Shown: positions 1 to 64,000 of the stretch, piece after piece
Layout: every line of letters starts with the position of its first letter
Position numbering within the stretch: position 1 is the first letter of the stretch
Origin: Escherichia phage DCP2
Sequence record: OR780565.1
Strand: one strand, 5' to 3'
DNA length: 64,000 bases
Translations under genes and position numbers: made by a program
The notes under the pieces: generated by a model
Databases searched by the model: none
Told to the model about the DNA's origin: nothing
The model's input: the letters and a program-made list of their open reading frames with translations, nothing else

Positions 1-50
1 TTAGCGTCAGAGAACTTTTATTGATTAACGAACTTGAGGAAATAAAATAG
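1..50 (+). CDS. 3' end of an upstream ORF truncated by the window edge
   Basis: Frame 3 is open from the window edge to TAG at 48-50; no start visible. Confidence 0.25.
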   Translation, partial: SVRELLLINELEEIK

Positions 51-79
51 TTTACTTTTGTTGGAAATTGAGATACTAT
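50..79 (+). promoter_or_regulatory. T4-type early promoter (GTTTAC -35, TACTAT -10, ~18-bp spacer)
   Basis: GTTTAC at 50-55 and TACTAT at 74-79 upstream of the ORF starting at 108. Confidence 0.4.
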
Positions 80-107
80 ATAAACATAAACTACTGAGGA
101 GATTATC

Positions 108-401
108 ATGAAAAAATTTGTTTTTGCTGCAATTTTTGCTTTAGCTTCTTGTGCTGCTCAGCCTGCTATGGCAGGTTATGATAAAGATTTGTGCGAATGG
201 TCTATGACTGCAGATCAGACTGAGGTTGAAACTCAGATTGAAGCAGATATTATGAACATCGTTGAGCGTGATCGCCCTGAAATGAAAGCTGAAGTACAAA
301 AACAGCTTAAGTCTGGTGGTGTAATGCAGTATAATTACGTTCTGTATTGTGATAAAAACTTCAATAATAAAAATATCATCGCTGAAGTGGTAGGTGAATA
401 A
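108..401 (+). CDS. sp: Spackle-like secreted protein (97 aa, N-terminal signal peptide with LASC lipobox-like motif)
   Basis: ATG start, hydrophobic N-terminus MKKFVFAAIFALASCAAQPAMA, size and position upstream of primase match T4 sp; from memory. Confidence 0.6.
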   Translation: MKKFVFAAIFALASCAAQPAMAGYDKDLCEWSMTADQTEVETQIEADIMNIVERDRPEMKAEVQKQLKSGGVMQYNYVLYCDKNFNNKNIIAEVVGE

Positions 402-413
402 TTAGAGGCTAAT

Positions 414-578
414 ATGAAAACGTTTAAAGAATTTATTAAAGAAGATATGGTAGCTGGAGATTCAGGTGGTAATCCTGAAAATATCTCTACTGGAACAACG
501 TCAGGCGCTGTAGTAAATAAAGGTCCTGAACAGATTCCTAAAAAGAAAAAAGAGGAATCTAAAGAAAAAGAAGAGTAA
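414..578 (+). CDS. small Lys/Glu-rich hypothetical protein (54 aa, T4 61.1 position)
   Basis: ATG at 414, stop 576-578, immediately precedes gene 61; no motif recognised. Confidence 0.5.
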   Translation: MKTFKEFIKEDMVAGDSGGNPENISTGTTSGAVVNKGPEQIPKKKKEESKEKEE

Positions 579-581
579 AAA

Positions 582-1610
582 ATGTCATCAATACCTTGGA
601 TTGATAATGAGTTTGCATATCGTGCGCTAGCTCATTTACCTAAATTCACACAAGTAAATAATAGTTCAACTTTTAAATTACGGTTTAGATGCCCTGTTTG
701 TGGAGATTCAAAAACCGACCAAAATAAAGCTCGTGGATGGTATTATGGCGATAATAATGAAGGAAATATTCATTGCTATAACTGTAACTATCATGCACCA
801 ATCGGAATATATTTAAAGGAGTTTGAACCTGATTTATATCGTGAGTATATCTTTGAAATAAGAAAAGAAAAAGGTAAAAGTCGTCCAGTAGAAAAACCTA
901 AAGAACTTCCTAAACAACCCGAGAAGAAAATAATTAAATCTCTTCCGTCATGCATTAGATTAGATAAACTGACGGAAGACCATCCAATTATAAAATACGT
1001 AAAAGCTCGTTGTATTCCAAAGGATAAATGGAAATATCTTTGGTTTACAACCGAATGGCCTAAATTAGTTAATAGTATAGCACCAGGAACATATAAAAAG
1101 GAAATACCTGAGCCTCGTCTTGTTATTCCAATTTATAATGCTAATGGAAAAGCTGAGTCTTTTCAAGGACGTGCATTAAAGAAAGATGCTCCTCAAAAAT
1201 ATATCACCATCAAAGCTTATCCTGAGGCAACAAAAATCTATGGTGTTGAACGAGTTAAAGATGGTGATGTATATGTTCTAGAAGGACCTATAGATTCACT
1301 TTTTATTGAAAATGGTATAGCTATTACGGGTGGTCAATTAGACCTAGAAATTGTTCCATTTAAAGATAGACGTGTATGGGTTTTAGATAATGAACCTCGT
1401 CACCCTGATACTATTAAACGAATGACTAAATTAGTTGATGCAGGAGAAAGGGTTATGTTTTGGGATAAATCTCCCTGGAAATCAAAAGATGTTAATGATA
1501 TGATTAGAAAGGAAGGTGCAACCCCTGAACAAATTATGGAATATATGAAAAATAATATTGCCCAAGGGTTGATGGCTAAAATGCGGCTATCTAAATATGC
1601 TAAGATTTAA
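582..1610 (+). CDS. 61: DNA primase gp61 (342 aa, N-terminal Cys4 zinc ribbon)
   Basis: 342 aa as in T4 gp61; CPVCGDS...CYNCNYH zinc-binding motif; synteny. Confidence 0.93.
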   Translation: MSSIPWIDNEFAYRALAHLPKFTQVNNSSTFKLRFRCPVCGDSKTDQNKARGWYYGDNNEGNIHCYNCNYHAPIGIYLKEFEPDLYREYIFEIRKEKGKSRPVEKPKELPKQPEKKIIKSLPSCIRLDKLTEDHPIIKYVKARCIPKDKWKYLWFTTEWPKLVNSIAPGTYKKEIPEPRLVIPIYNANGKAESFQGRALKKDAPQKYITIKAYPEATKIYGVERVKDGDVYVLEGPIDSLFIENGIAITGGQLDLEIVPFKDRRVWVLDNEPRHPDTIKRMTKLVDAGERVMFWDKSPWKSKDVNDMIRKEGATPEQIMEYMKNNIAQGLMAKMRLSKYAKI

Positions 1611-1807
1611 ATTAATCCAACTAAAGCAAATGCTAAATCTACGAATGTATCGAGAGTAATTACTGGAATACTAACGCCATGAGCAATAGCAATTGGCGAT
1701 AAAATAAAGTTCCATAGTAAAATTCCTATCATAGCAGAAATAGTAAAAGCTATACGTTTTTTATTACCTTTTATGGCATTAACAAGTGCCATTAATTTTT
1801 GTACCAT
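1607..1807 (-). CDS. small hydrophobic protein, two predicted TM helices (66 aa)
   Basis: ATG (rc of 1805-1807) preceded by strong SD AGGAGG (rc of 1815-1820) at 7-nt spacing; convergent with gene 61; possible ATAAATA late-promoter-like box upstream. Confidence 0.4.
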   Translation of the reverse strand: MVQKLMALVNAIKGNKKRIAFTISAMIGILLWNFILSPIAIAHGVSIPVITLDTFVDLAFALVGLI

Positions 1808-1856
1808 GCGTCGTCCTCCTTTAAATTAAATATTTATCGCAAATTTTACAAAATTT

Positions 1857-1886
1857 GTTTACTTTCTCAGCTTGCTGTGGTATTAT
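1857..1886 (+). promoter_or_regulatory. T4-type early promoter
   Basis: GTTTAC 1857-1862, TATTAT 1881-1886, 18-bp spacer, upstream of ORF at 1912. Confidence 0.5.
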
Positions 1887-1911
1887 AAAATAAACTGCTG
1901 AGGATAATATA

Positions 1912-3251
<1,340 letters not shown>

Positions 3252-3311
3252 TTGCTTATATATTCAAATGATATAATTATTTAACTTATTAATGAATTGA
3301 AAGGAAAAATA

Positions 3312-3830
3312 ATGGCATACTTTAATGAATGTTCACAACTGATTGAAGGCGCTGATAAAGCTCAAAACGAATACTGGGATATTCTCGGTGATGAAAAAGA
3401 CCCGCTGCAAGTTATGCTTGATATGCAGAAATCTCTGCAGGTTCGTTTAGCTAAAGATAAACCTGAATATAACCGTCATCCTGATGATTTGGCTACTGCG
3501 GGTGAAGTTGTTGATTGGCTGCGTAATCAGAAAGATTATATTGATGATGAATTCCGCGAACTATTGACTTCTCTTGGTGGTATGAGCAATGGTGAAAAAG
3601 ATGCATCTGCTGTATGGAAGCCTTGGAAAGCTCAACATGGTGAACGACGTGAAACTCTGATTACTGATTTGTCTCCACAAGACCAGTTGGAAATTAAATT
3701 CGAAATGATTGATATTCTTCATTTCGTTCTGAACATGTTCCAAGGTCTCGGTCTTACGGCTGAAGAAATCTTTAAACTTTATTATCTGAAAAATGCTGAA
3801 AACTTCGCTCGTCAAGACCGAGGTTATTAA
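3312..3830 (+). CDS. 56: dCTPase/dUTPase gp56 (172 aa)
   Basis: Start moved to ATG 3312 (SD AAGGA); MAYFNEC...YYLKNAENFARQDRGY matches recalled T4 gp56. Confidence 0.9.
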   Translation: MAYFNECSQLIEGADKAQNEYWDILGDEKDPLQVMLDMQKSLQVRLAKDKPEYNRHPDDLATAGEVVDWLRNQKDYIDDEFRELLTSLGGMSNGEKDASAVWKPWKAQHGERRETLITDLSPQDQLEIKFEMIDILHFVLNMFQGLGLTAEEIFKLYYLKNAENFARQDRGY

Positions 3831-4030
3831 TGGCTCGTTTAAATAAACGTCAACTTAAGAAAGCCCACAAGAAACGTATTGACCAGCTATTTAAAAATTA
3901 TGACAAGGAGCTCACATACGAGCTCCTATCTAATCAGCTCCACAAAGCTTACACAATTAAAACTGGACATATACAATTAGGTAAGGTGCATGAAGAAGCC
4001 TTAAAATTAATTATAGAGCATTCAAAATGA
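3830..4030 (+). CDS. small basic hypothetical protein (66 aa)
   Basis: ORF track; ATGA overlap with gene 56 stop; contains 8-bp perfect palindrome at 3906-3927. Confidence 0.45.
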   Translation: MARLNKRQLKKAHKKRIDQLFKNYDKELTYELLSNQLHKAYTIKTGHIQLGKVHEEALKLIIEHSK

Positions 4031-4236
4031 AATTTGATTTTTATGCATGGCAAAAAGCCGGGAGACCGGCTAGTTGAGCATTTGGTTCTGATGGATATAA
4101 TATTAGAGCTCATTGGAAGTTTAATGCTCCAGCCGATTATTCTCCGGTAATTATTAACGGTGATGTTGTTATATTAACTAAAATTGGGTATTTTAACGTT
4201 CCGCAAGAATTTATTATAAATAGTCATGTAATTTAA
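4027..4236 (+). pseudogene. 69-codon reading frame interrupted by an in-frame TGA at 4075-4077
   Basis: ATG 4027 (overlaps preceding stop), TGA at codon 17, then 52 further open codons to TAA 4234-4236; lies where T4 carries segF. Confidence 0.3.
4215..4222 (+). promoter_or_regulatory. late promoter TATAAATA
   Basis: Exact TATAAATA ~30 nt upstream of soc start. Confidence 0.65.
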
Positions 4237-4251
4237 ATAAAGGAGAATTAC

Positions 4252-4497
4252 ATGGCTAGTACTCGCGGTTATGTTAATATTAAAACATTTGAGCAAAAAT
4301 TAGATGGAAATAAGAAAATTGAAGGAAAGGAAATTTCTGTAGCTTTCCCTCTTTATTCTGACGTTCACAAAATTTCTGGCGCTCATTATCAGATATTCCC
4401 TTCAGAAAAAGCAGCATATTCTACAGTATATGAAGAAAATCAACGTACTGAATGGATTACTGCAAACGAAGATTTGTGGAAAGTAACTGGTGAATAA
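4252..4497 (+). CDS. soc: small outer capsid protein Soc (81 aa)
   Basis: MASTRGYVNIKTFEQKLDGNKKIEGKEISVAFPLYSDVHKISGAHYQ matches recalled T4 Soc; late promoter upstream. Confidence 0.9.
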   Translation: MASTRGYVNIKTFEQKLDGNKKIEGKEISVAFPLYSDVHKISGAHYQIFPSEKAAYSTVYEENQRTEWITANEDLWKVTGE

Positions 4498-4502
4498 ATT
4501 CA

Positions 4503-4528
4503 AGGACTCCTTCGGGAGTCCTTTTTTC
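4503..4528 (+). terminator. intrinsic terminator AGGACTCC-TTCG-GGAGTCCT + T6
   Basis: Perfect 8-bp GC-rich stem, TTCG loop, T-run; directly after soc. Confidence 0.8.
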
Positions 4529-4537
4529 ATTTTACCG

Positions 4538-4567
4538 GTTTACTTTCCAAAATGAGTATGGTATAAT
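4538..4567 (+). promoter_or_regulatory. T4-type early promoter
   Basis: GTTTAC 4538-4543, TATAAT 4562-4567, 18-bp spacer. Confidence 0.5.
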
Positions 4568-4593
4568 AAAATTATCTTATAGAGGAGAGCACT

Positions 4594-4806
4594 ATGTTAA
4601 ATCGCTGGATTAAACCAAATGAAGACCTCCAGAAGGTTCTTGATAAAGCTATCTCTGATAAATGGGGTATGAAAAGCTGGGATTGTGATATCGTCACGCA
4701 TTCATTCATGATGCATGCAGATGGTTCAGTCGAGTTCAATGCTGAAATGCGATACACTGATTGGGGTGGATTTCAAAGAGTCGAATTTCAAAGAGGCTTT
4801 TTGTAA
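4594..4806 (+). CDS. hypothetical protein (70 aa)
   Basis: ATG with SD GAGGAGAG upstream; no motif recognised. Confidence 0.45.
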   Translation: MLNRWIKPNEDLQKVLDKAISDKWGMKSWDCDIVTHSFMMHADGSVEFNAEMRYTDWGGFQRVEFQRGFL

Positions 4807-5144
4807 TGTTTATCTTTAATTGGTTTAAAAGTTTCTTTACGGATTTTTTCTCTACAACTCCCGGAGAAGGTGTAGTTCCTATTTCAAATGACTACCTTCC
4901 TTTAACTGTAGTTGAATATGTTTATATGGGAGATGGAACAGTAGAAGCAGTTACTATGACTTATGAAGAAGCCCAGGAATATTATAAAAATCCTTGGCGT
5001 TGGTCAACACCTACATCATCTAATACGCAGAATACACAGTCTAGTTCTGATTCATATGATACTAATGTTCCTGTTCATGTGTGGACGGGCGATTCATGTG
5101 GAAGTTCTTGTGATTCTAGTTGTTCATCTACATCTTGTGATTGA
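4806..5144 (+). CDS. hypothetical protein with Ser/Cys-rich C-terminal tail (112 aa)
   Basis: ATG 4806 overlaps preceding stop (TAATG); C-terminus [16 protein letters not shown]. Confidence 0.45.
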
Positions 5145-5152
5145 GGAAAATT

Positions 5153-5638
5153 ATGGAAGCGATTTTGTTTGAAATGTATATTAGCAGTAATAGTATGTCG
5201 TTTGCTAAAGACGTTCCAATTACCGTAGCAGTAATGATTGATAAGGGTTATTGTGACCCAATGTATCTCGTAGAAAATTTCGTTTCAATGCCAGTTCCAG
5301 AAGATGCTGAAATAAAACTTAAAAAGATTGGTATCATTGAAACTGTACCAAATATTCCATTTAGAGCAATTGAAGCATTTACTAAATCCGAATACATTAA
5401 TGTTAGCGCAGAACAATATAATGATAAACCTTTATCTTTCTATTCGTACGATTCATTATATAGTTGGAAAATAGATAAAGGAAATAAATTTATAATTGCG
5501 AGTGAAGACGCTTTATCATATTTTATTTCTTCTGTATGGAATAGTTTACATCCAAATTTGCTAAAAATTCATGAATTTGACGATGCTTCTACTGTCGTTT
5601 TAGGTAAAACAAATGAAAGTTCTGAAGAAAATGTTTGA
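5153..5638 (+). CDS. hypothetical protein (161 aa)
   Basis: ATG 5153 with SD GAGGA 5 nt upstream (ORF-track start 5141 is TTG); no motif recognised. Confidence 0.5.
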
Positions 5639-5816
5639 ATGGTTCAATAGACCAAACTCAATGTACATTGATGATGGTTGGGTTGAACAAGCAAATAAAG
5701 AAATGCAGAACGAATCGGAAGAATGGATGAAATCAATGATTAGTGCTGAGAAAGAAAAGAAATTAGAACGCTCAGCGCTTAAATTGATGAGAGATATCTA
5801 TGGGGATAAATCATGA
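5613..5816 (+). CDS. hypothetical protein (67 aa; start may be ATG 5631)
   Basis: ORF track; overlaps previous ORF; Lys/Glu-rich. Confidence 0.4.
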
Positions 5817-5977
5817 ACAGAGATATGACGCTAGAAGAGGCCAAGGCTAAAGCAAATGAAGCACTGGATTTGCTTCTTAAAATTGGCAGTAAAATGATGG
5901 AAGAAAATGAGAAATATATCCAGGAAAACAAAATTCCTGACGGCCCATTAGTAGGCAAAAGGAAATCACATGATTGA
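5813..5977 (+). CDS. hypothetical protein (54 aa)
   Basis: ATGA overlap with preceding stop; below ORF-track size cutoff. Confidence 0.4.
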
Positions 5978-6440
5978 AGTAGCAAAACATTATTCAATAG
6001 AATTTATGTCTAAAGAAGGTAAATCAGTAAATGCACTTGATAAAAAATGCTCATTAATTATTCCTTTAGCAGAAAATCCGGATCTTTTAATTAAAGATAT
6101 AAAAGAAAGAAAATATCCAGAAAATGTTATTCTAATTATAAAGCATACTGAAGATATTTTACAGAATACTGATTCACCGTTTTCTTCTTCTGAAGCTTTA
6201 ACTATTAAAGGCTATAAAAGAGCTCATGAATATGGTCTTTTTGACCTGTTTGAAGATGATAAAGTTAAATTAGCGAGTCAACCTTTTAAAAGTAAAACAT
6301 TCATTATTGAAGATATTAAAGATATAAATGCATTTGTTAAGATGGTCTGGGCTCATTTTGATGTTGGACTACGCTGGAGAATGTCTGAAGAAGAAAGAAA
6401 GATTATTGAAGCTAATCGTCAATTTGGTTTTTATCGCTAG
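5970..6440 (+). CDS. hypothetical protein (156 aa)
   Basis: ORF track, ATG start, coupled to neighbours. Confidence 0.5.
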
Positions 6441-6448
6441 GAATTAGT

Positions 6449-6631
6449 ATGGATTTATTTGAGATGTTAGAAGATAATCATTCTACGAATATCCAGAATG
6501 ATTCTAGTGATTATAAGAAAGAATACCGTATAGTATTACAGAATTATGGAATTGAAGCCCCAGATGCTCTTCTAGAAGAACTAGCTTCATACCATCTTGA
6601 CCCTCCGCCCTGGGCTCCCTGGGCAAAATAA
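6449..6631 (+). CDS. hypothetical acidic protein (60 aa)
   Basis: ORF track, ATG start. Confidence 0.4.
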   Translation: MDLFEMLEDNHSTNIQNDSSDYKKEYRIVLQNYGIEAPDALLEELASYHLDPPPWAPWAK

Positions 6632-6642
6632 TTCAAAAAGTT

Positions 6643-6672
6643 GTTTACTTTCCTTCCTAACAATGATATGAT
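6643..6672 (+). promoter_or_regulatory. T4-type early promoter
   Basis: GTTTAC 6643-6648, TATGAT 6667-6672. Confidence 0.5.
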
Positions 6673-6698
6673 AGCTTCTGAAGTATATGGAGGCTATC

Positions 6699-7322
6699 AT
6701 GATTATTAATCTTGCAGATGTTGAACAGTTATCTATAAAAGCTGAAAGTGTCGATTTTCAATATGATATGTATAAAAAAGTCTGTGAAAAATTTACTGAC
6801 TTTGAACAATCAGTTCTTTGGCAATGTATGGAAGCCAAAAAGAATGAAGCTCTTCATCGGCAGTTGAATAAAATCGTTAAAAAGCATTTAACTAAATCAC
6901 CTTATCAGCTATATCGTGGTATATCAAAATCGACAAAAGAGCTCATTAAAGATTTACAAGTTGGAGAAGTGTTTTCAACGAATAGAGTAGATTCATTTAC
7001 TACTAGTTTGCACACAGCGTGCGGTTTTTCTTATGTTGAGTATTTCACTGAAATAATATTTCGCTTAAAAACTGATAAAGCTTTTAATTACTCTGACCAT
7101 ATCAGCGATATTATACTTTCTTCTCCTAATACTGAGTTTAAGTATACATATGAAGATACTGATGGATTAGATTCAGAACGTACTGATAACTTAATGATGA
7201 TTGTGCGTGAACAAGAATGGATGATTCCAATTGGAAAGTATAGAATAACTTCTATTTCAAAAGAAAAATTACACGATTCATTTGGAACATTTAAAGTGTA
7301 TGATATTGAGGTAGTTGAATGA
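6699..7322 (+). CDS. modB: ADP-ribosyltransferase ModB (207 aa)
   Basis: R-S-E ART motifs (LYRGIS, FSTNRV, REQEWMIP); ATG 6699 with GGAGG SD gives 207 aa as in T4 ModB. Confidence 0.75.
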   Translation: MIINLADVEQLSIKAESVDFQYDMYKKVCEKFTDFEQSVLWQCMEAKKNEALHRQLNKIVKKHLTKSPYQLYRGISKSTKELIKDLQVGEVFSTNRVDSFTTSLHTACGFSYVEYFTEIIFRLKTDKAFNYSDHISDIILSSPNTEFKYTYEDTDGLDSERTDNLMMIVREQEWMIPIGKYRITSISKEKLHDSFGTFKVYDIEVVE

Positions 7323-7921
7323 AATATTCAGCAATGCAATTAAAAGATTTTAAAATCAAATCAATGGATGCATCGGTGCGTGCTTCTATTCGTGAAGAAT
7401 TACTTTCTGAAGGATTTAATTTATCTGAAATTGAACTTTTAATTCATTGTATTACTAATAAGCCAGACGACCACTCTTGGTTAAATGAAATAATCAAATC
7501 TCGTTTGGTTCCAAACGATAAACCTCTTTGGAGAGGTGTTCCAGTTGAGACTAAGCAGGTGTTAAATCAAGGAATTGATATTATTACATTTGATAAAGTA
7601 GTATCAGCTTCATATGATAAAAATATAGCTCTACATTTTGCTTCTGGATTAGAATACAATACACAAGTTATTTTTGAATTCAAAGCTCCTATGGTATTTA
7701 ATTTTCAGGAGTATGCTATAAAAGCTCTACGTTGTAAAGAATATAGTCCGAGTTTTAAATTTCCAGATAGCCATCGCTATCGTAATATGGAATTAGTTTC
7801 AGATGAACAAGAAGTAATGATACCAGCTGGAAGTGTATTTAGAATTGCGGATAGATATGAGTATAAAAAGTATTCAACATACACTATCTATACTCTTGAT
7901 TTTGAAGGATTTAATCTATAA
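7319..7921 (+). CDS. modA: ADP-ribosyltransferase ModA (200 aa)
   Basis: R-S-E ART motifs (PLWRGVP, VSASYD, EQEVMIPAG); 200 aa as in T4 ModA. Confidence 0.75.
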   Translation: MKYSAMQLKDFKIKSMDASVRASIREELLSEGFNLSEIELLIHCITNKPDDHSWLNEIIKSRLVPNDKPLWRGVPVETKQVLNQGIDIITFDKVVSASYDKNIALHFASGLEYNTQVIFEFKAPMVFNFQEYAIKALRCKEYSPSFKFPDSHRYRNMELVSDEQEVMIPAGSVFRIADRYEYKKYSTYTIYTLDFEGFNL

Positions 7922-7977
7922 TGGAAGGACTTAGATTCATTATACCATGAAAGTTTTAAAGCATTTTTCATAAAGTT

Positions 7978-8008
7978 GTTTACAAGCTGAAGTAAAAATG
8001 ATATAGTA
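7978..8008 (+). promoter_or_regulatory. T4-type early promoter
   Basis: GTTTAC 7978-7983, TATAGT near 8003-8008. Confidence 0.45.
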
Positions 8009-8036
8009 TAAGTAGTTAACCGTCCGTGAGAAAAAT

Positions 8037-8783
8037 ATGAAACTGTCTAAAAATCAAATTCGTAAAATTACACGTCGTTTAGAGCATACTCAGGCATCAG
8101 CTAAAAGACGTTCTAAAGATTTTAACTTAGACTTCAATTACATTAAGAACATTTTAGATCAGAAAGTTTGCGCTTACTCAGGAGAACCTTTTGATAATCG
8201 TATTGAAGGAGAGAAATTATCGTTAGAACGTTTTGATAATAACGTTGGATACATTAAAGGGAATGTTATTGCAGTAAAGAAAAAGTATAATACATTTCGT
8301 TCTGATTATACTTTAGAAGAGTTGATTGAAAAGCGTGATTTATTTGCTTTGCGAATTGGTCGTTCATCTGCGAAAAAAGTTCATAAACTAAATTTAGATG
8401 AAAAGAAATGGGCTAAAATCAAAAAGACTTATAATCAAATTAAAGCTATACAGAAAAAACGCGAAAACCGAATTGAGCACATTTCTCAGCTTTCTAAATC
8501 AAAACAAACTTCTGACGTTAAGCTAACGATTATAGCACTTAAAGCTCGTATTGATGGTTCTCGTATAGCAGAAGGCGCTGAAGTTGTTAAATTGAACGTT
8601 CTTCTTAAAGGCTCGGATTGGAAAACTGTGAAAAAGTTGTCAGAAGCAGAAATGCAATATGATATGTGTGATAAAATTATTCAAGGTGTAGAGCGGTATC
8701 AAAACTTGTCTTTTATTGATAAACTTAAACTGAAAAGAGGATACCCGCTAAATTGTTCAATTTTTAAACTTATCCGAGGATAA
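8037..8783 (+). CDS. srd: Srd-like basic protein (248 aa)
   Basis: Size and position (between modA and dda.1) match T4 srd; assignment positional. Confidence 0.55.
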   Translation: MKLSKNQIRKITRRLEHTQASAKRRSKDFNLDFNYIKNILDQKVCAYSGEPFDNRIEGEKLSLERFDNNVGYIKGNVIAVKKKYNTFRSDYTLEELIEKRDLFALRIGRSSAKKVHKLNLDEKKWAKIKKTYNQIKAIQKKRENRIEHISQLSKSKQTSDVKLTIIALKARIDGSRIAEGAEVVKLNVLLKGSDWKTVKKLSEAEMQYDMCDKIIQGVERYQNLSFIDKLKLKRGYPLNCSIFKLIRG

Positions 8784-8784
8784 T

Positions 8785-9096
8785 ATGTTTTATGTATATG
8801 CGATAGTGTATAGAGATAAAGATGGATTTGCGGTGCCTGTTCCTCTTGATGAACATCGTCCTGCTATATTTTTTGAAAGGGAGATTGCTGATAAAGTATT
8901 TACAACTCTTAAAGAGCAGTATCAACTAGCTTTAGGTATGGGAATTCCGAGATTAGTCGAGACTCCACGCAAGTTTTGGTTTAATAAAATAGAAGTTAAA
9001 CATGTTAAGCCTGATGTAGACACACAAAGATTATATCGGCGAATTTTAGATACTGGGCGTATTGTTAGTATACCAATTGCAGGGAATTTACGATGA
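8785..9096 (+). CDS. hypothetical protein (103 aa, dda.1 position)
   Basis: ORF track; coupled to dda. Confidence 0.5.
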   Translation: MFYVYAIVYRDKDGFAVPVPLDEHRPAIFFEREIADKVFTTLKEQYQLALGMGIPRLVETPRKFWFNKIEVKHVKPDVDTQRLYRRILDTGRIVSIPIAGNLR

Positions 9097-10412
9097 CATT
9101 TGATGATTTGACCGAAGGCCAGAAAAATGCCTTTAACATTGTTATGAGGGCTATTAAAGAAAAGAAACATCATGTAACTATTAATGGACCTGCTGGTACT
9201 GGTAAGACTACTCTTACTAAGTTCATCATTGAAGCTTTAATATCTACGGGCGAAACTGGCATTATTTTAGCAGCTCCTACTCATGCAGCTAAAAAGATTC
9301 TTTCAAAACTATCAGGGAAAGAAGCGAGTACTATTCACAGTATTCTTAAAATTAACCCTGTAACATATGAAGAAAACGTTCTTTTTGAACAAAAAGAAGT
9401 ACCGGATTTGGCTAAATGCAGAGTATTAATCTGTGACGAAGTGTCAATGTATGATAGAAAGCTATTTAAAATTCTGCTTTCAACTATCCCGCCATGGTGT
9501 ACTATAATTGGAATAGGCGATAATAAGCAAATTAGACCTGTTGACCCAGGAGAAAATACTGCTTATATCAGTCCATTTTTTACGCACAAAGATTTTTATC
9601 AGTGTGAACTCACTGAAGTTAAACGCAGTAATGCTCCTATTATTGATGTAGCTACTGATGTTCGTAACGGTAAGTGGATTTATGATAAAATTATTGATGG
9701 GCATGGAGTACGTGGATTTACCGGTGATACCGCTTTACGCGATTTTATGGTAAATTATTTTTCAATCGTAAAATCACTAGATGATTTGTTTGAAAATCGT
9801 GTGATGGCATTTACGAATAAATCTGTTGATAAGTTAAATAGCATTATTCGTAAAAAGATTTTTGAAACTGATAAAGATTTTATTGTCGGTGAAATTATTG
9901 TAATGCAGGAACCATTAATTAAAACATATAAAATTGATGGAAAGCCTGTGTCAGAAATTATTTTTAATAACGGACAATTAGTTCGTATTATAGAAGCAGA
10001 GTATACATCAACATTTGTTAAAGCTCGTGGTGTTCCTGGAGAATATCTAATTCGTCATTGGGATTTAACAGTAGAAACTTACGGCGATGATGAATATTAT
10101 CGTGAAAAGATTAAAATAATTTCATCTGATGAAGAGCTGTATAAGTTTAACCTATTTTTAGGTAAAACTGCAGAAACTTACAAAAATTGGAATAAAGGCG
10201 GAAAGGCTCCATGGAGTGATTTTTGGGATGCTAAATCACAGTTTAGTAAAGTGAAAGCACTTCCTGCATCAACATTCCATAAAGCTCAGGGTATGTCTGT
10301 AGATCGTGCTTTCATCTATACACCTTGTATTCATTATGCAGATGCTGAACTAGCACAGCAGCTTCTTTATGTTGGTGTCACTCGTGGTCGTTATGATGTG
10401 TTTTACGTATGA
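9093..10412 (+). CDS. dda: Dda DNA helicase (SF1B, 439 aa)
   Basis: MTFDDLTEGQKNAFNIVMRAI... Walker A GPAGTGKT; 439 aa as in T4 Dda. Confidence 0.95.
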   Translation: MTFDDLTEGQKNAFNIVMRAIKEKKHHVTINGPAGTGKTTLTKFIIEALISTGETGIILAAPTHAAKKILSKLSGKEASTIHSILKINPVTYEENVLFEQKEVPDLAKCRVLICDEVSMYDRKLFKILLSTIPPWCTIIGIGDNKQIRPVDPGENTAYISPFFTHKDFYQCELTEVKRSNAPIIDVATDVRNGKWIYDKIIDGHGVRGFTGDTALRDFMVNYFSIVKSLDDLFENRVMAFTNKSVDKLNSIIRKKIFETDKDFIVGEIIVMQEPLIKTYKIDGKPVSEIIFNNGQLVRIIEAEYTSTFVKARGVPGEYLIRHWDLTVETYGDDEYYREKIKIISSDEELYKFNLFLGKTAETYKNWNKGGKAPWSDFWDAKSQFSKVKALPASTFHKAQGMSVDRAFIYTPCIHYADAELAQQLLYVGVTRGRYDVFYV

Positions 10413-10433
10413 TTAAATTTGAGGAAGCTATTC

Positions 10434-10679
10434 GTGGAAATAACTAAAGACCAGTTTTATCTACTTCAAGATAAAGTGAGCGAAATTTATGAAATAGCTT
10501 ATAGTAAAAATTGTACAAATGTAAAAATTAAATCAGGCAAGTTAATGCTTCAACTAGAAGAAATTGAACGAGATTTGATTGCGTTAGAATTCTTTTGTGG
10601 TGAAGTGAAAACTGTTACAATCAGTGATTACGTTTTAGGTGAAATTAGCCATCTTTATAAGGCGGTTATTAATGATTGA
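10434..10679 (+). CDS. hypothetical protein (probable GTG start; ORF track starts at TTG 10419)
   Basis: SD GAGGAAG at 10421-10427 then GTG 10434; no in-frame ATG near the 5' end. Confidence 0.4.
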   Translation: MEITKDQFYLLQDKVSEIYEIAYSKNCTNVKIKSGKLMLQLEEIERDLIALEFFCGEVKTVTISDYVLGEISHLYKAVIND

Positions 10680-10914
10680 ATTAAGTTTGCATCAGTTTAA
10701 ATCTCTTATGACAAATGTTAAAGCTGTCATTCAAGAAAATTCAGGACCTGATAATGTTACTATTCGCGAAAAAGCTTTAAAGATAGTATACAGTCTTGAA
10801 GAGATACAAAAAGATATTGAATCTATGGCAAAATTTATTGATGAGCCCATTAATAAAGTTTATATCCAAGATTATACTGTAGGTCAAATTCGCGATTTAG
10901 CGAGGAAAATTTAA
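10672..10914 (+). CDS. hypothetical protein (80 aa)
   Basis: ATG 10672 with SD AAGGCGG, overlapping preceding stop. Confidence 0.45.
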   Translation: MIELSLHQFKSLMTNVKAVIQENSGPDNVTIREKALKIVYSLEEIQKDIESMAKFIDEPINKVYIQDYTVGQIRDLARKI

Positions 10915-11597
10915 TGTTTGATTTTATTATAGATTTTGAAACAATGGGAAGCGGTGAAAAAGCAGCTGTTATTGATTTGGCTGTTATTGCCTTTGACCCT
11001 AACCCAGAAGTAGTTGAAACATTTGATGAATTAGTTTCACGCGGCATTAAAATCAAATTTGATTTAAAAAGCCAAAAAGGACAACGTCTTTTTACTAAAA
11101 GCACCATCGAATGGTGGAAAAATCAGTCTCCTGAAGCTCGAAAAAATATTGCACCGTCAGATGAAGATGTAAGCACTATCGATGGTATTGTAAAATTTAA
11201 TGATTATATCAATGCGCATAATATCGATCCTTGGAAATCTCAAGGCTGGTGTCGTGGAATGTCGTTTGATTTTCCAATTTTAGTCGATCTCATTCGCGAT
11301 ATTCAACGTCTTAATGGCGTTTCTGAGAATGAACTTGACACATTTAAGTTAGAACCATGTAAATTCTGGAATCAGCGTGATATTCGTACCAGAATTGAAG
11401 CACTTCTCCTTGTTCGTGATATGACCACGTGTCCTCTTCCAAAGGGAACTTTAGATGGATTCGTTGCACATGATTCTATTCATGACTGTGCGAAAGACAT
11501 CCTGATGATGAAGTATGCTTTGCGCTATGCTATGGGTCTTGAAGATGCTCCATCAGAGGAAGAATGCGATCCTCTGTCTCTTCCAACAAAACGATAA
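10914..11597 (+). CDS. dexA: exonuclease A DexA (227 aa)
   Basis: 227 aa as in T4 DexA; N-terminal DEDD-like FIIDFETMG; synteny next to dda. Confidence 0.85.
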   Translation: MFDFIIDFETMGSGEKAAVIDLAVIAFDPNPEVVETFDELVSRGIKIKFDLKSQKGQRLFTKSTIEWWKNQSPEARKNIAPSDEDVSTIDGIVKFNDYINAHNIDPWKSQGWCRGMSFDFPILVDLIRDIQRLNGVSENELDTFKLEPCKFWNQRDIRTRIEALLLVRDMTTCPLPKGTLDGFVAHDSIHDCAKDILMMKYALRYAMGLEDAPSEEECDPLSLPTKR

Positions 11598-11603
11598 AAA
11601 GTT

Positions 11604-11633
11604 GTTTACTTCCTCAGTTAGTTGTGGTATTAT
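11604..11633 (+). promoter_or_regulatory. T4-type early promoter embedded in an SD-sequestering inverted repeat
   Basis: GTTTAC 11604-11609, TATTAT 11628-11633; TCCTCAGT 11611-11618 pairs with ACTGAGGA 11646-11653. Confidence 0.55.
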
Positions 11634-11660
11634 AACACCATAGCTACTGAGGATAATAAA

Positions 11661-12161
11661 ATGAAAATTTATCGTGTTGAATCATCGTTTAGTATTCTTG
11701 ATTATGAAGATGCTATAACAATACGTCGAAATCTTTGTGTTCAAATAACGCCGTACAGGAGTATAATAGATTCATGGAGCGAAGAGTGGCTATTACACGT
11801 AGGTTATGACAGACCTAATTTTATGCATCATAGCGATAATAATAAAAGAATTCCTTTACCACACGAAGATAAACTATTAGTTAAAAACGCTAATATAGTA
11901 ATTAATACTAAGTTCAAGAAAGATTATGTTGGATTAGAATATCATATTCCAGGATGGTTTATAGCTCTTTATCATTTTGCTTTCGCTAGTGAATATGATA
12001 TGATGAGATGGTTCACACGAGAAGAGCGGGAAGAATTATCTTCTAAAGGATTTTATCTCGCTGTATACGAAGTTCCAGATGATCAAGTTATCATTGGCGG
12101 GCACCAAGTAATGTTCCGCAAATCGCATGCTGAACTCATAGATTTTATTGAAATGAGATAA
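11661..12161 (+). CDS. hypothetical protein (166 aa)
   Basis: ATG 11661 with SD GAGGA at 7 nt. Confidence 0.55.
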   Translation: MKIYRVESSFSILDYEDAITIRRNLCVQITPYRSIIDSWSEEWLLHVGYDRPNFMHHSDNNKRIPLPHEDKLLVKNANIVINTKFKKDYVGLEYHIPGWFIALYHFAFASEYDMMRWFTREEREELSSKGFYLAVYEVPDDQVIIGGHQVMFRKSHAELIDFIEMR

Positions 12162-12163
12162 TT

Positions 12164-12709
12164 ATGAAATTTAATTATAATCCTGAATACACACCAAATC
12201 CGGTAGCTAAACTGATTGATTTTGATGTTGTAAGCACTTATGTATGCCCTGTTAAACCACTGGAAATTAAGGAACCTACTATGACTACCACTATTGAAAT
12301 CGGCAAAACCTACAAACTGGTTGAACCTAAAATTAAAACTAATGCCTTGATTTCTGGTCATAAAACTCTGACTGATGTTTTTGGCGAAGGCGAATTTATT
12401 GTTGAAGAATTTGCCAAAAGTGAGTGGTTTGACAAATCTTACGTCATCCACAGTCGCCGGTTAGATAATAACAAAATAAAGAAAAACCTGGTTTATGAAG
12501 ATGAGTTCATCCTGTTCCAAGAAGTTGAAGAACAAGACCCTACAGACCTGTTGTGTGCTGCTGTGTCTATCCGTCGTCCTTTTGATAATCCTATCTGTGG
12601 TTGGGTAACAGACCAGTGGGTTGAAGACGGTGTTGAGCTTCTGAACGTTGTCCATGCAGGAGATTTTAGTGTAGTACCTCGTAGTGCGGTGGTAGCTATT
12701 TTAAATTAA
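12164..12709 (+). CDS. hypothetical protein (181 aa), paralog of the next ORF
   Basis: Shares C-terminal motif TDQWVEDGV-L-NVV...VP-S with ORF 12786-13274. Confidence 0.55.
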   Translation: MKFNYNPEYTPNPVAKLIDFDVVSTYVCPVKPLEIKEPTMTTTIEIGKTYKLVEPKIKTNALISGHKTLTDVFGEGEFIVEEFAKSEWFDKSYVIHSRRLDNNKIKKNLVYEDEFILFQEVEEQDPTDLLCAAVSIRRPFDNPICGWVTDQWVEDGVELLNVVHAGDFSVVPRSAVVAILN

Positions 12710-12785
12710 TAGTTTACAAACTCTTGGGACCAGAGTATAATGGTCCTGTGGAGTATAAAATCTTTTTAACAAGTGAGAGATAACT

Positions 12786-13274
12786 ATGATTATTAATATT
12801 GGTGAAATTGCTCGTGTATCTGATAAATCCCGTTCTAAAGCAGCAGGAAAATTGGTCGAAATTGCAAGCATTCAGCTTAAACATGGCGTTAAAGATGAAG
12901 ATTCTGAAGTAAAAGTGCGTATCATTCCTAAAGATGGAAAGTCTAAACCTCAGTTTGGCTATGTTCGTGCGAAATTTCTTGAATCTGCGTTTTTGAAAGC
13001 TGTTCCTGCTAAAGGAATTGAAACGATTGATACTTCACATGTAGGTGTAGACTTTAAGTGGAAACTCGGTCAGGCTATTAAGTTCATTGCTCCTCATGAA
13101 TTTAAATTTATCAAAGATGGTGGTGCGGCTGTTTATACTCGTGCTATGTGCGCATACATTACTGATCAGTGGGTAGAAGATGGTGTTAAGCTGTACAACG
13201 TGGTATTTTTAGGAACATACAAAGTCATTCCTGAAAGCTGGATTAAACACTATAGCAAAGCTCTCTATGCATAA
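12786..13274 (+). CDS. motB: hypothetical protein (162 aa; size and position of T4 MotB)
   Basis: 162 aa at the T4 motB position; symbol positional only. Confidence 0.45.
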   Translation: MIINIGEIARVSDKSRSKAAGKLVEIASIQLKHGVKDEDSEVKVRIIPKDGKSKPQFGYVRAKFLESAFLKAVPAKGIETIDTSHVGVDFKWKLGQAIKFIAPHEFKFIKDGGAAVYTRAMCAYITDQWVEDGVKLYNVVFLGTYKVIPESWIKHYSKALYA

Positions 13275-13304
13275 AGTTTAAAATTTTTTCATAAAACTAT
13301 ATAC

Positions 13305-13347
13305 ATCAGTAGTTGATTATGGTACTATATCAATATCAACTACTGAT
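13305..13347. repeat. 13-bp perfect inverted repeat ATCAGTAGTTGAT / ATCAACTACTGAT with 17-nt loop
   Basis: Arms at 13305-13317 and 13335-13347; loop holds a TGGTACTAT -10-like element. Confidence 0.85.
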
Positions 13348-13446
13348 ACAGAAAACAACTTAGAGAATAAAATGGAAAATTTGCCAAAGGTGCTGCTACT
13401 CTTCTGAAACGCATCACTCCAATGTTCAATTAATGAGGAAATTGTA

Positions 13447-13662
13447 ATGAAACGTAAAATTGTTCAGAACTGCACTAATGACGAATTTGAAGATGTATTA
13501 TTTGATCCAGATTTGGTAGTGGTTCAAAAAGAACATACCGTTAAGTTTACTCACTTGACTTCGGTTTATGTGTATGAAAAGGTTGGTGATAAACAACCAA
13601 TTTATGGCGTATTTCGTGAAATTACTGAAGATGGCACAACTTACTGGAAGGAAATTTATTAA
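13447..13662 (+). CDS. hypothetical protein (71 aa; size and position of T4 Cef)
   Basis: ORF track; ATG with SD GAGGAAA. Confidence 0.5.
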
Positions 13663-14081
13663 TGGCTATTAGATTTGAAGTTAATAAATGGTATCAATTT
13701 AAAAATAAACAAGCTCAAGAAAATTTTATTAAAGACCATACTGATAACAGAATCTATGCACGACGTTTAGGTATGGAACCTTTTAAAATTTTAGATGTTG
13801 ACTATTACGGGCGTCCTACTAAAATTGTGACATCTACTGGCATAATTGGATATTCAACATATGGTACAGTCATTGACGAAAACTTTATCTGGCTCTCTAC
13901 TAACGAAGCTGGGTTCTTTGATGAAGTGGAAAATCCATATCAGGTTGCTGAAGAACAAGAGCAGGAAGAGCAAGAACAAATAGAAGATTTCACAGAATTC
14001 CCGGTAATGAAAGTTACTATTGAAAATAATGAACAGGCATGGTCCTTGTATCAGATGTTGAAAGCACACTTTAAGGAATAA
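13662..14081 (+). CDS. hypothetical protein with acidic [10 protein letters not shown] stretch (139 aa; T4 goF position)
   Basis: ORF track; ATGA-type coupling to the preceding ORF. Confidence 0.5.
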
Positions 14082-14083
14082 TT

Positions 14084-14260
14084 ATGCCAATGTATGATTA
14101 TAAATGCCAATCCGAAGATTGTGGGCATGAATATGAAAAAATTAAAAAGATTTCTGAACGAGAAAATGATGTTTGCCCTAAATGTCATCGTTTGTCTACT
14201 CGTCGGCCTTCTGCTCCTAAGCATGTGAATGGTGGATTTTACGACTTACTTAAAGGGTAA
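14084..14260 (+). CDS. FmdB-like zinc-ribbon protein (58 aa)
   Basis: MPMYDYKCQSEDCGHEYE...CPKCH: two CxxC pairs with the MPxYxYxC N-terminus typical of FmdB-family zinc ribbons; SD AAGGAA. Confidence 0.55.
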   Translation: MPMYDYKCQSEDCGHEYEKIKKISERENDVCPKCHRLSTRRPSAPKHVNGGFYDLLKG

Positions 14261-14262
14261 TT

Positions 14263-14634
14263 ATGTTTAAAATTGGTAAGAAATATCGTGTTCGCGAAGG
14301 TGAAGAAAAGAAATATCTACTTTCTTCTATTTATAGGAATGGTTCTATTAATGCCGTAATATCTACAAGCGAATTTATCGTTGAAGATATGAAAGGCCAT
14401 AATGTTACAATGATTAGTACAGCATCTGGAAATGATGGAAAAATTCTTCACAGTTTTCAGAGTAATGTTCTAATTTATGATGAAGAATTTGACTTCTTCG
14501 AAGAAGTTCCTGAAGATTTTGATTTTGAATGCACTATCACTATGAAATCTGGTGACCCTCTTTCTTTTACAGTTAAAGATGAAAGAAGTCGCTTGAGAAT
14601 TATTAGTCTCCTTCAAGCCATTAAATTTGAGTGA
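14263..14634 (+). CDS. hypothetical protein (123 aa)
   Basis: ORF track, ATG start. Confidence 0.5.
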   Translation: MFKIGKKYRVREGEEKKYLLSSIYRNGSINAVISTSEFIVEDMKGHNVTMISTASGNDGKILHSFQSNVLIYDEEFDFFEEVPEDFDFECTITMKSGDPLSFTVKDERSRLRIISLLQAIKFE

Positions 14635-14899
14635 AATTATGAAATATGTTAATCGTTCTATCGCGGCATTAGTATTAGCAGTATCTTTAGTAGGATGTAC
14701 TGATGCTGATAATGCAACCAAAGTTTTGTCTTCAAGCGGTTTTACTAATATTGAAATCACTGGATATAATTGGTTCGGTTGCTCTGAAAATGATTTCCAA
14801 CATACTGGATTTCGTGCTATTGGACCTACCGGGCAGAAAGTAGAAGGAACAGTATGTTCTGGTCTATTCTTCAAGGATTCGACTATCCGTTTTAAATAA
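14627..14899 (+). CDS. putative lipoprotein (90 aa, lipobox LVGC)
   Basis: Signal peptide IAALVLAVSLVGCTDA. Confidence 0.5.
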   Translation: MSEIMKYVNRSIAALVLAVSLVGCTDADNATKVLSSSGFTNIEITGYNWFGCSENDFQHTGFRAIGPTGQKVEGTVCSGLFFKDSTIRFK

Positions 14900-14916
14900 A
14901 AGGCCTTCGGGCCTTT
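14899..14916 (+). terminator. terminator-like hairpin AAAGGCC-TTCG-GGCCTTT
   Basis: GC stem with TTCG loop after ORF stop; T-run interrupted. Confidence 0.4.
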
Positions 14917-14965
14917 AGCTTTATGATTACTGGAGTATAATATTCCCGAAACCAAACGAGGATAA

Positions 14966-16786
14966 GTGATGATTAAGAATGAAATTAAAATTCTGAGCGA
15001 TATTGAACATATCAAAAAGCGTAGCGGCATGTACATTGGTTCTTCTGCTAATGAAATGCATGAGCGCTTTCTGTTTGGTAAATGGGAAAGTGTTCAGTAT
15101 GTACCTGGTCTTGTTAAGCTTATTGATGAAATTATCGATAACTCAGTAGATGAAGGTATTCGTACTAAGTTTAAATTCGCAAATAAAATTAATGTTACCA
15201 TTAAAAATAATCAGGTAACAGTTGAAGATAACGGTCGTGGTATTCCACAGGCGATGGTTAAAACACCTACCGGTGAAGAAATTCCTGGTCCTGTTGCTGC
15301 CTGGACTATTCCAAAAGCAGGTGGTAACTTTGGTGATGATAAAGAACGCGTCACCGGCGGTATGAACGGTGTTGGTTCTAGTTTAACTAACATTTTTTCT
15401 GTGATGTTTGTCGGTGAAACTGGCGACGGTCAAAATAATATTGTGGTTCGCTGCTCGAATGGCATGGAAAATAAATCATGGGAAGATATTCCTGGAAAAT
15501 GGAAAGGAACTCGCGTTACTTTCATTCCTGATTTTATGTCATTTGAAACTAATGAGCTATCTCAAGTTTATCTTGACATTACACTAGATCGTCTCCAGAC
15601 ACTTGCGGTAGTTTATCCTGATATTCAATTTACCTTTAATGGTAAAAAGGTTCAGGGTAATTTTAAGAAATATGCACGCCAATATGATGAACATGCTATT
15701 GTTCAAGAACAAGAAAATTGTTCTATTGCGGTTGGTCGTTCACCGGATGGTTTTCGTCAATTAACATACGTCAATAACATTCATACTAAGAATGGTGGCC
15801 ATCACATTGACTGTGTTATGGATGATATTTGTGAAGACCTTATTCCACAAATCAAACGTAAATTCAAAATTGATGTAACTAAAGCACGTGTTAAAGAATG
15901 TTTGACTATCGTTATGTTTGTCCGTGATATGAAAAACATGCGATTTGATTCTCAAACTAAAGAGCGTTTGACTTCTCCATTTGGTGAAATTCGTAGTCAT
16001 ATTCAGCTTGATGCTAAAAAGATTTCACGTGCTATTTTGAATAATGAAGCAATTTTAATGCCAATCATTGAAGCTGCTTTGGCTCGTAAATTGGCGGCAG
16101 AAAAAGCAGCAGAAACTAAAGCAGCTAAAAAGGCTTCTAAAGCTAAGGTTCATAAACATATTAAAGCGAATCTTTGTGGTAAAGATGCTGACACTACTCT
16201 TTTCTTGACTGAGGGTGATTCTGCTATTGGATATCTTATTGATGTTCGTGATAAAGAACTTCATGGTGGTTATCCATTGCGTGGTAAAGTTCTTAACAGT
16301 TGGGGTATGTCATATGCTGATATGCTTAAAAACAAAGAACTATTTGATATTTGCGCAATCACTGGATTAGTTCTTGGTGAAAAAGCTGAAAACTTGAATT
16401 ATCATAATATTGCAATTATGACCGATGCTGACCATGATGGTCTAGGAAGCATTTATCCTTCTCTGCTCGGATTTTTTAGTAATTGGCCAGAATTGTTTGA
16501 ACAAGGAAGAATTCGCTTTGTCAAAACTCCTGTAATCATCGCTCAGGTAGGTAAAAAACAAGAATGGTTTTATACAGTCGCTGAATATGAGAGTGCTAAA
16601 GATGCTCTACCTAAACATAGCATCCGTTATATTAAGGGACTTGGCTCTTTGGAAAAATCTGAATATCGCGAGATGATTCAAAACCCAGTATATGATGTTG
16701 TTAAACTTCCTGAGAACTGGAAAGAGCTTTTTGAAATGCTCATGGGAGATAATGCTGACCTTCGTAAAGAATGGATGAGCCAGTAG
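14966..16786 (+). CDS. 39: DNA topoisomerase II large subunit gp39, contiguous (606 aa)
   Basis: GyrB-like ATPase N-terminus (MIKNEIKILSDIEHIKKRSGMYIGS), TOPRIM C-terminal part; single ORF, no gene 60 split. Confidence 0.93.
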   Translation: MMIKNEIKILSDIEHIKKRSGMYIGSSANEMHERFLFGKWESVQYVPGLVKLIDEIIDNSVDEGIRTKFKFANKINVTIKNNQVTVEDNGRGIPQAMVKTPTGEEIPGPVAAWTIPKAGGNFGDDKERVTGGMNGVGSSLTNIFSVMFVGETGDGQNNIVVRCSNGMENKSWEDIPGKWKGTRVTFIPDFMSFETNELSQVYLDITLDRLQTLAVVYPDIQFTFNGKKVQGNFKKYARQYDEHAIVQEQENCSIAVGRSPDGFRQLTYVNNIHTKNGGHHIDCVMDDICEDLIPQIKRKFKIDVTKARVKECLTIVMFVRDMKNMRFDSQTKERLTSPFGEIRSHIQLDAKKISRAILNNEAILMPIIEAALARKLAAEKAAETKAAKKASKAKVHKHIKANLCGKDADTTLFLTEGDSAIGYLIDVRDKELHGGYPLRGKVLNSWGMSYADMLKNKELFDICAITGLVLGEKAENLNYHNIAIMTDADHDGLGSIYPSLLGFFSNWPELFEQGRIRFVKTPVIIAQVGKKQEWFYTVAEYESAKDALPKHSIRYIKGLGSLEKSEYREMIQNPVYDVVKLPENWKELFEMLMGDNADLRKEWMSQ

Positions 16787-16815
16787 TTTACTTTACCACA
16801 AGGATGTGGTATAAT
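16786..16815 (+). promoter_or_regulatory. T4-type early promoter
   Basis: GTTTAC 16786-16791 overlapping gene 39 stop, TATAAT 16810-16815. Confidence 0.45.
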
Positions 16816-16840
16816 TAATTGGGCAAATGAGGATATTGAA

Positions 16841-17044
16841 ATGAAATCATATAAAGTAAATTTAGAACTTTTTGATAAAGCAGTTCACCGAGAATATAGA
16901 ATCATTCAACGCTTTTTCGATATGGGAGAAGCCGAAGAGTTTAAAAACCGCTTTAAGGATATTAGAGATAAAATTCAATCCGACACCGCAACCAAAGATG
17001 AATTACTAGAAGTTGCTGAAGTTATTAAACGCAATATGAATTAA
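16841..17044 (+). CDS. hypothetical protein (67 aa, rIIA.1 position)
   Basis: ORF track, ATG with SD GAGGA. Confidence 0.5.
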
Positions 17045-17054
17045 TGAGGAAATT

Positions 17055-19232
17055 ATGATTATCACCACTGAAAAAGAAACAATTCTTGGTAATGGTTCTA
17101 AATCAAAAGCATTTAGCATCACAGCATCTCCTAAAGTATTTAAAATTCTATCATCTGATTTGTATACAAACAAGATTCGCGCAGTAGTTCGTGAATTGAT
17201 TACCAACATGATTGATGCCCATGCTCTCAATGGAAATCCTGAAAAATTTATCATTCAAGTTCCAGGACGATTAGATCCGCGATTTGTTTGCCGAGATTTT
17301 GGTCCGGGTATGAGCGATTTTGATATTCAGGGTGATGATAATTCTCCTGGGTTGTATAATTCATACTTCAGTTCATCTAAGGCTGAATCTAACGATTTCA
17401 TTGGTGGATTTGGTTTAGGTTCTAAATCTCCGTTTAGTTATACTGATACGTTTAGTATTACTTCGTACCATAAAGGTGAAATTCGCGGTTATGTAGCTTA
17501 TATGGATGGTGACGGTCCGCAGATTAAACCTACATTCGTAAAAGAAATGGGTCCAGACGATAAAACTGGTATTGAAATCGTAGTTCCAGTTGAAGAAAAA
17601 GACTTTAGAAACTTTGCTTATGAAGTTTCTTATATCATGCGACCATTCAAAGATTTGGCTATCATTAATGGTCTTGACCGTGAAATTGATTATTTTCCGG
17701 ATTTTGATGACTATTACGGCGTAAATCCAGAAAGATACTGGCCAGATCGTGGTGGATTGTATGCTATCTATGGTGGTATTGTTTATCCTATTGATGGTGT
17801 TATTAGAGACCGTAACTGGTTAAGCATTCGCAATGAAGTGAATTATATTAAGTTTCCAATGGGTTCACTTGATATTGCTCCATCACGTGAGGCTCTTTCA
17901 CTAGATGATCGTACTCGTAAAAATATTATTGAGCGTGTTAAAGAGCTCAGTGAGAAGGCATTTAATGAAGATGTAAAACGATTTAAAGAATCTACATCTC
18001 CTCGTCATACATACCGTGAATTGATGAAGATGGGGTATTCTGCTCGAGATTATATGATTAGTAATTCGGTCAAATTCACGACTAAAAATCTGTCATATAA
18101 AAAGATGCAGAGCATGTTTGAACCTGACAGTAAGTTATGCAATGCAGGGGTTGTGTATGAAGTAAATCTTGACCCTCGACTGAAACGCATTAAGCAAAGT
18201 CATGAAACTTCAGCCGTTGCATCAAGTTATCGTCTGTTTGGTATTAACACAACAAAAATTAATATCGTTATTGATAATATTAAAAATCGTGTTAATATTG
18301 TCCGTGGATTAGCACGTGCGTTAGATGATAATGAATTTAATAACACCTTAAATATTCATCACAATGAACGCCTTTTGTTTATTAATCCGGAAGTAGAATC
18401 ACAGATTGATTTGCTTCCTGATATTATGGCAATGTTTGAAAGTGATGAAGTTAACATTCATTATTTGTCAGAAATTGAAGCTTTAGTTAAAAGTTATATT
18501 CCAAAGGCAGTAAAAAGTACAGCTCCTCGTCCTAAAGCTGCCACTGCATTTAAGTTTGAAATTAAAGACGGGCGCTGGGAAAAAGAGGAGTTGTTTACAC
18601 TTACGTCAGAAGCAGATGAAATTACTGGTTATGTAGCATACATGCATCGTTCTGATATTTTCTCTATGGATGGTACTACATCGCTTTGTCATCCATCTAC
18701 GAATATTTTGATTCGTATGGCTAATCTTATTGGCATTAATGAATTTTATGTTATTCGTCCGCTTTTGCAGAAAAAGGTAAAAGAACTTGGTCAGTGCCAA
18801 TGTATTTTTGAAACTTTGCGTGATTTATATGTAGATGCTTTTGATGATGTAGATTATGATAAGTATGTAGGTTATTCAAGTTCAGCTAAACGATATATTG
18901 ATAAAATTATCAAGTATCCTGAGTTAGATTTTATGATGAAGTACTTCAGTGTAGATGAAGTTTCCGAAGAATATACACGACTCGCTAATATGGTTAGTTC
19001 ATTACAGGGTGTATATTTTAATGGTGGAAAAGATACCATCGGTCATGACATCTGGACGGTAACTAATCTTTTTGATGTATTATCAAATAATGCTTCAAAA
19101 AACAGTGATAAAATGGTTGCTGAGTTTACCAAGAAATTCCGTATTGTTTCCGACTTCATCGGTTATCGCAACTCTTTAAGTGATGATGAAGTTTCCCAAA
19201 TCGCTAAAACTATGAAGGCCCTTGCGGCCTAA
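17055..19232 (+). CDS. rIIA: rIIA protein (725 aa)
   Basis: 725 aa as in T4 rIIA; N-terminus [20 protein letters not shown]; synteny with rIIB. Confidence 0.95.
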
Positions 19233-19243
19233 TAAGGAAAATT

Positions 19244-20182
19244 ATGTACAATATTAAATGCCTGACCAAAAACGAACAAGCTGAAATTGTCAAACTGTAT
19301 TCAAGCGGTAATTATACCCAACAGGAATTGGCTGATTGGCAAGGTGTATCGGTTGACACAATCCGTCGTGTTTTGAAAAATGCTGAAGAAGCTGAGCGTT
19401 CCAAAGTTACCATTAGCGGTGACATTACAGTTGAAGTTAAGAGTGATGTAGCTATTGCTCCAGTTGCTAAATCTGACATTATTTGGAATGCATCTAAAAA
19501 ATTCATTTCAATTACTGTTGATGGCGTAACTTATAACGCAACTCCTAATACTCATTCAAACTTTCAGGAAATTCTTAACCTGCTTGTTGCAGATAAATTG
19601 GAAGAAGCGGCACAAAAAATTAATGTTCGTCGCGCCGTTGAAAAATATATTTCCGGTGATGTTCGAATTGAAGGTGGAAGCCTGTTCTATCAAAATATTG
19701 AATTGCGGTCTGGTTTAGTTGATCGTATTCTCGATTCGATGGAAAAAGGTGAAAACTTTGAATTTTATTTTCCGTTCTTGGAAAATCTGCTGGAAAACCC
19801 AAGCCAAAAAGCAGTATCTCGACTCTTTGATTTCTTGGTAGCAAACGATATTGAAATTACAGAAGACGGTTACTTCTATGCTTGGAAAGTAGTTCGCAGC
19901 AATTACTTTGACTGTCATTCAAATACTTTTGATAACAGCCCTGGTAAAGTAGTTAAAATGCCACGTACTCGTGTGAATGACGATGATACACAAACTTGTT
20001 CTCGCGGTCTGCATGTGTGTTCTAAATCTTATATTCGTCACTTTGGCAGTTCAACCAGCCGAGTTGTAAAAGTTAAAGTACATCCTCGCGATGTAGTATC
20101 AATTCCGATTGATTACAACGATGCTAAAATGCGTACCTGCCAATACGAAGTAATTGAAGACGTTACTGAACAATTTAAATAA
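19244..20182 (+). CDS. rIIB: rIIB protein (312 aa)
   Basis: 312 aa as in T4 rIIB; N-terminus MYNIKCLTKNEQAEIVKLY. Confidence 0.95.
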   Translation: MYNIKCLTKNEQAEIVKLYSSGNYTQQELADWQGVSVDTIRRVLKNAEEAERSKVTISGDITVEVKSDVAIAPVAKSDIIWNASKKFISITVDGVTYNATPNTHSNFQEILNLLVADKLEEAAQKINVRRAVEKYISGDVRIEGGSLFYQNIELRSGLVDRILDSMEKGENFEFYFPFLENLLENPSQKAVSRLFDFLVANDIEITEDGYFYAWKVVRSNYFDCHSNTFDNSPGKVVKMPRTRVNDDDTQTCSRGLHVCSKSYIRHFGSSTSRVVKVKVHPRDVVSIPIDYNDAKMRTCQYEVIEDVTEQFK

Positions 20183-20196
20183 GGGCTTCGGCCCTT
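20181..20196 (+). other. hairpin AAGGGC-TTCG-GCCCTT without T-run
   Basis: Overlaps rIIB stop; possible weak terminator or processing site. Confidence 0.4.
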
Positions 20197-20210
20197 AACT
20201 GAGGAAAATT

Positions 20211-20405
20211 ATGTTAGGTTATCAAGCACGAGTAAAAGAAGAATACGATCAATTAATGCTCAAAATTAATGCACTGAGCAAATTTTTAGAAAGCACAAAG
20301 TTTCTAACGATTAATGAAGTTGAGCAAGAACTGCTGCTTTCACAGTTTATCTCAATGAAATCTTACGCAGATTGTTTAGAGAAAAGAATTGCACAATTCA
20401 AATAA
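20211..20405 (+). CDS. hypothetical protein (64 aa) flanked by twin hairpins
   Basis: ATG with SD GAGGAAAA; bounded by near-identical GGGC-TTCG-GCCC hairpins. Confidence 0.5.
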   Translation: MLGYQARVKEEYDQLMLKINALSKFLESTKFLTINEVEQELLLSQFISMKSYADCLEKRIAQFK

Positions 20406-20408
20406 AAT

Positions 20409-20431
20409 AAGGGCTTCGGCCCTTTTGTTTT
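20409..20431 (+). terminator. intrinsic terminator AAGGGC-TTCG-GCCCTT + T-rich tail
   Basis: GC stem, TTCG loop, TTTTGTTTT. Confidence 0.7.
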
Positions 20432-20491
20432 AAGAGAAATTATGATTTATTATATGAATACCAGTGATTCAGACATAAAAGGAAAGTCTAA

Positions 20492-21049
20492 ATGCAGAAA
20501 ACGAATCCGGGTTTACAGAGACTATTTCAGATTCCGACATTTACCCTATCGAACAATGATTTGACTAGTGAAATGAAGGTCAAAATTGCTGATACAGCAA
20601 GATACTCTTTAAAACAAAATCCTAATCAGGATAAAGCAGAAGTTATTGAAAGATGTCGTATCGCTGTGTACGCAGAATTTTTTGTAGCAGATTGGCTAAG
20701 CGGGTACGTTAACAAAGGCCAAGAGGATGTTAATGACCCGTATACATATGCATGGGATGTATTAGCGCATCCAAAATACTGTGGGCTTCGTGTAGAAGTT
20801 AAGACACATCAAACTGACTCACGTTGGATTTCTGTAACAACAGGATGCAGCGGAGAGTATCCATATGGTTCTGGAATAAATCTAGGGCCTATTCTAAATC
20901 ATCAAGTCGCTGACTGTATAATTATATTCAACACTAAAGAAATTCATCCAGGTGTCATCCAGTACACTCCGAAGTTCATCGGTGATAGAGAAGACCTTCG
21001 TAAGGTTGTAAGAAAAAGCAACTACAGCGGATGGTATCTTTCCATTTAA
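20492..21049 (+). CDS. denB: endonuclease IV DenB (185 aa)
   Basis: 185 aa and position between rIIB and ndd as in T4; assignment by size and synteny. Confidence 0.8.
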   Translation: MQKTNPGLQRLFQIPTFTLSNNDLTSEMKVKIADTARYSLKQNPNQDKAEVIERCRIAVYAEFFVADWLSGYVNKGQEDVNDPYTYAWDVLAHPKYCGLRVEVKTHQTDSRWISVTTGCSGEYPYGSGINLGPILNHQVADCIIIFNTKEIHPGVIQYTPKFIGDREDLRKVVRKSNYSGWYLSI

Positions 21050-21065
21050 AAAATTTCACAAAATG

Positions 21066-21095
21066 GTTTACATACCACAAGGACCGTGGTACTAT
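21066..21095 (+). promoter_or_regulatory. T4-type early promoter
   Basis: GTTTAC 21066-21071, TACTAT 21090-21095. Confidence 0.5.
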
Positions 21096-21122
21096 ACAAC
21101 TATCAACTACAGAGGAACAAAA

Positions 21123-21386
21123 ATGAAATTTAAATTCTTTTATGTTAAACATAAAATCACAGGTGAATTTGTTCATGTACAATATTCTGAAATTGACGAT
21201 GCAACATCATTTATTTCATTGGGATTGTCTAAATATGAATCAGACCAACCATATCTTACTGATAAATTGCAACAAGAGCGTTTGTTGAATGGTGATTTAA
21301 ACAATTCTTGGGAAGTTCTTATTTACGATGATTTAAAGAAAGCTATTAAAGAAAATAATCTTGAAATCATTGAGATTGAACTATGA
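21123..21386 (+). CDS. hypothetical protein (87 aa)
   Basis: ATG 21123 with SD AGAGGAA, downstream of the promoter. Confidence 0.5.
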   Translation: MKFKFFYVKHKITGEFVHVQYSEIDDATSFISLGLSKYESDQPYLTDKLQQERLLNGDLNNSWEVLIYDDLKKAIKENNLEIIEIEL

Positions 21387-21571
21387 GTTCACTATGGTGG
21401 TGTTTTGTTTGGTTAATTAGTATTCCAGTAATTTGTTTAATATTTACTTTTGTGATGAGGTTATTATGAAAATTTTGAATTCTGTACTTATTGCTTGTGC
21501 GTGGTGGGTTGCACAGGTTTCAGCGGTAGTAGTTGGTATTCACATTTATTACGAATATTTTTAAAAAAGTT

Positions 21572-21601
21572 GTTTACAAGACTGTTCTTCCGTGGTACTA
21601 T
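21572..21601 (+). promoter_or_regulatory. T4-type early promoter with SD-sequestering inverted repeat
   Basis: GTTTAC 21572-21577, TACTAT 21596-21601; GTTCTTCC 21584-21591 pairs with GGAGGAAC 21617-21624 (one G-U). Confidence 0.5.
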
Positions 21602-21629
21602 TACCCTATCAACTACGGAGGAACAGAAA

Positions 21630-21743
21630 ATGAAAAAGATTGTTAAAGCTATATGGAATGTAGTTATAATACTAGTAGTTTTGAGTATATTCCTAATCGT
21701 TTTAATGATTGATGTATTAAACGCTTACTTTGGATTTATGTGA
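21630..21743 (+). CDS. small hydrophobic peptide (37 aa)
   Basis: ATG 21630 with SD GGAGG at 8 nt; single TM segment. Confidence 0.4.
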   Translation: MKKIVKAIWNVVIILVVLSIFLIVLMIDVLNAYFGFM

Positions 21744-21750
21744 GGAAAAT

Positions 21751-21948
21751 ATGAAGCGTAAACGCAGTGCTTTTACATTTATTGAATGGTTTTTCGATAA
21801 TATTTTTCCGGCTTTATTCATTTTCATGCTGATTTTTGCCTTAGGTTCAGTTGTAGTTGGAATCTATTTGATGACAGTAGTCGGAATTGATATTCATCAA
21901 AATGGTTTAAAATCCGTGGTTGAAACAATTTGGAATGGTGTAAAATGA
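21751..21948 (+). CDS. small membrane protein (65 aa)
   Basis: ATG 21751 with SD GAGGA; two hydrophobic segments. Confidence 0.45.
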   Translation: MKRKRSAFTFIEWFFDNIFPALFIFMLIFALGSVVVGIYLMTVVGIDIHQNGLKSVVETIWNGVK

Positions 21949-22063
21949 TGAATTTGCTGAGCGGTTGGTTTTATATTCTTATGTTTTACATTGGTGCAAA
22001 TTTTCCATATTGGATGGGATGGTCAACAACTGCGTTTGGATTTTATACTCCTTGAGGTGAATT

Positions 22064-22279
22064 ATGAAAAGTTTTAAAGATGTAAAAGTTGGTGAAATTT
22101 TTTGTTTAGATAACGGTGATCAGTTAATTCGTATTTCACCTCTTAAGAGCACTAGCGAAAAAATGACAGTTAATGCTACTTTAGCAAATAACAGTAATGA
22201 ACGTTTCTGTATTGAAAATGATACTGAAACTTATACCGTAGAAGAGTTTTGGGAATTGAGCGTCGACTGCGACGATTAA
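22064..22279 (+). CDS. hypothetical protein (71 aa)
   Basis: ORF track; SD GAGG upstream. Confidence 0.45.
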   Translation: MKSFKDVKVGEIFCLDNGDQLIRISPLKSTSEKMTVNATLANNSNERFCIENDTETYTVEEFWELSVDCDD

Positions 22280-22338
22280 TTTAATGGCCGTGTGTATTCA
22301 TGCGGCCTTGGAGTAGAAAATAATTAGAGGAAAATAAC

Positions 22339-22797
22339 ATGAAATATATGACTGTTACTGATTTGAATAATGCAGGCGCAACTGTTATTGGTACAATCAA
22401 GGGTGGTGAATGGGTTTTTGGAACTCCGCATAAAGACATTTTGTCTAACCCTGGATTTTACTTTTTAGTAAGTAAATTAGATGGTCGTCCATTTAGTAAT
22501 CCATGTGTGTCTGCACGATTTTATGTAGGTAATCAGCGTTCTAAGCAAGGATTCAGTGCAGTTCTAAGTCATATTCGCCAGCGTCGATCTCAGCTTGCGC
22601 GTACTATTGCAAATAACAATGTTCCATACACGGTATTTTATCTACCTGCTTCTAAGATGAAACCTCTGACGACGGGATTTGGAAAAGGTCAGTTAGCTTT
22701 AGCGTTTACTCGTAATCATCATTCTGAGTATCAAACGCTTGAAGAAATGAATCGTATGTTGGCTGATAACTTTAAATTTGTTTTGCAGGCATATTAA
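22339..22797 (+). CDS. ndd: nucleoid disruption protein Ndd (152 aa)
   Basis: Size and position; followed directly by stp as in T4. Confidence 0.8.
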
Positions 22798-22877
22798 TGA
22801 GTAATTTCCACAACGAACACGTGATGCAGTTCTATCGTAATAATCTTAAAACTAAAGGCGTCTTCGGACGCCAGTGA
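22797..22877 (+). CDS. stp: Stp peptide (26 aa)
   Basis: [26 protein letters not shown] matches recalled T4 Stp; TAATG overlap with ndd stop. Confidence 0.85.
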
Positions 22878-22884
22878 GGAAAAT

Positions 22885-23043
22885 ATGAATATCGCAAAAT
22901 TATTAGGAGTTATTTCATTTATTTGTTGGATAGTAGCATGTGTTTTAACTATCTGTATTGATGCCAGCAGTGTGTTTTCGCAAGCTTTAGCTCAGGGTAT
23001 GTGTGCATATTTAACATTTGTGTTGTTATCTACTAATGATTAA
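22885..23043 (+). CDS. small membrane protein (52 aa; T4 ac position)
   Basis: ATG 22885 with SD GAGGAAAA; hydrophobic. Confidence 0.45.
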   Translation: MNIAKLLGVISFICWIVACVLTICIDASSVFSQALAQGMCAYLTFVLLSTND

Positions 23044-23176
23044 GAAAATCTTGGGCTACTCAGTAGCCCTTGCTGCTTTATTGGTAGCACTATATTATGG
23101 AGTAATGTTCGGATTAATTCAAGTCGTGCTTTTCATTTCTGATGTTATTATGGCACTACATTCACTAGTATGGTAA
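23036..23176 (+). CDS. small membrane protein (46 aa)
   Basis: ATG 23036; hydrophobic; coupled to gene 52. Confidence 0.4.
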   Translation: MIKKILGYSVALAALLVALYYGVMFGLIQVVLFISDVIMALHSLVW

Positions 23177-23180
23177 ATTT

Positions 23181-24509
23181 ATGCAACTGAATAATCGCGA
23201 TTTAAAAAGTATCATTGATAATGAAGCATTGGCTTATGCTATGTACACGGTTGAAAATCGTGCTATTCCAAATATGATTGATGGATTTAAGCCAGTTCAA
23301 CGATTTGTTATTGCTCGAGCTCTTGATTTGGCACGGGGAAATAAAGATAAGTTTCACAAACTTGCTTCTATTGCAGGTGGTGTAGCAGACCTTGGATATC
23401 ATCATGGTGAAAACTCTGCACAAGACGCAGGTGCTTTGATGGCTAACACATGGAATAATAACTTTCCTTTGTTAGACGGCCAAGGAAACTTTGGTTCTCG
23501 TACTGTTCAAAAGGCAGCGGCAAGTCGTTATATTTTTGCTCGTGTAAGTAAAAATTTCTATAACGTATATAAAGATACTGAATATGCTCCAGTACATCAA
23601 GATAAAGAACACATTCCGCCTGCTTTCTATTTGCCTATTATTCCTACTGTTCTTCTTAATGGCGTTTCCGGTATTGCAACTGGTTATGCAACTTACATTC
23701 TTCCTCATAGTGTTTCTTCTGTCAAGAAAGCTGTACTGCAAGCTCTTCAAGGAAAGAAAGTAACTAAACCGAAGGTAGAATTCCCAGAATTTCGTGGTGA
23801 AGTCGTTGAAATTGATGGGCAATATGAAATTCGTGGAACATATAAGTTTACTTCACGAACTCAAATGCATATCACTGAGATTCCATATAAGTATGATCGT
23901 GAAACTTATGTGAGTAAAATCTTAGACCCGCTTGAAGATAAAGGCTTCATTACATGGGATGATGCTTGCGGTGAGCATGGTTTTGGCTTTAAAGTTAAAT
24001 TCCGAAAAGAATACTCTTTGAGCGATAATGAAGAAGAACGCCATGCAAAAATTATGAAAGACTTCGGGTTGATTGAGCGTCGTTCCCAGAATATTACCGT
24101 CATTAATGAGAAAGGAAAGCTGCAAGTTTACGATAATGTAGTTGATTTAATCAAAGACTTCGTTGAAGTTCGTAAAACTTATGTCCAAAAACGAATTGAT
24201 AACAAAATCAAAGAAACTGAATCAGCATTTCGTTTAGCTTTTGCCAAGGCACATTTCATTAAGAAAGTAATTTCAGGTGAAATTGTTGTACAAGGTAAAA
24301 CTCGCAAAGAACTGACCGAAGAACTTTCTAAAATTGATATGTATTCTTCTTATGTTGATAAACTAGTTGGAATGAACATTTTTCATATGACTTCCGACGA
24401 AGCAAAGAAACTTGCTGAAGAAGCTAAAGCCAAAAAAGAAGAAAACGAATATTGGAAAACTACTGATGTAGTTACAGAATACACCAAAGATTTAGAGGAA
24501 ATCAAATGA
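23181..24509 (+). CDS. 52: DNA topoisomerase II medium subunit gp52 (442 aa)
   Basis: GyrA-like N-terminus (AYAMYTVENRAIPNMIDGFKPVQRF); 442 aa as in T4 gp52. Confidence 0.95.
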   Translation: MQLNNRDLKSIIDNEALAYAMYTVENRAIPNMIDGFKPVQRFVIARALDLARGNKDKFHKLASIAGGVADLGYHHGENSAQDAGALMANTWNNNFPLLDGQGNFGSRTVQKAAASRYIFARVSKNFYNVYKDTEYAPVHQDKEHIPPAFYLPIIPTVLLNGVSGIATGYATYILPHSVSSVKKAVLQALQGKKVTKPKVEFPEFRGEVVEIDGQYEIRGTYKFTSRTQMHITEIPYKYDRETYVSKILDPLEDKGFITWDDACGEHGFGFKVKFRKEYSLSDNEEERHAKIMKDFGLIERRSQNITVINEKGKLQVYDNVVDLIKDFVEVRKTYVQKRIDNKIKETESAFRLAFAKAHFIKKVISGEIVVQGKTRKELTEELSKIDMYSSYVDKLVGMNIFHMTSDEAKKLAEEAKAKKEENEYWKTTDVVTEYTKDLEEIK

Positions 24510-24655
24510 GTCCATTCATTGGTATCACAAGCGCTGCATTAGTATCTGGTGGCATTTTACTGGCGGGTTTAGGTGTTGTTCCTGCCGTAGCAGGAGGTCT
24601 TCTTGCGTTCGGAATTCAACGTGTTATCATGACAGTTATCACAGTCATGCAGTAA
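24506..24655 (+). CDS. small Gly-rich membrane peptide (49 aa)
   Basis: ATGA overlap with gene 52 stop. Confidence 0.4.
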   Translation: MSPFIGITSAALVSGGILLAGLGVVPAVAGGLLAFGIQRVIMTVITVMQ

Positions 24656-24660
24656 TTTTA

Positions 24661-24686
24661 GGGAGAGCCTCGGCTCTCCCTTTTTT
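24661..24686 (+). terminator. intrinsic terminator GGGAGAGC-CTCG-GCTCTCCC + T6
   Basis: Perfect GC-rich stem followed by TTTTTT. Confidence 0.85.
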
Positions 24687-24741
24687 ATTTCAAAAATTTT
24701 TTCACAAAACGGTTTACAACCAAAGCATACTGTGGTACTAT
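24687..24741 (+). promoter_or_regulatory. T4-type early promoter with A/T-rich UP element
   Basis: UP ATTTCAAAAATTTTTTCACAAAAC, GTTTAC 24712-24717, TACTAT 24736-24741. Confidence 0.6.
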
Positions 24742-24790
24742 ACAACTATCAAATAAATGAACTGAAACAAACAACCCGGAGATACAAAAA

Positions 24791-25018
24791 ATGAAATTTA
24801 AAATCGAAAACGAAATCGTTAAAGCTAAAAATGCTCTGACTGCTAACAAACTGGTTGTAGATGGTATTGAATATGATATCTGTGGAGTTCGTGAAGAAAA
24901 ACCTGGTGTTCTGACTTTCTTCACAATGATTTTTAAATTTAAAGGTGACACAGAATTCAAACAGTTTGATTTTGCCCATGAAGACGAAATCGAAGTTCGT
25001 AATCTGAACATTAAGTAA
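24791..25018 (+). CDS. hypothetical protein (75 aa)
   Basis: ORF track; SD GGAG. Confidence 0.5.
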   Translation: MKFKIENEIVKAKNALTANKLVVDGIEYDICGVREEKPGVLTFFTMIFKFKGDTEFKQFDFAHEDEIEVRNLNIK

Positions 25019-25057
25019 GTACTTTATTAGAGCTCTTGAAAAAGAGTGCAAAAAAGT

Positions 25058-25086
25058 GTTTACTTCTGCTTTAAACATGATACTAT
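25058..25086 (+). promoter_or_regulatory. T4-type early promoter
   Basis: GTTTAC 25058-25063, TACTAT 25081-25086; leader duplicates the one at 24745-24770. Confidence 0.5.
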
Positions 25087-25123
25087 AGACCTATCAAATA
25101 AATGAACTGAAACGGAGATTAAA

Positions 25124-25759
25124 ATGTCTAAAGTAACTTACATCATCAAAGCTTCTAACGATGTTCTGAATGAAAAAACTGCTGCGATTTTAATTACCAT
25201 TGCTAAGAAAGATTTCATTACAGCCGCAGAAGTTCGTGAGGTGCATCCAGATTTAGGTAACGCAGTAGTTAATAGTAATATTGGGGTATTGATTAAAAAA
25301 GGCCTGGTGGAGAAATCTGGTGATGGATTAATCATTACTGGTGAAGCTCAGGATATTATTTCAAATGCAGCAACTTTATACGCACAGGAAAACGCTCCGG
25401 AACTGCTGAAAAAACGAGCAACTCGTAAAGCTCGCGAAATTACTTCTGATATGGAAGAAGATAAAGACCTTATGCTAAAACTTTTAGATGAAAATGGATT
25501 TGTTCTTAAAAAGGTTGAAACTTACCGCAGTAACTATCTTGCTATTTTAGAAAAACGCACTCACGGAATTCGTAATTTTGAAATTAATAACAATGGAAAT
25601 ATGCGAATTTTTGGATACAAAATGATGGAACATCATATTCAGAAATTTACTGATATCGGAATGTCATGTAAAATCGCTAAAAACGGTAATGTGTATCTTG
25701 ACATTAAACGCTCGGCAGAAAACATTGAAGCTGTAATCACTGTAGCATCTGAACTGTGA
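25124..25759 (+). CDS. motA: middle-transcription activator MotA (211 aa)
   Basis: MSKVTYIIKASNDVLNEKTAAILITIAKKDF matches recalled T4 MotA; 211 aa. Confidence 0.9.
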   Translation: MSKVTYIIKASNDVLNEKTAAILITIAKKDFITAAEVREVHPDLGNAVVNSNIGVLIKKGLVEKSGDGLIITGEAQDIISNAATLYAQENAPELLKKRATRKAREITSDMEEDKDLMLKLLDENGFVLKKVETYRSNYLAILEKRTHGIRNFEINNNGNMRIFGYKMMEHHIQKFTDIGMSCKIAKNGNVYLDIKRSAENIEAVITVASEL

Positions 25760-25769
25760 GGAATAAATA

Positions 25770-26099
25770 ATGAACAAGTTAGAAATTGTCAATGAACTTC
25801 GTCGTTGTGTAGAACCTACTCAAGAGGGTTGGGACATCTGGTACCATGGAGCTTATCTTGGAACTATCGTAAAGATTAAGACTGGTAAATACATGATTAT
25901 TCGTGAAAGTAAAGATGCTCCAGTAGGTATTCGCAATAATTTTATGGCAGCGATAAGTTCATTTACGGATGCAGCTTACGAAATTTACCTTGCTGATTAT
26001 AAAGAATTTCAGGAATCTCAACCAGTTATTCGTTCAATTGGTGTTAACAAAGCTCAACAGAAAACTTTATGGCAACGTATTAAAGGATGGTTTAAATGA
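25770..26099 (+). CDS. hypothetical protein (109 aa)
   Basis: ORF track. Confidence 0.5.
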   Translation: MNKLEIVNELRRCVEPTQEGWDIWYHGAYLGTIVKIKTGKYMIIRESKDAPVGIRNNFMAAISSFTDAAYEIYLADYKEFQESQPVIRSIGVNKAQQKTLWQRIKGWFK

Positions 26100-26251
26100 A
26101 AACATTTAAAATTGTCGTAGAATTTTATAACGGCGAAGGTGTAGTCCATCTTAAAGCGGCCAACCAGTTTGATGCGGTAAGAGTATATTGTCAATGCTTT
26201 GAAAGTTCTAAACAAGCTATAAAAATTAAAAGTGTTGAGGAAACCAAATGA
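26096..26251 (+). CDS. hypothetical protein (51 aa)
   Basis: ATGA overlap both ends. Confidence 0.4.
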
Positions 26252-26715
26252 AAACCTTCAAAGAGCGTCTTGAATTATTAGACCTGGCTTTATTACGTGA
26301 AACTCCAGAAAGTCTAGCAGCTAAATTACAGGCCTATGGCGACTACACCGAATATACGGAAGAGGATGTTTTAGAAGAGGTTCCTGAAATCTGTTGGCAA
26401 GTAGCTCATTGGAACAATAATGAAAAATATCAACGTCGAATTGTGTGTGCAGCCAACCGCTTTAAGTTAAAAGATGGTGGGACTCTGGTTATTCCTGGTG
26501 CTCGTCATTATTCTAAAGATATGGCTGAAGTTCTTGACCAGGTAAGTGATAAACTTGTATCAGACCATGTTTGTGGTGAAGACCAAGGATTTATTGACCA
26601 GTATAGCAATTACTGGACACGTGAAGAAGCAATGATTATTGCAACTTACGCTGGACAAGTGCGTATTGAACGTGGTGGTAGTGAAAAAGAACTTTACTCT
26701 GAGGACCTTTACTAA
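26248..26715 (+). CDS. hypothetical protein (155 aa)
   Basis: ORF track. Confidence 0.5.
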
Positions 26716-27011
26716 TGAATATTAAAAAGTTTCAAATTGATGGAATTACTAATCAAATCCAGGCGTTGGAATATGCCAATAAAATGATGTCAACCAATTG
26801 GGGAATTTATGCTAATGAACCTGCATTTCAGTTTTGTGATATGGAATTCACTAAAAAGCTCGTAGGAAAAGATTATGTATGCCCATTTAGTTATCCAGTA
26901 AATGGAATGCTAAAACTTGCTTTACGCGATCTTTATATTGCGATGAACGAAGAGATGATAAAAGAGCTAAAACGCCAACTGAAGGTGATTCAATTTGGCC
27001 AGGGAAATTAA
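26715..27011 (+). CDS. hypothetical protein (98 aa)
   Basis: ORF track. Confidence 0.5.
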   Translation: MNIKKFQIDGITNQIQALEYANKMMSTNWGIYANEPAFQFCDMEFTKKLVGKDYVCPFSYPVNGMLKLALRDLYIAMNEEMIKELKRQLKVIQFGQGN

Positions 27012-27213
27012 TTCAAAATCCGATTATTTTAATTCTCTCAACGATAAAGATAAAAATCTAATACGGCATTTTATTGTTGAGATGGGATATACCGATACAC
27101 GCGATTTAAGAGAACATATATTTGAATGTGGTGTAGCTAAAAAGTTTTCATTCACATGCAAATGTTTAAGAGAGGTAATTCAGCACTATGAACAATTTAG
27201 TCGCAAAGCATAA
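26995..27213 (+). CDS. hypothetical protein (TTG start with SD AAGGTG, or internal ATG 27079)
   Basis: ORF track start is TTG; start uncertain. Confidence 0.35.
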   Translation: MAREINSKSDYFNSLNDKDKNLIRHFIVEMGYTDTRDLREHIFECGVAKKFSFTCKCLREVIQHYEQFSRKA

Positions 27214-27296
27214 TTTTAATAAAGCTTCTGTTCATAAGGATAAGAAGAAAGCGTTTAAAGAATCTAATCGCAAACAGAAACATAAGGGGAAGGTCT

Positions 27297-27575
27297 ATGA
27301 TTATTGATTCTCAGTCCGTGGTTCAATACACAATCAAAATTGATATTCTAGAAAAGCTATATAAGTTTCTACCAAACCTATACCATTCAATTGTCAATGA
27401 ATTAGTTGAAGAGTTACATCTTGAGAATAATGATTTCTTGATTGGAACTTATAAAGACCTCTCAAAAGCAGGATATTTTTACGTAATTCCAGCTCCAGGA
27501 AAAAGTATTGATGATGTATTAGAAACTATAATGATTTATGTCCATGATTACGAAATTGAAGATTATTTCGAATGA
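27297..27575 (+). CDS. arn: anti-restriction nuclease Arn (92 aa)
   Basis: MIIDSQSVVQYT...YVHDYEIEDYFE matches recalled T4 Arn; 92 aa; adjacent to asiA. Confidence 0.75.
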   Translation: MIIDSQSVVQYTIKIDILEKLYKFLPNLYHSIVNELVEELHLENNDFLIGTYKDLSKAGYFYVIPAPGKSIDDVLETIMIYVHDYEIEDYFE

Positions 27576-27724
27576 GTCATAATCTTGAAAAGGTAATCGA
27601 GCATAATGTAGCTCAGGAACGTGAGTCGTTCAAGGAATTCGTAGAAAAAATTTTTGAAGAAAATAACACAGACCGATTTACAAATCAAGTGTCTGATGAT
27701 ATTATAATAAAGTCAACTAATTGA
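27572..27724 (+). CDS. hypothetical protein (50 aa)
   Basis: ATGA overlap with arn stop. Confidence 0.4.
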   Translation: MSHNLEKVIEHNVAQERESFKEFVEKIFEENNTDRFTNQVSDDIIIKSTN

Positions 27725-27736
27725 GTGGTATAGTTA

Positions 27737-28009
27737 ATGAATAAAAACATTGATACAGTTCGTGAAATTATTACTGTTGCGTCTATTTTGATTAAATTTT
27801 CCAGAGAAGATATTGTTGAGAATCGTGCTAATTTTATTGCATTTCTGAATGAGATTGGAGTAACGCATGAAGGTAGAAAGTTAAATCAGAATTCATTCCG
27901 TAAAATTGTTTCTGAATTAACTCAAGAAGATAAGAAAACCCTCATCGACGAATTCAACGAGGGTTTTGAGGGTGTATATCGATATCTAGAGATGTATACA
28001 AACAAATAA
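27737..28009 (+). CDS. asiA: anti-sigma-70 factor AsiA (90 aa)
   Basis: MNKNIDTVREIITVASILIKFSREDIVENRANFIAFLNEIG matches recalled T4 AsiA. Confidence 0.85.
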   Translation: MNKNIDTVREIITVASILIKFSREDIVENRANFIAFLNEIGVTHEGRKLNQNSFRKIVSELTQEDKKTLIDEFNEGFEGVYRYLEMYTNK

Positions 28010-28666
28010 TTATTTAGCCCTTCCTAATATTCTGGCCGCCTGAGAACATATTGATTCAAGGCGGTCATTACTTATATGATCATTTCTATACCAGTACATG
28101 GTTATTGTTCCAGCATAGATATTATCCAAATTGAAATATGGACAACTGTACATGTAATTTATTTCGGGAGTAGGCTTTTTAGTTGGTAAAAAAGCAAATT
28201 TTGAGTCGGAATAATAATGACGTCCATTTAAATGAACTGCATATTCATCCATAGTTTTATCAACAGGATATCCTCCAAGTGATTTTTCACTTATTGTTGA
28301 AGGTAATTTTCCTTCATATGCTATAATATCAACAAAATAGTTTAAGTTTTTAGGGCGGAAAGAATACACCGCACTAAAGTCTGCCTCAGATGATATATGA
28401 ACTATCTGGAGTTGTTCCAGGGCGACAGATTCAAAGCGTGCATTTCTTTCCTTTTCAATAATTTCACTGTATGTTTCATACTTTGATTGCTTATAGTACT
28501 CAAAGAAACTATCTCCCCTATACCAAACAATCGCCATTATAAACAAAAGAATTACGACAGCTACCCGGGAAGCAAGAACTTTCCCGGTAGCATTATCTTT
28601 GAACAAGCGATCTAGAACACCAAACAGAATATCAGAGGGCGAAAATGATATTCTAGGTGCTGCCAT
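28010..28666 (-). CDS. t: holin T (218 aa)
   Basis: MAAPRISFSPSDILFGVLDRLF..., single N-terminal TM, 218 aa as in T4 T. Confidence 0.9.
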   Translation of the reverse strand: MAAPRISFSPSDILFGVLDRLFKDNATGKVLASRVAVVILLFIMAIVWYRGDSFFEYYKQSKYETYSEIIEKERNARFESVALEQLQIVHISSEADFSAVYSFRPKNLNYFVDIIAYEGKLPSTISEKSLGGYPVDKTMDEYAVHLNGRHYYSDSKFAFLPTKKPTPEINYMYSCPYFNLDNIYAGTITMYWYRNDHISNDRLESICSQAARILGRAK

Positions 28667-28696
28667 AGACCCTCCTTTTAAGGGTATTTATTCACA

Positions 28697-29479
28697 TTAT
28701 ACTCTTGGACCATATATTGCTCCAACATTTTGCCATGTCGGTGTAGACCCTATGACGGCATAACCAGCAGCTCCGCCATCGTATTCATATCCTTGACCAC
28801 GAATATTACATCTACCTCCTGCGGAGCCAACTTCACCACCAGACCCGCCGTTGTAGATACCGTTCACAGACCCTGCGCCTGGCGAAGAAATAGTACCAGC
28901 AGTTGCTCCTGATTGCATATCAATAGATCCGCCCGGTGCGCCAAACGGACGACCGCCGCCACCGCCAAAGGTCAATCTCATTCGTGAAAAAGGAGAATAA
29001 TACCCGCCGCCGCCACCGCCGCCGCCGCCAGCAATAGCTCCGCCATTATTAATTCTTAGTCTCCCACCAATATCATTTTGAATACAATGACCCCCAGCTG
29101 AGCCAGGACTATTGCTACCGCCATTCCCGCCACGGCCATACATCGTTACACCATGTATGTTCAACTGAACATATTCATTCGGTGTATCTCCGTACATGAA
29201 GAATAAAGGAACATCTTTAGAATATGATACTAAATCTCCAGTGATATTAAACACTATAGGTGCACTACCTGCCTCAAAACATCTATCTCGGAACCATTGA
29301 CCATTGAAGTTATGGTCTGCTCCAAGCGTGTGAATAATTTCTCTTGAGCGACCTGCAAATTGACTCATCCAGCAAGGAACACCCAATCTTAATTGACCAG
29401 CCGCTTGACTCATCCATCGTTGTCCTGTTTCATTTACAGATGAACTTCCAATCCAACCGGGAACACCAACTACTGCCAT
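28697..29479 (-). CDS. 38: tail-fibre adhesin gp38, glycine-rich T2/T6 type
   Basis: ATG at 29479 (rc) with SD GGAG; poly-Gly motifs (GGGGGGGGG, GGGGG) separated by variable segments; ORF-track start 29491 is TTG. Confidence 0.8.
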
Positions 29480-29511
29480 AATTTTCTCCAAAGGGGCAAA
29501 GCCCCTTGTTG

Positions 29512-32460
29512 TTAGAATTTAAAATAATTACTAATTTTGCGAGCAATTTTAGTGAAGAAAGGCGTTTTCAATTCTTTAATTTCTTCACTCATTTCCTGAA
29601 TAGCCTTAATTAAAAGAGCATTCACAGCAGAGTTAGAAATTGTCAGAACATCAGATCCATCAACTTCAACTTTAGATACAGCTTCCGGTAATTCCTTTTC
29701 AAGGTCCTGAGCAATAATACCAACTTCACGTTTAATAACACTACGGTCTTTAATAGACTTAACTTTATCGTAAATATAAACTTTCAGTCGGCAAACTTTT
29801 TCGACCGCTCCATATTCTAATTCTTCTTTATTAATCTTGAGACGGGAGTCAGAACGAATATACACATCGCTAAAGCTACCATTTCCTGGTGTATAAAAGA
29901 ATCCATCATGATGGAATTCAAACACAGCTTGTGGGTGTCCAGCATCAGGAGAAGCCTCCGTGGATCCGACACGAATGATTGCTTGCCCCCACTGTGATGG
30001 AATACGACGCATACCAAAGTCAACAGCGGTGCTATATCCTTGATTGGTTATAACGCTTCTTGCTTTAAGAATAGGATAATAACAATCCTGTGAAACATAA
30101 CCATGATCAACGAATAATGGAGCTTCTACTCGCCATTGGTTGCCCCAATCACCCGGTTGTCTAGCAATCCATCCAGAACCGTTAATGTGTACACGATCGC
30201 GGTTAACGTTAACCATTGCGATATTTTGTGGATTTAGCGAAATCTCACCATTGTTTGTGATATGTACTGCCGCCTGAGTAGCATAGCTATAAAATGCTAG
30301 CGAATTATCAGCACCACCCTTACCAATATACCAGTTACCAGTCCCGTCTATATCACCGCGAATATGCAAAGAATTACTAGCAGTTGTTGATAATACAATA
30401 GCATCATTAGGTGTATTGATTGTTAACCGACCTGTCATCGTATCACCGCTTTTACCTACGCGAGTATTCAAAGCAGCGTCTAAGTTGGTTGCATTGTTGT
30501 ATTTCTTCCAGATTGAACCAGCAATGTTACCATCAGTGTTCAAGAATGCTGCGCCAGCATAAACTCGGCTTTGTGACATGAATCGGCCAGACGGCAAGAA
30601 ACGCCATGTAGCTAATTCATTAGCTGTAGTTCCAGTAGCGGATAAATCACCTTGAGCAATGATACGATATTCTGAACTAGCAATATCCATACCAGAAGCC
30701 ATAGTAATATTTGTTACAGTGTTTTTCTGTTTTACAATAGGAGCAAACTGGTTTTTATTTGAATCGTCAATGGCCTGATATAATGGCGCAATAGTAGTAT
30801 TCTGATTTGCGTAAGTATTTGAACCAGAACCGCTAGCAGGGCCTTGAATATATGCTCCAGGAGCAATTGAAATTTTCTTATTAGCACCAAGATTAATATC
30901 AGCGGTGATATTTAGCAATCCCCTAAAGTTTTGTTGAGCAGTCCAAGTATGTGATCCGTCTTCAAGAACAACACGGCGACAAGTGTTAGTCCTGTTTCCT
31001 GGATTTCCAGCTATACGCACAACAAAATAACGGTAGTTTGTCTGGGATACAGTACCACGCCAAACCTGAACAGTACGTCCTGTGCCAGTATGTTCGCTAG
31101 GACCAACAGAAAACATAATTAAGTTTCCGTCAATCGTACCCCAATTCATATTTGCTGGCATGTTCTTTATTTTGTTCAAAGGAACGCTAAACATACTACC
31201 AGGGACAAAATCAAAGGTTTGCCAATCTAACTCCGCTAATTGAGCTTTAATACCACCCATACCCAAAGTAATTGGCAGAGAATAAGATGTATATACTTCG
31301 TTCCATGCACCCCACGCACCACCAGTATATGCACGCTCAAAAATACGATCGCGAGTAGTTGCACCCGTTCCTGCGGTAGTGAAACGTTGGAAAATAGCAC
31401 CGCCAGAAGCACGCTGTTTAACTTCCAGCAAACCAACAATAACAGTCGGCAAACCTTCACCTGTAGGACAGTTAATAACGGCATCAGTGCCTAAAATATT
31501 ATATAACCCGGGAGTTTTAAAATCATTCAGATCTCCATCATAGAAAGTCGCTGGTGTGCCATGACCAACCTGCTTCCATTCCTCCCACTTAGGTGCACTA
31601 GCATCCCATGCAGCAGCGAGACAACGAGTATAAACCATACCCATGCGGGTAGTATAACGCTGAGTTCTCGCGTATAAACCACCTTCAAATATTTCTAAAA
31701 ATCCTTGTGCGGCTGATCCTTCTTCTGGATAATGGCGATCAAATGATGCGATTGCGCTTGAACTGTTTCGCCATAAGCCACAATGTTCTAACTCTCCCAA
31801 GCTATCAAGGTCAATCGTTTGTGAAAGTGGACGAGTTGACGCTTGAACATTACGCCACACACCCCATGGACCATCGACGCCATTCCATTTAGCAGATAAG
31901 GAACGAATATAGACGTTACCAGATCTTACAGTATAACGCTGAGTGCCAGCAAATTGGCCGGCCACAAACACTTCTAGTACACCTACGGCATTTTCTTCTG
32001 GGAATTTATTTGCTGGTTGCGCATTTGTTGAAGTAGATTTCGACCAAACACCAAGATATTCTTCAATGGGCCCATACGTATCTAAATTAGCATCAGTAGG
32101 TAATTCGCCATTATTTTTTATAAATGTTGTGCTATTGACATTTATGTCAGATGGAGTTAAGGTAATGTCCTTTGACCCATCAAAAGATATACCATTAATT
32201 TTCCTAGGTGTTTGCAATTTAGTAGCTGTGCTAGAATTTCCAATTAAAGTTCCAGTTATATTTTCTGTAACCTCTAAAGACCCATTTATAGTTCCTCCAT
32301 ATTTTAAACCTAATTCTATAACACTACCTGAGTCATCTTTTGTGAAAATTGTTTTATCTTTTAAGTTTATAGCCAATTCACCTTCGGCTAATACTGAAGC
32401 AGCAGGACGTTGACCTGCAGTTTTGCTTCTTTTAAATTGTATTTGTTTTAAAGTAGCCAT
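29512..32460 (-). CDS. 37: long tail fibre distal subunit gp37 (982 aa)
   Basis: N-terminus [35 protein letters not shown] as in T-even gp37; synteny 36-37-38. Confidence 0.9.
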
Positions 32461-32468
32461 AAGTCCTC

Positions 32469-33119
32469 TTAATAATAGCCGAAATCTTGAACAGAATCCT
32501 TAATTACGATTTGGTCAAATCGTGGAACGTGTGAAGGTTGAGATGCAGGATTCTGTGAAAAAAGGTTTGGCGCAGTTAAATTTCCTGTCATAGTGTCTCC
32601 AGAGCGTAATACCCTAGAGTTTGCATTTGCTGTAACAGTATTTATTGCTCCATCAACATAATCTTTGCGAGTAACATCAGATGCTGCGGAAGGAGTAGAT
32701 GTAACAGTTACAGATGGAGCCTTTACAGCTTTGGTGAATGTTGTCAAACCTTCTGGCGTAATAGTAATTTGTCCAGTAGTGATTTCACTACCTGCAGGTC
32801 TAAAACTAATACCGCCAGAAGAGCCACCAACTACAAGAGTATTGCCGGTACCGCCACCAGAACGAATTCGGATAGGGGTTTCATTATTACTTAATTGAAG
32901 ATAACTATTTACCCCGTAATTAATAGTAATTGGACCGGTGTAAGTACCACCATTAGCTTTAGAAACGAAATCGTTATCAGCTGCCTGCGGTTTATTATAT
33001 TCTGAATATATTTTAAATGATTTGTAGAGTACATCGTCACCGGCTGAATTCAATGGAAAATTTCCTTGATGCCAAATGACAGATCCACCCACAGTTGAAC
33101 CTACTTTTAAATCAGCCAT
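32469..33119 (-). CDS. 36: long tail fibre distal connector gp36 (216 aa)
   Basis: N-terminus [21 protein letters not shown]; synteny. Confidence 0.85.
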
Positions 33120-33143
33120 TATATGCCCCTTTATTTTAATATT

Positions 33144-33151
33144 ATTTATAA
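33144..33151 (-). promoter_or_regulatory. late promoter TATAAATA (minus strand) for genes 36-38
   Basis: + strand TATTTATA at 33144-33151, ~25 nt upstream of gene 36 start. Confidence 0.6.
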
Positions 33152-33178
33152 AGAAAAAGGGAACCCAAAGGCTCCCTC
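33150..33178 (-). terminator. intrinsic terminator after gene 35
   Basis: Minus-strand RNA AGGGAGCC-UUUG-GGUUCCCU (one G-U) followed by UUUUUCUUU. Confidence 0.5.
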
Positions 33179-33181
33179 AGT

Positions 33182-34297
33182 TTAAACTTCTCTAAATTCT
33201 TGCCCAAACACTTTGCCAGTTTTAGAAGAGGCTTGTGTAGGAAGTACCATTATATCTGGAGGTGAAGCCGATTCACAGACATAATTAACGCGAATACCGT
33301 TGACGCCAAATTCGGCAGGTTTTGAAATGCCGCCATTTCTTGATACTTCAGAAAAACTTAAATTTCTCATGCCGCCTTGACCTGCTTGAGCAGTTCTTTG
33401 TGCATATATCGTAAATCCTACGGCGTTTTCTGGAACAACTACATAGTCTTCTTTTAATTCCCAAGACCCAGCTTGCCCAGTAAACTCAGCTTGGGTCGAG
33501 GAAATATATCCATTTGATGCATCATAAAAACGAATAGATATATTTGTAGTTCCAAGATCAAGTAAATCAGCATCAGCATATAACTGTGCTTTAAGATAAA
33601 GAACATCACCAGGAATTAAATTATAATCAGATAGTTTACTTATAGCAGCTGAAGTTGGTAATCGCGCAATTTCGTTATTAGTTCCACCAACCGCTGACAT
33701 AAATTGCTCGACACTTTCATATGTTCTTTTAGGAAATCCCGTAGCTCCGACGTCTTCTAAACTATCAAATACAACATCTAAAATAGTTTGATAATCATCT
33801 GTGCTTTTTCTATTACTTAGTTTAACATGCTCTAATGCAATAGCTCTTTTAGAAGAAGTATAAAAAGCAGCATATGATACGTCAAATCTTGACAATACGG
33901 AATCTGATGGAAAAACTGAAGTTCCTGCTCCTTTTAACCAAGATACCACTTCAGGAGGAAAATTAACCTTTCCACTAGTTAATATAGCAACAAGTCTATT
34001 GTTTGACAAAGAATTCATGAAACTAACAAAAGCAGCTGATGTAGTATTATTTGAAGTAGAAAAAGCATATGACTTACTATCAACTAATGCTCCCGTAGAA
34101 GGGTCAAAAACTCTTAAATGAAGACCTGCACTAAATGTTTGATTTCCAACGGGATTATCCTGAAATTTAACATATGGCCCCGCAGTAGAAAGCGGGCAAG
34201 AACCCGCTATGCTTATTTTATATCTTACTGAATTGCTTTCCGATAAAAATGGCGTTTGGACATATCCTTGTCCAAACTCTGCCATAAATTTTTCCAT
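33182..34297 (-). CDS. 35: long tail fibre hinge protein gp35 (371 aa)
   Basis: Size and synteny between 34 and 36. Confidence 0.85.
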   Translation of the reverse strand: MEKFMAEFGQGYVQTPFLSESNSVRYKISIAGSCPLSTAGPYVKFQDNPVGNQTFSAGLHLRVFDPSTGALVDSKSYAFSTSNNTTSAAFVSFMNSLSNNRLVAILTSGKVNFPPEVVSWLKGAGTSVFPSDSVLSRFDVSYAAFYTSSKRAIALEHVKLSNRKSTDDYQTILDVVFDSLEDVGATGFPKRTYESVEQFMSAVGGTNNEIARLPTSAAISKLSDYNLIPGDVLYLKAQLYADADLLDLGTTNISIRFYDASNGYISSTQAEFTGQAGSWELKEDYVVVPENAVGFTIYAQRTAQAGQGGMRNLSFSEVSRNGGISKPAEFGVNGIRVNYVCESASPPDIMVLPTQASSKTGKVFGQEFREV

Positions 34298-34305
34298 AAT
34301 ACCTC

Positions 34306-37300
34306 TTATTCAACCCATTCAAATTTAACAGTTTTATTCACTGGGTCAGGAATAATGCGAACATTACCAATTCGTAAGAAATCGCGAATAGTAAGATTAC
34401 CTATTATTCCATTATCAGATGGGATCGCTCCTATATCTGAAGGTTGAGGAGGGTTACCTCCGTCAAATACCTGAACAAAACTTGACCAAGAGTTTTTGGT
34501 TTTCTGCCATGTACGTGTCCAGCGAGTGGTACGTGCTTCTGGGGTCGTTGGATAAGTAATCCAATCTTGGTAAAGTGAATCAAGTGTGTTACCAAACTGA
34601 GTCAATGTACCAGGAGATTTAACTTCTTCACCACGTTCTAAGTATGGAAGTCCAGTAACTTCATTAGTTTTTTCAACCATTTTAAAATAACCCGGGAACT
34701 GGTTATAAGTGGCTGAATCATTAATATCGATTGACCAGAATCCTACAGTATCAGATGTCGGCGCACGGGTATATAAATCAGATGTTTTAACACCTTGAGA
34801 ACGAATTCTCGAGTTAACAGTTAAACCACCTGAATTTATAGTAGCACCTTTAGCAATGATCAAGCTTTCACCAATTGTGACCTGCCCAGATTGATTATTA
34901 ATGGACAATGGACGTAATCCATTAAATCCACCAGTTTGATTGCCTGATGCAGTAAGCATAAAATTCGTTACTGACCCGTCATTACGAATAATGAAACCAT
35001 AATTTCCATTAATAGCACGGAAAGCATTTGCGCTTCGAGAAATAATTTCACCAGTTGCAGTGACTGAATTACCAAATGTAGCAACGCCATTCGCATTCAA
35101 TGTTCCTGAAGCATTAACATTTATCGGTGTTACTGTACCATTGATATTAAATGTTATATTTCCAGCTTTATTACGCTGAGAATAAAAATGACTAGAAGTT
35201 TCATCACTAACTTCAAATACAGTAGAACGTGTTGTGTCCGATTCACCGCTGAATTGATTTCCCCACACTCTGACTGTCATCGTCTGTACCGGGTTAGTTC
35301 CAGTTTGAGGTCCTTTCTCAAAAATCAGACGAGTTGCCGTTCCAGTATTAGAAATAGTTAATGCACTATTTGCCGAAACTGATCCACCAAACGTAGCAGT
35401 ACTAGATGATACAAGAGGGGCACTCAGATTCGTTTGTTGTGTTAAGGTTAGTGAACCATTAACCGTCTGCGCAATATCCCTACGAATGAACTGGAGTGAA
35501 TCTAGACCATCTAATAAATTACTATCTACGGCTTTTGCTTTTAATGGCAAATAATTTGCTAATACGCGATTTAATTCATATGGTGATACTGCATAACCAT
35601 TTTTCTCATATGATTCTAATGGCTGTGTTGAACCAGCTGTATCATTACCAACGAATGTAATTGAACCAGACGAAGTTTTAACAAAACCTCTTATCGCAGT
35701 AGTCGCTGCCCAAGTAGGTTCACTCTGCACAATCCATTTTAAATTTTTTGGAGATACAGCAGTATTTGCTGACGTTCCAGCTACAGTTTCAGACCGAGTT
35801 GCAACTTTAATAACGCCTTCCTGTGCTTCAGTAGATTTAGTACCTAAAAGCTTTTTAGGAGTTATTAGAACATTATCCAATGTTCCTGCAGCAGCTTCAA
35901 CTTGTGTAGCTACACGAAGTGTACCACGCTGTGTCTCATTTGCTTCAAGAATATTAAGGGTATAATGGTCCCAGAGAGTTCCTGATTCAACTAATCCAGA
36001 TAGAGCAACAACAGAAGTACGATCAGTACTATTAAATCTGGTTTTAATTTTTAATGGTGTAGAGATACGAGTATCGTCGACGCCTGCGTCGAATTCAACT
36101 TGTGTAGCAATTTCAGCTATACCACTTAAACTTTCAGTTGCTATACGGTCATTTAAAGTTTTCGGAGTGACTGCACGAGTATAATCAGTTCCTGTATTAA
36201 CTTCACTTTGCGTAGCAATTTCAATTAAACCAATTCTTGCATCAGTTGATGTCTTTTTATGTAACGTTTCTGGCGTTACAACCGCATTTGCCCATCCTTC
36301 TTGGCTTTGTCCAGCAATTACTTCACTTTCAACTGCTAAAATTACTGCGCCTTGTTGCGTTGGAGTAGCTTTATACTGATCCAAAGCTTTAGGTGAAACA
36401 ACTAAATTATTAGTGTTTTTATTATAAACATTTGTACCATTTAATTCACGACTAGAGGCTGGAGTAGCTCCTGCGGTAGATACAAAAGTTACAATACCCG
36501 ATAATGTTTCAGAACCTTGACGAGCTTGAAGCTTTTTAGGAGTGATGATTGTAGTATCATCGATACCTGTATTAGTTTCCTGCTGCGTAGCAATTTCAGC
36601 AACACCTCTGCGAGTTTCTGTAGCAGTTCTTTCATTCAGCTTTTTAGGAGTGATGATAAGGTCATCAGCAAAAGAGAATGTAGTGTTCTGATTTACTTGA
36701 GCAGTAGTTGCTATTCTTGCGATACCTCTGCGAGTTTCTGTAGCAGTACGATTAGCTAACGTTTCTGGAGTAATTGCCAATTCTTTTTGTGGAGAATTTT
36801 CTAAATCAGCATTTGCTTGAGCTTGTGTAGCTAAAGCAATTACGCCTAATCTTGCTCTAGTAGAATTATTTAAAGAATCGACTCTTTCAACTGTTGGAAC
36901 GTTTTGTTGTACAACCCAGTATTTTCCATCAGAATCTTCTATATAAGCAAGTTGTAAAACTGGAACATAATTAGTTTCACCGTTAAAAACTAATTCCTGT
37001 ACAGTCACCCATTCAGCTTCAGGTGGATATTCTGAACGTTTTGGGAATTGCAGCAATTGAACTGAAGAAGCAATTTTATCTTCACCGGCGGCTTTGATTT
37101 TAACTGTTTGTCCTTTTCTCATGTAATTCATGGAAATTTTAACAGTATCACCAACAGAAATATCAGTCGGAAGCTGAAGTTCAATTGTTTGGGCTGTTCC
37201 GTTATTCGCACCAAATACCATAACTTCTTCATTTGGACGAATGTTAGAATTAGTTGTTATAATGCGTAAACGTGCTTTACTATCCCCGTCAAACAATCTC

Positions 37301-38175
37301 CACAATTTTTCATTATCATCAAACATCAAGAAACCATCAATCGATGTACGACCTTCAATAGAATGAGTTCCAACTTCTTGTACTGAAGTTGTTTCATCAT
37401 ATGTCGTGACAATTGTATGATAAAGTGGATTTAATTTATCTAAATCAACGAAATTAATAATATCGCCATGATTAGCAAATCTCGGAAGTTTAATATTAAT
37501 CGGCGCAGCGGAAGTAAATCTACGCACGATAAAATCATTAGATTGTGCTTGATATGCAGTCGATGGAGTAACAATCGCAGCTTCTCTGCTATAATCAGCA
37601 ACATACATTTGCCACAAACGATTATTAAAAATGAATATCATTTGTGACTTTGGATGAGTCATTAGAACTGAACGTACTTGTTCACCTCTAAAATTAACAA
37701 TACTCTGATTTGAAGAATTTATTTTAACCTGATTTATACCAGGTTTTCCACCGATATCTTGAATTATTACGGTTTCTCCATCAAGCGGAGAAGGTGGTAA
37801 AGTAAACTCAATGTCATTGCCAACTGATGTATCTACTGAAATTGCTTCTCCGGATTTTAATTGATATGGTCCAGATGATACAGTTGTATATACGGCATCA
37901 GTACGTAATGCTTTCCAACGAATTCTATTAAAATTTCCAGCAGGTTTTGGAATATTATCCGTTGCTGCCCAAAAACGATTATTATAAATGATTACAAAAT
38001 CTTTTAAATATCCACGAGTTGGATCATATTGCTGAACTGTGTTTTCTTGAATTAAGTAATCAACGTTAACACCGTCAGTTCCTACAGTACGATCAGCTAA
38101 AGCTACATTGATTATTTTATCGCCACCTGCGTCCAGACCGTCTTCTGCTCTGAACTTTCTTTTAATCTCGGCCAT
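34306..38175 (-). CDS. 34: long tail fibre proximal subunit gp34 (1289 aa)
   Basis: 1289 aa as in T4 gp34; N-terminus MAEIKRKFRAEDGLDAGGDKIINVALADR. Confidence 0.9.
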   Translation of the reverse strand: MAEIKRKFRAEDGLDAGGDKIINVALADRTVGTDGVNVDYLIQENTVQQYDPTRGYLKDFVIIYNNRFWAATDNIPKPAGNFNRIRWKALRTDAVYTTVSSGPYQLKSGEAISVDTSVGNDIEFTLPPSPLDGETVIIQDIGGKPGINQVKINSSNQSIVNFRGEQVRSVLMTHPKSQMIFIFNNRLWQMYVADYSREAAIVTPSTAYQAQSNDFIVRRFTSAAPINIKLPRFANHGDIINFVDLDKLNPLYHTIVTTYDETTSVQEVGTHSIEGRTSIDGFLMFDDNEKLWRLFDGDSKARLRIITTNSNIRPNEEVMVFGANNGTAQTIELQLPTDISVGDTVKISMNYMRKGQTVKIKAAGEDKIASSVQLLQFPKRSEYPPEAEWVTVQELVFNGETNYVPVLQLAYIEDSDGKYWVVQQNVPTVERVDSLNNSTRARLGVIALATQAQANADLENSPQKELAITPETLANRTATETRRGIARIATTAQVNQNTTFSFADDLIITPKKLNERTATETRRGVAEIATQQETNTGIDDTTIITPKKLQARQGSETLSGIVTFVSTAGATPASSRELNGTNVYNKNTNNLVVSPKALDQYKATPTQQGAVILAVESEVIAGQSQEGWANAVVTPETLHKKTSTDARIGLIEIATQSEVNTGTDYTRAVTPKTLNDRIATESLSGIAEIATQVEFDAGVDDTRISTPLKIKTRFNSTDRTSVVALSGLVESGTLWDHYTLNILEANETQRGTLRVATQVEAAAGTLDNVLITPKKLLGTKSTEAQEGVIKVATRSETVAGTSANTAVSPKNLKWIVQSEPTWAATTAIRGFVKTSSGSITFVGNDTAGSTQPLESYEKNGYAVSPYELNRVLANYLPLKAKAVDSNLLDGLDSLQFIRRDIAQTVNGSLTLTQQTNLSAPLVSSSTATFGGSVSANSALTISNTGTATRLIFEKGPQTGTNPVQTMTVRVWGNQFSGESDTTRSTVFEVSDETSSHFYSQRNKAGNITFNINGTVTPINVNASGTLNANGVATFGNSVTATGEIISRSANAFRAINGNYGFIIRNDGSVTNFMLTASGNQTGGFNGLRPLSINNQSGQVTIGESLIIAKGATINSGGLTVNSRIRSQGVKTSDLYTRAPTSDTVGFWSIDINDSATYNQFPGYFKMVEKTNEVTGLPYLERGEEVKSPGTLTQFGNTLDSLYQDWITYPTTPEARTTRWTRTWQKTKNSWSSFVQVFDGGNPPQPSDIGAIPSDNGIIGNLTIRDFLRIGNVRIIPDPVNKTVKFEWVE
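35800..36900 (-). repeat. tandem ~40-residue sequence repeats inside gene 34 (approximate span)
   Basis: Protein repeats of the form (I/V)TP(K/E)(K/T)L...T(E/D)...G(I/V)..IAT seen about 8 times. Confidence 0.5.
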
Positions 38176-38209
38176 TCTCCCGGGCTCCTATTGTGTTTTC
38201 AATAATAAG

Positions 38210-38217
38210 TATTTATA
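38210..38217 (-). promoter_or_regulatory. late promoter TATAAATA (minus strand) for gene 34
   Basis: + strand TATTTATA 38210-38217, ~35 nt upstream of gene 34 ATG. Confidence 0.65.
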
Positions 38218-38220
38218 CTT

Positions 38221-38250
38221 GTTTACTTTAAGATTTGGATAGTATATAAT
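38221..38250 (+). promoter_or_regulatory. T4-type early promoter for rnh
   Basis: GTTTAC 38221-38226, TATAAT 38245-38250, 18-bp spacer. Confidence 0.55.
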
Positions 38251-38279
38251 AGAAATCTCACTAATTGAACGAGGTTCAT

Positions 38280-39197
38280 ATGGATTTAGAAATGATGCTG
38301 GATGAAGATTACAAAGAAGGAATTTGCTTAATTGACTTTAGTCAAATTGCGCTTTCAACTGCTTTAGTAAACTTTCCAGATAAAGAAAAAATTAACTTAT
38401 CAATGGTTCGTCATTTGATATTGAACTCAATTAAGTTTAATGTCAAAAAAGCAAAAACTCTTGGATACACTAAAATTGTACTGTGTATTGATAACGCGAA
38501 ATCTGGATACTGGCGTCGTGATTTCGCTTATTATTATAAGAAAAACCGTGGAAAAGCACGAGAAGAATCTACTTGGGACTGGGAAGGTTATTTTGAATCC
38601 AGCCATAAAGTTATAGATGAATTGAAAGCTTATATGCCATACATTGTTATGGATATTGATAAGTATGAAGCAGATGACCACATTGCTGTTCTTGTTAAAA
38701 AGTTCTCTTTAGAAGGACATAAGATTTTAATCATTTCATCGGATGGTGACTTTACACAGCTTCACAAATATCCAAATGTTAAGCAATGGTCACCGATGCA
38801 TAAGAAATGGGTTAAAATTAAAAGCGGTTCTGCTGAAATTGATTGTATGACTAAAATTCTTAAGGGTGACAAAAAGGATAATGTTGCTTCAGTTAAAGTA
38901 CGTTCTGACTTTTGGTTTACCAGAGTTGAAGGTGAACGAACTCCTTCAATGAAAACTTCAATCGTTGAAGCTATTGCTAATGACCGTGAGCAAGCTAAGG
39001 TGCTTCTCACAGAATCTGAATATAATCGTTATAAAGAAAATTTAGTTCTAATTGATTTTGATTATATTCCTGATAATATTGCTTCAAACATTGTGAATTA
39101 CTATAATTCATATAAATTACCACCGCGTGGCAAAATTTATTCATATTTTGTAAAAGCGGGTCTTTCTAAATTAACTAATAGCATTAATGAATTTTGA
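38280..39197 (+). CDS. rnh: RNase H / 5'-3' exonuclease (305 aa)
   Basis: MDLEMMLDEDYKEGICLIDFSQIA... matches recalled T4 RNase H; ATG 38280 with SD GAGG. Confidence 0.9.
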   Translation: MDLEMMLDEDYKEGICLIDFSQIALSTALVNFPDKEKINLSMVRHLILNSIKFNVKKAKTLGYTKIVLCIDNAKSGYWRRDFAYYYKKNRGKAREESTWDWEGYFESSHKVIDELKAYMPYIVMDIDKYEADDHIAVLVKKFSLEGHKILIISSDGDFTQLHKYPNVKQWSPMHKKWVKIKSGSAEIDCMTKILKGDKKDNVASVKVRSDFWFTRVEGERTPSMKTSIVEAIANDREQAKVLLTESEYNRYKENLVLIDFDYIPDNIASNIVNYYNSYKLPPRGKIYSYFVKAGLSKLTNSINEF

Positions 39198-39205
39198 GGT
39201 GAATA

Positions 39206-39475
39206 ATGGCTAAAAAAGAAATGGTTGAATTTGATGAAGCTATCCATGGCGAAGACTTGGCTAAATTTATTAAAGAAGCATCTGATCATAAACTGAAAAT
39301 TTCCGGTTATAATGAACTGATTAAAGATATTCGAATTCGTGCCAAAGATGAACTTGGCGTTGATGGTAAGATGTTTAATCGTCTATTAGCTTTGTATCAT
39401 AAAGATAACCGTGATGTGTTTGAAGCTGAAACTGAAGAGGTAGTTGAACTTTATGACACAGTTTTCTCTAAATGA
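39206..39475 (+). CDS. dsbA: dsDNA-binding late transcription enhancer DsbA (89 aa)
   Basis: 89 aa, position between rnh and 33. Confidence 0.8.
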   Translation: MAKKEMVEFDEAIHGEDLAKFIKEASDHKLKISGYNELIKDIRIRAKDELGVDGKMFNRLLALYHKDNRDVFEAETEEVVELYDTVFSK

Positions 39476-39791
39476 TATTCGTCCGGTCGATGAGACCGGT
39501 CTTTCAGAAAAAGAACTTTCAATCAAGAAAGAAAAGGATGAAATAGCAAAGCTTCTTGATCGTCAAGAAAATGGATTTATTATTGAAAAAATGGTAGAAG
39601 AATTTGGAATGAGTTATCTTGAAGCTACAACAGCATTTTTGGAAGAAAACTCTATTCCTGAAACTCAATTTGCTAAATTTATTCCTTCGGGTATAATTGA
39701 AAAAATTCAGTCAGAAGCCATTGACGAAAATCTTTTACGTCCTTCTGTTGTTCGTTGCGAAAAAACTAATACATTAGATTTTCTACTATGA
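39453..39791 (+). CDS. 33: late transcription co-activator gp33 (112 aa)
   Basis: MTQFSLNDIRPVDETGLSEKELSIKKEKDEIAKLLDRQ matches recalled T4 gp33. Confidence 0.8.
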   Translation: MTQFSLNDIRPVDETGLSEKELSIKKEKDEIAKLLDRQENGFIIEKMVEEFGMSYLEATTAFLEENSIPETQFAKFIPSGIIEKIQSEAIDENLLRPSVVRCEKTNTLDFLL

Positions 39792-40441
39792 TTAAACTCC
39801 GCATGCCTGCTGGTGGTGAAAGATACATTGATGGTAAATCAGTTTATAAATTATACTTAATGATAAAACAACATATGAATGGAAAGTATGATGTAATTAA
39901 GTATAATTGGTGCATGCGGGTGTCTGATGCCGCTTATCAAAAGCGAAGGGATAAGTATTTTTTCCAGAAGTTATCAGAAAAATATAAATTAAAGGAACTT
40001 GCTTTAATCTTTATAAGCAATCTGGTTGCTAACCAGGATGCTTGGATTGGTGACATCTCTGACGCTGATGCACTTGTGTTTTATCGTGAATATATCGGAC
40101 GCTTAAAGCAAATTAAATTTAAGTTTGAAGAAGATATTCGCAACATTTATTATTTTAGTAAAAAAGTTGAAGTTTCTGCTTTTAAAGAAATCTTTGAGTA
40201 TAATCCAAAAGTTCAATCAAGTTATATTTTTAAACTACTTCAATCGAATATAATTTCGTTTGAGACGTTTATCTTGCTTGATTCGTTTTTAAATATAATC
40301 GATAAACATGATGAACAGACTGATAATTTAGTCTGGAATAATTATTCTATAAAGTTAAAAGCTTATAGAAAAATTTTAAATATTGATTCACAGAAAGCTA
40401 AAAGTGTTTTCATTGAAACTGTGAAATCTTGCAAGTATTAA
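39788..40441 (+). CDS. 59: helicase loader gp59 (217 aa)
   Basis: 217 aa as in T4 gp59; synteny 33-59-32. Confidence 0.9.
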   Translation: MIKLRMPAGGERYIDGKSVYKLYLMIKQHMNGKYDVIKYNWCMRVSDAAYQKRRDKYFFQKLSEKYKLKELALIFISNLVANQDAWIGDISDADALVFYREYIGRLKQIKFKFEEDIRNIYYFSKKVEVSAFKEIFEYNPKVQSSYIFKLLQSNIISFETFILLDSFLNIIDKHDEQTDNLVWNNYSIKLKAYRKILNIDSQKAKSVFIETVKSCKY

Positions 40442-40442
40442 T

Positions 40443-41075
40443 ATGAATATAGTATATTGGTTTACATTTGAAGACCGTGTCAAAAATAAGACTCCGCCGT
40501 ACTACTATATCGGCAGTAAATTAAATTGCTCATTTGAAAATGGAATAATATATGACTCTTCCGGAAAGGAATACTGGAGTTCATGTAAACAAAAGAGATT
40601 TTTAAATGCGGTAATGCTTCAAAAACCGAGCGTTAAAATAATTCAAATTGATGATGATTTGGATGTTATTGAAGCAGAGCGAAAATACCAACTTGAAGTA
40701 AATGCCAGAGATAATCCAGACTATTTTAATCTGGTATATGCTGGCGGCGGATTTGGTGTGAGTGGTGAAACTCATCCAGCCAAAGACCCGGAAGTTAGAG
40801 AGCATATGAGATTGGCTAATTATATGAACCGTGACGATTTTAGACCTTGGAAAACATCACGAGCTAATATAGAGTCTTGGAAATTATCTCATATTGCTTA
40901 CGAGAATTATGTGTTATTATTATCCTCTAATCTGTACGGTAAAACTCCTGGATGGCGAAGAGTTAAAGGTAATATAAATATAACTGATGCAACTGCTAAA
41001 TCAATGGTAAAGTATTTCAACTCAGGTTGGATACCTCTCGAAGACCCAGAGTATTGCGAATTATGCCAGCTATGA
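40443..41075 (+). mobile_element. segG: free-standing GIY-YIG homing endonuclease, SegG-like (210 aa)
   Basis: N-terminal GIY-YIG variant (NIVYWFTF ... YYYIGSK); inserted between 59 and 32 as T4 segG. Confidence 0.7.
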
Positions 41076-41125
41076 GGTAAAGTGTCATAGCACCAACTGT
41101 TAATTAAATTAAAAAGGAAATAAAA
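41069..41125 (+). promoter_or_regulatory. gene 32 translational operator (stem-loop/pseudoknot plus A/U-rich gp32-binding leader)
   Basis: GCTATGA 41069-41075 pairs with TCATAGC 41085-41091; unstructured AACTGTTAATTAAATTAAAAAGGAAATAAAA before ATG. Confidence 0.5.
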
Positions 41126-42034
41126 ATGTTTAAACGTAAATCTACTGCTGAACTCGCTGCACAAATGGCTAAACTGGCTGGAAATAAAGGTGGTTTTTCT
41201 TCTGAAGATAAAGGCGAGTGGAAACTGAAACTCGATAATGCGGGTAACGGTCAAGCAGTAATTCGTTTTCTTCCGTCTAAAAATGATGAACAAGCACCAT
41301 TTGCACTTCTTGTAAATCACGGTTTCAAGAAAAATGGTAAATGGTATATCGAAACATGCTCATCTACCTACGGTGATTACGATTCTTGTCCAGTATGTCA
41401 GTACATCAGTAAAAATGATTTGTACAACACTGACAATAAAGAGTATGGTCTTGTTAAACGCAAAACTTCTTACTGGGCTAACATTCTTGTTGTAAAAGAC
41501 CCAGCTGCTCCAGAAAATGAAGGTAAAGTATTTAAATATCGTTTCGGTAAGAAAATCTGGGATAAAATCAATGCAATGATTGCAGTTGATGTTGAAATGG
41601 GTGAAACTCCGGTTGATGTAACTTGCCCGTGGGAAGGTGCTAACTTTGTACTGAAAGTTAAACAAGTTTCTGGTTTTAGTAACTACGACGAATCTAAATT
41701 CCTGAATCAATCTGCGATTCCAAACATTGACGATGAATCTTTCCAGAAAGAACTGTTCGAACAAATGGTTGACCTTTCTGAAATGACTTCTAAAGATAAA
41801 TTCAAATCATTTGAAGAACTGAGCACTAAGTTCAGTCAAGTTATGGGAACTGCTGCTATGGGCGGTGCCGCAGCAACTGCCGCTAAGAAAGCTGATAAAG
41901 TTGCTGATGATTTGGATGCATTCAATGTTGATGACTTCAAAACAAAAACTGAAGATGATTTTATGAGCTCAAGCTCTGGCAGTTCATCTAGTGCTGATGA
42001 CACGGACCTGGATGACCTTTTGAATGACCTTTAA
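41126..42034 (+). CDS. 32: ssDNA-binding protein gp32 (302 aa)
   Basis: [50 protein letters not shown] matches recalled T4 gp32; acidic C-terminus. Confidence 0.95.
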
Positions 42035-42056
42035 TAGATTATATTACTAATTAATT

Positions 42057-42081
42057 GGGGACCCTAGAGGTCCCCTTTTTT
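42057..42081 (+). terminator. intrinsic terminator GGGGACC-CTAGA-GGTCCCC + T6
   Basis: Perfect 7-bp stem then TTTTTT, after gene 32. Confidence 0.85.
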
Positions 42082-42136
42082 ATTTCAAAAATTTTTTCAC
42101 AAAACTGTTTACACCTCTGTTCTTCTATGGTACTAT
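42082..42136 (+). promoter_or_regulatory. T4-type early promoter with UP element (duplicate of the one at 24687)
   Basis: Identical 31-nt CTTTTTTATTTCAAAAATTTTTTCACAAAAC, GTTTAC 42107-42112, TACTAT 42131-42136. Confidence 0.6.
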
Positions 42137-42179
42137 ACAACTATCGGCAATACTGCTGACGATTAAAGAGGAAAATAAT

Positions 42180-42407
42180 ATGGCTAAAGTTGATATTGAC
42201 ATCGTTGATTTTGAATATATTGAAGAAATTATTCGTAATCGTTATCCTGAACTTAGTATCACAAGCGTACAAGATTCTAAGTTTTGGAGTATTCAAATCG
42301 TTATTGAAGGTCCTCTTGAAGACCTCACCCGCTTTATGGCTAATGAATATTGCGATGGCATGGATGCTGAAGACGCAGAATTTTATATGGGACTGATTGA
42401 ACAATAA
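42180..42407 (+). CDS. acidic hypothetical protein (75 aa)
   Basis: ORF track; SD AAAGAGGAAAA. Confidence 0.5.
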
Positions 42408-42452
42408 TTATCAAGGGGCTATTACAGTCCCGTTAAAATGAGGAAAATCAAA

Positions 42453-42839
42453 ATGGAAATCGGCAAAAAATATGAGTTAAATCCACACCGTATTAAATCT
42501 TTCATTGATATTAGTTCATCAAATGCTAATATGGTCAGCATCATTCAAGAAAATGGCGGTTGGTTTGAAGTTAAATCAATATCAAGTTTAGATGGCTTTG
42601 ATTATGTAACCGAAATCATTTGTGCTAATGGCGAAATCTATAATGATGATGGCATAGGTGATGATTATTTTGAACTTAGTGAAGAAGAGTTTTATTGTTT
42701 CCGCGAGTATAAAGAACCGACTTCTGAAGAAGATGAAGTCGAAGACAAGGTTTCTGGCGTAACAAAAATTCACTGCATTGTAGACGAAAACAATGTAGAT
42801 GAAATCATTGAACTTTTGCGAAAAACTTTTAAGGCCTAA
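42453..42839 (+). CDS. acidic hypothetical protein (128 aa)
   Basis: ATG 42453 with SD GAGGA. Confidence 0.5.
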   Translation: MEIGKKYELNPHRIKSFIDISSSNANMVSIIQENGGWFEVKSISSLDGFDYVTEIICANGEIYNDDGIGDDYFELSEEEFYCFREYKEPTSEEDEVEDKVSGVTKIHCIVDENNVDEIIELLRKTFKA

Positions 42840-42840
42840 T

Positions 42841-43101
42841 ATGACTAAAGATGATTTCCTGGATGCGGTAGAAAAAGCTAGTGAGAAATTTGAAGTGATG
42901 GGTGTACGGGTCCATAAAGACAGAAATTACGGACTCGATATTCAAACGTATTCGTTATGGCTTGTGGGTGAACACAGTCTTGTAACCAGTTTAGTTATGG
43001 GTGTCGATACCTATCCTCTATTGGTTAAGTTCAGAAGTATGGAAAAGGCTACTAAAGAAATGATTAAGCTTGGTAAGTGGCTCGATAAAATTCAAAAATA
43101 A
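42841..43101 (+). CDS. hypothetical protein (86 aa)
   Basis: ATG 42841 with SD AAGG; ORF-track start is upstream non-ATG. Confidence 0.5.
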   Translation: MTKDDFLDAVEKASEKFEVMGVRVHKDRNYGLDIQTYSLWLVGEHSLVTSLVMGVDTYPLLVKFRSMEKATKEMIKLGKWLDKIQK

Positions 43102-43103
43102 TT

Positions 43104-43133
43104 GTTTACAACGGGCTATGGTAGTGATACTAT
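43104..43133 (+). promoter_or_regulatory. T4-type early promoter
   Basis: GTTTAC 43104-43109, TACTAT 43128-43133; GGCTAT/ATAGCC inverted repeat flanks the -10. Confidence 0.5.
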
Positions 43134-43158
43134 AGCCTTATCAACTAAGGAGAATAAA

Positions 43159-43401
43159 ATGAGATTACAACGCCAGAGCATTAAAGATTCAGAAGTTAGA
43201 GGTAAATGGTATTTTAATATCATCGGTAAAGATTCTGATCTCGTTGAAAAAGCCGAACATCTTTTACGTGATATGGGATGGGAAGATGAATGCGATGGAT
43301 GCCCTCTTTATGAGGATGGAGAAAGCGCAGGATTCTGGATTTATCATTCTGACGTTGAACAGTTTAAAGCTGATTGGAAAATTGTGAAAAAGTCTGTTTG
43401 A
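43159..43401 (+). CDS. hypothetical protein (80 aa)
   Basis: ATG 43159 with SD AAGGAG. Confidence 0.5.
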   Translation: MRLQRQSIKDSEVRGKWYFNIIGKDSDLVEKAEHLLRDMGWEDECDGCPLYEDGESAGFWIYHSDVEQFKADWKIVKKSV

Positions 43402-43992
<591 letters not shown>

Positions 43993-44000
43993 AATAACAC

Positions 44001-44360
44001 GTGGCGGAAAATATGAGCTTTAATTATTACCCTATTCTATTAGAAAAAGACGCGAAACAGCCAAAATGGCAGGGTCCTCAGTTTATTAAAGGCGTCTATC
44101 AATTAGTAGTTCCTAAAGACAAGATTTATAGTAGTTGTTTCACTGAATCCGCTTGCAGTATTTTCGGTAATAGTTCTCCGTATTGGAATTTTGATATAAA
44201 GCTTGACAGAAATATCGATATTTGGTTGAAAGCTATGGATATTGGCAATATCACGTTTGATGAGAATAATTATCATATTATTGGTCGCTTTTCCAAGCGT
44301 GGTAAAGAATTATATTTCACGCCTGAAATTGAAAGAAAATTTGACGCTAAACCGTATTGA
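44001..44360 (+). CDS. hypothetical protein on an insertion between frd and td (119 aa from GTG 44001, or 115 aa from ATG 44013)
   Basis: Open frame with its own stop; no motif recognised. Confidence 0.5.
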   Translation: MAENMSFNYYPILLEKDAKQPKWQGPQFIKGVYQLVVPKDKIYSSCFTESACSIFGNSSPYWNFDIKLDRNIDIWLKAMDIGNITFDENNYHIIGRFSKRGKELYFTPEIERKFDAKPY

Positions 44361-44405
44361 TTATTTAGCTTCATAAAATGTATTATAATTTATATAAGGT
44401 ACTAA

Positions 44406-45266
44406 ATGAAACAATACCAAGATTTAATTAAAGACATTTTTGAAAATGGCTATGAAACTGATGACCGAACAGGCACAGGAACAATTGCTTTGTTCGGTAC
44501 TAAATTACGCTGGGATTTAAGTAAAGGTTTTCCTGCAGTAACGACTAAGAAGCTCGCCTGGAAAGCTTGCATTGCTGAGCTAATATGGTTTTTATCGGGA
44601 AGCACAAATGTCAATGATTTGCGATTAATTCAACATGATTCATTAATTCAAGGCAAAACAGTCTGGGATGAAAATTACGAAAATCAAGCAAAAGATTTAG
44701 GATACCATAGCGGTGAACTTGGTCCAATTTATGGAAAACAATGGCGTGATTTTGGCGGTGTAGACCAAATTGTAGAAGTTGTTGATCGTATTAAAAAACT
44801 GCCGAATGATAGGCGTCAAATTGTTTCTGCGTGGAATCCAGCTGAACTTAAATATATGTCATTACCGCCTTGTCATATGTTTTATCAGTTTAATGTGCGT
44901 AATGGATATTTGGATTTGCAGTGGTATCAACGTTCGGTAGATGTTTTTCTTGGTCTTCCATTTAATATTGCATCATATGCTGCGTTAGTTCATATTGTAG
45001 CTAAGATGTGTAATCTTATTCCAGGAGATTTGATATTTTCTGGTGGTAATACTCATATCTATATGAATCACGTAGAACAATGTAAAGAAATTTTGCGTCG
45101 TGAACCTAAAGAGCTCTGTGAACTGGTAATAGGCGGATTGCCTTATAAATTCCGCTATCTTTCTACTAAAGAACAATTGGAATACATTCTTAAACTCAGG
45201 CCTAAAGATTTCGTTCTCAAAGATTATCAGTCCCATGGTGTCTTGAAAGGAAAAATGGCGGTGTAA
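44406..45266 (+). CDS. td: thymidylate synthase, uninterrupted (286 aa)
   Basis: MKQYQDLIKDIFENGYETDDRTGTGT..., catalytic PPCH; contiguous 286-codon ORF. Confidence 0.95.
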   Translation: MKQYQDLIKDIFENGYETDDRTGTGTIALFGTKLRWDLSKGFPAVTTKKLAWKACIAELIWFLSGSTNVNDLRLIQHDSLIQGKTVWDENYENQAKDLGYHSGELGPIYGKQWRDFGGVDQIVEVVDRIKKLPNDRRQIVSAWNPAELKYMSLPPCHMFYQFNVRNGYLDLQWYQRSVDVFLGLPFNIASYAALVHIVAKMCNLIPGDLIFSGGNTHIYMNHVEQCKEILRREPKELCELVIGGLPYKFRYLSTKEQLEYILKLRPKDFVLKDYQSHGVLKGKMAV

Positions 45267-45289
45267 TTAATTATTAATTGTGAGGATAT

Positions 45290-45553
45290 ATGATTTTACG
45301 ATTTAAAGATACTTCTGGTGTAGTTCTTTTTACACTTCCTAATCCAAGTGAGCTAGAAGTTCCAGGACCAAATCAGCCTATTATCATTTATGGCAAAAAA
45401 TATTATACTCATAAAATGACTCGTGAGTATTTTGATAATAAAATTTCCACAGTTAAAACTTCTTCTGACTGTTACTACGATATTACTGTTTTAACGGAAA
45501 AACAATATGCCGAATTATCACCGCGCGGGCCGTCTATGTCGGGTAGTGAATAA
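45290..45553 (+). CDS. hypothetical protein (87 aa)
   Basis: ORF track. Confidence 0.45.
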
Positions 45554-45836
45554 ATACAAATCCGACTTTGATGTTAATATTCACCGTGGTACATTTTGGG
45601 GAAATTACGTCGGTAAAGATGCTGGCAGCCGGGAGGTTGCCATTGAATTATTCAAAAAAGATTTTATACGTCGAATTAAATCCGGAGAAATAACTAAAGC
45701 ACATTTAGAGCCTTTACGTGGAATGAGGCTAGGATGCACATGTAAACCAAAGCCGTGTCATGGTGATATAATAGCTCATATAGTTACCGATTGTTTAAAG
45801 ACGATTTTCAAGTTGAGGACTTATGCAATTAATTAA
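45507..45836 (+). CDS. hypothetical protein with C-terminal CxC...PCH motif (start uncertain)
   Basis: ORF track; [12 protein letters not shown] near C-terminus; overlaps neighbours. Confidence 0.45.
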
Positions 45837-48087
45837 TGTTATCAAAAGTAGTGGTGTTTCTCAGAGCTTTGACCCGCAAAAAATTATTAAAGTTTTATCT
45901 TGGGCAGCTGAGGGAACATCAGTAGATCCTTATGAATTATATGAAAATATTAAATCTTATCTCCGTGATGGAATGACAACTGATGATATTCAGACTATTG
46001 TCATTAAGGCTGCTGCGAATTCTATTTCGGTTGAAGAGCCTGATTATCAATATGTAGCTGCACGTTGTCTAATGTTCGCTCTTCGTAAGCATGTTTATGG
46101 GCAGTATGAACCGCGTTCATTTATTGACCATATTTCTTACTGTGTAAATGAAGGTAAATATGACCCTGAATTATTGTCAAAATATTCAGCAGAAGAAATT
46201 ACATTTTTAGAATCAAAAATTAAGCACGAGCGGGATATGGAATTTACTTATTCCGGGGCGATGCAATTAAAAGAAAAATATTTAGTTAAAGATAAAACCA
46301 CTGGTCAAATTTATGAAACTCCTCAGTTTGCATTTATGACTATTGGAATGGCATTGCATCAAGATGAACCTGTTGATAGATTAAAACATGTTATTCGTTT
46401 TTATGAAGCAGTATCTACTCGACAGATTTCATTACCAACTCCTATTATGGCTGGTTGCCGTACTCCAACTCGGCAGTTTAGTTCATGCGTTGTTATTGAG
46501 GCAGGTGATTCATTAAAGTCTATTAATAAGGCTTCTGCTTCAATTGTTGAATATATCTCCAAACGTGCTGGAATTGGTATTAACGTTGGTATGATTCGTG
46601 CCGAAGGTTCTAAGATTGGCATGGGTGAAGTGCGTCATACTGGTGTTATTCCTTTTTGGAAACATTTTCAGACTGCTGTTAAATCATGCTCACAGGGCGG
46701 AATTCGTGGCGGCGCTGCTACTGCTTATTATCCTATTTGGCATTTGGAAGTTGAAAATCTTCTCGTTTTGAAAAATAACAAAGGCGTAGAAGAAAACCGC
46801 ATTCGTCATATGGATTATGGTGTTCAACTGAATGATTTGATGATGGAACGATTCGGAAAGAACGATTACATTACTTTGTTCAGTCCACATGAAATGGGTG
46901 GCGAGCTTTATTATTCTTATTTTAAAGACCAAAACCGTTTCCGTGAATTATACGAAGCAGCAGAAAAAGACCCTAATATTCGTAAAAAGCGTATTAAAGC
47001 CCGTGAACTATTTGAATTGCTCATGACTGAACGTTCAGGAACCGCAAGGATTTATGTGCAGTTCATTGATAATACGAATAACTATACTCCGTTTATTCGT
47101 GAAAAGGCGCCTATTCGTCAGAGTAACTTGTGTTGTGAAATTGCTATTCCAACAAATGATGTGAATAGTCCTGATGCTGAAATTGGATTGTGTACTCTCT
47201 CTGCATTCGTACTAGATAATTTTGACTGGCAAGACCAAGATAAAATTAATGAATTGGCAGAAGTTCAAGTTCGTGCTCTTGATAATCTTTTGGATTACCA
47301 AGGATATCCAGTTCCTGAAGCAGAAAAAGCTAAAAAGCGTCGTAACCTCGGTGTAGGTGTTACTAACTATGCAGCTTGGCTGGCAAGTAACTTTGCTTCT
47401 TATGAAGATGCTAACGATTTAACACATGAACTATTTGAGAGATTACAGTATGGACTCATTAAAGCATCCATTAAACTCGCCAAAGAAAAAGGACCTTGCG
47501 AATATTATTCAGACACTCGTTGGTCTCGAGGCGAATTACCTATTGACTGGTACAATAAAAAGATTGACCAAATCGCAGCTCCAAAATACGTTTGTGACTG
47601 GTCGTCGCTGCGGGAAGACCTTAAGCTCTTTGGCATCCGTAATAGCACATTATCAGCACTTATGCCATGTGAGTCATCTTCCCAAGTTTCTAACAGTACA
47701 AATGGTATCGAGCCTCCACGTGGACCAGTCTCTGTTAAAGAATCAAAAGAGGGTTCCTTCAATCAAGTCGTGCCCAATATTGAACATAACATAGACCTCT
47801 ATGATTATACATGGAAATTAGCTAAGAAAGGTAATAAACCTTATCTTACGCAGGTAGCTATTATGCTGAAATGGGTATGTCAATCAGCTTCAGCGAATAC
47901 ATATTATGACCCACAGATTTTTCCAAAAGGAAAGGTTCCAATGTCAATAATGATTGATGACCTTTTGTATTTTTGGTATTTTGGCGGAAAAAATTTCTAT
48001 TATCATAATACCCGTGATGGTTCTGGTACTGATGATTATGAAATAGAAACTCCAAAAGCTGAAGATTGTTCATCCTGTAAATTATGA
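45823..48087 (+). CDS. nrdA: ribonucleotide reductase large subunit NrdA (754 aa)
   Basis: 754 aa as in T4 NrdA; ATP-cone N-terminus, class Ia RNR motifs. Confidence 0.95.
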   Translation: MQLINVIKSSGVSQSFDPQKIIKVLSWAAEGTSVDPYELYENIKSYLRDGMTTDDIQTIVIKAAANSISVEEPDYQYVAARCLMFALRKHVYGQYEPRSFIDHISYCVNEGKYDPELLSKYSAEEITFLESKIKHERDMEFTYSGAMQLKEKYLVKDKTTGQIYETPQFAFMTIGMALHQDEPVDRLKHVIRFYEAVSTRQISLPTPIMAGCRTPTRQFSSCVVIEAGDSLKSINKASASIVEYISKRAGIGINVGMIRAEGSKIGMGEVRHTGVIPFWKHFQTAVKSCSQGGIRGGAATAYYPIWHLEVENLLVLKNNKGVEENRIRHMDYGVQLNDLMMERFGKNDYITLFSPHEMGGELYYSYFKDQNRFRELYEAAEKDPNIRKKRIKARELFELLMTERSGTARIYVQFIDNTNNYTPFIREKAPIRQSNLCCEIAIPTNDVNSPDAEIGLCTLSAFVLDNFDWQDQDKINELAEVQVRALDNLLDYQGYPVPEAEKAKKRRNLGVGVTNYAAWLASNFASYEDANDLTHELFERLQYGLIKASIKLAKEKGPCEYYSDTRWSRGELPIDWYNKKIDQIAAPKYVCDWSSLREDLKLFGIRNSTLSALMPCESSSQVSNSTNGIEPPRGPVSVKESKEGSFNQVVPNIEHNIDLYDYTWKLAKKGNKPYLTQVAIMLKWVCQSASANTYYDPQIFPKGKVPMSIMIDDLLYFWYFGGKNFYYHNTRDGSGTDDYEIETPKAEDCSSCKL

Positions 48088-48138
48088 TATAATTTGACTC
48101 ATGGACGAGTCACTATCTATTAACTAAGTGGAAAATTT

Positions 48139-49317
48139 ATGAGCACAGTTTTTAATACAAATCCAGTTGATGTTTTAAAAGAACCTATGTTTTTTGGTTC
48201 AGGTCTTGGTATTGCGCGTTATGATATTCAACGTCATAAAGTTTTTGAAGATTTAACCGAAAAGCAGTTGTCATTTTTCTGGCGTCCTGAAGAAGTAAAC
48301 TTAATGATGGATGCTGCGCAATTTAATAAGCTTCCTCAGTATCAGCAAAATATTTTTACTAATAACCTGAAGTATCAATCACTTTTGGATAGCATTCAGG
48401 GTCGTGCGCCGTCTGCTGTACTTATGTCATTAATTTCAGACCCAAGCCTTGATACATGGGTTGCTACGTGGACTTTTAGTGAAACTATTCACAGCCGTTC
48501 ATATACACATATCATGCGAAATCTTTATACTGATCCATCGAAAGTATTTGATGAAATTGTATTAGATGAAGCTATTATGAAACGTGCTGAATCCATTGGA
48601 CGTTATTATGATGATGTTCTTAAGAAAACCCGTGAATGGGAAAATGCTAAAGAATTTGTAGAACTAGCTAAAGAATCTCCTGATGCTGATTTTCGTTTAA
48701 ATCGAGCTATTAAACAAGAAGCCGAAGCTAAACGAGCACTAATGAAATCTCTTTATCTTTGCCTTCATGTAATCAATGCATTGGAAGCTATTCGTTTTTA
48801 TGTATCTTTCGCATGTACCTTTAACTTCCATAAGAACATGGAAATCATGGAAGGTAATGCCAAGATTATGAAGTTCATTGCGCGTGATGAGCAGCTTCAC
48901 CTTAAAGGCACTCAATATATTATTCGTCAACTTCAACTTGGCACTGATGGTGATGAATGGGTTAAAATTGCTCAAGAGTGTGAACAAGAAGCAGTTGATA
49001 TTTTCATGGAAGTTAACCGCCAAGAAAAAGACTGGGCAGTTCATTTATTTAAAGATGGTGATGTTCCTGGATTAAATACAAATAGCATGTGGAGCTTTAT
49101 TGATTACTTAACTGTATCTCGTATGAAACAGTGCGGTCTTCCATGCCCAATTACTGATGCTCCGGTTAAACATCCGTATCCTTGGATTCGTGAATACCTT
49201 AATTCTGATAATGTTCAATCCGCGCCGCAAGAAGTAGAACTGTCATCTTACCTTGTAGCACAGATTGATAATGATGTTGATGATAAAGTTATGATGAGTT
49301 TTAAAAAATATTTTTAA
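48139..49317 (+). CDS. nrdB: ribonucleotide reductase small subunit NrdB, uninterrupted (392 aa)
   Basis: Di-iron ligands (E..H motifs), C-terminal Tyr; contiguous ORF. Confidence 0.95.
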   Translation: MSTVFNTNPVDVLKEPMFFGSGLGIARYDIQRHKVFEDLTEKQLSFFWRPEEVNLMMDAAQFNKLPQYQQNIFTNNLKYQSLLDSIQGRAPSAVLMSLISDPSLDTWVATWTFSETIHSRSYTHIMRNLYTDPSKVFDEIVLDEAIMKRAESIGRYYDDVLKKTREWENAKEFVELAKESPDADFRLNRAIKQEAEAKRALMKSLYLCLHVINALEAIRFYVSFACTFNFHKNMEIMEGNAKIMKFIARDEQLHLKGTQYIIRQLQLGTDGDEWVKIAQECEQEAVDIFMEVNRQEKDWAVHLFKDGDVPGLNTNSMWSFIDYLTVSRMKQCGLPCPITDAPVKHPYPWIREYLNSDNVQSAPQEVELSSYLVAQIDNDVDDKVMMSFKKYF

Positions 49318-49322
49318 GGAGT

Positions 49323-49336
49323 GGGCCGCAAGGCCC
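49323..49336 (+). promoter_or_regulatory. hairpin GGGCC-GCAA-GGCCC between the SD and the denA start codon
   Basis: SD AAGGAG 49316-49321, hairpin, then ATTTTATT and ATG 49345. Confidence 0.45.
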
Positions 49337-49344
49337 ATTTTATT

Positions 49345-50932
<1,588 letters not shown>

Positions 50933-50935
50933 GCT

Positions 50936-50965
50936 GTTTACAAGTCCCTCGTGTTGTGTTATAGT
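50936..50965 (+). promoter_or_regulatory. T4-type early promoter with SD-sequestering inverted repeat
   Basis: GTTTAC 50936-50941, TATAGT 50960-50965; AAGTCCCTC 50942-50950 pairs with GAGGACTT 50985-50992. Confidence 0.5.
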
Positions 50966-50996
50966 AGTCTTACTGACATAACATGAGGACTTTATG

Positions 50997-51500
50997 ATGG
51001 ATTTACAGCTTATTACTACTGAAATGGTCGTTGAAGCATACGGTGATACTACAGATGGGATTTCTGTATTTAAAGGAAATCGTCGAGTTGGATATATCAC
51101 CGATCTTAAGAAAGATTTAGCTAAGCAAGTCAAGCGGAAAACGACTATTAAAGAATATCGAAATCGTCGTCTTGAGCAAGCCCGTGATATGCTTCCTGAT
51201 GCGGTTGAGGAGATGAAAGTCTTTTTAGAAAATCAGCTTGCGAAATATGATTGTGATGTGTTCATTAATCAGACTCAACCTAATGTTCATATCAATAACT
51301 GTAAATGCTACATCATCGTTAATCCTTTGACGGGAAAACATCGTCTTGGAATTAGTAATCCAAATCGTAGTGCATCAGATATGGCAGAAGATGTTGAGGC
51401 ATGCTTTAAAATTTCTAAATCTCCGGCTGAACATCATATTTTAATTAACGGTCTTTCTCAAGACGATATTGTAGAGGTTATTAAAACTTTATGCATGTAA
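50997..51500 (+). CDS. alc: Alc-like protein (167 aa; alternative start 50994)
   Basis: Size and position between 63 and the spanin pair as in T4; positional. Confidence 0.55.
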   Translation: MDLQLITTEMVVEAYGDTTDGISVFKGNRRVGYITDLKKDLAKQVKRKTTIKEYRNRRLEQARDMLPDAVEEMKVFLENQLAKYDCDVFINQTQPNVHINNCKCYIIVNPLTGKHRLGISNPNRSASDMAEDVEACFKISKSPAEHHILINGLSQDDIVEVIKTLCM

Positions 51501-51844
51501 GTAATTTTACAGCTGGATTGCTATTACTTGTGATAGCATTTGGCGGAACATCTATTATTTTAAAAAATAAGGTAGAAAGATTAGAAACATCGGTTACTGA
51601 AATTACAAAAACAGCCAATGAAAACGCTTTAGCATTAGATAATTTGCGAATTCAGTATAATTATATTGATGCGATGAATAATAAAAATCGTGAGGCAATT
51701 GCTGCTATTGAGCGTGAAAATGAAAAACTGCGCAAAGATGCAAAGAAGGCGGATGTGGTGGCTCATAAGCCAGGATTGGTTGAAAAACAAATCAACAACT
51801 CCTTCAACAAGTTCGCAGAAGACATCCAGGACCTTTCTAAATGA
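51491..51844 (+). CDS. i-spanin (N-terminal TM, coiled coil; T4 pseT.3 equivalent)
   Basis: TM FTAGLLLLVIAFGGTSIIL then helical charged periplasmic domain. Confidence 0.65.
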   Translation: MHVSNFTAGLLLLVIAFGGTSIILKNKVERLETSVTEITKTANENALALDNLRIQYNYIDAMNNKNREAIAAIERENEKLRKDAKKADVVAHKPGLVEKQINNSFNKFAEDIQDLSK

Positions 51845-52140
51845 TTAAACTATCGGCAGTAATATTATCTATTGGTCTTCTAGTTGGTTGTTCGACAAAG
51901 CCTCTAGAAGTAAAGAAAGAAACAGTTCATCCTAATTGGCCTGTGCAAATAAAGTCATACGATGAAGCTAAACTATCTTGGCAAGTTAAAGTTATTGATG
52001 GTAAAGCTTGGGTCGGTATGCCATTTGAAGATTCCCAGGAATTTCGTATTTGGCTTAATGATGTAAAACGATATGTACATGACCAAAAAACTATGATATG
52101 TTATTATCGTCAAGAGCTAAAAGAGGATAAATGTAAATGA
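51841..52140 (+). CDS. o-spanin lipoprotein (T4 pseT.2 equivalent)
   Basis: Lipobox LLVGCS after signal peptide; overlaps i-spanin stop. Confidence 0.65.
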   Translation: MIKLSAVILSIGLLVGCSTKPLEVKKETVHPNWPVQIKSYDEAKLSWQVKVIDGKAWVGMPFEDSQEFRIWLNDVKRYVHDQKTMICYYRQELKEDKCK

Positions 52141-52363
52141 TTTCATGGCATCAATTTGAACATCTCAAAGGATTGATTTATGAATCCGAGATGGCTGCAA
52201 TGATTTATGGACGTCAGATTCAACGATTAGAATCTTTACCTCCAACTAATGATGTTTTATTAGCTCAATCTCGGGCTAATCTTAAAAATGAATACCAAAA
52301 TAAGTGGGGTAAAGCATCTAAAGACCTGCATGATTATATTCAATCATTAGTTGAGAAAAATAA

Positions 52364-52367
<4 letters not shown>
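52137..52367 (+). CDS. hypothetical protein (76 aa)
   Basis: ORF track; ATGA coupling. Confidence 0.45.
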
Positions 52368-53570
<1,203 letters not shown>

Positions 53571-53571
<1 letters not shown>

Positions 53572-53768
53572 TGGCTTGGCATCATGAAACTTGGGCTATT
53601 GTTATTGTAAATAGTGGTTTAGTTGGTACTAGTAATGGGCAATTTTGTATATTCACTAGTGAAATCAGAGCTTGGGAGGAATGCCTTAAATTAAGAGAAA
53701 AGAATCCTGATGTTGAACTAACAGTAAAGAAAACTAAACTGCCTTTACCATGGAAAACTTATGAATAA
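53571..53768 (+). CDS. hypothetical protein (65 aa)
   Basis: ORF track. Confidence 0.4.
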
Positions 53769-53961
53769 TCTAGAAAAGATTTATCGTCTTTGTGATAAAA
53801 TTGAAAAAGAAAAGAAATATCTATTTTGTCTATGGCCTATTGTTGACGGAAGAGTAGGCTTAGATGTTCTTGATTATGAAACAGAAGACAAAGTAGATGG
53901 TTCAATTTTTGATAACGCTTTGGATGTTATTGATTGGCTTGAAGAAAATTATGTGAGGTAA
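53761..53961 (+). CDS. hypothetical protein (66 aa)
   Basis: ORF track. Confidence 0.4.
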   Translation: MNNLEKIYRLCDKIEKEKKYLFCLWPIVDGRVGLDVLDYETEDKVDGSIFDNALDVIDWLEENYVR

Positions 53962-53963
53962 AT

Positions 53964-54239
53964 ATGTTTCCGACTTACTCTAAAATCGTAGAAGTAGTGT
54001 TTAGCCAAATTATCGCTAATAACATGTTTGAAAAGCTTGATAATGCAGCTGAGCTTCGAATCCACGCTCAAGTGACTCATGTATTGAACGCTTTGCTTCC
54101 AGACCAAGTGGATTCTATTGCAATTACGCTGTATCCAGGTTCCGCGCATATCATTGTCGTATTCGGTCTTGATGCTGAGCTAGTCATCAAAGGCGATATT
54201 CGTTTTGAATCACAGACATCAGAATTCAAAGCAATTTAA
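53964..54239 (+). CDS. hypothetical protein (91 aa)
   Basis: ORF track. Confidence 0.45.
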   Translation: MFPTYSKIVEVVFSQIIANNMFEKLDNAAELRIHAQVTHVLNALLPDQVDSIAITLYPGSAHIIVVFGLDAELVIKGDIRFESQTSEFKAI

Positions 54240-54241
54240 TA

Positions 54242-54271
54242 GTTTACTTTACGGTAGAGTTGTGATATTAT
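54242..54271 (+). promoter_or_regulatory. T4-type early promoter; GGTAGAG/CTCTACC inverted repeat encloses the -10
   Basis: GTTTAC 54242-54247, TATTAT 54266-54271; arms 54253-54259 and 54274-54280. Confidence 0.5.
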
Positions 54272-54300
54272 AGCTCTACCAAACAAATGAGGAAATTGAA

Positions 54301-54537
54301 ATGCTAAGTGAAAAACCAATTACTGTTAAAGAATTCCAAGAAAAAGTTAAACTATTTGCTCAGGAATTGGTAAATAAGGTTTCTGAACGATTTCCTGAAA
54401 CATCGGTTCGTGTTATTACCGAAACTCCTCGTTCAGTATTAGTAATTGTGAATCCAGGTGATGGTGACCAAATAACACATCTCAAATTGGATTTTGATGG
54501 ATTAGTTGAAGCACAAAGGGTGTATGGCGTACTATGA
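54301..54537 (+). CDS. hypothetical protein (78 aa)
   Basis: ORF track; SD GAGGAAA. Confidence 0.45.
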   Translation: MLSEKPITVKEFQEKVKLFAQELVNKVSERFPETSVRVITETPRSVLVIVNPGDGDQITHLKLDFDGLVEAQRVYGVL

Positions 54538-54872
54538 TGAATTTAACTGATATAATTGATAATTGTCTTGAAAATGATACTGGCGATCATAGAGCGCTTG
54601 ACTCTGAAACAGCACAGTTCATTAGAATAACTTTAATGAATGATACTCTAGTGAATAGTATTCATCCTTCTGTGTATGATGCTATTATTGTGACGAAGTA
54701 TCCAGTTGAGCTTCACAAAAAGATGGCTGGTGCAATTTTTATTGATAAGAAAAACCGCTTTAAAGATGGGCAGAATATAATTAGTTCTGTTATTAAAAGT
54801 ATAACTAAACTTCGTCATGAAATTTATCGTGTTGAAACTGCTAAATCTGCTTATCTGGTGATTATGAAATGA
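54534..54872 (+). CDS. hypothetical protein (112 aa)
   Basis: ORF track. Confidence 0.45.
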   Translation: MMNLTDIIDNCLENDTGDHRALDSETAQFIRITLMNDTLVNSIHPSVYDAIIVTKYPVELHKKMAGAIFIDKKNRFKDGQNIISSVIKSITKLRHEIYRVETAKSAYLVIMK

Positions 54873-55450
54873 AAGCGAGTACAGTGCTTCAAATTGCATA
54901 TTTAGTATCACAAGAATCAAAGTGTTGCTCCTGGAAGGTAGGAGCAGTAATTGAAAAGAATGGACGTATTATTTCTACTGGATATAACGGTTCTCCGGCA
55001 GGTGGTGTGAATTGCTGTGATTATGCTGCTGAGCAAGGTTGGTTGTTGAATAAGCCTAAACATACTATCATTCAAGGTCATAAGCCTGAATGCATATCGT
55101 TTGGTTCAACTGATCGTTTTGTTTTGGCGAAAGAACACCGTAGCGCTCACTCTGAATGGTCGTCTAAAAATGAAATTCATGCTGAACTAAATGCAATTTT
55201 GTTTGCTGCACGAAATGGTTCTTCAATTGAAGGTGCTACTATGTATGTAACACTTTCTCCTTGCCCAGATTGTGCAAAAGCAATAGCTCAATCTGGAATT
55301 AAAAAGCTGGTTTATTGTGAAACATACGATAAAAATAAACCTGGCTGGGATGATATTCTGCGAAATGCAGGTATTGAAGTGTTTAATGTTCCTAAGAAAA
55401 ACTTGAATAAGTTAAACTGGGAAAATATCAACGAATTCTGTGGTGAATAA
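54869..55450 (+). CDS. cd: dCMP deaminase (193 aa)
   Basis: Zinc-binding HAE...PCxxC deaminase motifs (HAELNA, SPCPDCAKAI); 193 aa as in T4 Cd. Confidence 0.9.
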   Translation: MKASTVLQIAYLVSQESKCCSWKVGAVIEKNGRIISTGYNGSPAGGVNCCDYAAEQGWLLNKPKHTIIQGHKPECISFGSTDRFVLAKEHRSAHSEWSSKNEIHAELNAILFAARNGSSIEGATMYVTLSPCPDCAKAIAQSGIKKLVYCETYDKNKPGWDDILRNAGIEVFNVPKKNLNKLNWENINEFCGE

Positions 55451-55686
55451 TGAAATTTCGTTTGGTACAACTCACAGCAATTAGTTCTTATTCTAACGAG
55501 AACATCTCATTTGCCGTAGAGTATAAGAAATATTTTTTCTCTAAATGGAAGCAGTATTATAAGTCAGAATGGGTTTGTATTGATAGACCGTATAGCTGGA
55601 AATCTGATTTAGAAAAATGCCAAAAATTGCTTTCCACTCTTAAAGAACGTGGAACAACCCATATTAAAACTGTAATAGGTAAATAA
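55450..55686 (+). CDS. hypothetical protein (78 aa)
   Basis: ORF track. Confidence 0.45.
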   Translation: MKFRLVQLTAISSYSNENISFAVEYKKYFFSKWKQYYKSEWVCIDRPYSWKSDLEKCQKLLSTLKERGTTHIKTVIGK

Positions 55687-55995
55687 ATGAAACTGACAAC
55701 TGAACAAAAAGTAGCAATTCGTGAAATTTTGAAAACTAAATTGTCCATGGGGGTTTCAAACATAGTTTTTGAAAAGTCTGATGGTACTATTCGTACTATG
55801 AAAGGTACTCGTGATGCCGATTTTATGCCAACCATGCAAACCGGTAAATTGACTGAATCTACTCGGAAAGAATCTACTGATATGGTTCCAGTATTTGATG
55901 TTGAGCTTGGTGCATGGCGAGGTTTTTCTATTGACAAATTGATTTCCGTTAATGGTATGAAAGTTGAGCATTTGCTTCAATTTATTGGTAAATAA
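55687..55995 (+). CDS. hypothetical protein (102 aa)
   Basis: ORF track. Confidence 0.45.
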   Translation: MKLTTEQKVAIREILKTKLSMGVSNIVFEKSDGTIRTMKGTRDADFMPTMQTGKLTESTRKESTDMVPVFDVELGAWRGFSIDKLISVNGMKVEHLLQFIGK

Positions 55996-56051
55996 ATGCT
56001 TTAAGAATTATTTGTTATTATTAATTCGTCTGTTAACAAAAAGGAAAAACA

Positions 56052-56387
56052 ATGTCTGAAGTACAACAGCTACCAATTCGTGCTGTCGGTGAATACGTTA
56101 TTTTAGTTTCTGAACCTGCACAAGCCGGTGATGAAGAAGTTACAGAATCAGGACTTATTATCGGTAAACGTGTTCAAGGTGAAGTTCCTGAACTGTGTGT
56201 AGTTCACTCTGTCGGTCCTGATGTTCCTGAAGGTTTCTGTGAAGTTGGTGATTTGACTTCTCTTCCAGTTGGTCAAATTCGAAACGTTCCACACCCTTTT
56301 GTAGCTCTGGGTCTTAAGCAGCCAAAAGAAATTAAACAAAAATTCGTTACCTGTCACTATAAAGCTATTCCGTGTCTTTATAAGTGA
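56052..56387 (+). CDS. 31: co-chaperonin gp31 (GroES-like, 111 aa)
   Basis: [61 protein letters not shown] matches recalled T4 gp31. Confidence 0.9.
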
Positions 56388-56395
56388 TATAAATA
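56388..56395 (+). promoter_or_regulatory. late promoter TATAAATA
   Basis: Exact TATAAATA right after gene 31 stop, ~140 nt upstream of rIII. Confidence 0.55.
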
Positions 56396-56534
56396 ATAAT
56401 ATGAATTGGGTGTCGGAATAATAAGTTAACCGAACAATTCTATGTGGTAGTCTACAACTGAGAGATCTGTCGAAAGAAGATGAAATTCAGAAGAACGTGA
56501 CTACCGAGTTTTAATCTCTAACGAGAATTTTTAA

Positions 56535-56783
56535 ATGATTAAACAATTACAACACGCTCTTGAACTGCAACGAAACGCATGGAATAATGGTCACGAAAAC
56601 TATGGCGCATCTATTGATGTTGAAGCCGAAGCTCTTGAAATCCTGCGTTATTTCAAACATCTGAATCCTGCTCAAACTGCATTAGCTGCTGAGCTTCAGG
56701 AAAAAGATGAACTTAAATATGCTAAGCCTTTGGCTTCTGCCGCACGAAAAGCAGTTCGTCACTTTGTGGTAACACTGAAGTAA
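56535..56783 (+). CDS. rIII: rIII lysis inhibition accessory protein (82 aa)
   Basis: MIKQLQHALELQRNAWNNGHENYGASIDVEAEALEILRYF matches recalled T4 RIII. Confidence 0.9.
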   Translation: MIKQLQHALELQRNAWNNGHENYGASIDVEAEALEILRYFKHLNPAQTALAAELQEKDELKYAKPLASAARKAVRHFVVTLK

Positions 56784-56903
56784 GTATGATGACGGGTTTA
56801 TGGTTATCCTGGTCGTTAAATATTCAAAAACCTATGTTCCCCTTGAGGGCTTGCGCAGGCAATGCCAATAAGTCCTGCATTTTCGTTTAAAAGAGAATTT
56901 ATA

Positions 56904-57080
56904 ATGGCAAAACAAGCTAAAGCAAAGAAAGCAGTTGAAAAGAAAGTTGGTGATTCTAAACGCGCTGGCTACAAGCGTGGGTCGAACTCTCGTATCAATC
57001 AAACTGTTGAGAAGATCATGCGCCGAGCACGTGCGGTTCTTCGAGATGATGCTTCTCGTTTTGGTAAGCAGAAAGCATAA
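56904..57080 (+). CDS. small basic hypothetical protein (58 aa)
   Basis: ATG 56904 (MAKQAKAKKAVEKK...); ORF-track extension upstream is less likely. Confidence 0.45.
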   Translation: MAKQAKAKKAVEKKVGDSKRAGYKRGSNSRINQTVEKIMRRARAVLRDDASRFGKQKA

Positions 57081-57084
57081 GTTG

Positions 57085-57109
57085 AGGACTCCTTCGGGAG
57101 TCCTTTTTT
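57085..57109 (+). terminator. intrinsic terminator AGGACTCC-TTCG-GGAGTCCT + T6 (same sequence as 4503-4528)
   Basis: Perfect stem, TTCG loop, T-run. Confidence 0.85.
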
Positions 57110-57133
57110 ATTTTCCAAAGATTGCATAAAGTT

Positions 57134-57163
57134 GTTTACAGTATGGTTCCTTTGTGATAGTAT
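57134..57163 (+). promoter_or_regulatory. T4-type early promoter with SD-sequestering inverted repeat
   Basis: GTTTAC 57134-57139, TAGTAT 57158-57163; TCCTTTG 57148-57154 pairs with CAAAGGA 57177-57183. Confidence 0.5.
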
Positions 57164-57190
57164 TATCTTACACAAACAAAGGAGAATAAA

Positions 57191-57523
57191 ATGAAAACGA
57201 TTAATCTGAACGCTGCAGTTAAAACTAAATGCTTCAATGGTAAATATGATGAAACTATGTGGTTCTTAATGGCAGTTGAAGGTGATATTATTGAAGTAGA
57301 AACAACAGAAGGTATGGGAACAGATTTCACCTTTACAATTCAAGTTCATAATTTCTTTACTGGTTGGATTTATGAATTGAATACAGTAATCGTTGGAAAA
57401 ATTGAACAAAATGAATTAGGTGAATGGTATTATGTTACAGCTCGCCAACGTGCCGAACGCTTAATTGAGAAGATGAAAAAAGTTGGTAAACTTGACATGC
57501 AGCATTGGAAAGTAGTAAAATAA
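57191..57523 (+). CDS. hypothetical protein (110 aa)
   Basis: ATG with SD AAGGAG. Confidence 0.5.
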   Translation: MKTINLNAAVKTKCFNGKYDETMWFLMAVEGDIIEVETTEGMGTDFTFTIQVHNFFTGWIYELNTVIVGKIEQNELGEWYYVTARQRAERLIEKMKKVGKLDMQHWKVVK

Positions 57524-57525
57524 TT

Positions 57526-57565
57526 GTTTACTTTGGTACAGGATATGATATTATATACCTGTACC
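57526..57565 (+). promoter_or_regulatory. T4-type early promoter; GGTACAGG/CCTGTACC inverted repeat encloses the -10
   Basis: GTTTAC 57526-57531, TATTAT 57549-57554; 8-bp arms 57535-57542 and 57558-57565. Confidence 0.5.
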
Positions 57566-57590
57566 GCAATTAAACATCTTGGAGAATAAA

Positions 57591-57956
57591 ATGAACTACA
57601 TCAACTTTGAACGTAAATATGTTTCTAACGGTATTGCAGGTTCTATTGATACTATTTGCCTTTGGAAACATCAAAATGGATCAGTATGCGAAATTGAGCA
57701 GTATATGACTCCTAATTACGTTTATATGCGATTTGAAAACGGTATCACGGTTTCAATCACGATGGAAGGTTCCAACTTTAAAATCGCTCTGGATGATGAT
57801 TTCCGTGAACGCGATTTAGGGACTCATCCTTGCTGGAATGGCGTTAATCGCAAGCTTTTGGTTAAAACTTGGATTCGTCATATTCTGAGTAACAGAGCTA
57901 AACCTGAGCATCTTGAAGCAATCTTTGATGTAGTTCTTAACGAATTTGATATTTAA
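57591..57956 (+). CDS. hypothetical protein (121 aa)
   Basis: ATG 57591 with SD GGAG; ORF-track start 57579 is TTG. Confidence 0.5.
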   Translation: MNYINFERKYVSNGIAGSIDTICLWKHQNGSVCEIEQYMTPNYVYMRFENGITVSITMEGSNFKIALDDDFRERDLGTHPCWNGVNRKLLVKTWIRHILSNRAKPEHLEAIFDVVLNEFDI

Positions 57957-57964
57957 AATAAATG

Positions 57965-57980
57965 AGGGGCTTTGGCCCCT
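57965..57980 (+). other. hairpin AGGGGC-TTTG-GCCCCT
   Basis: GC stem after ORF stop; no clear T-run. Confidence 0.35.
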
Positions 57981-57996
57981 TACTGAGGAAAATGTT

Positions 57997-58284
57997 ATGT
58001 TTATGACTACTTATTTTGATACCCGTAAAAACTTCTGCGAAGTAGTTTTCTCTAAGGCGCCTAAAGACCTTCCTGCTCATTTGCAGCCTACCAGTGAATC
58101 GATTAAAAACTACGTTAATGTAGTCTGCCCTTTAGAGTTCCGTACTGTAAATGGGCGTGATACTCTAGCTATCACTAAACTCAATCGTGAAATTGACATT
58201 GACCCTTCAATTGCGCGTGAAATTAATATTTCTGACATTGGTGGTGGTAATGTTAAATCGCACGGATTTCAGATGAGGTTCTAA
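57997..58284 (+). CDS. hypothetical protein (95 aa)
   Basis: ATG 57997 with SD GAGGAA. Confidence 0.45.
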   Translation: MFMTTYFDTRKNFCEVVFSKAPKDLPAHLQPTSESIKNYVNVVCPLEFRTVNGRDTLAITKLNREIDIDPSIAREINISDIGGGNVKSHGFQMRF

Positions 58285-58481
58285 TGAAATTCTTTTTGGG
58301 TCAAACTGTTGAATTAAAGGGAGTCGGTATACCTGGATTAATTTCTAAGGTTTTGCCTGCATTTAAATGGAGAGACGTTCAAATAAAAGAAGCTTATATT
58401 GTTTCTTGGGTAGATGGAAATGAAGACCTTCGTATGGGCGATGAATTATCTCCTATCTATGGATTAAAGGAATTAGTATGA
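58284..58481 (+). CDS. hypothetical protein (65 aa)
   Basis: ORF track. Confidence 0.4.
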   Translation: MKFFLGQTVELKGVGIPGLISKVLPAFKWRDVQIKEAYIVSWVDGNEDLRMGDELSPIYGLKELV

Positions 58482-58684
58482 ATATAATTAATAAGATTTT
58501 TGGAATTCAGTACATTAAGGTCACATATAAAGTAACATATAAAGGTCCGTATACCGATGAACATGAAGAACCACAAGTTAAGTCTATTATATTAGAAAAG
58601 GACCCTAACTGGCCAGTTGAATTTCGTCTTCCTTGCTATGGTCATTGGGCTGATGTTGAAATTATAAGTATTGAAAATGTCTGA
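58478..58684 (+). CDS. hypothetical protein (68 aa)
   Basis: ORF track. Confidence 0.4.
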   Translation: MNIINKIFGIQYIKVTYKVTYKGPYTDEHEEPQVKSIILEKDPNWPVEFRLPCYGHWADVEIISIENV

Positions 58685-59135
58685 GCTAGAGATAAGAAGC
58701 AATTTTAGATGGCCATCATGTGCATTAAGCAATTTCGCTCAATGGCCTTTCGTTATGGATGGTATCCAATTTGGAGGTCTCGAAGGATTCCTCCAAGGAT
58801 GTAAGGTGAAAAATGTTGAACAGCAAAGACGTATATTTGGGATGTCCGGGCTTGCCGCCCAACAAGCTGGAAGGTCTTATGCTAGAGCTCAGGACCGTGG
58901 GACCCTCTTTTGGCTTGGAGTTCCATTTTCAAGATACTCTCCAGCATGGAAAGAATTATACACAAATGCATATTTTGAAGCAGCAATCCAAAACAGGGGC
59001 TTTCGTGATGCATTACAAGCCTCGAAAGGAAAAGTTTTGAAGCACAGCATGGCTAGTGGTCTAACAAAAGATGATACAATACTAACCGAAGCTGAATTTA
59101 TTGATGTGTTAAACCTATTAAGAGACTCTCTATGA
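58671..59135 (+). CDS. NADAR / YbiA-like (DUF1768) domain protein (154 aa)
   Basis: N-terminal signature FRWPSCALSNFAQWPFVMDGIQFGGLEGFLQGCK resembles YbiA FSNFAAWP...DG...SEHYFQAQK. Confidence 0.6.
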   Translation: MKMSELEIRSNFRWPSCALSNFAQWPFVMDGIQFGGLEGFLQGCKVKNVEQQRRIFGMSGLAAQQAGRSYARAQDRGTLFWLGVPFSRYSPAWKELYTNAYFEAAIQNRGFRDALQASKGKVLKHSMASGLTKDDTILTEAEFIDVLNLLRDSL

Positions 59136-59971
59136 AGCCAACTATTTTAACTGATATTGATGGAGTATGTTTAAGCTGGCAATCAGGCCTTCCTTATTTT
59201 GCTCAGAAATATAATCTTCCATTAGAACATATTTTAAAAATGATCCAAGATGAGAAATTTATTTCTCCGGGTAAACTCTTTAATTGTGACGAAGAACTTG
59301 GCGTCAAGTTAATTGAAAAATACAATCGTTCAGATTTTATTCGTTACTTGTCTCCGTATAAAGATGCCCTGTGTGTAATTAACAAATTAAAAGAAGATTA
59401 TAATTTTGTAGCTGTTACAGCATTGGGTGATTCTATTGACGCTCTGTTGAATCGTCAATTTAATTTGAATGCTCTTTTTCCTGGTGCTTTCTCGGAAGTA
59501 ATGATGTGTGGTCATGATTCTTCAAAAGAAGAGCTGTTCAAAAAGGCAAAAGAGAAATATAACGTAATTTGTTATATTGACGATCTCGCTCATCACTGCG
59601 ATCATGCGAGTGAAATATTAAATGTTCCTGTTTATTGGATGGCTCGAGGAGAGCGTGACAATATTCCAAAAACTGCGCAGCGAGTTTATACATGGAATGA
59701 TGTAGAAAATAAGCTTTTTTCGCCGAAGGAAAATAAAGAAAGTTTTGATAGTGAAAAAGCTATAAAAGATTTAATTGAGAAGATGGTTAAAAACGATTCT
59801 TTTCCTTGGAACACTACCTGGAGAACGCCTGGATTAAATCCTTATAATCATCTATATCATCCATATCAGACACATCCGTTTCAGACATGGAACTATATTA
59901 AACCTGGTGGCATAGAGTATTTGTATAATAGACCTACTAGTGGTGATAATATTTTTCAAGGAGCATTCTAA
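59132..59971 (+). CDS. HAD-superfamily phosphatase-like protein (279 aa)
   Basis: Motif I ILTDIDGVCL (DxDG), later CYIDDLAHH acidic motif. Confidence 0.55.
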   Translation: MKPTILTDIDGVCLSWQSGLPYFAQKYNLPLEHILKMIQDEKFISPGKLFNCDEELGVKLIEKYNRSDFIRYLSPYKDALCVINKLKEDYNFVAVTALGDSIDALLNRQFNLNALFPGAFSEVMMCGHDSSKEELFKKAKEKYNVICYIDDLAHHCDHASEILNVPVYWMARGERDNIPKTAQRVYTWNDVENKLFSPKENKESFDSEKAIKDLIEKMVKNDSFPWNTTWRTPGLNPYNHLYHPYQTHPFQTWNYIKPGGIEYLYNRPTSGDNIFQGAF

Positions 59972-60240
59972 TGTTTGTTGTTCATACTATTTATGAAAAT
60001 GAAGGTAATACTACACGTGATTACGGTCACGTAAATCAATTTTTTAGATGTAATCCAGAGTTCCGTGCTCAAAAGGATGAACGAATTTTTAAAAAATGTG
60101 TAGAGCAAGGTTTCATTTACGTCAAGCACTGGATGCAAGGAAATAAAGTTAGAACTACATATCATAGGTCTTTGCCTGAGCTTAATGATGAATTGATTTA
60201 TAATAGAGCTGTAAACCAAACCTTGAAGGATGAGCAATGA
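59971..60240 (+). CDS. hypothetical protein (89 aa)
   Basis: ORF track. Confidence 0.45.
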   Translation: MFVVHTIYENEGNTTRDYGHVNQFFRCNPEFRAQKDERIFKKCVEQGFIYVKHWMQGNKVRTTYHRSLPELNDELIYNRAVNQTLKDEQ

Positions 60241-61697
60241 TTCTTGAAATTCTAAATGAAATAGCATCTATTGGTTCAACTAAGCAGAAGCAAGCAATTC
60301 TTGAAAAGAATAAAGATAATGAATTGCTTAAACGAGTATATCGTCTGACTTATTCTCGTGGGTTACAGTATTATATCAAGAAATGGCCTAAACCTGGTAT
60401 TGCTACCCAGAGTTTTGGAATGCTGACTATTACCGATATGCTTGACTTCATTGAATTCACGTTAGCTACTCGGAAATTAACTGGCAATGCAGCAATTGAG
60501 GAATTAACTGGATATATCACCGATGGTAAAAAGGATGATGTTGAAGTTTTGCGTCGAGTTATGATGCGAGACCTTGAATGTGGTGCTTCAGTATCTATTG
60601 CAAACAAAGTTTGGCCAGGTTTAATTCCTGAACAACCTCAAATGCTGGCAAGTTCTTATGATGAAAAAGGCATTAGTAAGAATATCAAGTTTCCAGCTTT
60701 TGCGCAGTTAAAAGCAGATGGAGCTCGGTGTTTTGCTGAAGTCCGAGGCGATGAATTAGATGATGTTCGTCTTTTATCGCGAGCTGGTAATGAATATCTA
60801 GGATTAGATCTTCTTAAGGAAGAGTTAATCAAAATGACTGCTGAAGCCCGCCAGATTCATCCAGAAGGTGTGTTAATTGATGGCGAATTAGTATACCATG
60901 AGCAAGTTGAAAAGGAACCAGAAGGCCTAGATTTTCTTTTTGATGCTCCTGAAATCAGTAAAGCTAAAGAGTTTGCCGAAGTAGCTGAATCTCGTACTGC
61001 TTCTAATGGAATCGCCAATAAATCTTTAAAGGGAACTATTTCAGAAAAAGAAGCCAAATGCATGAAGTTTCAGGTCTGGGATTATGTCCCATTGGTAGAA
61101 ATATACGGTCTTCCGACGTTTCGTTTAAAATATGATGTACGTTTTTCTAAACTAGAACAAATGACATCAGGATATGATAAAGTAATTTTAATTGAAAACC
61201 AGGTAGTAAATAACCTAGATGAAGCTAAGGTAATTTATAAAAAATATATTGACCAAGGTCTTGAAGGTATTATTCTCAAAAATACCGATGGATTGTGGGA
61301 AAATGCTCGTTCAAAAAATCTTTATAAATTTAAAGAAGTAATTGATGTTGATTTAAAAATTGTAGGAATTTATCCTCACCGTAAAGACCCTACTAAAGCG
61401 GGTGGATTTATTCTTGAATCAGAGTGTGGAAAAATTAAAGTAAATGCAGGTTCAGGCTTAAAAGATAAAGCCGGTGTAAAATCACATGAACTTGACCGTA
61501 CTCGCATTATGGAAAACCAAAATTATTATATTGGAAAAATTCTAGAGTGCGAATGCAATGGTTGGTTAAAATCTGATGGCCGCACTGATTACGTTAAATT
61601 ATTTCTTCCAATTGCGATTCGTTTACGTGAAGATAAAACTAAAGCCAATACATTCGAGGATGTATTTGGTGATTTTCATGAGGTAACTGGTCTATGA
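60237..61697 (+). CDS. 30: ATP-dependent DNA ligase gp30 (486 aa)
   Basis: MILEILNEIASIGSTKQKQAILEKNKDNELLKRVYRLTYSRGLQYYIKKWP matches recalled T4 ligase; adenylation motif KADGAR. Confidence 0.95.
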   Translation: MILEILNEIASIGSTKQKQAILEKNKDNELLKRVYRLTYSRGLQYYIKKWPKPGIATQSFGMLTITDMLDFIEFTLATRKLTGNAAIEELTGYITDGKKDDVEVLRRVMMRDLECGASVSIANKVWPGLIPEQPQMLASSYDEKGISKNIKFPAFAQLKADGARCFAEVRGDELDDVRLLSRAGNEYLGLDLLKEELIKMTAEARQIHPEGVLIDGELVYHEQVEKEPEGLDFLFDAPEISKAKEFAEVAESRTASNGIANKSLKGTISEKEAKCMKFQVWDYVPLVEIYGLPTFRLKYDVRFSKLEQMTSGYDKVILIENQVVNNLDEAKVIYKKYIDQGLEGIILKNTDGLWENARSKNLYKFKEVIDVDLKIVGIYPHRKDPTKAGGFILESECGKIKVNAGSGLKDKAGVKSHELDRTRIMENQNYYIGKILECECNGWLKSDGRTDYVKLFLPIAIRLREDKTKANTFEDVFGDFHEVTGL

Positions 61698-61882
61698 AAG
61701 CTTACTTAGAAACAATTGTCGTGGCTCAAAAAGAAGGTGGAGATGTTTCTACTTCTGTATCACAAATCGTTCTCGAATTTGTAGATGCATATGCTTATAA
61801 TAAATTTACAGAAACATTTGATGCCTATGAAAAAGGGCCAAAGTTTGAAATATACCGTACTCTCTTACCATTAGATTATTAA
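61694..61882 (+). CDS. hypothetical protein (62 aa)
   Basis: ATGA overlap with ligase stop. Confidence 0.45.
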   Translation: MKAYLETIVVAQKEGGDVSTSVSQIVLEFVDAYAYNKFTETFDAYEKGPKFEIYRTLLPLDY

Positions 61883-61904
61883 AGGCCTTCGGGCCTTTAA
61901 TTTT
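61881..61904 (+). terminator. intrinsic terminator AAAGGCC-TTCG-GGCCTTT + AATTTT
   Basis: GC stem, TTCG loop, T-rich tail. Confidence 0.75.
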
Positions 61905-61911
61905 ATAAATA
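61904..61911 (+). promoter_or_regulatory. late promoter TATAAATA upstream of alt
   Basis: Exact TATAAATA ~25 nt upstream of the alt ATG. Confidence 0.55.
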
Positions 61912-61934
61912 GAATAAACACTAGAGAGGATATG

Positions 61935-64000
61935 ATGGAACTCATTACAGAATTATTTGACGAAGATACTACTCTTCCGATTACAAACTTAAATCCAAAG
62001 AAGAAAATACCGCAAATTTTTTCAGTTCATGTCGATGACGCAATTGAACAACCAGGCTTTCGTTTATGTACCTATACATCTGGAGGTGATACTAATCGCG
62101 ATTTAAAAATGGGCGATAAAATGATGCATATTGTTCCTTTTACATTAACTGCTAAAGGTTCAATTGCTAAATTAAAAGGTCTCGGTCCAAGCCCAATTAA
62201 TTACATCAATTCAGTTTTTACTGTTGCAATGCAGACGATGCGTCAGTATAAAATTGATGCCTGCATGCTTCGTATTCTTAAGTCTAAAACTGCTGGTCAA
62301 GCTCGACAAATTCAAGTTATTGCTGATAGACTTATCCGTAGTCGCTCAGGCGGCAGATACGTCCTTCTTAAGGAACTTTGGGATTACGATAAAAAGTATG
62401 CATATATTCTTATACATCGCAAAAATGTATCACTAGAAGACATTCCAGGAGTTCCGGAAATTAGTATCGAGCTCTTTACTAAAGTTGAATCGAAGGTCGG
62501 TGATGTTTATATCAATAAAGATACTGGAGCTCAAGTAACTAAAAATGAGGCAATTGCAGCATCTATTGCGCAAGAAAACGATAAACGTTCTGACCAAGCT
62601 GTAATCGTTAAAGTTAAAATTTCCCGTAGAGCAATTGCACAAAGTCAATCATTAGAATCTTCTAGATTTGAAAGTGAATTATTCCAGAAGTATGAATCTA
62701 CCGCAGCTAATTTCAATAAACCTGCTACCGCTCCTTTAATTCCCGAAGCAGAAGAAATGAAACTTGGAATTAATTCATTGGCTTCTAAAACTAAGGCAGC
62801 AAAAATTATTGCTGAAGGAACTGCGGATGAACTTCACTATGACTATAAATTCTTTTCAAAAAGTGAGGTTAATGAAGTTTCTGAAAAAATTAAAGATGTA
62901 ATTCTTAATGCGATTAAAAATGAACCAACTACTTCAATAAAATGTTTAGAGAAATACGCAGCAGCTATTAATCAATTCTTTGAAGAATATAAAGATAATT
63001 GGCTTGATAAACATAATAAAACTCGTAAAGGGCAGCCAGATGAAGTCTGGGAAGAAATAACTAAAAATTCATGGAACGCAGCAAAAACTAAATTCCTCAA
63101 ACGAATGATTTATAGCTTTTCTGGAATTGGTGCAGGTCCAATGATTGATATTACCATTGCACGTGATGGTTCTAAATATACTCCATCGCAAAAGCGCGGC
63201 ATTAGAGAATATTGTGGATCAGGATATACTGACATCAATAATCTTCTTTTAGGCCGCTACAATCCAGAACGATATGATGTAATGAGTGAAAAAGAAATTG
63301 AATCTGCGATAAATAATTTAGATTCAGCTTTTGAAAATGGTGACCGTATACCAGAGGGCATTACAGTTTATCGTGCTCAAAGCATGACTGCTCCTATATA
63401 CGAAGCACTAGTTAAAAATAAAGTGTTCTATTTCAGAAATTTTGTATCTACTTCTTTAACTCCTATCATTTTTGGACGTTTTGGAATTACACATGCTGGT
63501 ATCGGTCTTTTAGAACCAGAAGCTCGCAATGAATTAACAGTTGATAAAAATGAAGAAGGAATAACTATTAATCCAAACGAAATAAGAGCGTATAAAGAAA
63601 ATCCTGAATACGTTAAAGTTCAAATAGGATGGGCAATTGATGGAGCTCATAAAGTTAATGTTGTATATCCAGGAAGTCTCGGAATAGCAACTGAAGCTGA
63701 AGTTATTCTGCCGCGCGGATTGATGGTCAAAGTTAATAAAATAACTGATGCTTCTAATAATGACGGAACAACATCTAATAACACAAAACTCATTCAAGCT
63801 GAAGTTATGACTACGGAAGAACTCACCGAATCAGTAATTTATGACGGTGACCGTCTAATGGAAACCGGCGAAGTAGTTGCAATGACAGGTGATATTGAAA
63901 TAGAAGACAGAGTTGACTTTGCATCATTTGTTTCATCAAATGTTAAACAGAAAGTAGAATCATCTCTTGGAATTATTGCGTCTTGCATAGATATTACAAA
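61935..64000 (+). CDS. alt: ADP-ribosyltransferase Alt, 5' portion (runs off the window end)
   Basis: MELITELFDEDTTLPITNL...; R-S-E ART motifs (VYRAQS, FVSTSL, EAEVILP); no stop before 64000. Confidence 0.85.
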   Translation, partial: MELITELFDEDTTLPITNLNPKKKIPQIFSVHVDDAIEQPGFRLCTYTSGGDTNRDLKMGDKMMHIVPFTLTAKGSIAKLKGLGPSPINYINSVFTVAMQTMRQYKIDACMLRILKSKTAGQARQIQVIADRLIRSRSGGRYVLLKELWDYDKKYAYILIHRKNVSLEDIPGVPEISIELFTKVESKVGDVYINKDTGAQVTKNEAIAASIAQENDKRSDQAVIVKVKISRRAIAQSQSLESSRFESELFQKYESTAANFNKPATAPLIPEAEEMKLGINSLASKTKAAKIIAEGTADELHYDYKFFSKSEVNEVSEKIKDVILNAIKNEPTTSIKCLEKYAAAINQFFEEYKDNWLDKHNKTRKGQPDEVWEEITKNSWNAAKTKFLKRMIYSFSGIGAGPMIDITIARDGSKYTPSQKRGIREYCGSGYTDINNLLLGRYNPERYDVMSEKEIESAINNLDSAFENGDRIPEGITVYRAQSMTAPIYEALVKNKVFYFRNFVSTSLTPIIFGRFGITHAGIGLLEPEARNELTVDKNEEGITINPNEIRAYKENPEYVKVQIGWAIDGAHKVNVVYPGSLGIATEAEVILPRGLMVKVNKITDASNNDGTTSNNTKLIQAEVMTTEELTESVIYDGDRLMETGEVVAMTGDIEIEDRVDFASFVSSNVKQKVESSLGIIASCIDIT

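Follow-up and report, generated by a model that had tools for sequence, protein, structure and literature searches.

In E. coli, the small inner-membrane protein AcrZ is a regulator that binds AcrB. In cells infected with phage T4, the phage protein Ac causes sensitivity to acridines through their accumulation, for which a blockage of AcrAB-TolC has been proposed as the cause, and T4 Ac is described as two helices joined at D26-A27, with G38 as a further feature (bioRxiv 10.1101/2025.06.30.662393; for Ac see also PMC13250531). Another small T4 product, Stp, acts as an inhibitor of the type IC restriction enzymes EcoprrI and EcoR124I and as an activator of PrrC (PMC3014915; for Stp see also PMC12707154). 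Hosts that carry PrrC sense Stp and cut tRNA-Lys, and loss-of-function mutations of the peptide cluster in residues 4-14 (PMC3014915).

The T4 deletion sa-delta-9 is viable with about half of the wild-type phage yield and has lost the stimulation of phospholipid (phosphatidylglycerol) synthesis by T4, an observation from the 1990s that belongs to the whole 3.4-kb deletion, in which denB and ndd are also removed (PMC6071114). Cassette shuffling, or PeSL exchange, has been documented at this locus, where ndd.4/.5 were swapped between T4 and PST (PMC4122927), and by RNA-seq of T4 all these genes belong to the early class (PMC9697503 Table S2).

Identity and extent of the island

The window, i.e., the whole stretch of 64,000 nucleotides that was analysed, derives from Escherichia phage DCP2 (OR780565.1), and its positions 21383-23176 are very probably the ndd-ac early-gene island of a T4-like (Tequatrovirus) phage. 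The genes are tightly packed, all point in the same direction (+ strand) and are located between denB and the topoisomerase gene 52. In the nucleotide search 80% or more of the region is covered by each of 479 phage records, and the nucleotide identity to phage e11/2 is 97.4%. An Rfam search of 20300-23400 returned only TarB at chance level (E=0.45) and no known RNA family. The features of the region are as follows.

20492-21049, + strand: denB (endonuclease IV), left flank; 185-aa ORF, annotated as DNA endonuclease IV in related phages
21066-21095, + strand: T4-type early promoter 1, exact match to GTTTACA-N13-GTGGTACTAT; serves orf87, ndd.6 and ndd.5
21123-21386, + strand: orf87, 87-aa soluble ORF, variable cassette; phrog_2390 at 7.6e-39
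21383-21469, + strand: ndd.6, 28-aa predicted single-helix peptide; phrog_8851; ATGA overlap with the orf87 stop
21466-21564, + strand: ndd.5, 32-aa predicted single-helix peptide; phrog_5011; ATGA overlap with the ndd.6 stop
21572-21601, + strand: T4-type early promoter 2, exact match, followed by a GGAGG Shine-Dalgarno site; serves ndd.4 and downstream genes
21630-21743, + strand: ndd.4, 37 aa, basic N-terminus and one long predicted helix
21751-21948, + strand: 65-aa predicted membrane protein (Pfam DUF7248, PF23906), T4 'ndd.3' plus 'ndd.2a'
21948-22055, + strand: ndd.2, 35 aa, aromatic-rich, no charged residue; 36 aa if the start is 21945
22064-22279, + strand: ndd.1, 71-aa acidic soluble protein; 99% identity to T4 Ndd.1, pN/pS 0.10
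22286-22307, + strand: conserved intergenic hairpin upstream of ndd; dG -16.4 kcal/mol for 22280-22320
22339-22797, + strand: ndd (nucleoid disruption protein); 96% identity to T4 Ndd, pN/pS 0.07
22797-22877, + strand: stp, 26-aa soluble peptide; start overlaps the ndd stop (TAATG)
22857-22872, + strand: C(UUCG)G hairpin within the final six codons of stp; the Shine-Dalgarno site of ac follows 3 nt downstream
22885-23043, + strand: ac, 52-aa predicted two-helix membrane protein (acridine sensitivity); pN/pS 0.10
23036-23176, + strand: 52.1, 46-aa predicted membrane peptide (Pfam DUF7396); its first 8 nt overlap the end of ac, and 4 nt separate it from the ATG of gene 52
23127-23151, + strand: possible MotA-type middle promoter for gene 52, within 52.1; relaxed match to TGCTT-N-TAnnnT
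23181-24509, + strand: gene 52 (topoisomerase II medium subunit), right flank; 442-aa ORF, so annotated in related phages

An ORF check recovered on the + strand the seven hydrophobic ORFs and stp that the original prediction had listed, with all coordinates as given there except for 21467-21565, which was off by one base and has to read 21466-21564. Every ORF of the island corresponds to one T4 gene (ndd.6, ndd.5, ndd.4, ndd.3+ndd.2a, ndd.2, stp, ac and 52.1) and matches a Pfam or PHROG family. Since each ORF is an annotated T4 gene and member of such a family, the island is not a new observation; its micro-genes are genuine and conserved, but already known from the T4 annotation and ordinary. 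For most of the genes no function has been assigned by experiment, and the two members with known biology are Stp and Ac. The hydrophobic products are interleaved with soluble ones, namely the 87-aa ORF, Ndd.1, Ndd and Stp. The labels 'outer membrane protein', 'periplasmic protein' and 'naphthalene 1,2-dioxygenase' that are attached to island peptides should be dropped.

The hydrophobic micro-ORFs are conserved genes

Seven hydrophobic peptides of 28-65 aa are encoded, i.e., Ndd.6, Ndd.5, Ndd.4, the 65-aa protein, Ndd.2, Ac and gp52.1. When 21383-23176 was shuffled 300 times, 1.06 +/- 0.96 hydrophobic ATG-ORFs of 25-70 aa were obtained (maximum 4), compared to the seven present. All seven peptides have a GRAVY of 0.6-2.0, and each contains at least one hydrophobic stretch. 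These stretches comprise 15-43 residues with a mean Kyte-Doolittle value of at least 1.6 and are long enough to span a bilayer; Ac has two of them, and those of gp52.1 and the 65-aa protein, with 37 to 43 residues, could be one or two spans. The description of the products as mostly single- or double-helix membrane peptides is borne out by hydropathy in 7/7, which suggests that they are integral inner-membrane helices.

The reading frames of the island are intact across 10 Tequatrovirus loci and substitutions concentrate at third codon positions. In the annotated frames pN/pS is 0.00-0.25 (ndd.4 being uninformative), whereas in shifted frames it is mostly higher, about 0.7-10 where computable. 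Homologous proteins that share conserved motifs were found in Mosig-, Dhaka-, Marfa- and Kanagawavirus and reach genera whose DNA has diverged beyond detection by blastn. The micro-ORFs are under purifying selection and conserved in position.

That the short ORFs might instead be untranslated chance frames in AT-rich regulatory or spacer DNA has hardly any probability left. T-rich sequence does favour hydrophobic codons, ndd.4 shows no clear signal of selection, and mass spectrometry of T4-infected cells detected neither Stp nor any of the hydrophobic peptides (PMC9697503 Table S2), which is unsurprising given the shortness of the peptides. However, the excess of ORFs over the roughly one expected, the third-position changes in frames that stay intact in 10 genomes, the motif-bearing homologues beyond the reach of blastn, the Shine-Dalgarno site or coupling overlap found at each ORF and the phenotypes of ac and stp mutations all argue against chance, and this explanation is already close to refuted.

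Genes between denB and ndd

The 87-aa ORF behind denB is missing from T4 and PhiZZ30, in which only eight codons (MKIAEIEL) are left of it. At the same place PP01 carries another ORF, of 68 aa, EcNP1 has both ORFs, and two alleles are about 52% identical. Ndd.6 shares 96% identity with the T4 peptide and 54-57% with Mosigvirus (pN/pS 0.21), and carries T20I as a substitution private to the DCP2 window. Ndd.5 is 100% identical to its T4 counterpart, with 9/11 variable sites at the third codon position and a pN/pS of 0.09. For Ndd.4, identity drops from 89-97% within Tequatrovirus to 56% in Dhakavirus and 41% in Marfavirus; its pN/pS of 0.71 derives from only 6 variable sites, too few to show selection, and P22L is a change at an otherwise invariant proline that was found in DCP2 only.

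The following gene encodes a 65-aa protein which matches PF23906 (DUF7248) with 68.1 bits (cut-off 27) over profile positions 4-57 of 58. In DCP2 and 9 relatives it is a single ORF (pN/pS 0.09), and one G is missing in codon 2 in the old T4 reference only. The ndd.3/ndd.2a split of T4 goes back to this single-base error of the old reference sequence, and 'ndd.3' and 'ndd.2a' should become one gene of 65 aa. The C-terminal motif GLKSV..TIWNG is also found in Edwardsiella phage PEi20. A search of 1.84 billion representatives gave 7 matches, three or four of them short proteins; the three long ones (820-6,939 aa, several matched stretches) are presumably spurious.

In ndd.2 the first ATG (21945) is ATA in three relatives, which makes the second ATG (21948), overlapping the upstream stop as TGATG, the more likely conserved start. 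The pN/pS of ndd.2 is 0.20, and the motif PYW.GW of its product is conserved in Marfa and PEi20. In T4 proteomics Ndd.1 was among the proteins seen early (PMC9697503 Table S2). In the intergenic hairpin upstream of ndd, a variant in JE01 alters both arms with the pairing being kept.

Stp and the hairpin within its gene

The recognition of one ORF as Stp was correct, as the peptide matches PF08133 (anticodon nuclease activator) with 75.3 bits (cut-off 25) over residues 1-26 of 26 and phrog_6763 at 4.4e-21. In 10 Tequatrovirus loci the amino-acid identity is 100%, all 8 variable sites being synonymous. Searching phage genomes by tblastn revealed Stp-like ORFs, either near-identical or conserved in the core and mostly unannotated, in Kagunavirus and Drexlerviridae siphoviruses. 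HNEHVMQ.YR is invariant in Stp, including these siphovirus homologues, and in both Drexlerviridae loci examined a polynucleotide kinase gene is located near the Stp-like ORF.

C(UUCG)G hairpins of T4 mRNAs were reportedly described by Tuerk et al. in 1988. The hairpin GGCGTC-TTCG-GACGCC, which had been noticed earlier within the stp coding sequence, is present at 22857-22872, has a perfect 6-bp stem with a dG of -10 kcal/mol and appears in both the MFE and the centroid fold. Only 0.08% of synonymous stp recodings are equally stable (codon-choice test P=0.0008). Codon choice selects for this hairpin, which makes it a clean case of codon choice imposing RNA structure on a coding sequence. It is the local hairpin alone that is unusual, whereas the stp/ac junction as a whole has no more structure than expected (z=-0.19). 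On the + strand of the window C(UUCG)G hairpins occur 7 times compared to 0.21 expected, and one of them, at 20180-20197, shares the 'hairpin + NNTGAGGAAA' layout with the one in stp.

Dhakavirus E33 also has the stp hairpin, and Gaprivervirus SP18 has it with a UUUG loop, but it is absent from T2-type and siphovirus stp alleles. Because T2-type alleles do without it, the hairpin is not essential. A role as intrinsic terminator on the + strand was rejected, as the stem is followed by AGTGAGGAAA instead of a U-run and a T-rich tail is obtained only when the - strand is read. We propose that it would be a selected RNA element of the T4 C(UUCG)G class, placed just before a ribosome-binding site, which most likely would define or protect the mRNA end at the stp/ac junction rather than terminate transcription.

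Ac, gp52.1 and the start of gene 52

Over residues 1-51, Ac of DCP2 shares 96% identity with T4 Ac, and it matches the 52-aa PP01-type allele, which has an extra Thr, at 100%; D26/A27 and G38 are present. PP01, with the same 52-aa allele, was reported to be acriflavine-sensitive (bioRxiv 10.1101/2025.06.30.662393).

The last peptide, gp52.1, matches PF24129 (DUF7396) with 79.8 bits (cut-off 27) over 1-46 of 46. Its family comprises 13 clusters, all of 46-47 aa and all from T4-like phages, among which no fusions and no bacterial relatives were found. YYG and VLFISDVI are invariant across five genera, and the position upstream of gene 52 is also syntenic in five genera. Some of the peptides could serve the machinery of the phage itself instead of acting on host targets, gp52.1 being either a membrane partner of the topoisomerase or kept for expression signals of gene 52, an explanation that we regard as quite improbable. 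In every Tevenvirinae and Marfavirus locus examined gp52.1 lies directly upstream of gene 52, even where unannotated, and the codons of VLFISDVI are unusually constant in DNA and overlap the MotA-box-like match; at 23127-23151 there are fewer synonymous changes between genera than in adjacent conserved codons. The conservation of gp52.1 may come in part from an embedded promoter and not from protein function. However, T4-like phages of Acinetobacter and Vibrio have gene 52 without a 52.1 homologue, and T4 GT7, from which the whole block is gone down to the last 20 codons of 52.1, is viable without the first 26 codons of this gene. In addition, the invariant YYG lies outside the putative promoter, indicating selection on the gp52.1 protein.

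Promoters and expression signals

The early-promoter pattern, consisting of a GTTTAC -35 region, a 13-nt spacer and the extended -10 GTGGTACTAT, occurs 12 times in the window compared to 0.16 expected, each time on the + strand, whereas a generic sigma-70 scan gave 16 sites vs 14.1 expected and remained at chance level. Of the several ORFs thought to have their own promoters, only those behind the two early promoters (21066 and 21572) can be counted as such, and the others rely on Shine-Dalgarno sites and overlaps. Shine-Dalgarno sites and ATGA/TGATG/TAATG start/stop overlaps were found for most genes and, together with the early-promoter matches, imply early transcription and coupled translation. 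The region of promoter 1 shares a 40-nt promoter-to-RBS repeat with 21590-21629. A stem-loop, on which the assignment to PeSL depends, was not found directly upstream of either early promoter.

Possible roles of the membrane peptides

As T4 deletion strains (saΔ9 and GT7) show, the block is dispensable in laboratory hosts, and loss of phospholipid stimulation is the only phenotype of the whole region. At stake are six conserved membrane micro-proteins in the best-studied phage, together with the lipid-synthesis phenotype of the block. The uncharacterised peptides would insert as helices into the inner membrane within minutes of infection, and each of them would bind and modulate a host membrane protein or a step of lipid synthesis, as is proposed for Ac. 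We tentatively put forward, as a possibility short of being probable, that the block is a coordinated membrane-takeover module and that, separately, Stp is a horizontally mobile anti-type-IC peptide across unrelated phage families. If membrane takeover is the function, one or more of Ndd.2-Ndd.6, the 65-aa protein and gp52.1 would determine the stimulation of phosphatidylglycerol synthesis; alternatively, the peptides would inhibit specific host inner-membrane complexes, comparable to the proposed blockage of AcrAB-TolC by Ac. If Stp is mobile, Stp and polynucleotide kinase would travel together in Drexlerviridae, and thus the arms race of Stp, PrrC and tRNA repair would not be peculiar to T4. 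The Stp-like peptides of siphoviruses could explain type IC insensitivity or PrrC sensitivity outside the T-evens.

The original prediction had instead seen the uncharacterised peptides as superinfection-exclusion factors or as anti-defence or defence-triggering factors, which would act at the envelope against incoming DNA or membrane-associated immunity. This is unlikely. In its favour, the neighbouring Stp both counters restriction and triggers a defence, the genes are non-essential early genes that differ from genus to genus, and cassettes are shuffled at the locus (PMC4122927). However, nothing was found that ties any uncharacterised peptide to exclusion or immunity, and the peptides hardly vary within Tequatrovirus, in contrast to typical arms-race genes. 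The known T4 exclusion genes imm and sp are located elsewhere, outside this island, phenotypes have been mapped for drug sensitivity and lipid synthesis only, and the two characterised members, Stp and Ac, do different things. The observation behind the original prediction is confirmed, and its interpretation is partly supported.

Comparison with known systems

Compared to T4 hyperplastic regions and PeSL promoter cassettes (PMC2839356, PMC4122927), DCP2 likewise has a variable early block between core genes, with promoter-to-RBS repeats and with presence/absence and allele replacement at the denB end. In difference to PeSL cassettes, it is a short ATGAAA repeat, and not a promoter, that marks the deletion junction in T4. 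The stp hairpin shares the GC-rich stem and the C-G pair closing a UUCG loop with the C(UUCG)G hairpins of T4 mRNAs (PMC4371310), but is located within a coding sequence instead of an intergenic region and has no T-run.

The island peptides resemble AcrZ-type regulators in size class and in their helical, hydrophobic character and, in the case of Ac, also in the proposed target. Ac differs from AcrZ by its two helices and by the proposed inhibition of the pump instead of its tuning, and the likeness is drawn without claiming a sequence relationship. With regard to the Stp/EcoprrI-PrrC system the DCP2 peptide is identical to T4 Stp, including the core residues 4-14.

The closest system is T4 itself, with ndd.6-ndd.2, stp, ac and 52.1 in the rII-denB-ac deletable region covered by sa-delta-9. 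DCP2 differs from it by the additional 87-aa ORF after denB, of which T4 keeps only the 8-codon remnant, by the intact 65-aa gene that the T4 reference splits into ndd.3 and ndd.2a, by the 52-aa Ac allele with the added Thr, and by the two private substitutions Ndd.4 P22L and Ndd.6 T20I. Gene order, orientation and both flanks (denB and gene 52) are identical, and the island proteins of the two phages share 89-100% amino-acid identity.

Gene content of the island between denB and gene 52

The window belongs to a T4-like phage, and its strand runs opposite to that of the standard T4 map. Over 21000-23300 it shares 97.4% identity with Escherichia phage e11/2 (vB_EcoM_112), and 479 phage records span at least 80% of this interval. 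Island ORFs and annotated T4 genes correspond one-to-one, with 89-100% amino-acid identity.

Genes of the island and its flanks (+ strand coordinates)
20492-21049, denB, left flank
21123-21386, extra soluble ORF after denB, not in T4, 87 aa, phrog_2390
21383-21469, ndd.6, 28 aa, phrog_8851
21466-21564, ndd.5, 32 aa, phrog_5011
21630-21743, ndd.4, 37 aa, phrog_3098
21751-21948, ndd.3 + ndd.2a (T4 NC_000866 166432-166628), 65 aa, PF23906 (DUF7248)
21948-22055, ndd.2, 35 aa, phrog_4135
22064-22279, ndd.1, 71 aa, phrog_2183
22339-22797, ndd, 152 aa
22797-22877, stp, 26 aa, PF08133
22885-23043, ac, 52 aa, phrog_2501
23036-23176, 52.1, 46 aa, PF24129 (DUF7396)
23181-24509, topoisomerase gene 52, right flank

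All ORFs of the original prediction are present, with the second corrected from 21467-21565 to 21466-21564. The ORF placed at 21945 exists, but its start is probably the second ATG at 21948, because three relatives have ATA in place of the first ATG and the second overlaps the upstream stop (TGATG). The reading as an island of phage micro-proteins was broadly right but not new, as this is a known, annotated and deletable region of T4, two members of which have been studied previously. Its interest lies in the conserved micro-proteins of a model phage, together with small corrections and leads.

The micro-ORFs are genes

The island micro-ORFs are real genes. Seven hydrophobic ATG-ORFs of 25-70 aa were observed in the interval versus 1.06 +/- 0.96 in shuffles, and ten Tequatrovirus loci keep all island reading frames intact. 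Third codon positions hold most of the substitutions, and pN/pS is 0.00-0.25 in the annotated frames and mostly 0.7-10, where computable, in shifted frames; ndd.4, with only six variable sites, is the exception to the low values. At the protein level, homologues of gp52.1 with the YYG and VLFISDVI motifs occur in Mosig-, Dhaka-, Marfa- and Kanagawavirus, those of Ndd.2 (PYW.GW) in Marfa and PEi20, that of the 65-aa protein (GLKSV..TIWNG) in PEi20, those of Ndd.4 in Dhakavirus and Marfa, and those of Ndd.6 and Ac in Mosigvirus. Each of the seven hydrophobic products contains a hydrophobic stretch of 15-43 residues. Ac has two, and in gp52.1 and the 65-aa protein the stretch is long and could make up either one span or two. 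Ndd.2 is 34% aromatic and has zero charged residues.

In the Edwardsiella phage PEi20 (comparison locus L021) an unannotated gp52.1 homologue lies directly upstream of gene 52 (1449-1586), and the Ndd.2 and 65-aa protein homologues are at 8-133 and 267-461. The gap between ndd and gene 52 is filled there by five hydrophobic ORFs of 43-57 aa, the gp52.1 homologue among them. Two substitutions, both C-to-T changes, are private to the window: Ndd.4 P22L, at a proline otherwise invariant and retained even in Dhakavirus and Marfavirus, and Ndd.6 T20I, at an otherwise invariant position.

Three names given to island peptides in GenBank are not credible: 'outer membrane protein', 'periplasmic protein' and 'naphthalene 1,2-dioxygenase'. 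The last is attached to Ndd.4 and Ndd.1 homologues in several records, the first to Ndd.5 and Ndd.6, and MotA.1 is called a 'transcriptional regulator'. The labels in these annotations (loci L009, L010, L012 and others) are propagated without visible basis.

In the T4 reference (X75802, AF158101, NC_000866) one G is missing from codon 2 of the 65-aa gene, which reads ATGAA-CGT versus ATGAAGCGT. The G is present in the resequenced T4 strains HM137666, KJ477684, KJ477685, OZ209023 and OZ209057 and in about 480 relatives. Since only these three records lack it, 'ndd.3' is an artefact of the frameshift and 'ndd.2a' a fragment read from an internal Met.

Expression signals

The T4 early-promoter pattern GTTTACA-N13-GTGGTACTAT has two exact matches in the island, at 21066 and 21572, which share a 40-nt promoter-to-RBS cassette. 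When up to 3 mismatches were permitted, the whole window contained 12 matches versus 0.16 expected, all on the + strand, which fits a long block of co-directional early genes. All island genes carry a Shine-Dalgarno site or overlap the gene before them; the overlaps are ATGA (two cases), TGATG, TAATG, and 8 nt between ac and 52.1. In T4, transcripts of all these genes are of the early class; by mass spectrometry Ndd and Ndd.1 were detected, and Stp and all hydrophobic island peptides were undetected (PMC9697503 Table S2).

Two relaxed MotA-box-plus-TAnnnT matches lie within 52.1 (23074-23098 and 23127-23151). The second overlaps the VLFISDVI codons, where fewer inter-genus synonymous changes are seen than at the nearby YYG codons, and it may act as a middle promoter of gene 52 that lies inside the 52.1 coding sequence. 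The ndd.1-ndd spacer carries a GC-rich hairpin at 22286-22307 (dG -16.4 for 22280-22320). In phage JE01 both arms are altered with pairing retained, and a hairpin of unrelated sequence also precedes ndd at this position in Mosig-, Dhaka- and Marfavirus; two of these loops contain TATAAT.

The hairpin within stp

The predicted GGCGTC-TTCG-GACGCC hairpin was located at 22857-22872, in the last six codons of stp. With a dG of -10 kcal/mol, it forms in the MFE fold as well as in the centroid fold. Among synonymous ways of encoding the peptide GVFGRQ, 0.04-0.3% yield a perfect six-pair stem, and only 0.08% of recodings are equally stable. The KGVFG residues are also encoded in Kagunavirus phages, with no stem; therefore the hairpin is a nucleotide-level overlay rather than a consequence of the peptide. 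Both variants in the compared set (MLF4, E33) still pair, as G-U, and Gaprivervirus SP18 retains the stem with a UUUG loop. The hairpin is not essential, because it is missing from T2 and YUEEL01, whose Stp has a different C-terminus.

The + strand of the window carries seven GC-rich C(UUCG)G hairpins whose stems are 6 bp or longer, versus 0.21 expected in shuffles.

C(UUCG)G hairpins in the window
4502, +
14899, +
20180, +
20409, +
22857, +
57085, +
61878, +

Some of the seven are followed by a T-run and resemble terminators. A role of the stp hairpin as terminator of the early transcript was rejected, since the + strand has no U-run there. The hairpin at 20180-20197 has the same layout as that at 22857, being followed by NNTGAGGAAA, a ribosome-binding site. 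The stp hairpin would probably define or protect an mRNA end immediately ahead of the ribosome-binding site of ac.

Variable parts of the island

The 87-aa ORF (21123-21386) is a variable cassette after denB. In T4 and PhiZZ30 only the 8-codon remnant MKIAEIEL is left, and its stop overlaps the start of ndd.6; in PP01 a 68-aa ORF takes the place of the 87-aa ORF, and EcNP1 has both ORFs. Two alleles of the 87-aa ORF are about 52% identical within surrounding DNA of 93-97% identity. To illustrate cassette shuffling, Comeau et al. used the exchange of ndd.4/.5 between T4 and PST (PMC4122927).

In some Tequatroviruses (e.g. phage sutha, L024:1885-2040) a further Ac paralogue, Mosigvirus-like and with the shared motif TGET.VF.QA..QG, sits between stp and ac. 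The stp allele of YUEEL01 (L029), of the type of T2 (L027), ends in ...GSKNS and a stop, followed by GGAGAATATTATG. As this 3' end equals the tail of the extra paralogue, it suggests that a deletion fused stp to the Ac paralogue and removed the hairpin.

Function of the island genes

The entire block can be dispensed with: T4 GT7 retains of it only the final 20 codons of 52.1. With the sa-delta-9 deletion, which runs from 52.1 to denB inclusive, phage yield is about half that of the wild type and the T4 stimulation of phospholipid synthesis, notably of phosphatidylglycerol, is abolished; this loss of stimulation maps to the whole deletion and has been assigned to no single gene (PMC6071114). 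Ac confers acriflavine sensitivity on infection, and a 2025 preprint proposed that it blocks AcrAB-TolC (bioRxiv 10.1101/2025.06.30.662393), an assumption repeated in a later paper (PMC13250531). By analogy with Ac, the best reading is that the uncharacterised peptides would act early, in the inner membrane, and modulate host membrane proteins or lipid metabolism.

Stp-like ORFs in siphoviruses

Stp is an inhibitor of type IC restriction enzymes, and this inhibition triggers the PrrC anticodon nuclease (PMC3014915; PMC12707154); its inactivating mutations cluster in residues 4-14 (PMC3014915). Both reviews present Stp as a T4 peptide only. Unrelated siphoviruses encode Stp-like ORFs of 25-26 aa with an invariant HNEHVMQ.YR core, most of them unannotated.

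Stp-like ORFs in siphovirus comparison loci
L016:2001-2078
L017:2001-2078
L018:2001-2078
L019:2001-2081
L026:3001-3078

Stp of the Kagunavirus phages RP180 and Ro145clw has 92-96% protein identity, with many codons synonymously different from those of the window. Such ORFs are also present in Nouzillyvirus PH1062 and in Tlsvirus/Henuseptimavirus phages including Tls and Bas11. There are 105 siphovirus records (about 45-52 kb) that match at E<=1e-3, and those checked, including phage Tls and Bas11, belong to Drexlerviridae. Both of the Drexlerviridae loci that were inspected have a polynucleotide kinase gene 0.5-1.2 kb downstream of the Stp-like ORF. This arrangement recalls T4, where PrrC damage is repaired in a Pnk-dependent manner.

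Follow-up and report, generated by a model that had tools for sequence, protein, structure and literature searches.

Organization of the locus

The window, by which we mean the whole stretch of 64,000 nucleotides of Escherichia phage DCP2 (OR780565.1) that was analysed, contains the long tail fibre genes in the order 34-35-36-37-38-t, as established from the ORF map together with Pfam searches. Gene 38 lies directly downstream of gene 37, at the end that encodes an S74 chaperone, and upstream of the holin gene t (Phage_holin_T, 1.8e-117). The features listed here are all located between positions 28,697 and 32,460:

29512..32460, minus strand: gene 37, encoding gp37, the 982-aa distal subunit of the long tail fibre; coordinates include the stop codon (ORF, Pfam, annotation of relatives)
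29515..29850, minus strand: C-terminal intramolecular chaperone of gp37, residues 871-982 (Peptidase_S74, alignment to 6F45_A)
29491..29507, minus strand: RNA hairpin AAGGGGC-UUU-GCCCCUU, after the stop codon of gene 37 and before the Shine-Dalgarno sequence of gene 38 (folding, about -11 kcal/mol)
29486..29489, minus strand: Shine-Dalgarno sequence GGAG of gene 38, 6 nt 5' of the ATG (sequence)
28697..29479, minus strand: gene 38, encoding gp38, a 260-aa adhesin for receptor recognition; coordinates include the stop codon (Pfam, PDB, AlphaFold2, relatives)
29354..29479, minus strand: N-terminal domain of gp38 attaching to gp37, residues 1-42 (PF21721), containing the upstream crossover at 29364-29437
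29003..29029, minus strand: run of nine Gly, codons 151-159, the motif before HVS2 (GRM2 in Trojet's numbering; sequence, TRF, alignment)
28967..29002, minus strand: HVS2 loop, residues 160-171, with Arg166 encoded by CGA, changed base 28983 (alignment)
28952..28966, minus strand: GGGGG motif (GRM3), residues 172-176 (repeat search; duplication junctions in ZN18 and PYps47T)
28883..28885, minus strand: codon 199, TCG (Ser; Ala in UGKSEcP2), in HVS3 (comparison)

The length of 982 aa given for gp37 in the preliminary description is correct; the gene ends with a stop codon at 29514-29512 on the minus strand, and in phages a51, WilhelmHis and UGKSEcP2 the annotation of its counterparts names the distal subunit of the long tail fibre. 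Pfam recognises gp37_trimer at residues 693-744 and Peptidase_S74 at residues 870-928 (6e-10), and residues 864-967 align to the S16 gp37 chain 6F45_A; the PDB sequence search with gp37 returned no match to a solved T4 gp37 structure. By homology, gp37 would trimerise with the aid of its own C-terminal S74 intramolecular chaperone, which would then cut itself off after about Ser870, where the family motif YIRS/DSRLK predicts autocleavage. One gp38 monomer would subsequently cap the exposed tip of the gp37 trimer via its conserved N-terminal domain.

Late promoters were located on the minus strand at 38210-38217 and 33143-33150, and the promoter TATAAATA upstream of gene 36 would drive genes 36, 37 and 38. 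The G+C content is 51-54% in the 3' half of gene 38 versus about 32% in the flanks. Searches with Rfam at gathering thresholds and with ARAGORN returned nothing anywhere in the window. The three plus-strand ORFs overlapping genes 37 and 38 have no Pfam match; one of them, of 156 aa, is interrupted in UGKSEcP2 and is for that reason considered spurious. Some relatives have a TATAAAT between the gene 38 Shine-Dalgarno sequence and its ATG, but it lies too near the start codon to act as a late promoter of gene 38.

Identity and fold of gp38

Gene 38 extends from an ATG at 29479-29477 to a TAA stop at 28697-28699 on the minus strand. The TTG at 29491 offered by the ORF listing was discarded as a start, since the relatives are annotated with a different one, and a GGAG or AAGGA arrangement before the gene is common to all relatives compared. 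The product matches Pfam GP38 (PF05268) over the whole profile (4e-71, positions 1-218 of 218) and Gp38_N (PF21721) with residues 1-42 (1.3e-19), and finds both solved gp38 adhesin structures in the PDB by sequence (9V85, 1.5e-80; 6F45_D, 7e-49). Its AlphaFold2 model (pLDDT 91.8, pTM 0.82) is matched by Foldseek to the receptor-binding domain of PP01 gp38 (9V85_C; E 5e-27, TM 0.87, rmsd 2.3 Å) and to S16 gp38 (E 2e-22). Residues 1-51 are the same as in the T6-like relatives in the alignment. Five conserved Gly-rich motifs alternate with the hypervariable segments HVS1-4 in an arrangement that aligns with those of T6, T2, S16 and PP01, in agreement with the conserved poly-Gly blocks separating variable segments that were described earlier.

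Taken together with the length of 260 aa, these matches in sequence and model confirm the assignment of gp38 to the long adhesin form made in the preliminary description and place it in the T2/T6/S16 type. The opposite outcome, a T4-type gp38, that is, a short chaperone that is absent from the virion, bears no relation to the adhesin and goes with a gp37 whose own tip binds the receptor, is rejected on account of the same length, the full-length adhesin match in Pfam and the S74 domain in gp37. Homology and modelling show that the C-terminal half of gp38 forms a beta-helix and a polyglycine-II sandwich, with the Gly-rich motifs, including the nine-Gly run, serving as a rigid core and the four hypervariable segments as distal loops that would touch an outer-membrane beta-barrel protein. 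In such an arrangement gp38 would constitute the receptor-binding tip of the mature fibre. The S16 gp37-gp38 tip complex (6F45) and the PP01 gp38 domain (9V85) have the same fold, but both adhesins bind OmpC, their hypervariable loops are unrelated to those in the window, and their Gly run comprises 8 residues rather than 9.

Mosaic origin of the cassette

The two genes have different closest relatives. Gene 38 is 99.0% identical to that of UGKSEcP2 at the nucleotide level (8 nt), whereas gene 37 is about 100% identical to that of phage a51 over most of its length; each of these phages matches one half of the cassette and neither has both. Between 29900 and 29364, and again below 28736, the window and a51 do not differ; in the interval the window follows UGKSEcP2, and the difference map against the two phages places the crossovers at 29364-29437 and about 28728-28736. 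The map shows the locus to be a mosaic, in which a UGKSEcP2-like gene 38 has recombined into an a51-like backbone, with both crossovers located where the gene is conserved, at its 5' and 3' ends. Compared with UGKSEcP2, two loop residues of the cassette are replaced (Q166R and A199S) and the Gly tract differs at three silent positions, and the combination of Ser199, Ala202, Ser213, Tyr231 and Thr246 agrees only partly with the UGKSEcP2 sublineage.

The gene order, gene sizes, five Gly-rich motifs and HVS1-4 set are those of T6, RB3, RB5, RB14, CM8 and WilhelmHis; T6 gp37 is nevertheless strongly divergent in its central part, where identity falls to about 38% across 30450-30870. We read the whole locus, including its mosaic structure, loops, probable Tsx specificity, Gly tract and hairpin, as the cassette that sets host range at the distal end of the long tail fibre in a T6-like Tequatrovirus, with a probability of roughly 0.85. 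The 37/38 tail-fibre pair, by which T6-like E. coli phages recognise their host, is an ordinary and well-studied system: published work covers its architecture, the exchange of modules via the conserved ends of the genes, the scaffold of Gly-rich motifs and what the HVS loops do, and near-identical sequences are present in public databases.

Receptor recognition

Which receptor is the adhesin likely to recognise? The comparison with adhesins of known specificity, proposed as a check in the preliminary description, assigns the gp38 segments to the T6 (Tsx) type, with the HVS1-4 set of T6. Over the C-terminal domain (residues 117-260), identity reaches 96.5% with RB3 and RB5, 95.1% with CM8 and 94.4% with T6 and WilhelmHis, which leaves 5-8 amino acid differences in 144 residues relative to RB3, CM8, T6 and WilhelmHis, residue 166 in HVS2 being among those that differ. 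Identity amounts to just 50-72% with OmpA, OmpC and FadL/OmpF adhesins and to only 50% with T2. Tsx dependence has been documented for T6, RB3, RB5 and RB14 (PMC3157838), for Bas35 WilhelmHis (PMC8594841) and for CM8 (bioRxiv 10.64898/2026.04.02.716166). Because the domain is 94-96.5% identical to those of four experimentally Tsx-dependent phages, the nucleoside channel Tsx is most likely the primary receptor.

The main alternative is that the phage relies on OmpA, or on OmpA together with the LPS core, instead of Tsx, Arg166 and Ser199 having retargeted a T6-type loop set. When ST131 hosts became resistant to HP3 and HP3.1, phages with T6-like adhesins, the mutants obtained were affected in LPS and OmpA and not in tsx (PMC8092219), so that a small number of changes in the loops can be enough to alter the receptor. 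OmpA is the primary receptor of HP3.1 in these hosts, its HVS2 is the same as in the window and the C-terminal domains are 97.2% identical; in addition, PST, which has Arg at position 166 and Ser at position 199, requires both OmpA and Tsx. However, T6 chimeras carrying HVS2 and HVS3 of PST still chiefly recognise Tsx, among adhesins whose receptor has been tested, the four nearest to that of the window depend on Tsx in K-12, and the known OmpA-specific adhesins of M1, FL18, FL08 and AV119 are only 54-72% identical in the C-terminal domain. We consider a primary dependence on OmpA unlikely, though it is the strongest of the competing explanations.

The preferred reading, that of a Tsx-specific adhesin, has practical bearing, as the cassette decides which bacteria can be attacked and its correct reading allows a receptor to be predicted from sequence alone. 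The prediction in the present case, Tsx with a range possibly broadened by Arg166, is of use for choosing or engineering therapeutic phages.

Substitutions in the hypervariable loops

At the HVS2 turn the window has Arg166 in place of the Gln of T6, RB3, RB5, RB14, CM8 and WilhelmHis. DSSP applied to the gp38 model delimits strands at residues 159-164 and 167-172, with Arg166 at the turn of the predicted beta-hairpin. The substitution results from one nucleotide change, at gene position 497, that turns CAA into CGA, and the same change at codon 166 is the sole difference over 1 kb between HP3.1 and its Gln-bearing comparators, Pinarejo or HP3.2; gene 38 of HP3 itself was not found in KY608967 at the coordinates of HP3.1. 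HP3.1 is the product of bioreactor selection on resistant hosts with truncated LPS, is OmpA-dependent and carries two SNPs, one of which changes Gln to Arg in the long tail fibre (PMC8092219). We equate the reported 'Gln9 to Arg9' with Q166R of gp38, because the HP3 gene is split within the Gly tract in RefSeq and codon 166 is the only difference in HP3.1; that phage has an additional mutation in the short tail fibre. The Yersinia phage PST also has Arg at site 166, and plating on Yersinia is better with the HVS2 of PST (PMC3157838). Both HP3.1 and PST, phages with widened host range, use the CGA codon found in the window, although PST has the additional changes M167I and G207I (window numbering), which are absent here.

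By analogy with HP3.1 and PST, Q166R would probably loosen the receptor requirement towards OmpA or LPS-defective cells. Arg alleles occur beside Gln alleles at codon 166 on at least four backgrounds. A tentative suggestion, which we judge somewhat doubtful, is that residue 166 of T6-type adhesins is a recurrent one-step host-range switch, each replacement making Tsx and intact LPS less necessary and favouring OmpA. Gln may then have been replaced by Arg, through the same CAA to CGA change, several times independently in nature (in the window, PM123, a fPS-65-like allele and PST) and once in the bioreactor (HP3.1). The phage in the window would in that event be a natural host-range-up variant, and the pattern of two loop substitutions with silent changes solely in the Gly tract would fit recent positive selection.

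The intercistronic hairpin

The GGGGC-loop-GCCCC hairpin noticed earlier in the gap that separates the stop of gene 37 from the Shine-Dalgarno sequence of gene 38 is indeed present, ends 1 nt before the GGAG of gene 38 and is identical in T6 and a51. Its position is conserved among relatives, folded one sequence at a time, and the stems differ by lineage (GGGGGC/GCCCCC, GGGCC-UUCG-GGCCC, AGAGGGC-UUCG-GCCCUCU); a MAFFT/RNAalifold consensus of the 37/38 intergenic regions, in which loop and stem lengths differ, retained 3 pairs only. Although the hairpin itself is stable, the 81-nt region around it, folded in its entirety, has an unremarkable z-score of -0.46. The window contains 13 perfect GC-rich hairpins of this type versus 0.6 expected from shuffles, and the 37/38 element belongs to the class of stable intercistronic hairpins that characterises T-even phages. 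Tuerk and colleagues reportedly described, in 1988, stable GC-rich hairpins, often with C(UUCG)G, in the intergenic regions of T4. The 37/38 element resembles them in having a short GC stem of high stability located between cistrons; the UUCG loop is found in the T2, RB69-like and L003-type homologues, whereas the copy in the window has a UUU triloop.

A stable GC-rich stem lying exactly between genes 37 and 38, and followed by UUU or UUUU in T6-like phages, could also be seen as a rho-independent terminator or attenuator that cuts transcription of gene 38 relative to gene 37, which would fit the three gp37 chains and one gp38 chain of the solved S16 complex. We find this improbable, more so than the OmpA alternative. 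Only 3 U follow the stem in the window, the RB69-like phages have one and T2 lacks a U-tract altogether, with AAGGA after the stem, and the terminator scan made no call at the hairpin. In every lineage the stem lies 0-1 nt from the Shine-Dalgarno sequence, which points to a role in translation or RNA stability. From its conservation and position, the hairpin would most likely insulate or stabilise the translation start of gene 38 rather than end transcription.

The glycine tract and its repeats

The count of nine consecutive Gly encoded by a GC-repeat tract, given in the preliminary description, stands, with the location corrected from 29007-29036 to 29003-29029. The codons read GGC GGC GGC GGC GGT GGC GGC GGC GGG, and TRF reports a repeat of period 3 at 29004-29029 (8.7 copies, 91% matches), within which perfect runs extend to at most 4 and 3 units. 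The same description had called the tract slippage-prone, a view for which the comparisons give no support in the form of length polymorphism: all T6-like adhesins examined (16 T6-like genes with DNA and further cluster members) have exactly nine Gly, with drift among synonymous codons. Across 120 cluster representatives the Gly run ranges from 4 to 9. Exactly the 786 bases of the query are covered by 37 of the 40 best database matches. Synonymous diversity is higher in the tract than at other four-fold sites (pi 0.34 vs 0.22), with a permutation p of 0.08.

The invariance suggests that the tract would be a structural element kept at a fixed length by selection, and not a variable switch. That it is instead a contingency locus, where slippage adds or removes Gly codons to produce host-range variants of the adhesin, is highly implausible: the 8.7-copy triplet repeat, the frameshift splitting the deposited HP3 gene (RefSeq) within the tract, the roughly 1.5-fold synonymous diversity and the 12% of differences between close gene pairs that fall in the tract are outweighed by the constant nine Gly, the query-length span of most of the best matches, the non-significance of the excess diversity, the shortness of the perfect runs, the packing of Gly runs as polyglycine-II helices in solved structures and the finding of Trojet et al., who screened 220 phages, of no viable T6 without any Gly-rich motif or HVS.

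Rearrangement between different motifs does occur. The 14-nt direct repeat GGCGGTGGCGGCGG is common to the GGGGG motif and the nine-Gly tract 54 nt upstream, and duplications of 51/54 nt by misalignment between Gly-rich motifs are found in two Yersinia phages, ZN18 and PYps47T.

Identity of the adhesin and its predicted receptor

The window is part of a T-even (Tequatrovirus) genome, with genes 36, 35 and 34 lying upstream of the gene encoding the distal tail-fibre subunit gp37. The tail-fibre features, in minus-strand order, are:

38217-38210, minus strand, late-promoter box TATAAATA before gene 34
33150-33143, minus strand, late-promoter box TATAAATA before gene 36
32460-29512, minus strand, gene 37, 982 aa
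29479 (ATG) to 28699-28697 (stop), minus strand, gene 38, 260 aa
next after gene 38, minus-strand order, holin gene t

The spacer between genes 37 and 38 measures 32 nt. The ORF listing starts gene 38 at TTG 29491; the ATG has GGAG 6 nt upstream, the Gp38_N profile match begins at its residue 1, and it is used in all annotated relatives except the Yersinia phage PST, whose recorded CDS begins 21 nt further upstream.

Could gp38 be the short chaperone of T4 type, as the preliminary description had offered for its own refutation? This identity is excluded because the protein matches the adhesin profiles (the whole of Pfam GP38 at 4e-71, Gp38_N at 1.3e-19), the sequences of both solved adhesin structures (9V85, the receptor-binding domain of PP01 gp38, at 1.5e-80; 6F45_D, S16 gp38, at 7e-49) and the adhesin fold. 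When superposed on 9V85_C, the AlphaFold2 model (78 homologues, mean pLDDT 91.8) gives TM 0.87 and an rmsd of 2.3 A, and its match to 6F45_D has E 2e-22; against the PDB it matched no fold besides these gp38 adhesins. gp37 can be aligned with the S16 gp37 tip fragment and carries a Peptidase_S74 intramolecular chaperone domain (residues 870-928), whose family motif YIRS|DSRLK predicts self-cleavage after Ser870. Such cleavage would expose the trimer tip, which gp38 would then cap as in the S16 gp37-gp38 complex (Dunne et al., summarised in PMC12892980).

Aligned with T6, T2, RB3, PST, CM8, WilhelmHis, a51 (nearest relative of gene 37), UGKSEcP2 (nearest relative of gene 38) and IMG/VR relatives, gp38 displays the arrangement known from publications, in which Gly-rich motifs alternate with hypervariable segments (HVS), bearing out the claim that polyglycine blocks separate the variable segments, and its sequence places it in the T6 group.

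Identity of adhesins of known receptor to the C-terminal specificity domain of DCP2 gp38 (residues 117-260)
RB3/RB5: 96.5%, Tsx
CM8: 95.1%, Tsx
T6: 94.4%, Tsx
WilhelmHis (Bas35): 94.4%, Tsx
M1, FL18, FL08, AV119: 54-72%, OmpA
PP01-like: 56%, OmpC
T2: 50%, FadL/OmpF

Since the closest adhesins depend on Tsx (T6, RB3, RB5 and RB14, PMC3157838; Bas35, PMC8594841; CM8, bioRxiv 10.64898/2026.04.02.716166) and several studies find the receptor predictable from gp38 similarity (PMC12032242), homology makes Tsx the most likely primary receptor.

Taken whole, the preliminary observation of an adhesin gene 38, a Gly run and a hairpin held in every part, and the finding is already known: the locus is an ordinary T6-type gp37/gp38 host-range cassette, which is recombinant as such cassettes usually are and shares 97-99% identity with many deposited phages, the exact gp38 and gp37 proteins being already in NCBI. 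Two points alone are mildly notable: the Q166R allele, apparently recurrent, and the conservation of the intercistronic hairpin.

Mosaic origin

No single phage of the collection is the best match over the whole 37/38 module: a51 and P922 each share 97.1% identity with it, and UGKSEcP2 reaches 99.0% over gene 38 alone and only 92.4% over the module. By sliding identity and the difference map, the sequence is identical to a51 from beyond 29900 to 29364 and again below 28736, following UGKSEcP2 between about 29437 and 28728. Because it switches from a51 to UGKSEcP2 and back, the gene 38 cassette has been exchanged through crossovers in the conserved 5' part (attachment domain) and conserved 3' end of the gene, the T-even mode of adhesin swapping (PMC3157838). 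The 37/38 hairpin is the a51/T6 version, not that of UGKSEcP2, in agreement with the 5' breakpoint.

The centre of gene 37 (30050-31060) forms a separate mosaic; over about 30450-30870 it is no more than 36-38% identical to T6, whereas identity to a51 is still 94-100%. The N-terminal attachment domain of gp38 contains a 30-nt direct repeat (29342-29371 and 29387-29416, 77% identity, 45 nt apart) encoding the motif WMSQ-AG twice. G+C content in the 3' half of gene 38 rises to 51-54% against a background of about 32%. Plus-strand ORFs overlapping genes 37 and 38 were rejected as genes: none has a Pfam family match. A stop codon interrupts the UGKSEcP2 copy of the longest, an antisense ORF of 156 aa within gene 37 (31943-32413, plus strand), which is most likely spurious.

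The polyglycine tract

The run of nine Gly is present as described, a few bases from its first placement, at 29029-29003 (codons 151-159, GGC GGC GGC GGC GGT GGC GGC GGC GGG); Tandem Repeats Finder reports 29004-29029, period 3, 8.7 copies, 91% matches. The suggestion that the tract is slippage-prone found no support in its length. Every T6-like gene examined encodes exactly nine Gly with variable use of GGC, GGT, GGA and GGG, 37 of the 40 best database matches span the 786 query bases exactly, and the tract's synonymous diversity (0.34; other four-fold sites, 0.22) is not significantly raised (p = 0.08). Run length does vary between adhesin types, among 120 representatives of all types: 9 (53), 8 (37), 7 (14), 6 (10), 5 (2) and 4 (3). 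Crystal structures show Gly runs as packed polyglycine-II helices, and Trojet et al. obtained no viable T6 from which a Gly-rich motif or an HVS was missing. The best reading of the tract is a structural element whose length is constrained.

Rearrangements other than slippage do result from the Gly-coding DNA. The nine-Gly tract shares a 14-nt repeat with the next GGGGG motif, 54 nt apart. In the Yersinia pseudotuberculosis phages ZN18 (L001, 1501-2331) and PYps47T (P0013), 'GGGGG + HVS2' (17-18 codons) has undergone exact tandem duplication (51 nt and 54 nt), and HVS2 is wholly absent from three database representatives (P0041, P0042, P0046). The three look like the reciprocal deletion, possibly assembly artefacts; duplications and losses together look like reciprocal products of misalignment between Gly-rich motifs. 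The deposited HP3 RefSeq gp38 (P0010) is frameshifted within the tract, giving a 187-aa product, probably because the GC repeat was misread in sequencing.

Loop substitutions

Only five base differences separate the cassette from UGKSEcP2: three silent ones in the Gly tract, none silent elsewhere, and two missense ones, Q166R in HVS2 (window 28983, CAA to CGA) and A199S in HVS3. In the gp38 model HVS2 forms a beta-hairpin, and residue 166 would lie at its turn because the strands span 159-164 and 167-172.

Over 1 kb, the laboratory-evolved HP3.1 is set apart from Pinarejo, and likewise from HP3.2, by this CAA to CGA change alone. Two SNPs separate HP3.1 from HP3, one of them a Gln to Arg in the long tail fibre; HP3.1 gained all LPS-truncated resistant hosts, with OmpA as primary receptor (Salazar et al., PMC8092219). 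We infer that their 'Gln9' is gp38 residue 166, a numbering that fits an ORF beginning in the Gly tract, the site of the frameshift in the HP3 RefSeq gene. Arg likewise occupies residue 166 in PST, whose HVS2 by itself improves plating on Yersinia (PMC3157838). Among the T6-like proteins compared, the nearest neighbour of an Arg allele carries Gln in at least four backgrounds (window/UGKSEcP2, HP3.1/Pinarejo, PM123/WilhelmHis, P0015/fPS-65 type). Given these parallels, Q166R looks like a recurrent host-range-modifying substitution, with a putative effect in DCP2. The directed-evolution phage HP3.2 (L025, OP978391.1 64083-65072) carries an 11-nt deletion in codons 50-54 of gene 38, with predicted loss of the normal N-terminal domain.

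The intercistronic hairpin

The GGGGC/GCCCC hairpin proposed between the gene 37 stop and the gene 38 Shine-Dalgarno sequence is indeed there (mRNA AAGGGGC-UUU-GCCCCUU, 29507-29491, about -11 kcal/mol), ending 1 nt before the latter. In all gp38-adhesin phages examined, a stable hairpin (-9 to -13.5 kcal/mol) ends 0-1 nt before this site, with differing stems.

Stems of the 37/38 hairpin
GGGGC/GCCCC: window, T6, a51
GGGGGC/GCCCCC: UGKSEcP2, L005
GGGGG/CCCCC: RB3, PST, CM8
AGGGGC-UUCG-GCCCCU: L003-type contigs
GGGCC-UUCG-GGCCC: L006, L008 (CUCG loop in L007)
AGAGGGC-UUCG-GCCCUCU: T2

Conservation of the structure while its sequence changes indicates that the hairpin is probably functional. Termination is unlikely, because T2 and the L006-type phages lack a U-tract after it and it was not called in the terminator scan. 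The putative role is to preserve access to the ribosome-binding site of gene 38, or to stabilise the message. Across the window, 13 distinct hairpins are perfect and GC-rich (at least 5 GC pairs, loop 3-6; several with TTCG loops), where block shuffles lead one to expect 0.6; they include 4502-4523, 22857-22872, 24660-24681, 42057-42075 and 57085-57104. They look like the genome-wide stable intercistronic set of T-even phages, and the 37/38 hairpin belongs to this class, which has long been known from T4 and was reportedly described by Tuerk et al. in 1988.

A terminator-like hairpin, GAGGGAGCC-TTTG-GGTTCCCTT and then a T-run (33157-33178, minus strand), lies just past the gene 35 stop, directly followed by the TATAAATA box (33143-33150, minus strand) ahead of gene 36; the pair marks a transcription-unit boundary within the tail-fibre cluster. 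Shortly after the stop codon of gene 38, an ACCCT/AGGGT stem (28669-28685) overlaps the gene t Shine-Dalgarno sequence AAGGAGG and might modulate translation of t.

Follow-up and report, generated by a model that had tools for sequence, protein, structure and literature searches.

The window analysed here is a 64,000-nucleotide stretch of the genome of Escherichia phage DCP2 (OR780565.1). It comes from a Tequatrovirus, and its 59/segG/32 locus is 96.9% identical to that of phage T4 and 99.3% identical to that of Salmonella phage Lv5cm. Open reading frames, Pfam matches and synteny with T4 place the segG gene between gene 59 and gene 32, all three on one strand:

39788-40441, plus strand: gene 59, encoding the helicase loader (Pfam T4_Gp59_N, E = 1e-53, and T4_Gp59_C, E = 5e-52; ORF list)
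40443-41075, plus strand: segG (old name ORF 32.1), encoding a free-standing GIY-YIG homing endonuclease; 210 codons plus TGA
41126-42034, plus strand: gene 32, encoding gp32, a protein of 302 amino acids that binds single-stranded DNA (Pfam gp32, E = 5e-66; annotated in T4, T2 and Lv5cm)

The gene 32 ATG begins at 41126, and the segG stop codon, TGA, occupies 41073-41075. When re-read from the sequence and the ORF list, the coordinates in the original prediction were all correct, namely those of the ORF (40443-41075), of its stop codon and of the sequence GCTATGA (41069-41075) that contains this codon. The gene 59 stop codon, TAA, lies 1 nucleotide before the segG ATG, and the segG start has no obvious Shine-Dalgarno sequence, so translation of segG probably depends on ribosomes arriving from upstream. 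This layout fits the description of segG as a cassette that has no promoter of its own and relies on transcripts from upstream (PMC2988022).

The SegG protein is identical to T4 SegG at 208 of its 210 residues (99%, E = 9e-164), and PHROG 7504 matches it over its full length (E = 1e-132). With the position of the gene between genes 59 and 32, the earlier assignment to segG holds. A Pfam search with SegG returned no family even at E <= 10, the GIY-YIG profile PF01541 included, and sequence and profile searches of the PDB gave no match. Nevertheless, the motifs of the superfamily are present in an alignment of 23 homologues: IVY at residues 3-5, with Y5 conserved in at least 90%, and invariant Y22-I23-G24, E79 and N96. 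The last two residues presumably correspond to Glu75 and Asn90 of I-TevI. No residue stood out clearly enough to be named as the catalytic Arg. The catalytic domain has the alpha/beta fold of GIY-YIG nucleases, and the C-terminal half of the protein is similar to helix-turn-helix DNA-binding domains. Membership of SegG in the GIY-YIG nuclease superfamily is thus supported by motif and fold, though not by the Pfam profile. Liu and colleagues reportedly found in 2003 that T4 SegG makes a site-specific cut in the gene 32 of phages that lack segG, and that segG is preferentially inherited in mixed infections. T4 SegG is listed as active, with gene 32 as its target (PMC2988022). A near-fixed difference, CA versus AT/AC, at 41355-41356 in gene 32 is a candidate for the SegG target.

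The sequence GCTATGA (41069-41075) is perfectly complementary to TCATAGC (41085-41091), with 9 nucleotides between the two. The element in the gene 32 leader is an H-type pseudoknot rather than a simple hairpin, and these two arms are its stem 2. The parts of the pseudoknot and the signals around it are as follows:

40973-40980, plus strand: TATAAATA, within segG and an exact match to the T4 late-promoter consensus; candidate late promoter of gene 32
41058-41063, plus strand: GAAUUA, homologue of the T4 RNase E '-71' site by alignment with T4 (putative, by homology); segG codons 206-207
41064-41067, plus strand: stem 1, 5' strand, UGCC; the Cys208 codon and the first base of the Gln209 codon
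41068, plus strand: loop 1, a single A, invariant in 12 of 12 leaders compared
41069-41075, plus strand: stem 2, 5' strand, GCUAUGA; contains the segG stop UGA (41073-41075)
41076-41079, plus strand: stem 1, 3' strand, GGUA; a segG-linked variant (T2-type, GGUCA)
41080-41084, plus strand: loop 2, AAGUG (T2-type, UACAUCG)
41085-41091, plus strand: stem 2, 3' strand, UCAUAGC
41092-41125, plus strand: A/U-rich part of the operator, ACCAACUGUUAAUUAAAUUAAAAAGGAAAUAAAA, with UUAAA/UAAA repeats and the Shine-Dalgarno sequence AAGGAAA (function according to PMC535899 and PMC3014915)

Stem 1 pairs UGCC with GGUA through U-A, G.U, C-G and C-G pairs. The segG gene and the pseudoknot overlap in the 12 nucleotides UGC CAG CUA UGA (41064-41075). 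These specify Cys208-Gln209-Leu210-stop and at the same time make up the complete 5' half of the pseudoknot, from the 5' strand of stem 1 through loop 1 to the 5' strand of stem 2. The original prediction had put the segG stop codon inside the left arm of a stem-loop ahead of the A/U-rich gene 32 leader. The coordinates and the identity with the T4 operator confirm this position of the stop codon, and the pairing of the two arms stands as well. The simple stem-loop does not, because the arms are one stem of a pseudoknot and the 5' strand of the other stem also lies within segG.

The pseudoknot is found about 35-62 nucleotides upstream of the ATG of gene 32 and is followed by the UUAAA/UAAA repeats and the ribosome-binding site, which is the layout of a T-even operator. 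Its full sequence, AUGCCAGCUAUGAGGUAAAGUGUCAUAGC, is identical in the window and in T4. The A/U-rich leader (41092-41125) is predicted to be unpaired in the minimum-free-energy fold of the late transcript and essentially unpaired in other contexts. The leader of the window equals that of T2 and is one AAUUA unit (5 nucleotides) shorter than that of T4, so positions are shifted by 5 relative to T4.

The translational operator of T4 gene 32 is said to have been described by McPheeters, Stormo and Gold in 1988 and by Shamoo et al. in 1993. The T4 operator consists of a pseudoknot that begins 67 nucleotides before the AUG and, downstream of it, of UUAAA/UAAA repeats, which overlap with the ribosome-binding site; gp32 nucleates on the pseudoknot and then spreads cooperatively (PMC3014915, PMC535899). 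The footprint of T4 gp32 on its own RNA extends from +3 to -70 (PMC535899). In T4 coordinates this footprint takes in the last 15 nucleotides of segG, whose stop codon is at -58 to -56; the operator does not, then, map further downstream in a way that would remove the overlap. Binding of gp32 and translational repression were demonstrated for the T4 sequence, to which the pseudoknot of the window is identical (PMC535899, PMC3014915).

Signals for the expression of gene 32 also lie within segG. In T4, the gene 32 middle and late promoters are located inside segG, as is RNase E processing (PMC2988022). All T4 gene 32 mRNA species are cut by RNase E at -71, and the RNA upstream of the cut decays fast (PMC3014915). 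The homologous site in the window is at -66, because the leader is 5 nucleotides shorter than that of T4. The candidate late promoter is one of 7 matches to TATAAATA in the whole window, a number that equals the chance expectation, so the sequence by itself proves nothing.

An inverted repeat at the segG stop codon might be a coincidence devoid of function, and the frequency of such repeats gives this idea some initial weight. Perfect 7-bp stems with loops of 3-12 nucleotides occur 113 times in the A/T-rich window, compared with 67 +/- 9 in shuffled sequences, so a lone hairpin is not beyond chance. The folding z-score is -2.0 for the isolated element and about zero in longer contexts (-0.15 and +0.67), and these weak values mean that energy alone does not support a structure. 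Stem 2 is predicted to form in the processed, leader-length and late-transcript contexts. No family for the gene 32 operator was found in Rfam at permissive E-values, and covariance models cannot represent a pseudoknot. The only Rfam match that overlaps the pseudoknot is a sub-threshold one to DUF2815 RNA (19.1 bits versus a gathering score of 41.2, E = 2.4).

Comparison of diverged leaders argues strongly against coincidence. Leaders were taken from T4, T2, Lv5cm, further GenBank phages of the genera Tequatrovirus, Mosigvirus and Winklervirus, and 26 T4-like contigs of IMG/VR. From these, 12 distinct versions were aligned, with the pairing register set by eye from the same sequences. In this by-eye register, the 11 pairs of the pseudoknot are formed in all 130 scored cells (100%) across the 12 diverged T4-like leaders. 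Changes on both sides occur in 7 of the 11 pairs (three of the four in stem 1, and four of the seven in stem 2). The covariation score of the 12 leaders, again with the register set by eye, is 0.72, compared with 0.22 in shuffles, and sliding the 3' partners by 1-3 columns as a control lowers pairing to 26-55%. Both stems thus covary in 12 lineages, and the sequence is that of the footprinted and mutationally defined T4 operator. Covariation, identity with the experimentally mapped T4 operator and the published footprints together confirm that the structure is real. The coincidental hairpin, refuted by covariation and by the literature, was dropped, and its probability is negligible.

The junction of the window resembles that of T4 in its gene order of 59, segG and 32, in a SegG that is 99% identical and in a stop codon at the same place in stem 2. 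It differs from T4 in the shorter leader, which like that of T2 has two AAUUA/UUAAA units instead of three. Gene 32 codons ~10-22 are also T2-like, and gp32 has 302 amino acids; these are minor strain differences.

The T2 pseudoknot, for which an NMR structure by Holland et al. 1999 is cited in PMC3014915, has the same H-type topology, and its loop 1, stem 2, downstream leader and gene 32 start are identical to those of the window. However, T2 has no segG, its pseudoknot is fully intergenic, and it carries TATAAATA ~25 nucleotides upstream of the pseudoknot. Stem 1 of T2 has 5 bp (UGACC/GGUCA), whereas that of the window has 4 bp with one G.U pair (UGCC/GGUA), and loop 2 is UACAUCG in T2 versus AAGUG in the window. 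In the region of the stem 1 3' strand, phages with segG have GGUAAAGUG, whereas the T2-type sequence is GGUCAUACAUCG.

RB69, a Mosigvirus, also shares the topology (PMC535899). Its stem 1 (AUACC/GGUAU) and stem 2 (GCUACGA/UCGUAGC) show compensatory changes relative to T4, and its loop 2, UAAGUG, is nearly the same as the AAGUG of the window. RB69 differs in lacking segG, in having a fully intergenic pseudoknot and in the sequence of its A/U-rich region. Covarying versions of the pseudoknot are present in phages of the two other genera that lack segG, AUACC-A-GCUACGA-GGUAU...UCGUAGC in Mosigvirus and AUGCC-A-GGUGUGA-GGCAU...UCACAUC in Winklervirus, and also in further T4-like phages without the gene. 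The G.U pair of the T4-type stem 1 is an A-U pair in Mosigvirus and a G-C pair in Winklervirus. By a crude duplex estimate, stem 1 of the T4 type is weaker than any other in the comparison (about -2.2 kcal/mol, compared with -5.4 kcal/mol in T2).

The original prediction left two options for the origin of the overlap, either that insertion of the endonuclease gene had preserved the operator or that the operator sequence had been co-opted as the C-terminus of the endonuclease. When the 59-32 regions of phages with and without segG are compared, the core CCAGCUAUGAGG, including the UGA, is identical in the segG-less T2-type phages. Relative to T2, homology is lost just past the gene 59 stop codon and is regained at 41066 with CCAGCTATGAGG, which holds the TGA. 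At the corresponding gap, T2 has 35 nucleotides of its own that include TATAAATA and the stem 1 strand UGACC. Because the core with its UGA exists in segG-less T2, the sequence of the operator probably predates segG.

Homologues of SegG support the same order of events. A search of 5.8 billion proteins yielded 29 relatives. Six homologues with the SegG-type C-terminal domain were located (P0002, P0003, P0005, P0011, P0014 and P0019; 36-64% identity), and all are encoded between gp59 and gp32. All but P0003 stop 4-27 nucleotides upstream of an intact intergenic pseudoknot, so the T4-type overlap is most likely a derived fusion. For P0003, which is encoded at locus L104, no canonical pseudoknot was found downstream of the ORF stop. 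In the protein alignment, conservation extends up to Leu207, at an E-F/Y-x-x-L motif, after which the last three residues vary. Several of the closest homologues share the alignment column at which T4 SegG ends, and T4 SegG is no longer than its homologues. On this ground, an ORF that was simply extended by read-through was rejected, and replacement of the tail by deletion and fusion is a better fit. These comparisons favor co-option of the operator over an insertion that preserved it. We infer this direction of evolution by parsimony over a handful of lineages rather than from a rooted tree.

The series of events was probably as follows. In the T4-type lineage, an endonuclease gene resident between genes 59 and 32 would have lost its own tail, stop codon and spacer through a deletion. 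The deletion would have fused codon 207 to the pseudoknot, which then would have supplied the chimeric C-terminus Cys-Gln-Leu-stop. Stem 1 would have stayed paired, because the GGUA of phages with segG matches the UGCC within segG, with one G.U pair.

The half of the pseudoknot that lies outside segG is linked to the presence of the gene. When 10 loci with segG and 5 loci without it are compared from -70 to +900, the fixed differences are confined to loop 2 and the two strands of stem 1. Only four Tequatrovirus contigs in IMG/VR have this pseudoknot, so a census was conducted in a GenBank phage collection instead. The 50,697 records of the collection were searched with two artificial chimeric queries, and 140 records with segG and ~357 without it were recovered (~497 genomes, 72% without segG). 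The query that joins the segG 3' end to a T2-type 3' strand matched the 140 records with segG at no more than 91.3% over its full length, and the query that joins T2 upstream sequence to a T4-type 3' strand matched the ~357 segG-less records at no more than 92.2%. Thus, among ~497 genomes, none with segG has the T2-type 3' strand, and none without segG has the T4-type strand.

Recombination has occurred nearby. In the window and in Lv5cm, the T2-like gene 32 codons ~10-22 adjoin a T4-type pseudoknot, which implies recombination within ~90 bp downstream that did not separate the strands of stem 1. Free-standing endonucleases cut hundreds of base pairs away from their own genes, and the target of SegG is gene 32 (PMC2988022). 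The two halves of the pseudoknot, which are 12 nucleotides apart, may never separate because a gene 32 that is cut by SegG would undergo co-conversion of everything up to segG. Two causes of the linkage, the closeness of the parts together with co-conversion during homing and selection for the pairing of stem 1, are both likely.

Alternately, the pseudoknot of phages with segG may have come from a donor phage as a co-converted flank of segG, so that the T4 lineage only inherited an overlap that had formed elsewhere. The perfect linkage in ~497 genomes of segG to the stem 1 3' strand and loop 2 variant, which is the sole fixed difference, would be expected from such an import. The T4-type GGUA-AAGUG is closer to the Mosigvirus sequence GGUAUAAGUG than to the T2 version, the T4-type AUGCC equals the AUGCC of Winklervirus and not the T2-type sequence, and the window and Lv5cm show recombination just downstream of the pseudoknot. 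However, stem 2, loop 1 and the entire downstream leader are the same in Tequatroviruses with and without segG, and the census of the phage collection found no segG-less donor with the exact T4-type pseudoknot. Import in this form is a tentative proposal that we regard as rather unlikely, and it would change where the fusion took place but not whether it did.

Fusion of the segG tail to the operator raises the issue of whether the two uses of the shared nucleotides interfere. The gene 32 mRNA operator is bipartite, with the compact H-type pseudoknot as the nucleation site for gp32, followed by the unstructured A/U-rich leader, along which gp32 spreads cooperatively until it covers the ribosome-binding site. 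Most gene 32 mRNAs would begin at promoters inside segG or would lose their upstream part to an RNase E cut immediately before the pseudoknot. Such mRNAs would carry no ribosomes translating segG, and little interference is expected. We infer that the coding and operator uses of the shared nucleotides are largely separated.

Unprocessed polycistronic RNA is a different matter. The 3' strand of stem 2 ends 16 nucleotides past the segG UGA, which is within the footprint of a ribosome, so a ribosome that terminates at this codon would open both stems. Perhaps, then, the nucleation site for gp32 is lost when a ribosome that finishes segG melts the stems, and gene 32 is relieved of repression for a short time. 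This geometry, with the stop codon in the 5' strand of stem 2, is all that points to such coupling, apart from the expected dependence of segG translation on upstream ribosomes (no visible Shine-Dalgarno sequence, and a start 1 nucleotide after gene 59). Conversely, completion of SegG may be impeded by a pseudoknot that is folded and bound by gp32. In both cases, the synthesis of SegG would be linked to the status of gp32. According to the literature, though, cleavage at -71 affects every gene 32 mRNA species and the parts upstream of it decay quickly, and late transcripts begin inside segG. Moreover, the same operator regulates gene 32 in phages that lack segG, and non-overlapping SegG homologues exist. 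Coupling of this sort is therefore quite improbable, and the converse effect is equally so.

The overlap could instead act as a retention device that shields a selfish gene from loss, because an imprecise deletion of segG would harm the essential gene 32. The segG gene contains the promoters of gene 32, the RNase E site and one half of the operator, and it is intact in 10 of the 10 segG-containing loci examined. Edgell, Gibb and Belfort (2010) make the same argument for embedded promoters; they describe T4 segA, segE, segG, mobB and mobC as free-standing endonuclease genes with embedded host signals (PMC2988022). As in their cases, the selfish gene at this locus holds promoters and an RNase E site that an essential downstream gene needs. 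In contrast to promoters alone, however, the embedded element includes half of a repressor-binding RNA structure. Against protection from loss, a clean removal of segG is still possible through recombination with a relative that has no segG, and the gene is absent from 72% of the records. Also, most SegG-type homologues persist without any overlap. Retention is possible, with the odds somewhat against it, and it would be a consequence that may complement the main explanation, not a different origin. The explanation as a whole, in which an older operator was fused to the segG tail at the T4-type segG/gene 32 junction with little interference between the two functions, is in our judgment likely to be correct.

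Three T4-like loci (L106, L109 and L107) have a different arrangement. Their endonucleases share the nuclease domain and have a Cys-rich C-terminal domain, and the ORFs run through the A/U-rich leader up to a stop 3-26 nucleotides ahead of the gene 32 ATG, where a compact pseudoknot is no longer present. Pseudoknots hidden within the ORFs of L104, L106 and L109 were sought, and the weak A/U-rich or G.U-rich candidates found there were not trusted. Taken together with the T4-type overlap, these loci could mean that the 59/32 junction is a site at which seg-family genes have repeatedly become fused to the gene 32 operator or have overwritten it, with both coupling and rewiring of control, although we consider this joint reading improbable. 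If it is true, SegG synthesis and gp32 nucleation would be mutually exclusive on unprocessed mRNA of the T4 type, and the output of the endonuclease would be coupled to gp32 autoregulation. In phages of the L106 type, control of gp32 would have been rewired by a selfish gene.

The overlap of T4 segG with the gene 32 operator and the hypothesis of a chimeric origin were published by Borjac-Natour, Petrov and Karam in 2004 (PMC535899). Both the overlap and its likely chimeric origin have thus been known for T4 since that year, and a 97%-identical relative adds nothing fundamental. The modest additions made here are the perfect linkage across ~500 genomes, the diverged homologues that mostly do not overlap the operator and the variants that overrun the leader. 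The junction is a textbook case of a selfish gene and the regulatory RNA structure of an essential neighbor sharing nucleotides, in that the same 12 nucleotides encode a peptide tail with its stop codon and form half of a repressor-binding pseudoknot. Comparisons of this kind would make the trade-off between coding and structure, and the effect of homing on the evolution of an operator, testable.

At window positions 41155-41191, gene 32 codons about 10 to 22 are T2-like both in the window and in the Salmonella phage Lv5cm, and this stretch includes an extra GGT codon; gp32 has 302 amino acids. Because the two phages combine these T2-like codons with a T4-type pseudoknot and segG, their sequences suggest a recombination breakpoint in the interval 41084-41155. 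Farther into gene 32, positions 41355-41356 are CA in all ten segG+ loci and AT or AC in four of five segG- loci. As the closest approach to a segG-linked polymorphism within gene 32, this difference may mark the site that SegG targets.

Two to four AAUUA/UUAAA units occur in the operator leaders of the sampled segG+ phages (window 41092-41125; loci L001, L088, L089, L093 and L094), and two units are present in all five sampled segG- Tequatroviruses. The leader extends 33-43 nucleotides 3' of the pseudoknot among the phages sampled. A second in-frame segG stop codon, TAG at 41088-41090, is located five codons past the TGA (window 41073-41090) and falls in the 3' strand of stem 2. The Rfam model of the DUF2815 RNA motif matches window 41075-41128 below threshold (19.1 bits versus a gathering score of 41.2; E = 2.4). 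This match is due mainly to the UUAAAAAGGAAAUAA...AUG ribosome-binding region, and is probably a chance similarity.

A promoter-like sequence is found opposite the pseudoknot, directly over it:

41088-41060, minus strand: sigma-70-like site (ATGACA, 17 nucleotides, TG-CATAAT; 10 of 12 matches)

In total, sigma-70-like sites are about as numerous in the region as expected by chance. Belin et al. (1987, as cited in PMC3014915) reported antisense transcription of T4 gene 32.

Homologues of SegG in related phage loci show other arrangements of the endonuclease gene and the gene 32 leader:

L104 1501-2184: gene for P0003, a SegG-type homologue (61% identity)
L106 1501-2163: gene for P0013, between gp59 and gp32
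L109/L110 1501-2169: gene for P0016, between gp59 and gp32
L107 1501-2142: gene for P0020, between gp59 and gp32

The P0003 stop codon is 44 nucleotides upstream of gene 32, and no canonical pseudoknot was found downstream of the P0003 ORF in L104, the sole candidate being weak, A/U-rich and within the ORF. P0013, P0016 and P0020 share the nuclease domain of SegG, and their C-terminal domain is different and Cys-rich. Their ORFs traverse the A/U-rich leader of gene 32 and end just 3, 15 and 26 nucleotides before the gene 32 ATG in the L106, L109/L110 and L107 types, respectively. The L106 stop codon comes after the Shine-Dalgarno sequence and before the ATG. A scan of these loci revealed no compact pseudoknot. 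Unlike L106, locus L105 has a SegG-type gene, and its pseudoknot is intact; on the basis of near-identical leaders and gene 32 starts, the two appear to be one phage type.

Several T4-like contigs (L008-L014, L016, L017 and L022) show no pseudoknot within about 130 nucleotides upstream of gene 32. Gene 59 appears to end about 10 nucleotides 5' of the gene 32 ATG in these contigs, and repeated AACUGU and A-rich leader motifs would consequently lie within gene 59 coding sequence.

Of the relatives that have the nuclease domain of SegG, the most distant is found outside the 59/32 site. It lies in a split uvsX-like recombinase gene, whose N-terminal and C-terminal parts flank it:

L111/L112 1501-2379: gene for P0028, 292 amino acids

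A second Seg-like endonuclease gene is directly 5' of gene 59 in some relatives (L104 172-867, L105 245-859 and L097 1-213). Genes 33 and 59 flank it in L104 and L105, where it matches the Pfam family I-TevI_DNA-bd, and the gene upstream of gene 59 in phage PHB12 carries the annotation of a Seg-like homing endonuclease. The placement of this second gene indicates that the replication-gene cluster has more than one insertion site for homing endonucleases.

Follow-up and report, generated by a model that had tools for sequence, protein, structure and literature searches.

A probable hairpin-bridged ribosome-binding site at the nrdB-denA junction of T4-type phages

In two genes of phage T4, the Shine-Dalgarno sequence (SD) lies too far from the start codon and is brought closer by an intervening RNA hairpin. 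The split SD of gene 38 has been validated: folding reduces its spacing from 22 to 5 nt, and mutations that destabilize the hairpin reduce initiation (review PMC3014915). The split SD of gene 25 is shortened in the same manner from 27 to 11 nt (review PMC3014915; Nivinskas 1999, Malys and Nivinskas 2009). Here we analyze the junction between nrdB and denA in a 64,000-nt stretch of the genome of Escherichia phage DCP2 (OR780565.1; hereafter, the window) and in its relatives. On balance, we think it likely that this junction is a hairpin-bridged, or split, translation initiation region of the gene 38 type. The mechanism itself is already known, and denA is probably an additional member of the class. 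We infer the function of the denA hairpin from comparison with relatives and with the T4 sites. denA is the gene for endonuclease II (EndoII), a toxic nuclease that degrades host DNA.

Architecture of the junction

The nrdB stop, AAGGAG motif, hairpin, T-rich tail and ATG that a sequence-only reading had placed at this junction agree to the base with the window sequence (Table 1). The UAA of nrdB provides the first three bases of the denA SD, whose AAGGAG core (49316-49321) is followed by U 49322. The 5-bp core of the hairpin consists of GGGCC (49323-49327), the GCAA loop and GGCCC (49332-49336), and is separated from the denA ATG by AUUUUAUU (49337-49344). The gap between AAGGAG and the ATG measures 23 nt, with an aligned linear spacing of 22 nt. 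The window nrdB has no intron, in contrast to the T4 nrdB region, in which an intron, I-TevIII and mobE are present.

Table 1. Features of the nrdB-denA junction, in window coordinates
Feature	Position	Strand	Basis
nrdB, ribonucleotide reductase small subunit, 392 aa	48139..49317	+	ORF; annotation of 97-99% identical phages
SD UAAGGAG, overlapping the nrdB stop UAA (49315-49317)	49315..49321	+	sequence; anti-SD duplex
Hairpin UGGGCC-GCAA-GGCCCA, 6-bp stem	49322..49337	+	folding, -12.2 kcal/mol; same helix from RNAalifold
GNRA tetraloop GCAA of the denA hairpin	49328-49331	+	sequence
Spacer UUUUAUU between hairpin and AUG; also U-tract of a possible intrinsic terminator	49338..49344	+	sequence
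denA, endonuclease II (EndoII, GIY-YIG), 136 aa, ATG start	49345..49755	+	ORF
In-frame GTG, alternative denA start (144 aa) of T4 records	49321..49323	+	judged a false start

Upon examination of positions -20 to -3 relative to the denA ATG for pairing with the anti-SD, we found no other SD. The best pairing in this range, CGCAAGGC, reaches only -3.0 kcal/mol and is located inside the hairpin, compared to -5.5 to -9 on the same scale for typical window genes and -7.2 to -8.5 kcal/mol for the duplex between the denA SD and the 3' end of 16S rRNA. Thus, the earlier observation that the sole SD lies 23 nt upstream, with none in the normal range, holds. The hairpin is predicted to be stable (z = -3.2, with none of 200 shuffles folding as well), with -11.5 kcal/mol for the 5-bp core and an additional contribution from the U49322-A49337 pair that completes the 6-bp stem. 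In the folded state, the spacing becomes about 6-8 nt (aligned, 6 nt), in line with the earlier proposal that the hairpin brings the SD into range.

Conservation across the Tevenvirinae

We counted the bare pattern (an SD core, a hairpin, 4-11 nt, and ATG or GTG) in the window and in shuffled sequences and saw no enrichment in the window: the two matches, both at the denA site, compare to 2.55 in shuffles, so that the single occurrence of the pattern is not significant. What marks the denA element as non-random is its position at a genuine gene start, together with its covarying conservation among relatives. When the window ORFs of 50 aa or more were examined on both strands, only denA had the order SD, hairpin, start. 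No Rfam family matched the denA site at its gathering score, the best being L20_leader with 23.1 bits (58.7 required).

The comparison set comprises 29 different nrdB-denA junctions, which represent at least eight Tevenvirinae genera (Tequatro-, Mosig-, Dhaka-, Gelderland-, Gapriver-, Winkler-, Karam- and Roskildevirus, as well as unclassified Klebsiella and Serratia phages). All of them have the nrdB stop inside the SD, and nearly all keep the UAAGG core. The consensus is UAAGG(A/G), and most variants read GGAU, GGAA, GGAC, GGU or GGC at this place; several relatives have UAAGG alone, a weak SD of -2.5 to -4.4 kcal/mol. At a distance of 0-4 nt from the AAGG core, every junction (29/29) forms a Watson-Crick stem of 4-7 bp closed by a tetraloop, which is UUCG in 23 variants, and the ATG follows the stem after 6-10 nt. 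As a result of this geometry, an aligned linear spacing of 20-26 nt (median 22) is reduced to a folded median of 6 nt, with 25 of the 29 variants falling between 5 and 8 nt. Relative L013 illustrates the relationship: it has two more stem pairs than L009 and is 4 nt longer linearly, with an equal folded spacing.

Compensatory changes on both sides occur at four of the six pairs of the denA helix. Pair 18-31 is GC in 16 sequences and AU in 12, pair 17-32 is found as five pair types, and pair 21-28 as GC, CG or AU. The covariation score of 0.354 compares to 0.18 in shuffles, none of 500 of which reach it, and to at most 0.22 when the partners are slid. RNAalifold, applied to the junctions, returns the same 6 bp as the window helix and leaves the SD and the spacer unpaired. 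The junction combines a distant SD, no alternative SD, a stem-loop, a folded spacing within range and compensatory conservation. If the split site is confirmed, this rich natural covariation would supply a ready collection of naturally occurring 'mutants' with which to ask how a hairpin between SD and AUG is accommodated by the 30S subunit. A different arrangement, an ATGA stop/start overlap lacking both hairpin and SD, is found at denA in L027, L124 and Aeromonas phages, where the overlapping partner is nrdB in L027/L079 and L124 and another ORF in the Aeromonas phages.

The split geometry presupposes that denA starts at ATG 49345. The sequence-only reading had named a true start elsewhere as a point that would count against it, and this concern is live: the T4 records AF158101.6 and NC_000866.4 give denA as a 435-nt CDS of 144 aa that begins at the equivalent of GTG 49321, and denA of Dhakavirus WG01 is annotated from an in-frame ATG at the position equivalent to this GTG. 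If GTG 49321 were the start, the first eight residues (1-8, VGRKAHFI) of a 144-aa EndoII would be encoded by the hairpin and no split site would exist, a reading that we regard as extremely improbable. The GTG adjoins the SD with zero spacing; just four of the 27 variant groups have an in-frame start at -24; the distances from stop to ATG span all three mod-3 frame classes; and the segment evolves via changes that compensate in the RNA without preserving the amino acids. Moreover, all 18 diverse EndoII homologues align from the Met at 49345. In PDB 2WSH, MKEIATEY comes after the tag, corresponding to the ATG 49345 start, and the active, crystallized enzyme as well as the published numbering (G49/R57/K76/E118) fit the 136-aa form. 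These comparative data favor ATG 49345, and we rejected GTG 49321 on conservation, frame and spacing. This suggests that denA is probably annotated eight codons too long in AF158101.6, NC_000866.4 and relatives such as WG01, an annotation that gene callers demanding a nearby SD will keep repeating. In the window, denA is in frame with nrdB (stop to start, 30 nt). We also considered an NrdB-DenA fusion by stop read-through or frameshift and rejected it, because relatives differ in how the two genes are related in frame and UAUUUUUAA is neither a canonical slippery site nor conserved.

Proposed mechanism and alternatives

The comparison points to a small conserved hairpin that probably loops out the excess distance between SD and AUG at denA. 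By absorbing 14-16 of the 23 nt between the sole usable SD, UAAGGAG, and the AUG, the hairpin would place the SD at a distance that the 30S subunit can use and would enhance initiation. With the nrdB stop codon forming part of the SD, ribosomes terminating on nrdB would be released right on the SD, which probably adds translational coupling of denA to nrdB. We looked for a MotA box or a late promoter in the final 750 nt of nrdB and found neither, and no promoter fits between the two genes, so that every denA message should carry the hairpin. In the Tequatrovirus lineage, the hairpin and UUUUAUU probably have a second role for nrdA-nrdB transcripts, either as an intrinsic terminator of partial efficiency or as a 3' stabilizer, and partial termination would hold expression of the nuclease low. 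This arrangement suggests how expression of an enzyme that degrades host DNA is tied to both transcription and translation of nrdB. In the accessible literature we found neither experimental evidence nor a statement on the denA ribosome site, and an earlier mention may exist.

A broader and more tentative idea is that the cassette of stop-in-SD, tetraloop hairpin and AUG is a reusable ribosome hand-off module of the Tevenvirinae. Such a module would allow a terminator or stabilizer hairpin to be placed between two coupled genes without loss of coupling: the 30S subunit released at UAA would remain bound via the UAA-containing SD, and the hairpin would refold behind it, bringing the AUG into the P site. 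L027 and L124, with their ATGA overlap, would then represent the hairpin-free state, and the nrdB-denA and T4 37-38 junctions two instances of one solution, of which the denA instance would predate the split site of gene 25 and be more widely distributed.

Alternatively, the hairpin could be mainly an intrinsic terminator or 3'-end stabilizer of the nrdA-nrdB mRNA, with AAGGAG not serving as a bridged SD and low levels of denA product arising from read-through transcripts by termination-reinitiation or SD-independent initiation. The GC-rich stem-loop UGGGCCGCAAGGCCCA followed by UUUUAUU indeed has the features of an intrinsic terminator (nT = 3.94, d = +24.7) and scores similarly to the three clear terminators of the window (d of +16, +36 and +45); the zero threshold of d is approximate, because we combined the d'Aubenton-Carafa form with ViennaRNA energies. 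One GenBank record labels the hairpin 'putative transcriptional terminator', UUCG-type intercistronic hairpins are frequent in the genome, and a weak functional terminator is documented nearby for mobE of T4, in the same gene cluster (PMC2790892); we found no transcript 3'-end mapping data from T4 for the denA site in the accessible literature. Because GC/UUCG hairpins are common between T4-type genes, conservation of the hairpin alone could mean mRNA stabilization, and the ATGA lineages, which have neither hairpin nor SD, indicate that denA can rely on pure coupling. Nonetheless, the earlier view of hairpin and T-rich tail as the nrdB terminator fits this sequence and does not extend to the family: d exceeds 0 in only 7 of 25 relatives, the U-richness of the spacer is not conserved, and L032/L033, which lack the T-tail (d = -38), retain both hairpin and split geometry. 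In addition, a terminator leaves the conservation of UAAGG just 5' of the stem unexplained, as well as the stem-to-ATG distance of 6-10 nt that is kept across genera, and hairpins that act only as barriers have their SD placed 3' of the hairpin. We therefore consider a role mainly in termination or stabilization unlikely. Judged from the aligned junctions, the conserved trait is the split geometry, and the terminator character is lineage-specific.

The structure could also be chiefly inhibitory, such that free ribosomes initiate poorly on denA because its SD is distant and partly paired, and strict coupling to an nrdB ribosome that opens the structure is needed. Weak G.U pairing of GGAG with UUUU (-4.2 kcal/mol) extends the stem in this lineage to a 10-bp helix (-16.4 vs -12.2 kcal/mol for the 6-bp stem) and masks the SD in the unbound ensemble, where the predicted probability of being unpaired is 0.14 for the SD and 0.26 for the AUG. 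By this folding model, masking could attenuate denA instead of activating it. The position of the nrdB stop codon within the SD agrees with such coupling, and EndoII had to be investigated through catalytic mutants or leader-tagged forms (PMC2764454), which fits its toxicity. The 10-bp helix that sequesters GGAG is, however, predicted for the window sequence and its outer pairs are not conserved: the corresponding columns (14-16 with 33-35) contain many unpaired cells, have no compensatory support and are omitted by RNAalifold. Furthermore, SD:anti-SD pairing (-7 to -8.5 kcal/mol) is stronger than the extension (4.2 kcal/mol), and the same build in gene 38 enhances initiation, all of which makes a chiefly inhibitory role quite improbable. 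Even less probable, to a degree that we give it very little weight, is that GGAG (49318-49321) in the denA SD is mainly a target of RegB, whose cut would end denA translation once the early period is over. RegB is reported to inactivate a subset of early T4 mRNAs by cutting within the GGAG of their SDs (PMC2988021; PMC1702504), and not every GGAG site is cleaved. GGAG is found in a minority of the junction variants, being replaced in most relatives by the other sequences listed above, so that RegB cleavage would at most be an extra layer in the T4 group and not the reason for the architecture.

Comparison with known systems

The hairpin-bridged reading of denA can be set against several described arrangements. 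Simple coupling by stop/start overlap (ATGA, TAATG) shares with denA that the gene is always tightly joined to an upstream ORF, but it cannot apply in the window, because the UAA and the AUG are 27 nt apart, with a stable hairpin in between. T4-type terminators and UUCG or GNRA intercistronic hairpins have in common with the denA element a short GC stem and a stable tetraloop, and Rho-independent terminators share with it, in this lineage, the U-rich tail and terminator-like score. Similar hairpins are found in the window at 4502, 20180, 20409, 22857, 24660, 57085, 57965 and 61878. In five intercistronic ones (20180, 20409, 22857, 57965 and 61878), a GAGGAAA-type SD lies 3' of the hairpin and is followed by the ATG. 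At denA, by contrast, the SD lies 5' of the hairpin, and the AUG comes 7-8 nt after it.

We rejected the window's own gene 38 (start at 29479, minus strand) as an in-window positive control: it encodes a T2-type adhesin and has an ordinary site with the order hairpin, SD, ATG. Because this site is normal, the T4 37-38 and 26-25 junctions were used as controls. The earlier suggestion that denA resembles the split-SD genes of T4 is borne out for gene 38 and partly so for gene 25. Gene 25 and denA both have an SD too far from the AUG, a stem-loop in between, an involvement of the upstream gene's end, and a phylogenetically conserved structure. For gene 25, however, the coding sequence of gene 26 contains both the SD (GAGG) and the hairpin (CAAAGAG-UUCU-CUUUGAG), which is AU-rich, and the stop codon overlaps the start codon (UAAUG), whereas the denA element is intercistronic and GC-rich. 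The gene 25 arrangement is reported in close T-even phages only (PMC3014915), compared to at least eight Tevenvirinae genera for the denA element.

The T4 37-38 junction (UAAGGAG-AGGGGC-UUCG-GCCCUU-CUAAAU-AUG) has nearly the same build as the denA site. In both, the upstream UAA opens UAAGGAG, a GC-rich tetraloop hairpin follows directly, and a 6-8 nt A/U-rich spacer leads to the AUG, so that a linear distance of 22-23 nt corresponds to an aligned folded distance of 5-6 nt. A covariance model built from the denA junctions aligns with the gene 38 site over its full length at 25.8 bits, a score that does not discriminate membership, since a plain UUCG hairpin without SD and AUG reaches 28.3 bits. 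The two sites differ in the loop, which is GCAA in the window denA and UUCG in gene 38 and most denA relatives, and in the U-tract, which is better in denA (d = +24.7 vs -24.8). They also differ in context: denA is prereplicative and downstream of nrdB, whereas T4 gene 38 is a late tail-fiber gene, and the gene 38 site has been experimentally validated, whereas denA is known here from sequence comparison. The near-identical build nevertheless makes it probable, by analogy, that denA belongs to the split-SD class. If confirmed, denA would bring the number of split-SD sites in T4-type phages to three and would be conserved far more widely than the other two, occurring in phages of at least eight genera that infect Escherichia, Salmonella, Klebsiella, Enterobacter, Serratia and Erwinia.

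The nrdB-denA junction and its fold

The window belongs to a Tequatrovirus (T4-type) genome, and hundreds of T4-like phages match the stretch 48900-49800 at 97-99% identity. Unlike T4, whose nrdB cluster includes mobE, nrdB.1 and the I-TevIII intron, the DCP2 phage has none of these three. Between the Shine-Dalgarno sequence (SD) and the AUG of denA lies a gap of 23 nt that contains a hairpin, and the sequence-only reading had placed the stop, AAGGAG, both arms, the loop and the ATG correctly. We read this junction, on sequence grounds and with moderate confidence, as a Tevenvirinae-wide, hairpin-bridged initiation region of the T4 gene 38 type that in this lineage probably has a second role in partial termination and probably gains from coupling to nrdB.

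Features of the nrdA-rnlA segment and of the nrdB-denA junction
Feature	Position	Strand	Basis or remark
nrdA	45823-48087		local gene order
nrdB	48139-49317	+	392 aa, without intron
nrdB stop UAA	49315-49317	+	sequence
SD AAGGAG	49316-49321	+	sequence
U before 5-bp stem	49322	+	sequence
Hairpin 5' arm GGGCC	49323-49327	+	sequence
Hairpin loop GCAA	49328-49331	+	sequence
Hairpin 3' arm GGCCC	49332-49336	+	sequence
AUUUUAUU	49337-49344	+	sequence
denA AUG	49345	+	sequence
denA	49345-49755	+	136 aa
rnlA	from 49808		downstream of denA

The absence of an SD within normal range of the AUG, claimed earlier, is borne out: the best anti-SD pairing between -20 and -3 reaches only -3.0 kcal/mol and falls within the hairpin, and most window genes pair at -5.5 to -9. 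So is the claimed stability, as the 66-nt context folds better than 200/200 shuffles (z = -3.2) and the hairpin itself has an energy of -11.5 kcal/mol (5 bp), or -12.2 (6 bp) when U49322-A49337 is added. In the DCP2 lineage, the favoured state of the unbound RNA is a 10-bp helix (-16.4 kcal/mol) with weak pairing of GGAG to UUUU, which leaves the SD at P(unpaired) = 0.14. SD:anti-SD pairing, at -7.2 to -8.5 kcal/mol, is worth more than this helix extension (4.2 kcal/mol), and the SD should therefore stay usable; the modelled fold makes some attenuation by the 10-bp helix possible.

Upstream, the 51-nt nrdA-nrdB spacer (48088-48138) holds a hairpin, TGACTC-ATGGAC-GAGTCA (48095-48112), that is terminator-like by scan, and the SD of nrdB is weak (AAGUGGAA, -3.3 kcal/mol).

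Conservation across relatives

We drew denA loci from IMG/VR, metagenomes and GenBank phages and counted those with denA directly after nrdB, which gave 29 distinct sequences plus one metagenomic locus (L111). One architecture is common to all distinct junctions collected. The nrdB UAA opens a UAAGG(A/G) motif, 0-4 nt past it begins a Watson-Crick stem of 4-7 bp (6 bp in 16/29), and the ATG follows the hairpin by 6-10 nt; the loop is UUCG in 23/29, whereas the T4 group has GCAA or GUAA, and UUUG, UUAG and CUUGA each occur once. The element occurs in Tequatrovirus, Mosigvirus, Dhakavirus, Gelderlandvirus, Gaprivervirus, Winklervirus, Karamvirus and Roskildevirus, and in unclassified Klebsiella and Serratia phages.

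Given a plain MAFFT alignment of the junctions, RNAalifold returned exactly the 6-bp helix, leaving SD and spacer single-stranded, with double changes at four of the six pairs. By alignment columns, pair 18-31 is GC in 16 and AU in 12; pair 17-32 is AU in 13, GC in 4, UA in 4, GU in 2 and CG in 1; and pair 21-28 is GC in 20, CG in 6 and AU in 2. The covariation score of 0.354 compares with 0.18 in shuffles (0/500 reach 0.354) and with at most 0.22 for slid partners. The three outer pairs, through which the T4 group would join GGAG to the U-tail, are unpaired in many cells of this alignment and draw no support from compensatory changes.

By a count that starts at the equivalent of the 3' end of UAAGGAGG, reportedly the convention of Chen et al. 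1994, aligned linear SD-AUG spacing is 20-26 nt (median 22; 29 variants); after folding, the median is 6, with 25/29 at 5-8. Locus L013 has two extra stem pairs relative to its relative L009, hence 4 nt more linear sequence, at equal folded spacing; stop-to-ATG distances, 29-31 nt in most variants, fall into all three mod-3 classes. Together these indicate that the junction evolves as structured non-coding RNA under length constraint. The comparison across Tevenvirinae thus supports, at the computational level, the split-SD interpretation that the sequence-only reading had proposed.

Start codon, termination and coupling

Two T4 records, AF158101.6 and NC_000866.4 (137517..137951), annotate a 435-nt denA from the GTG equivalent to 49321-49323, and Dhakavirus WG01 (locus L130, 127-564) is annotated from the equivalent in-frame ATG, giving products of 144-145 aa, 8 codons longer than the 136-aa form. 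A start at this GTG would, however, adjoin the SD with zero spacing; an in-frame start at -24 is present in only 4/27 variant groups, the alignment of 18 diverse homologues starts at the downstream Met, and the 136-aa form is the one crystallised (2WSH) and used in biochemical papers. The published residues G49, R57, K76 and E118 are invariant columns when numbered from ATG 49345. Homologues, spacing and residue numbering therefore favour ATG 49345. The choice of GTG suggests that the split site went unrecognised for denA in T4 community annotation, and the reference annotation probably needs correction. In the full-text literature searched, we found no earlier description of a denA split site.

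That hairpin and T-rich tail resemble an nrdB terminator holds for DCP2 and fails as a conserved trait. With ViennaRNA energies and a formula of the d'Aubenton-Carafa type, an approximate score d (above 0, terminator-like) is +24.7 here, against +16, +36 and +45 for three obvious window terminators and -5 to -57 for non-terminator intercistronic hairpins of the window; one GenBank record labels the denA hairpin a putative terminator. Intrinsic termination is thus plausible in the T4 group. Yet d exceeds 0 in only 7/25 other variants, and loci L032/L033, which lack the U-tract (d = -38), keep the geometry, so across genera selection maintains something other than termination. The final 750 nt of nrdB yielded neither a MotA box nor a late promoter; denA messages must therefore traverse the hairpin.

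Directly after the denA stop, a MotA-box-like TGCTT (49756-49760) is followed 15 nt on by TACTAT (49776-49781); this looks like a candidate T4 middle promoter for rnlA, which then need not rely on read-through of the denA-proximal hairpin. The denA-rnlA junction is an insertion hotspot among relatives (L047 1214-1822, L048 1208-1822, L046 1214-1617, L039 1-135), with a homing endonuclease in Serratia phage 92A1 and Karamvirus KMB17 and two small ORFs in Erwinia phage FBB1. In Mosigvirus 348Ecol098PP, nrdB is split by an intron-associated endonuclease.

In loci L027/L079 (IMGVR_UViG_2974786931; ~nt 1480-1504 of L027) and L124 (an ERZ794946 contig; 51% identity), nrdB and denA overlap as ATGA, without hairpin or SD, and in Aeromonas phages an ATGA overlap joins denA to another ORF upstream, which argues that denA is habitually coupled to the gene before it. 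L027 (...AAAAAATACTT joined to ATGAAA...) looks as if ~27 nt had been cleanly deleted from a T4-like junction. The nrdB-denA overlap variants are potential natural controls for the hairpin's role. Lineages with the hairpin have the nrdB stop codon within the SD, so that a terminating nrdB ribosome is released on the SD; given the size of the ribosome footprint, that ribosome would already have opened the stem's 5' arm. Coupling to nrdB likely contributes to denA translation.

Other hairpins and the T4 split sites

A generic pattern (SD core, hairpin, 4-11 nt, ATG/GTG) matches the window at denA alone (2 matches, both at this site), and shuffled sequence yields about as many (2.55). One occurrence by itself thus carries no significance, and it is the comparison with relatives that supports the case. 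Elsewhere in the window, five intercistronic GC tetraloop hairpins (20180, 20409, 22857, 57965 and 61878, plus strand) run in the order stop codon, UUCG or UUUG hairpin without U-tract, (ac)uGAGGAAAa(u)u, ATG; their d scores (-5 to -57) mark them as non-terminators and thus probably as RNA stability or processing barriers. Krischvirus denA, preceded by a different gene, likewise has hairpin then SD. An SD before the hairpin, as at denA, is thus the exception, and a conserved one.

At 14884-14925, a hairpin AAAGGCC-UUCG-GGCCUUU stands 6 nt before an ATG opening a 5-codon ORF (ATG ATT ACT GGA GTA TAA), just 5' of a promoter-like TATAAT and a 605-aa gene at 14969; this junction-model match (23.4 bits) is probably coincidence. 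The window's gene 38 (28697-29479, minus strand) encodes a 260-aa T2-type adhesin, not T4's 183-aa assembly factor, behind an ordinary ribosome site (GGGGC-UUUG-GCCCC hairpin, GGAGA, ATG), so the DCP2 phage does not have the classic split SD of gene 38.

In T4 genes 38 and 25, intervening structure makes an extended SD-AUG spacing functional, reducing it from 22 to 5 nt and from 27 to 11 nt, respectively, and initiation falls when mutations destabilise the structure; for gene 25, whose site occurs only in close T-even phages, lacZ fusions and DMS probing provided confirmation (review PMC3014915). We took both junctions from NC_000866. The 37-38 junction, gcaUAAGGAG-AGGGGC-UUCG-GCCCUU-CUAAAU-AUG, has the same build as denA (stop within SD, hairpin, short spacer, here 6 nt, AUG), and its folded spacing by the same rule, with a 6-bp, G.U-containing stem, is 5, equal to the published value. 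Gene 25 differs, with GAGG and an AU-rich hairpin inside gene 26 and a UAAUG stop/start overlap. Of the two T4 genes named earlier, denA thus follows the gene 38 type. It is probably a further case of the known split-SD class rather than a new mechanism, and its value lies in broad conservation and a clean natural covariation series.
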